A stretch of DNA of 13,368 bases from Candidatus Thorarchaeota archaeon. GTDB lineage: Archaea; Asgardarchaeota; Thorarchaeia; Thorarchaeales; Thorarchaeaceae. Positions 1 through 13,368 of this stretch are shown in pieces. The stretch covers positions 74,112-87,479 of the forward strand of contig JBHLRZ010000012.1 of assembly GCA_048882045.1 (NCBI GenBank). Reading direction: 5' to 3'. Numbering within the stretch: position 1 is the stretch's first letter; every line of letters begins with the position of its first letter. The notes below the pieces were generated by a model. It worked only from the letters and a program-made list of their open reading frames with translations, was not told the origin of the DNA and searched no databases. Position numbers and translations under genes: made by a program.

Positions 1-12
1 AGTGAGGCAACA

Positions 13-2193
13 ATGTCCGATATACTCTTTTTATCAACTGGATTCGGATCAGGCCTTCTTTCTATCCTTATCGCTCTATACATCTACAGAATGGTCATGA
101 ATGCTGACGAAGGTACTGACCGGATGAAAGAAGTCAGTGGATTGATCGAGGAAGGAGCCCACTCTTTCATCAAGGTCCAGTATAGAATTCTTGGAATCTT
201 TACAATCATCTTGGCCATTCTGATTGCAATTGTGTTTGTGGACTTTGGACTGCCAATTGCCATCTCATACGTTCTTGGCTCTCTTGCTAGTATGGCAGCT
301 GGGTACATCGGTCTAGTCGTGGCAACCAAGGCAAACCGTCGTACAGCAGCTGCTGCGGCCTCAGGAGGTTTGAATCCCGCATTCAACGTAGCTTTTCGAG
401 CGGGGTCTGTCATGGGTTTGATGATTGCAGGTATCGCACTTGTTGGTCTCTCTGCTTTATACTGGCTCTGGAACTATATTCTCCCAGAACCACTTTTCGT
501 ATTATTGGATGTCGAAAAACAGGTCGAGCTATGGGAAATTGTGACTGGATTCTCTTTTGGAGCCAGTACTGTTGCACTTTTCGCAAAGGCTGGAGGAGGC
601 ATCTACACAAAGACAGCAGACCTCTCTGCAGACCTTGTTGGTAAGATTGAACATCGCATCCCTGAGGACGACCCCAGAAATCCAGCTGCCATTGCTGATG
701 CGGTGGGTGATAACGTGGGAGATGTTGCTGGAACAGGGGCTGACATCTACGACAGTAATGTAGCAGCAATTCTCGCAGCTGCAATCCTTGGTGCTGGTAT
801 TGACGTACACTTCTCCCCACCAATTTCCTATGGCCTACTTCCCCTTCTTATTGCAGGGCTTGGAACCATTGCTTCGGTCCTCGGAGTCTTCTTCGTCCGT
901 CCAAAGGAAGGGCAGGACCCAGGTCCAGCTCTGAACAACGGGACATACATTACAACCATACTATTCGGAGTCTTTGCAACTGTGGTCATTCTTGTATTGG
1001 GCCTCAGTCCAGTCTTGGCTATCGTGGCAATCTTTGGCCTCTTCGCAGGTGTTTTTATTGGGTTCACCAGTGACGTCTTCACTAGTGATCGTGGACTGTT
1101 TGGTTTCAAACCTGTACAAAAGATGGTCGAATCCGCAGATAAGAGCGCGGCCAATCTGATCCTCTCTGGCTATGCCTATGGTCTTCTTAGCGTACTCCCA
1201 TCAGTTGTTGGTATTGCCATTGCTATGGTATCCTCCTTTCTCCTAGGTGGGACATTGGGATTCAGCAATTGGGAGGGCGGAATCTACTGCGTTGCGATTG
1301 CTGCTGTCGGTCTTCTCTCAACAAATGGAATGATTATGAGCTCCGATGCGTATGGTCCAATTGTAGACAACGCACGAGGGGTCATCGAACAGGCCCAGGC
1401 TCCTAGGGATGCAATAGTTGCCTGTGACAAGCTTGATGCAAGTGGGAACACTGCGAAGGCAATCACAAAGGGCTTTGCAATCGGAGCATCCTCCATATCT
1501 GTCCTGGCCCTATTCGCTGCTTTCATTGAAGCAATTGACACACTAAAGATCGCTGATTTGCTCAATATCCCTGAAATGGATGGGCAAATGATTGTCAACA
1601 TTTCTCATCCCTCTGTTCTGGCTGGAGCACTCATAGGAGCAATTATCCCAATTGTTTTCTCTGCAATCCTCATTCTTGGTGTAGAGCGCAACTCTGAGAG
1701 GATGATAGAAGAGATTCGTAGACAGTTCAATGATGAGCCTGGAATTCTTGAAGGGACAGTTACGCCCGACTATGACAAATGTATTGCCATCGCGACTTCT
1801 GGTGCAATCAGAGAGCTCATGCCTGGCACACTGATTGCCATTATCGTGACCATTGTTACTGGAATGATTCTGGGTCTTGATGCATTGGCTGGGTATCTTG
1901 GCGGTGCAGTCTTATCTGGTCTGATAATCGCCCTATTGATGGACAATGCAGGAGGTGCCTGGGACAACACGAAGAAGATCATCGAGTCTCCTGAGTACAC
2001 AACCTATGAAAAAGGCACAGATGACTGGCATCGTGTTCATCGGATCTCTGTCACTGGTGATATGGTTGGTGACCCATTCAAGGACACAGCAGGGCCATCG
2101 ATCAACACACTACTCGTGGTCCTCTCACTGACAGCCACTCTGTTCCTCCCCATCATAGCACGGTTGCATATGTGGTTCTTGGGACTGTTCTGA
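13..2193 (+). CDS. hppA: Membrane-bound ion-translocating pyrophosphatase (M-PPase), probably K+-independent H+-pumping type
   Basis: 726 aa polytopic membrane protein with the M-PPase motifs GGGIYTKxAD, DLVGKIE..IPEDDPRNP, DxVGDNVGD, DAYGPIVDNA, GGAWDNxKK and GDxVGDPFKDTAGPS. GNTAKAITKG carries Lys at the K+-dependence determinant. A purine-rich GTGAGG lies upstream. Confidence 0.96.
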   Translation: MSDILFLSTGFGSGLLSILIALYIYRMVMNADEGTDRMKEVSGLIEEGAHSFIKVQYRILGIFTIILAILIAIVFVDFGLPIAISYVLGSLASMAAGYIGLVVATKANRRTAAAAASGGLNPAFNVAFRAGSVMGLMIAGIALVGLSALYWLWNYILPEPLFVLLDVEKQVELWEIVTGFSFGASTVALFAKAGGGIYTKTADLSADLVGKIEHRIPEDDPRNPAAIADAVGDNVGDVAGTGADIYDSNVAAILAAAILGAGIDVHFSPPISYGLLPLLIAGLGTIASVLGVFFVRPKEGQDPGPALNNGTYITTILFGVFATVVILVLGLSPVLAIVAIFGLFAGVFIGFTSDVFTSDRGLFGFKPVQKMVESADKSAANLILSGYAYGLLSVLPSVVGIAIAMVSSFLLGGTLGFSNWEGGIYCVAIAAVGLLSTNGMIMSSDAYGPIVDNARGVIEQAQAPRDAIVACDKLDASGNTAKAITKGFAIGASSISVLALFAAFIEAIDTLKIADLLNIPEMDGQMIVNISHPSVLAGALIGAIIPIVFSAILILGVERNSERMIEEIRRQFNDEPGILEGTVTPDYDKCIAIATSGAIRELMPGTLIAIIVTIVTGMILGLDALAGYLGGAVLSGLIIALLMDNAGGAWDNTKKIIESPEYTTYEKGTDDWHRVHRISVTGDMVGDPFKDTAGPSINTLLVVLSLTATLFLPIIARLHMWFLGLF

Positions 2194-2225
2194 TGGGTAG
2201 TTTCTCACAGGAGTTGACGATCAGG

Positions 2226-3179
2226 ATGAACAAGTTCACTCAGCGTATAATAAGTGAAACAGGGGTCAATTTGACTGGTTTGTCTCATGAAATCTTGCAA
2301 GTGAATGTAGGAAATAGATGCAATCATCTCTGTACTCATTGTCATGTACAAGCTACACCCACGAGCAAAGACACCATGAAATGGGAGTTGATGGAGGAGA
2401 TTCTTAGGATTGCAGAGATTGTCAATCCAAAACTTGTAGATATCACAGGAGGGGCTCCTGAATTGAACCCTCACCTCCCTCGATTTCTAAGAGCATTAGT
2501 TGATAGAGGATACAAAGTTCAAGTTCGTACAAATCTTACAGTATTGCTGGATCCTGCTATTAGTGGACACATGGAGATGTTTAGAAATCTGAAGATTCGA
2601 CTTGTAGGATCTTTGCCATGTTACATAGAAGCTGATGTAGACAATGTACGGGGAGATGGCGTGTTCAAGAAGAGCATTCAAATTCTCAAGAAACTCAATG
2701 ATCTTGGGTTTGGAGTTGACCCTGAGCTCGAATTGGATCTGGTTTTCAATCCGGAAAATGCCTTCCTCCCTCCTGAACAATCTGAGCTGGAACGCACCTA
2801 CAAGGAGATATTGTCTAAAGAGTGGAGAATCCAATTCAACCGTCTTTTGACCATCACAAACATGCCGATTGGACGATTCAAACAACTGCTCATCGCGGAG
2901 AAAAAAACTTCGCAATACCAACAGCTCCTTGAAGACACTTTCAATTCCTCCACAATAGACAGTTTGATGTGTCGGCATCAGATATGCATTGGATGGGACG
3001 GGTTAATCTATGACTGCGATTTCAATTTCGCTGTCAAAATGCCCGTCAAGACTACACCAAAGTATGTACAGGAATTTAATCCGGTTTCCCACAGAACTCG
3101 CGAGATTGTTACTGGACATCACTGTTTTGGTTGTACTGCAGGACTTGGATCTTCATGCGGAGGTGCTCTTACTCAATAA
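2226..3179 (+). CDS. arsS: Arsenosugar-biosynthesis-type radical SAM protein (rSAM/Cys-rich, TIGR04167/DUF3641-like)
   Basis: Motifs LQVNVGNRCNHLCTHCHV (CxxxCxxC), DITGGAPELNP, RTNLT, SLPCY, LMCR, YDCDFN and the C-terminal HCFGCTAGLGSSCGG. The start is uncertain: ATG 2226 after CAGGAG was chosen; alternatives are ATG 2193 (overlapping the hppA TGA) or GTG 2172. Confidence 0.9.
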   Translation: MNKFTQRIISETGVNLTGLSHEILQVNVGNRCNHLCTHCHVQATPTSKDTMKWELMEEILRIAEIVNPKLVDITGGAPELNPHLPRFLRALVDRGYKVQVRTNLTVLLDPAISGHMEMFRNLKIRLVGSLPCYIEADVDNVRGDGVFKKSIQILKKLNDLGFGVDPELELDLVFNPENAFLPPEQSELERTYKEILSKEWRIQFNRLLTITNMPIGRFKQLLIAEKKTSQYQQLLEDTFNSSTIDSLMCRHQICIGWDGLIYDCDFNFAVKMPVKTTPKYVQEFNPVSHRTREIVTGHHCFGCTAGLGSSCGGALTQ

Positions 3180-3197
3180 TCACTGGAAACAGAAGGC

Positions 3198-3902
3198 ATG
3201 GAAATGAAAGACACTACCAACACATCTCGTCTAGGAATATTCATCATGATGAAGTACCCCCAAGTTGGTAGAGTCAAGGCACGACTTGCAAAATCTATTG
3301 GAGATGAGTCTGCAACTAATCTGTATCGCATGTTTATCCGAGACACGCTCACAACTGTACAAATTCTTGATATTCCATATTACATAGCAGTCTATCCTCC
3401 AGAATCGCAGAAACAGGTTGAAAAATGGCTTGGACCATCATATCATGTCTTCCAACAGCAGGGCATGGATATTGGTGAACGTCTCCAGAGTGGTTTCACC
3501 ACTATGTTCGAGAAGGGATATCAACAGGTAATTGCGCTTGCGAGTGATAGCCCTGATCTTCCCATTGAGATTCTACGAGATGCGGTATCTGCTCTTCAAA
3601 CCCATAAAGCCGTAATCGGTCCGGCTTCTGATGGAGGTTATTATTTGATTGGTTTTTCACAGGAGCCCTCTATTCTCGAGGCTTTCGAAGATATATCTTG
3701 GAGTACAGAAACTGTGTTTCGGGAAACTTTGTCAAAAATCAAATCAGTTACTCAGAATATACATATTCTACCTGAATGGATTGATATCGATACTAAGAGT
3801 GATCTCCAGAAATTCTATGCGAAACATCGTCTGCAGAACTCATACGATTCTCACACTATGAACTATCTTCGCAGTCGTCCTGAACTTCTGCTAGACAACT
3901 AG
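3198..3902 (+). CDS. TIGR04282/DUF2064-family glycosyltransferase-like protein (arsenosugar cluster associated)
   Basis: Motifs KYPQVGRVKARLA, QQGMDIGERL, ASDSPDL, IGPASDGGYYLIG, ISWST and DIDT are typical of this family. It lies 18 nt after arsS. Confidence 0.88.
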   Translation: MEMKDTTNTSRLGIFIMMKYPQVGRVKARLAKSIGDESATNLYRMFIRDTLTTVQILDIPYYIAVYPPESQKQVEKWLGPSYHVFQQQGMDIGERLQSGFTTMFEKGYQQVIALASDSPDLPIEILRDAVSALQTHKAVIGPASDGGYYLIGFSQEPSILEAFEDISWSTETVFRETLSKIKSVTQNIHILPEWIDIDTKSDLQKFYAKHRLQNSYDSHTMNYLRSRPELLLDN

Positions 3903-3914
3903 AATTTTGCCATT

Positions 3915-4679
3915 CTATGGAATGAGTCCTTCGAGACTGATGGGGAATAATACTATCCCAAGTATAATGGAAATCCAGAGAAACCAGAAACTTGTTCTTG
4001 GCCAAGGATCATTTCTTGGGTTATAACCCATCTTGAATTGCTCGTAGATAAATAGAACCGCGAGAATGATTATGTTGACATCAAAGACATAGGTAACTAG
4101 ATCAAATCTCTCAGCAGGTAGGTTGAGTAAGAAACCTAGTATCTGTCCAACACTTGTACCAATAGTGTCAAGTTGAGCTTCGAAGGGCAAACGACTGATG
4201 AAGAAGACAAGTCCCATATGTGCTAGAAGTAGCCAACCGACAACTAGTGAATGCATATTCACCCAATTCTGATTTCGTTTTGATAAGCGATGGTCAAGAA
4301 GGGGTGCGTTGTTTCTCCGTTCAATCAGCACTACGATTATCCACACCAGACCAATCACCAATGCAATCAGAGTCGTCAAAGTTGTGTTGAACAAACCACT
4401 CGCAGTAAGTGGCATCAACGAAGCTTGTAACAACGCAATGAATCTACTAGCCACTGTTTTCTGGTAGAAAGATGCTCCCAGCGTCATGAAGATCAATGCA
4501 TATGTCCAGTTATGGGCCCACCGAGGATCAGCAATATATGCCTCAATAGTGAAAGGCATCAACCAAAAGACAAGGTACATTATACCCATTAACAAGAGTC
4601 CTAGTCCGGGACCGATCTGGTATTTATTTGGCTTATCTACGCTGGCTTCTTGTGTGGTTTCCTCTGTCAAAACAGTCAT
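3915..4679 (-). CDS. Uncharacterised polytopic membrane protein (~7 TM)
   Basis: 254 aa ORF with multiple hydrophobic helices. It fills the gap convergently with the upstream glycosyltransferase. No family recognised. Confidence 0.75.
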   Translation of the reverse strand: MTVLTEETTQEASVDKPNKYQIGPGLGLLLMGIMYLVFWLMPFTIEAYIADPRWAHNWTYALIFMTLGASFYQKTVASRFIALLQASLMPLTASGLFNTTLTTLIALVIGLVWIIVVLIERRNNAPLLDHRLSKRNQNWVNMHSLVVGWLLLAHMGLVFFISRLPFEAQLDTIGTSVGQILGFLLNLPAERFDLVTYVFDVNIIILAVLFIYEQFKMGYNPRNDPWPRTSFWFLWISIILGIVLFPISLEGLIP

Positions 4680-4766
4680 CTCTTCACTTTGTGAACATAA
4701 CTGAACACTTCAGATAATGATATGTCTATCTATCCTATTTTTGAGGTGCCAATCGAATAGTATAGT

Positions 4767-5486
4767 ATGGTCGATAATAGGGAAGTTTCTCCATCGATTT
4801 CTGTGATCACTCCAATACATACTGCAAACCACAAGCTCTCGGAAATTAGGAAGGTGTTATCCTCATCAACTCATCCTACTGAACTTATTATAGTGATTAA
4901 CAATCCAGAACTAATTGGACAAATTGAATCCCAATCTACTAACGAAAAGGTAGTGATTGCCTCTCGAAAAGGTCGTGGGTTTGCATTTCTTAAGGGAATA
5001 GCTAACATCACAGGTTTCATAACATTGTTGTTGCACTCTGATACAATTCCTCCCGTTGGATGGGATAACGCAATTCTTTCGGCTTTGGAGGATCCACAAG
5101 TAGTCGGCGGAGGATTTTCCATGACCTATGGCACATCCAAACCCAACCTGGACCTAGGAATCTGGTTAATGAATCAGTGGTTTCGAATCTCAGGGGAACT
5201 CTATGGCGACCGTGCAATGTTTATTCGCTCTGATATTCTAAGACACTGTCTTTCAGTGCTTGAAGTTCCTCTTTTTGAAGATTTGCGATTGGTAAAATGT
5301 ATGCATAAACATGGTCGAGTAGTATTACTCAAGGAACGGGTTGAAACGGTTGCCAAGACTCTTAGAGAATACGGACTATTACGGTATCTTGGAAGTTTCC
5401 TACTTTGTCGATTTTGGTATGCGTTGGGTGGATCTCCCTTCCAGATCTATAATGTCTATTACTCAACTAGGACGAAGAAATTATAG
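4767..5486 (+). CDS. GT2-family glycosyltransferase, TIGR04283-like (arsenosugar cluster associated)
   Basis: Motifs ISVITP, LLLHSDT (cf. LHAD), VVGGGF, YGDRAMF (cf. YGDQ) and PLFEDL (cf. PLMED). It co-occurs with arsS and the TIGR04282-like gene. Confidence 0.8.
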   Translation: MVDNREVSPSISVITPIHTANHKLSEIRKVLSSSTHPTELIIVINNPELIGQIESQSTNEKVVIASRKGRGFAFLKGIANITGFITLLLHSDTIPPVGWDNAILSALEDPQVVGGGFSMTYGTSKPNLDLGIWLMNQWFRISGELYGDRAMFIRSDILRHCLSVLEVPLFEDLRLVKCMHKHGRVVLLKERVETVAKTLREYGLLRYLGSFLLCRFWYALGGSPFQIYNVYYSTRTKKL

Positions 5487-5517
5487 AGTATCTCAAAGAA
5501 CGACACTCACTGGACTG

Positions 5518-5751
5518 TCACTCAGTTTCTCTGGGTTCTGGGTAATCTCGTGGAGGATTCTTCATAATGAAAAACAAGGAGTATGCAAGAGAAGCGACTA
5601 CTGCAATTATAGCAATCAGAACCAAGATGACGATATCGACCATGAATACTATGAGGGCGATTATCAGTACAACATAGAGCAAGATGTTTACATAGACCAC
5701 TCGTTTCAAATAAGACTCTCCAGAGCCATAGGTCAGAAAATAGTCTCCCAA
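5518..5751 (-). CDS. Small two-TM membrane protein
   Basis: 77 aa with a TTG start directly preceded by a full archaeal SD, GGAGGTGAT (5752-5760). Long hydrophobic segment and charged C-terminal tail. Confidence 0.65.
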   Translation of the reverse strand: MGDYFLTYGSGESYLKRVVYVNILLYVVLIIALIVFMVDIVILVLIAIIAVVASLAYSLFFIMKNPPRDYPEPRETE

Positions 5752-5782
5752 ATCACCTCCCTCCTGATCAACTACTTCTTTC

Positions 5783-5887
5783 TCACCATAGACCTGGAAA
5801 GCTCAGAAGCTGACTTATCCATATCATGATAACCAGTAAAGCTATCAGGATGATGATAATTATCGACACCACCAATTTCCTACTCAT
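5783..5887 (-). CDS. 34-aa single-TM small protein (not in ORF track)
   Basis: Hand translation gives MSRKLVVSIIIIILIALLVIMIWISQLLSFPGLW*. It is preceded by GAGGAGGAAAAGGTG and sits in tandem upstream of the 77-aa membrane ORF. Confidence 0.5.
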   Translation of the reverse strand: MSRKLVVSIIIIILIALLVIMIWISQLLSFPGLW

Positions 5888-5996
5888 ACCAGTTACACCT
5901 TTTCCTCCTCAATGTACACATAGGTTGTTGTCCAATATGACCTTAAGACTTCTGCCACCCAAGTATAAGCCACAAATCCAATCAGAGGACTCGAAG

Positions 5997-6785
5997 TCAT
6001 TGAAGGATTGCTATCCGTCCAAATCTACTCACATTGAGTTGCATCTCACCTTTGAATGTAGAAACATATGCAGTTTCTACCCGAATCCGTTCATTCGTCT
6101 TGACCTGTGGGATCATCTCGTTCCAGAGTACAAGTTTCATTGATCCTGAGTCGTCAGACAATACGACATCGACAACCTGATGATACTTGTTATCCTTCTT
6201 TGAGAAGACCTCTCTGGAATCGGACATATCTTCTACCGTTCCTTCGATGATGTATTTATGATCCCCTTCAGTTACATCTGCAATCTTTGTTGCTTCAATC
6301 TTGCACTCCGAATCTAGGACTAGTTCGTATGCTCGCAAATCGAAGGTAGGAACCCATCGAAAGATTCCATATTGTCTGAAACCCAGGTTTTCATAGTATG
6401 CTTTTGTTCGAGTGTTCCAGTCAGGTGTATCCAAGGTCCATCTCTTTGCCTGTGGATACTTCTCCATTATTAACCGAAATGATTCTCTCCCAATCCCTTT
6501 TCGATGGTAATCAGGATCTATGAAGACATTGAAGATCTCATAGTGAGTATCACTGACTCTCCAGACTGTGGTTCCACCCACAATCTTCCCATCATACAAT
6601 ATCTTCAGATAATCACCAGACCTATTCTCTATCATCTGTCTCTGATGTTCAGGGGAGTCATATCCATCCGGTCCTCCAGGCCCGGGAGCTCCTACATCTA
6701 CATCAGAATCGAAAGATCGTTTTGAAATGTCTGCTAATGTTTCAGCATCATCTGGTTCTGCAAGTTCAATAGTAGTTTTACTCAT
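5997..6785 (-). CDS. GNAT N-acetyltransferase fused to a C-terminal SSB/RPA-like OB fold
   Basis: N-terminal GNAT motifs FIDPDYHRKGIG and YYENLGF. The C-terminal ~95 aa (KIADV..IEGTV..LSDDSGSMKLVLWNE..FKGEMQLNV) resemble archaeal SSB/RPA OB domains. Confidence 0.8.
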   Translation of the reverse strand: MSKTTIELAEPDDAETLADISKRSFDSDVDVGAPGPGGPDGYDSPEHQRQMIENRSGDYLKILYDGKIVGGTTVWRVSDTHYEIFNVFIDPDYHRKGIGRESFRLIMEKYPQAKRWTLDTPDWNTRTKAYYENLGFRQYGIFRWVPTFDLRAYELVLDSECKIEATKIADVTEGDHKYIIEGTVEDMSDSREVFSKKDNKYHQVVDVVLSDDSGSMKLVLWNEMIPQVKTNERIRVETAYVSTFKGEMQLNVSRFGRIAILQ

Positions 6786-6907
6786 TGTCCTAACCTCGAA
6801 ATACCATTCTAAATAGCAGTTTCAAATCTATTATAACTCAGACGCTTTGGAATTCCGAGTGATTTTGGAGGATACTCTCCTCTAATAGAAATTAAGAACT
6901 GAAATTT

Positions 6908-6933
6908 GCTCCTTCCTCATCAGAGAAAAGAGC
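6908..6933 (-). terminator. Stem-loop 10 nt downstream of the stop of rps19 fragment copy 1
   Basis: Minus-strand RNA GCUCUUUUCUC-UGAU-GAGGAAGGAGC forms an 11-bp stem with two G-U pairs. It pairs fully only on the rps19-sense strand. The terminator or stability role is inferred. Confidence 0.5.
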
Positions 6934-6943
6934 CATTCGTGTT

Positions 6944-7027
6944 TTATTTCAGTGGTACATAAGATGAAACCTTTGTGGCTCCGATACCGGGGTTTCTATG
7001 TTTAACAGGCTTGTTAGTAACTGTAAA
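6944..7027 (-). pseudogene. rps19: rps19 3'-end fragment, copy 1 (distal)
   Basis: Translates as FTVTNKPVKHRNPGIGATKVSSYVPLK*, 21/27 aa identical to the uS19 C-terminus at 10675-10758. There is no in-frame start before an upstream TAG (7043-7045). Confidence 0.9.
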
Positions 7028-7119
7028 TGAGGATGTGAAAGGCTATAAGATACACATTGACTACACTATGTTGAACTCAAAGAAAGAGCTGGGTCCCAGA
7101 CATTCCGAAGAAGAGGGGA

Positions 7120-9633
7120 ATGGGAATGACGTTAAATCAGATTCGAAAACTGATATTACAGAGAGAGTTCGATCTGGCTTTAGAAGAAATCTCTCAACTT
7201 CCAGATGCAGATAGAATAGAGGGTCAGACCTACAAGGGGATTGTTCTATCCAAACAGAACAATTTCACTGAGGCATTGTCTGTTGTTGATCAAATCCTGT
7301 CTGAGGATGATATCAAACCCTCCCATGAATTCATAGCCAGAATTGGCAAGATAATTATCTTTTTGAGAATGCGGAACTACCCAGGCATATTCGTTGAGAT
7401 GGAATCCTGTGATCAGCTCTTGGGTCGAATGGACAAGAATGAGCGTGCAAGTATCAAGAGGTGGGAGGGACACCTGCTCTCTACGAAGGGAATGTTTCAT
7501 GTTGTAAGCGGAGAGCAGGATGAAGCGGTCGAGAACTATTCCCTGAGTGCTGAGCTTTTTGACAAGGTGGGTGATAAGTATGACCAGCTCTTACAGATTA
7601 TCAACATAAGTTGGATTTACCGTGCTCAAGGACTCCTAGATCAAGCCTTAGATTACTCAATCCGACAATTGAAAATCAGTGAGGATATCGGTGAGGAAAG
7701 ATACCTTGGATGGTCAAACTTCAACATAGGGATGATTTATTTCTACAAGGCAGACCTGGTCAAGGCAGCACATCACGCAGAGATTGGAGAACAAATCTTC
7801 AGAGAGATTGGCCATCAAGAGGGTCTCACTACGATTCAAACCCTCATTGGTTCCGTATATCGAAGTACAGGGGACTTCGCCAAAGCTCTTGCTTTTTATG
7901 ATGAAGTCATGCAGAGATACAAAGAAACCTTGGGCACCGACGAACCACTACCTCACAGCTGTTGCCTTGCCTATAGAGACTCCGGCATCATATACATGTA
8001 TCAAAACAGACTCGACAGAGCAATAGACTTCTTCGAAAAGGGTTTAGAAGTACATAGAAAGAGGTGTAAGCTTCGGAATACAGTCATCGATTACGAGATA
8101 ACGGTCGCTAATCTTTACTCTGTATATGCGAAGACGATGAAGGGCGACACGGACAATCTCCAGGAACACGTCGAAGATATCCGAAGAACTGCCGAACAAT
8201 ACCCATGGCTTGATGTATTCTCTAAGACAACAGAGGCATTCATACTCCAAAACAAACCACGAGCGAAAGACAAAGCAAAAGCCCTAGAGTTGTATGAAGA
8301 GGTTCTCGATGAGAAGTTTGACTATGAATTGGAGTTGTTCATTCAAGTCCACCTTAGTGAATTATTACTTGATGAATTGAAACTCTATGGTGAAGAGTCG
8401 GTCCTTAATGAGCTCAAAGATGTCTTGTCGAGGATATCTGAAACAGCCGACAAACAGCGTTCAATCATCTCACTCATCTGGTTGTATATTCTCCAAGCAA
8501 AATTGGCAGTCATCGAAGGAGATACTGAACATGCAGAAGGTCTCCTCGACAGGGCTCTGACCATAACTGAAGAGAAGGATCTGGCTCTCTTATCCCATCA
8601 AGTCAGAGCAGAACAGCAACTTGTTTCAGATCAGTTGAAAGAGTGGAAAACACTCTTCGTACAGAACGCAACAATTCAAGAACAAATCGAGCTCCTACAG
8701 TTGAAGGAGTATATTACTGAAGCAGTTACATCAATCCTAGAGAAGAGGTTCGAATCAGCCGACAAATTCAAGCTTGTCTTCAGAAACCTCTTGAAGGATA
8801 GAACACCTGTTGAATCATGTCGTGTGGGAGTGGCTCAAATCGGTCTGAGTGACGGTAATAATCTCTTAGAGGAGTATTTCTTCGAGATTGCCCCAGGGAT
8901 ATTCCGACTTAAAGATGAGAAGGTAGAATCTGTTAGAAAGCGTGTAGTCGAACTTGTAGATGAAGCAGTAAAAAACAATGTCAACATCCTTCTGTTTCCT
9001 GAACTGAGCATTGACTTGGGACATCAATCACTCTACAAGATCTTGAGTGACCTTTCCTCGCAACACAACATGTACATCATTCCAGGTTCGTACCACGATA
9101 CTAAGAACAAGAAGAATACTAGTACTGTCTTCAGCCCCGATGGAATTCTATGGGAGCAAGAGAAACACATTCCAGCCACCATTCATTTCAAAGGAAACAG
9201 GATTGAAGAAGGGATTGAAGTTGGTGAACGTCCCCACCAAGTTGTAGTATCTGACACTGAATACGGAAGGATTGCTATTGCCATTTGTCGGGATTTTCTG
9301 GATCTTGATCTTCGTGTCGAATTAAAGAACAGCGAGCAACCAATTGATATCATACTGAATCCCGCTTTCACTCCAGTCACAGCAGATTTCAAAGCAGCTC
9401 ACTTTGATGCCCGTCGTTCCATCTATGCATACTGCTTCTTTGCAAATGTGGCTGAATTTGGTAATTCCTCCATCTACACACCAGAGAAAGAGCGGACAGA
9501 GTATGAAGTACCTGCAAAACAAGAAGGCTTGATTTTCAAGGATGTCGATCTGTTCAAACTAAGGTCAGAACGTAGGAAATGGGAGAAGAAACACACAAAG
9601 AACCGCCAATTCATTCAGAGCACACGCAGTTAG
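7120..9633 (+). CDS. TPR-repeat protein fused to a C-terminal carbon-nitrogen hydrolase (nitrilase-fold) domain
   Basis: The N-terminal ~500 aa are TPR-like helices (e.g. IGSVYRSTGDFAKALAFY). The C-terminal domain has an intact Glu-Lys-Cys triad: LLFPELS, EQEKHIP, IAICRDF. Confidence 0.85.
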   Translation: MGMTLNQIRKLILQREFDLALEEISQLPDADRIEGQTYKGIVLSKQNNFTEALSVVDQILSEDDIKPSHEFIARIGKIIIFLRMRNYPGIFVEMESCDQLLGRMDKNERASIKRWEGHLLSTKGMFHVVSGEQDEAVENYSLSAELFDKVGDKYDQLLQIINISWIYRAQGLLDQALDYSIRQLKISEDIGEERYLGWSNFNIGMIYFYKADLVKAAHHAEIGEQIFREIGHQEGLTTIQTLIGSVYRSTGDFAKALAFYDEVMQRYKETLGTDEPLPHSCCLAYRDSGIIYMYQNRLDRAIDFFEKGLEVHRKRCKLRNTVIDYEITVANLYSVYAKTMKGDTDNLQEHVEDIRRTAEQYPWLDVFSKTTEAFILQNKPRAKDKAKALELYEEVLDEKFDYELELFIQVHLSELLLDELKLYGEESVLNELKDVLSRISETADKQRSIISLIWLYILQAKLAVIEGDTEHAEGLLDRALTITEEKDLALLSHQVRAEQQLVSDQLKEWKTLFVQNATIQEQIELLQLKEYITEAVTSILEKRFESADKFKLVFRNLLKDRTPVESCRVGVAQIGLSDGNNLLEEYFFEIAPGIFRLKDEKVESVRKRVVELVDEAVKNNVNILLFPELSIDLGHQSLYKILSDLSSQHNMYIIPGSYHDTKNKKNTSTVFSPDGILWEQEKHIPATIHFKGNRIEEGIEVGERPHQVVVSDTEYGRIAIAICRDFLDLDLRVELKNSEQPIDIILNPAFTPVTADFKAAHFDARRSIYAYCFFANVAEFGNSSIYTPEKERTEYEVPAKQEGLIFKDVDLFKLRSERRKWEKKHTKNRQFIQSTRS

Positions 9634-9660
9634 TTTCCACAAAGATTAACGAAAACCAAC

Positions 9661-9680
9661 TTCTAGTAGTTAAACTAGAA
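9661..9680. repeat. Inverted repeat downstream of the TPR-nitrilase gene
   Basis: TTCTAGT-AGTTAA-ACTAGAA, 7-bp arms, 27 nt after the stop at 9633. Confidence 0.4.
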
Positions 9681-9710
9681 ACTCCTGAGTTGTTGAATAC
9701 TTGGTGAGGG

Positions 9711-9726
9711 AGGGGAAATTTCCCCT
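9711..9726 (-). terminator. 16-bp perfect palindrome 7 nt downstream of the stop of rps19 fragment copy 2
   Basis: AGGGGAAATTTCCCCT is self-complementary. The function is inferred from position. Confidence 0.5.
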
Positions 9727-9733
9727 GTGTCAA

Positions 9734-9796
9734 TTATTTCAGTGGTACATAGGCTGAAGACTTTGTGGCTCCGATTCCGGGGTTGCCATGTTTCGC
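9734..9796 (-). pseudogene. rps19: rps19 3'-end fragment, copy 2 (proximal)
   Basis: Encodes (A)KHGNPGIGATKSSAYVPLK*. The last 19 aa are identical to uS19. It matches 49/60 nt, with all 11 differences at third codon positions. Confidence 0.93.
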
Positions 9797-9820
9797 CCTT
9801 CCCATCGGGGAGCCAAGTAA

Positions 9821-10582
9821 TCACCCTGAGATGATTCCAAATTCGATATCATTGACTACCATCTGCAAGTCCGATGATATTTGAATTTCAATCGAGTTTT
9901 CTTGAAAACAACTTCTAAGGATCTGTGCGGATATTTTGAATGATATATCCATGAAAATCTCCAAGCCCTGAATACCAAGAGATTCCAATCCCTCCAAGAG
10001 ATTAGGTGAGTAATAATCATCAGTAATTCGATATCTCTCGAGGTTCACCGATTCATTATCTCCCCGTAGTACAATTTGTCCCTCAAAGATTCCAGAGTAA
10101 AAATCGAGTAGAAGTGACCATGATTCATTGGTGAATGATTCAAATTCAGTCCATTGAAAATAGAAACTGTGTGCACCTCTGCTCTCCAACAAGTCATGAA
10201 GTGCCCCTGACCCGTTACTTTGGTATTCTCCATATTGCTCTCTCCAATCAATGTGGATACCATACACATCCTTCTGAATTCCTGGGGCTTCCCAATGATA
10301 CTGTAGAGTCGTTTCATCTACCGTCGAGTTTGATTTGAAGTCTAGAATGATATCTAGTTCAATCTGTGTCGGTAGTGGAATATTGAGGACTACTACAATG
10401 GTGGTAGGGACAATAACTCCCACAATGACAACAAGAGCGACATATTTGCTAAAGAGAGCAGGGTTCTGTCTTCTGATTCTTGATCCTGCATATACGACTA
10501 GTACTAGAAGAAGTATAACTACCCCCAAACCTGAAAACGCAAATCCAAATTGTGTTTGCATAATTCCTATACAAACTCCCAC
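9821..10582 (-). CDS. Hypothetical membrane-anchored protein (N-terminal TM helices plus soluble domain), possibly 5'-truncated
   Basis: 253 aa ORF with two clear hydrophobic helices followed by an acidic polar domain. The GTG start has no obvious SD. Confidence 0.6.
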   Translation of the reverse strand: MGVCIGIMQTQFGFAFSGLGVVILLLVLVVYAGSRIRRQNPALFSKYVALVVIVGVIVPTTIVVVLNIPLPTQIELDIILDFKSNSTVDETTLQYHWEAPGIQKDVYGIHIDWREQYGEYQSNGSGALHDLLESRGAHSFYFQWTEFESFTNESWSLLLDFYSGIFEGQIVLRGDNESVNLERYRITDDYYSPNLLEGLESLGIQGLEIFMDISFKISAQILRSCFQENSIEIQISSDLQMVVNDIEFGIISG

Positions 10583-10646
10583 ACAACGATAGGATACCTA
10601 GTGTCTAGAATGATATTAGATTTGTGTAAATTCAGAAACAACTGGT

Positions 10647-10664
10647 AGGAGCACAATTGCTCCT
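10647..10664 (-). terminator. Stem-loop 10 nt downstream of the rps19 stop
   Basis: AGGAGCA-CAAT-TGCTCCT has perfect 7-bp arms and is imperfectly extendable to 10638-10673. Confidence 0.55.
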
Positions 10665-10674
10665 TACTGTTGTA

Positions 10675-11085
10675 TTATTTTAGCGGTACGTAAGCAGAAG
10701 ACTTTGTAGCACCGATACCTGGATTACCATGTTTCACAGGTTTTCCGGTATTCGAAAATTCTCCTAACACATGTCCGATCATCTGAGGGATGATCTTGAT
10801 TCGGTTGAAGTCTTTACCATTGTGAACAGCTATGGTGAGGTCCACCATCTCCGGAAGAATTACCATGTCACGACAGTGTGTGCGAACGACCACTTCCTTC
10901 CCCTTCCTTTGCTGCTTCCTGGCTGCCCTGAGCTTCATGAGCAGTTTCTTCTGACGTGGGGGTAGGCCGCGTTTGAGTGTCCTTCTCCTGCGTGTTGGGA
11001 GGAGCTCGATCAATGAATCCATGTTCATCTTAGCAAGCTCTGACAGGGGATACCCACGGTACATTGGTTCGCCTTTTTGTGACAT
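10675..11085 (-). CDS. rps19: 30S ribosomal protein uS19 (archaeal S19P / eukaryotic S15 type)
   Basis: 136 aa with YRG..L.EL, RRTLKRGL, VRTHCRDMVILPEMV, HNGKDF, MIGHVLGEFS and KHGNPGIGATKSS.YVPLK. GGTGG lies upstream of the ATG. Confidence 0.98.
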   Translation of the reverse strand: MSQKGEPMYRGYPLSELAKMNMDSLIELLPTRRRRTLKRGLPPRQKKLLMKLRAARKQQRKGKEVVVRTHCRDMVILPEMVDLTIAVHNGKDFNRIKIIPQMIGHVLGEFSNTGKPVKHGNPGIGATKSSAYVPLK

Positions 11086-11178
11086 TTTACCACCAGATGT
11101 GATATACGGAGTTGGTTGTGACCATGCACAACTGTGCTGAACCCGAGAGGTGTGAATTTAAGCATTGCGTACTGGTCA

Positions 11179-11718
11179 TCATTCTGGGCGGCGTATGACA
11201 TTTCCGTCATCGTCAATCATTCCCGCCTTTCTCATCGCCACCCTGACCCAACCCATGGTTTCCTCTAGACCGGGGTCTCTGATTAGAGCAAGCTTAGCCA
11301 GTCGAATAGCCTCTTCCCATCTCTCCAGTTCGTAGTTGATTTCTGCCATGTGAAGGATAGCCAGTGGTTGACGTTCTTCAATTTCTATTGCCTTCTCAAA
11401 GGTTACTAATGACTCCTCCAACATGCCCAACTTTCGTTGAGTCACACCCAGATTGAAAACTGGTACTGGGTCTTCTGAATCCAGTTTCGCTGCTGTATTG
11501 AGGTGGGCTAACGCTTCAATCGTCTGAGGGCTGTCCTTTGTTGGGTCCTCCTGTGCTTCCATCAGTGCGATTGCAAGAGTCACATGAGCATTCAGGTGGT
11601 CCGGATTTAGCTCGACAATCTTTTCAAGCGCCTCGATAGCACCAGCAGCATCTCCATTTGCTAGAAGTCTTGCAGCGGCCTGGTATTTTTTGTCCTTAGA
11701 ACGTCTAAATAGAGGCAT
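11179..11718 (-). CDS. Tetratricopeptide repeat protein
   Basis: 179 aa with about 4 TPR motifs (AIEALEKIVELNPDH; FNLGVTQRKLGMLEES..FEKAIEIE; MAEINYELERWEEA). Confidence 0.85.
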   Translation of the reverse strand: MPLFRRSKDKKYQAAARLLANGDAAGAIEALEKIVELNPDHLNAHVTLAIALMEAQEDPTKDSPQTIEALAHLNTAAKLDSEDPVPVFNLGVTQRKLGMLEESLVTFEKAIEIEERQPLAILHMAEINYELERWEEAIRLAKLALIRDPGLEETMGWVRVAMRKAGMIDDDGNVIRRPE

Positions 11719-11809
11719 CTAAAACCACGAAATCTCAAAGTTGTGTTAGCTCTTAAGTCATGACCTATTTGCATTTGGTCAATCTTTACAGTATATGAAA
11801 ATGAGATGA

Positions 11810-11827
11810 TAGGGCCTTGCGGCCCTA
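11810..11827 (-). terminator. GNRA-tetraloop hairpin downstream of the small membrane protein gene
   Basis: Minus strand TAGGGCC-GCAA-GGCCCTA, 24 nt after the stop at 11852. Confidence 0.55.
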
Positions 11828-11851
11828 CTCTGGAATCTGGTAGAGTATTTT

Positions 11852-12163
11852 CTACTCTTCGGATGCCGCCTCTTCCTCATCGAAATCGAAGTCTTCGAGT
11901 GGCTCCGGAGCGGGAGTAGTGACCATTGTCCAGCCTATCCACATTGCTATGACCATGATCAGCACCACACCTAGCCAGATTGGCAGGTAGACGAGGATCA
12001 GAGGATCGGGATTGAATAGCCCTGCGAATATTCCGAAGTTGGCGTCAACCCATGTCCCCAAGTCAGGGAACCATTGTAGAATTACTATCACCCAGGTGTA
12101 GTACAGAAGCACCAGAAGTGCGAAGATGAAGATAAGGGCACCAATTATCTTTTCTTTTCCGAT
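11852..12163 (-). CDS. Small two-TM archaeal membrane protein, DPM2-like; probable non-canonical start
   Basis: The frame stays open upstream of the GTG at 12112, giving (I/M)GKEKIIGALIFIFALLVLLYYTWV...LPIWLGVVLIMVIAMWIGWTMVTTPAPEPLE plus an acidic tail. AGAGGAGAG lies upstream of ATC 12163. The family call is by eye. Confidence 0.7.
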   Translation of the reverse strand: MGKEKIIGALIFIFALLVLLYYTWVIVILQWFPDLGTWVDANFGIFAGLFNPDPLILVYLPIWLGVVLIMVIAMWIGWTMVTTPAPEPLEDFDFDEEEAASEE

Positions 12164-12377
12164 CGTGATTACTCTCCTCTATTTGTTAAAGGAACTAACT
12201 CGGTTAGCGCTTCCGCACTCATAAAAGGATTACGTAGGATATGAGCTCGTACAAAACGTAGGAAATCCAATTGCTACAGGAAAGAAAATCATTCATCATC
12301 ATTCGTACTCCTTATATTGAGGTCGCCCTCCGAAACGCCTGTAATCATATGACTATTGGAAGTGATATACACTGACG

Positions 12378-13166
12378 TTGAAGATTATCGTTCCAGTGAA
12401 GCAAGTCCCCGAGGTCGCGGACGTAAAAGTAGACGAAACCACTGGCACACTAATTAGAGATGGAGTTCCGAGTATACTGAACCCATTCGATGAGTTAGCA
12501 GTAGAAGCTGCTGTGCAGCTCAAAGAAAAGTATGGTGGAGAGGTCACCATCCTCACAATGGGTCCCCCCCAAGCAAAAGATGCCTTGCTCAAGGCCCTCG
12601 CCATGGGCGGAGATGCAGCCATTCATATGACTGATCGGGCTTTTGCTGGCGCTGACACTTGGGTCACGGCGCTAACGTTAGCTGAACAGATCAAGAAGAT
12701 GGAGTTTGACATCATCATATGTGGAAAACAGGCGATCGATGGTGACACTGCTCAGGTAGGTCCGGAGATGGCTGAACTTCTAAGTGTTCCACAGATTTGT
12801 TATGTCCGTCATCTAGAACTGAGTGAGGACGAGAAGTTCGTCATTGCACACAGGGAAACAGATGATGGCTATGATGTCGTCAGAGCAAAGATACCAGTCC
12901 TTCTTACTGCAACAAAGGGTCTGAATGAGCCAAGACTCCCCAACATAATGGGAATCATGCAGGCTAAGAAGAAACCCATGGAAATCGTTGATGCAGAAAC
13001 TCTGGGTTATGATGTGGATAAGTTGGGACTCAAGGGTTCTCCAACACAGGTGAGAAAGGTCTTCCCGCCAGAGAAAAAGAAGGGTGGTATCAAAGTAGAG
13101 GCTGAAGATCCAAAGGCTGCCGCTAAGGATCTTGTTGACTTCCTCGCAAAGAAGGGGGCGATCTAA
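12378..13166 (+). CDS. etfB: Electron transfer flavoprotein beta subunit
   Basis: Motifs VKQVP, LNPFDELAVEAA, TMGPPQA, DRAFAGADT, CGKQAIDGDTAQVGP, NEPRLP and GLKGSPTQV. TTG start. Confidence 0.96.
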   Translation: MKIIVPVKQVPEVADVKVDETTGTLIRDGVPSILNPFDELAVEAAVQLKEKYGGEVTILTMGPPQAKDALLKALAMGGDAAIHMTDRAFAGADTWVTALTLAEQIKKMEFDIIICGKQAIDGDTAQVGPEMAELLSVPQICYVRHLELSEDEKFVIAHRETDDGYDVVRAKIPVLLTATKGLNEPRLPNIMGIMQAKKKPMEIVDAETLGYDVDKLGLKGSPTQVRKVFPPEKKKGGIKVEAEDPKAAAKDLVDFLAKKGAI

Positions 13167-13167
13167 C

Positions 13168-13368
13168 ATGACTCTACATTATGATATTGACGCCTGTACT
13201 GGCTGCATGCTCTGTACAAAGGTCTGTAACTTCGGAGCCATCAAGAAGGTAGGTGACAAGGTAGAGTTCGACATGGACAAGTGCGTACTTTGTGGTTCAT
13301 GCGAAGAGGTCTGTAGAGACAACGCTATCAAAATCGAAAGAAAGGCAATCGACAAGGAGGCAATCGCA
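13168..13368 (+). CDS. etfA: N-terminal 2x[4Fe-4S] ferredoxin domain, probably of EtfA (truncated by window end)
   Basis: ATG 1 nt after the etfB stop. Translates as MTLHYDIDACTGCMLCTKVCNFGAIKKVGDKVEFDMDKCVLCGSCEEVCRDNAIKIERK..., with two CxxCxxCxxxC motifs, and stays open to the end. The etfA identity is inferred from position. Confidence 0.7.
   Translation, partial: MTLHYDIDACTGCMLCTKVCNFGAIKKVGDKVEFDMDKCVLCGSCEEVCRDNAIKIERKAIDKEAIA

Follow-up and report, generated by a model that had tools for sequence, protein, structure and literature searches.

The stand-alone rps19 gene of a Candidatus Thorarchaeota archaeon (contig JBHLRZ010000012.1) is followed by two cargo cassettes, each closed by an orphan copy of the rps19 3' end. 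This array is probably the footprint of tail-replacing homing, comparable to that of the mORFs described below, combined with homologous reshuffling between the tails. The likely driver is a homing nuclease seen at rps19 in relatives rather than an integrase. All coordinates are positions within the window, i.e. the whole 13,368-nt stretch that was analysed; negative positions such as -86 are nucleotides counted back from the rps19 stop, and G000 denotes the 3.6-Mb genome (93% complete) carrying the window.

The rps19 locus and its two orphan tails

The intact rps19, the genes for the 253-aa membrane protein, the TPR-nitrilase, and the GNAT-OB protein, the hairpins behind all three stops, and two direct copies of the rps19 3' end, all proposed in the first-pass annotation, were confirmed in position and strand (Table 1).

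Table 1. Features of the rps19 locus in the window
Feature	Position	Strand	Remarks
Intact stand-alone rps19 (uS19, 136 aa), anchor gene	10675..11085	-	PF00203
Putative break zone, -95 to -86, Leu-Gly-Glu codons before Phe	10760..10770	-	inferred
Hairpin after intact rps19 stop	10630..10674	-	z -3.7
Cassette 1 cargo: 253-aa membrane-anchored protein, no family	9821..10582	-	
Orphan rps19 tail 1, ~83 nt, foreign S-P-M-G-R allele	9734..9816	-	stop TAA 9734
Hairpin after tail 1	9689..9733	-	z -2.1
Cassette 2 cargo: TPR + carbon-nitrogen hydrolase (TPR-nitrilase), 837 aa	7120..9633	+	
Orphan rps19 tail 2, ~85 nt, decaying	6944..7028	-	stop TAA 6944
Hairpin after tail 2	6899..6943	-	z -4.7; common to L199, L203
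GNAT-OB gene, older occupant of site	5997..6785	-	
Arsenosugar-type cluster: ArsS radical SAM, DUF2064, membrane protein, glycosyltransferase	2226..5486	.	

At 82% nucleotide identity to the intact gene, tail 1 still specifies the same final 19 residues; tail 2, with 78% identity over 69 nt, differs in three residues (G>R, S>V, and A>S). BLASTN searches of the 3.6-Mb genome gave an E value of approximately 1e-9 and revealed no further good copy. The two copies had been described as starting at different points (63 versus 69-84 nt). This was corrected by comparison with the alleles of the family, according to which tail 1 reaches approximately position 9816 (-83) and tail 2 approximately 7028 (-85), and both begin at nearly one point.

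Each part of the array has counterparts in relatives. Tail 1 shares its 5' part with the tail that ends cassette 1 in G004, where this cassette is also preceded by a hairpin identical to that behind the intact rps19 of the window. The hairpin behind tail 1 differs from the one preceding cassette 2 in G002 and G009, indicating that hairpins were swapped, too. Most close homologues of the 253-aa protein occupy first or later positions at rps19 loci, and the TPR-nitrilase cassette takes the second position in G009 and lies directly behind intact rps19 in G002. Tail 2, the hairpin behind it, and the GNAT-OB gene match the end of intact rps19 at the empty-site locus L199, where the GNAT-OB gene directly follows the intact gene; judged from these sequences, tail 2 is the displaced old end of rps19. 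In G017 (L066), the arsenosugar-type cluster, whose ArsS radical SAM match exceeds the cut-off, forms a cassette enclosed by tails; no remnant rps19 tail flanks it within the window. The final ~95 nt of rps19 probably form a replaceable segment, whose replacement was observed in relatives. The putative break zone was assigned to -95 to -86 because this stretch lies between the allele switch of the intact genes and the start of the orphan tails.

Since the sequence comes from a metagenome assembly and the samples contain related strains, a chimera joining the rps19 ends of several strains was considered, as it had been in the first-pass annotation. It can practically be dismissed. Another assembly is 99.97% identical to the window region over 11.5 kb and a single contig of a public run covers positions 5400-10378 across both tails, although both may share the sampling campaign with the source. 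Furthermore, tail arrays are present in ~34 genomes, and the tails decay, with 44 of 116 altering a residue that is invariant among 63 intact genes.

Cassette arrays in related Thorarchaeia

Orphan rps19 tails were identified in ~34 of 87 related genomes, with up to 8 per locus; kinship makes these genomes and loci non-independent in all counts. Comparison of the genes between the copies revealed variable cargo content and order as well as empty sites, and no fixed gene order. The cassette units have a median length of 1.2 kb, and 72 of 96 contain a single ORF. The arrays in relatives thus bear out the proposal that an essential ribosomal protein gene serves as a repeatedly used landing pad for small, mostly single-gene cassettes. 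No rps19 tail was found in viral contigs by an exact-pattern search. Contigs of four runs contained no joints indicative of cassette skipping or excision, where it has to be considered that contigs drop rare forms, e.g. circles. Many unrelated anchor genes in G000 carry similar arrays. The length of the orphan tails depends on the anchor (about 86, 70, and 210 nt). A nucleosome-length or fixed-length origin of the tails was rejected on account of this dependence.

With 58-89% identity to the resident gene, none of the tails is a copy of it. Duplication of the target with each insertion, in the style of CRISPR adaptation, casposons, or retro-elements, or via an RNA intermediate, would fit repeats with a fixed start between single inserts, but is very improbable: the foreign alleles found in the tails largely rule it out, neither Cas1 nor reverse transcriptase was found in G000, and the cargo lies behind the hairpin on both strands (75 on the anchor strand, 63 on the opposite one).

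Tail starts, crossovers, and candidate enzymes

Among 97 non-redundant tails, 57 start at -90 to -83 (mode -86) and none beyond -95, whereas a uniform start model expects 48% beyond -90. Tail starts are sharply capped near -86. In 35 full-length tails, no conserved flank or dyad symmetry was observed at the junction; the cassette side contained no motif or inverted repeat, and the intact genes no strong symmetry. In near-identical cassettes, crossovers were located inside the tail at -84, -68, -54/-46, -34, -13, and -10, together with one 3-SNP conversion patch. As shared cassettes switch allele at so many points inside the tail, the reshuffling is homologous. The earlier preference for homology-anchored recombination over one att core therefore stands with regard to crossovers that vary within the repeats, whereas the argument from unequal starts had to be dropped.

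The intact rps19 of G027 equals that of a near-identical empty strain (L174) from -360 to -95 with 0 differences, and shows 26 differences from -94 on. The displaced tail of G027 matches the empty strain only from -83, and host bases -94 to -84 are missing from both products. This pattern, seen in one clean pair and two partial ones, appears non-reciprocal, as in the repair of a break, and could be mimicked by successive events. The rps19 genes of L198 and L219 share exactly -99 to -1, and in close rps19 pairs, fourfold sites diverge by 0.23 up to about -120 and by 0.42-0.46 thereafter.

In a scenario of the ICE/IME/CIME or tycheposon type, circles might be integrated near -86, at a core used by a site-specific recombinase that acts in trans or comes from transient elements, with tail recombination following later. 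The sharp tail start is consistent with such an enzyme, as are two displaced tails that match the empty allele from -84/-83, the use of ribosomal gene ends as integrase targets in streptococci (PMC5704250), and tRNA tails elsewhere in G000 that begin at the anticodon or T loop. This reading is nevertheless quite improbable, and cassettes without integrase had also been assumed in the first-pass annotation. G000 gave no match to PF00589 or PF00239, i.e. no tyrosine or serine recombinase, in a search that was positive for PF00589 in 14 of 14 control genomes. G000 likewise yielded no HNH. PF00589 was present in only 29 of 86 relatives and absent from G083, G088, and G091 despite their long arrays; no integrase match was located on any array contig, nor was there one among the 25 commonest Pfam families listed from 90 cargo proteins. 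Moreover, a conserved arm or symmetry is lacking, the starts are ragged, and both products have lost host bases -94 to -84. Two cargo proteins were also considered as enzymes: the commonest first cassette (630-aa, k11) was rejected as a membrane protein without family, and a 460-aa FokI-like protein, found in one element only, was taken as cargo.

The cassette-array reading had missed a nuclease element that directly follows the intact rps19 of many relatives. Behind 17 distinct intact rps19 alleles, that of G027 included, lies a gene for a giant LAGLIDADG nuclease, for its 300-aa partner, or for both; such genes were found in 9 of 61 first units versus 0 of 111 distal units. The nuclease gene lies between the new and the displaced rps19 end in L189 (8374-10221, + strand), L204, and L055, and is decayed in L064. 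Sequence searches against Pfam (E 0.18 only), NCBIfam, and the PDB missed the LAGLIDADG domain, which was found by fold search alone. The relatives' protein has two LAGLIDADG helices and the alpha/beta saddle, and its two-motif fold gave Z values of 14.0, 13.4, and 11.9 to homing endonucleases (Foldseek E 3e-5), the first of these being the match to the TliVMA intein endonuclease (Z 14.0, rmsd 3.4 over 188 residues); it also resembles WhiA, which does not cut DNA (Z 12.6). The motifs G-x-G-L-S-D-G and W-x-[EQ]-D-G are conserved, and the acidic catalytic positions are kept. With 670-1240 aa the nuclease is far larger than known homing enzymes; its gene is convergent to the host gene and often travels with that of a CedD/VirD4-like ATPase, and the partner gene is missing from three nuclease elements. 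The rps19-linked clade comprises 12 members (support 100/99), and 8 of the 8 with enough flank are located at rps19; other clades adjoin other housekeeping genes, and two rps19-linked nucleases fall outside the clade. A second anchor also speaks for homing: the orphan ahcY tail of G000 starts within ~6 nt of the position at which the ahcY gene of G029, with a nuclease beside it, carries a 32-nt hairpin insertion. By-eye comparison of the alleles around -100 to -75 gave no pattern that separates the 17 nuclease-bearing from ~70 nuclease-free genes and could account for self-immunity. No member of the family was detected in the 93% complete G000, so that under tail-replacing homing the nuclease must have acted earlier or from a donor. 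A LAGLIDADG element behind rps19 could explain the fixed tail start.

Alternatively, imported DNA might recombine at rps19 and its tails by homology only, giving additive islands, with first capture via homology-facilitated illegitimate joints and the LAGLIDADG module being no more than favoured cargo, e.g. a toxin-immunity system. This is unlikely. Crossover points that vary inside the tails, arrays at many unrelated anchors in G000, the weak DprA-like and CedD-like genes of this genome, and its lack of the nuclease are all in line with homology only, and a conflict system would also suit the large size of the nuclease and its ATPase company. However, the -86 cap in 97 separate junctions, the anchor-specific tail lengths and nuclease clades, and the restriction of the nuclease to the first position are then left without reason.

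Proposed mechanism and known systems

In the tail-replacing homing favoured here, an rps19-specific LAGLIDADG nuclease of the donor would cut the recipient rps19 ~86-95 nt before the stop. The left end would be repaired from the donor gene, with the donor rps19 end, the hairpin, and the DNA behind being copied, and the right end, which starts near -86, would be ligated to the distal end of the copied stretch; the pattern of this step was observed, its cause is what we infer. A working hybrid rps19 would be kept, and the old end would become an orphan tail. As the comparison of relatives showed, tails and the intact gene end then act as 85-nt patches of homology, in which crossovers at varying points move, add, and drop cassettes between lineages. 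Finally, the nuclease unit may be lost by recombination or decay, leaving nuclease-free stacks like that of the window.

In mORFs of fungal mitochondria (Allomyces macrogynus atp6; Glomus atp6, atp9, cox2, and nad3), a homing endonuclease element gives an essential gene a foreign C-terminus and displaces the native one downstream, leaving a hybrid gene and a displaced end that matches the empty relative (PMC3630166). Likewise, the rps19 3' end is foreign and the native end displaced downstream (tail 2/L199; G027 versus L174). Unlike mORFs, the arrays reside on an archaeal chromosome at a ribosomal protein gene, the nuclease is giant, convergent to its host gene, and often accompanied by partner and ATPase, tails are stacked, and nuclease-free cargo is reshuffled between lineages, the window itself being devoid of the nuclease. 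Tandem accretion of ICEs, IMEs, and CIMEs at rpsI, rplL, rpmG, and rpmE of streptococci (PMC5704250) and tycheposon islands (bioRxiv 10.1101/2020.12.28.424599) resemble the arrays in using a conserved gene's 3' end as site, supplying a replacement end, pushing older units outward, and leaving integrase-free remnants between partial gene copies. The rps19 arrays differ from both by the lack of an att arm and of a tyrosine/serine integrase at any array, ragged starts, variable crossovers, ~1.2-kb single-gene units, and the absence of reciprocal exchange in G027. With integrons and CALINs, archaeal ones included (PMC9668308), they have in common rows of mostly single-gene, reorderable cassettes between short repeats. 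The integron likeness suggested at first did not hold beyond this, as the repeats are rps19 coding tails without a stable, attC-like fold (z -0.9), IntI is absent, the joints are not at one base, and the cargo is not co-oriented. Free-standing phage endonucleases that home without an intron, with co-conversion around their sites (PMC2988022), are likewise located near a conserved target and bring about non-reciprocal conversion around the break, but their homing replaces alleles and builds no tail-delimited cargo stacks. A literature search yielded no paper on such arrays in Thorarchaeia or on this system in archaea; new are the tail-start cap, the in-tail allele switching, the non-reciprocal pattern, and the nuclease behind 17 intact rps19 alleles.

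If true, the proposed mechanism would explain the growth of an accessory genome (surface proteins, transporters, defence genes, and arsenic metabolism) in an Asgard lineage in which recognisable integrases are few, with homing endonucleases opening fixed sites in essential genes and leftover tails becoming exchange points. It would add archaeal chromosomes to fungal mitochondria as a setting of mORF-type tail replacement, predict a named nuclease cutting rps19 86-95 nt before the stop, and point to a reservoir of long-site nucleases that are uncharacterised but whose targets can be inferred. The exchange of the last 30 codons of rps19, a universal marker, between lineages matters for Thorarchaeia phylogenies.

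A wider reading, possible but less likely than not, is genome-wide gene capture by a radiated giant LAGLIDADG family, in which every clade would target the 3' region of its own housekeeping gene (rps19 and ahcY; apparently also rpl2, sufS, Lsm, rubredoxin, DUF35, and tRNAs). The tails would act in an integron-like manner via homologous recombination, most genomes showing no tyrosine recombinase, and the linked CedD/VirD4-like ATPase may move DNA between cells.

Cargo arrays behind rps19 in the window and across the order

The source genome (G000) lies within the Thorarchaeia, and its nearest named rps19 relatives are Candidatus Thorarchaeota. The first-pass annotation had placed two partial copies of the rps19 3' end downstream of the intact gene, and these are real: both scored far above chance in a search of G000 (E about 1e-9), both are spanned by one public contig, and a second assembly matched the window over 11.5 kb at 99.97%. 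No further good copies were found in G000. Copy 1 has its last 19 residues identical to intact rps19 (82% nucleotide identity), and copy 2 carries three residue changes. The unequal copy lengths proposed earlier did not hold, as the copies measured about 83 and 85 nt when read against the family's alleles. A hairpin follows each of the three stops. The intervening genes encode a 253-aa membrane protein and an 837-aa TPR-nitrilase, and at 39% and 43% GC both units are AT-richer than the core genes and rps19, which have 48%. The intact gene is not part of the S10 operon; it and a TPR gene are arranged head to head (window 10675-11718), and the side upstream of rps19 is conserved family-wide.

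When 87 genomes of the order were queried with the last 32 rps19 residues, about 34 genomes from seven genera proved to carry orphan tails (copies of the anchor gene's 3' end), with a maximum of eight behind one rps19 (G083); a metagenome scan added 57 loci. Within every locus the tails share the orientation of rps19. The rps19 3' end is thus a family-wide hot spot. Of the 96 closed units, some of which recur in more than one locus, 72 contain a single ORF; the median length is 1.2 kb, and cargo is found on both strands. The units encode beta-helix, LRR and beta-propeller surface proteins, transporters, methyltransferases and Septu/PARIS-like ATPases. Cargo and its order vary: the TPR-nitrilase cassette takes the first position in G002 but the second in G009, and a different cassette follows the 253-aa gene in G004 and in one strain from the same study. 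Locus L199 is an empty site with respect to both window cassettes; tail 2, together with the hairpin and GNAT gene next to it, matches the end of the intact rps19 there and is therefore the displaced old rps19 end. Tails undergo decay, 44 of 116 altering a residue invariant in 63 intact genes.

At locus L031 (G015:C188:12409-12579) two tails stand back to back with no cargo in between. The single-contig genome G085 carries two complete, opposed rps19 genes 55 kb apart (L087/L088, G085:C1:1263512 and 1318896; 82% identical including flank), the second being either a spare gene or an assembly mix. An arsenosugar-type cluster (window 2226-5486, ArsS above the NCBIfam cut-off) is tail-bounded in G017 and tail-less in the window and at L191, indicating that tails can be lost. 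A perfect 77-nt direct repeat (G000 C12:73935-74188) at the left edge of the window overlaps the start of a pyrophosphatase gene.

Coordinates of the rps19 locus and of further arrays in G000
Feature	Location	Strand	Remarks
Intact stand-alone rps19	window 10675-11085	minus	contig C12 of G000
Two direct copies of the rps19 3' end	window, stops at 9734 and 6944
Orphan ahcY tail	C1:189635-192176		about 210 nt
Acyl-CoA dehydrogenase 3'-end array	C56:11120-14518 and C43:7334-22446		second large array; at least 10 tails; weaker copies on C44
Further short-repeat-delimited cargo rows	C49, C2:94360-94983, C12:1954-5190, C39, C24, C10:64376-76767
Further short-repeat-delimited cargo rows, continued	C18, C1:252683-256818, C13, C20, C5, C14

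Exchange within tails and rewriting of rps19

Crossovers were mapped on cassettes 90-100% identical in different neighbourhoods. Allele switch points in the flanking tails varied (-84, -83, -68, -54, -46, -34, -13 and -10 relative to the stop, and even beyond it), and one tail between identical cassettes contained a three-base conversion patch. Cassettes thus move by homologous exchange inside tails, as the annotation had tentatively suggested, and not by one att crossover. Target duplication is largely ruled out as well, since no tail is a copy of the resident gene (58-89% identity). Searches of G000 detected neither a tyrosine recombinase nor a resolvase, an HNH protein, a reverse transcriptase or Cas1, and no PF00589 tyrosine recombinase lay on array contigs of 86 relatives. 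PF00589 was detected in only 29 of these 86 Thorarchaeia genomes (controls, 14/14); a Xer-type recombinase seems either not to be core in the family or to be too divergent. For DNA transfer, G000 gave only weak matches to DprA-like and CedD-like proteins.

Tail starts are non-random. Among 97 tails with unrelated flanks, 57 began at -90 to -83 (mode -86) and none beyond -95, whereas 48% were expected beyond -90 in a simulation with uniform starts. The cassette side of the junction showed no conserved base and no symmetry. The G027 rps19 equals that of a near-identical empty strain from -360 to -95 and differs at 26 positions from -94 on. In its displaced tail, agreement with the empty strain begins only at -83, and host bases -94 to -84 are kept in neither product. 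Two other rps19 genes, 90% alike elsewhere, are identical exactly over -99 to -1, and in close pairs the synonymous divergence is twice as high from about -120 onwards. The pattern, based on few pairs, bears a non-reciprocal signature, from which we infer the cause: the bases missing from both G027 products make a reciprocal recombinase unfit, and break repair with co-conversion (PMC2988022) fits. A break near -90 would be repaired with co-conversion, with loss of host bases and displacement of the tail. In the rps19 alleles of L206, L160 and L084, G-E-x-L-G-S-F/L replaces G-H-x-L-G-E-F at about -99 to -85, the putative cut zone; these may be resistant alleles.

A candidate LAGLIDADG nuclease

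A 670-1240-aa protein is encoded directly behind intact rps19 in convergent orientation, often accompanied by a 300-aa partner and a CedD/VirD4-like ATPase; it and/or the partner occurred at 17 distinct intact rps19 alleles, including the converted gene of G027. The predicted structure of its C-terminal domain (pLDDT 75, pTM 0.75) resembles two-motif LAGLIDADG homing endonucleases (Z 14.0, 13.4 and 11.9), as well as WhiA (Z 12.6), and retains both acidic positions, making the protein a candidate cutter of rps19. It was present in 9/61 first units versus 0/111 distal units, counts that include non-independent kin. In the nuclease tree, rps19 adjoins all eight members with enough flank of a 12-member clade (100/99), the other four ending at contig edges; other clades are located at ahcY, rpl2, sufS, Lsm, rubredoxin and DUF35 genes. 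The nuclease was not found in G000, and immunity of nuclease-bearing rps19 alleles was not evident. At one locus, the 16-kb unit behind intact rps19 that contains the nuclease module also encodes a 460-aa FokI-cleavage-like protein (L055:4887-6266, G099).

Other anchors and known systems

The pattern recurs at ahcY, whose tails were present in about 10 of the 28 genomes of the genus. The ahcY gene of G029 (L286, G029:C4) is split by a 32-nt hairpin insertion, possibly an archaeal mini-intron, and has a LAGLIDADG gene beside it; the orphan ahcY tail of G000 starts at most about 6 nt from this insertion point. Acyl-CoA dehydrogenase tails in G000 are capped too, with starts at about -77 to -66. 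Since these starts differ from those of rps19, tail length depends on the anchor gene, which is what a separate cutter for each target would produce. The further cargo rows in G000 are anchored at tRNA-Val, tRNA-Leu, another tRNA end and additional anchors.

In working, the rps19 arrays appear closest to the mobile endonuclease ORFs (mORFs) of fungal mitochondria, with presumed cleavage of rps19; in mORFs, an endonuclease element provides atp6, atp9, cox2 or nad3 with a foreign C-terminus, and the native C-terminus is displaced (PMC3630166). In layout the rps19 arrays also resemble tycheposon islands and the accretion of ICE/IME/CIME at ribosomal genes of streptococci (PMC5704250), but they show neither the integrase nor the att features of such systems. 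Identity with integrons was rejected (PMC9668308). A literature search returned no paper on such rps19 arrays in archaea. In the tRNA-Val array of G000, a CedD/VirD4-like ATPase (C49:3591-6623) related to that of the rps19 elements lies beside an 845-aa acidic protein.
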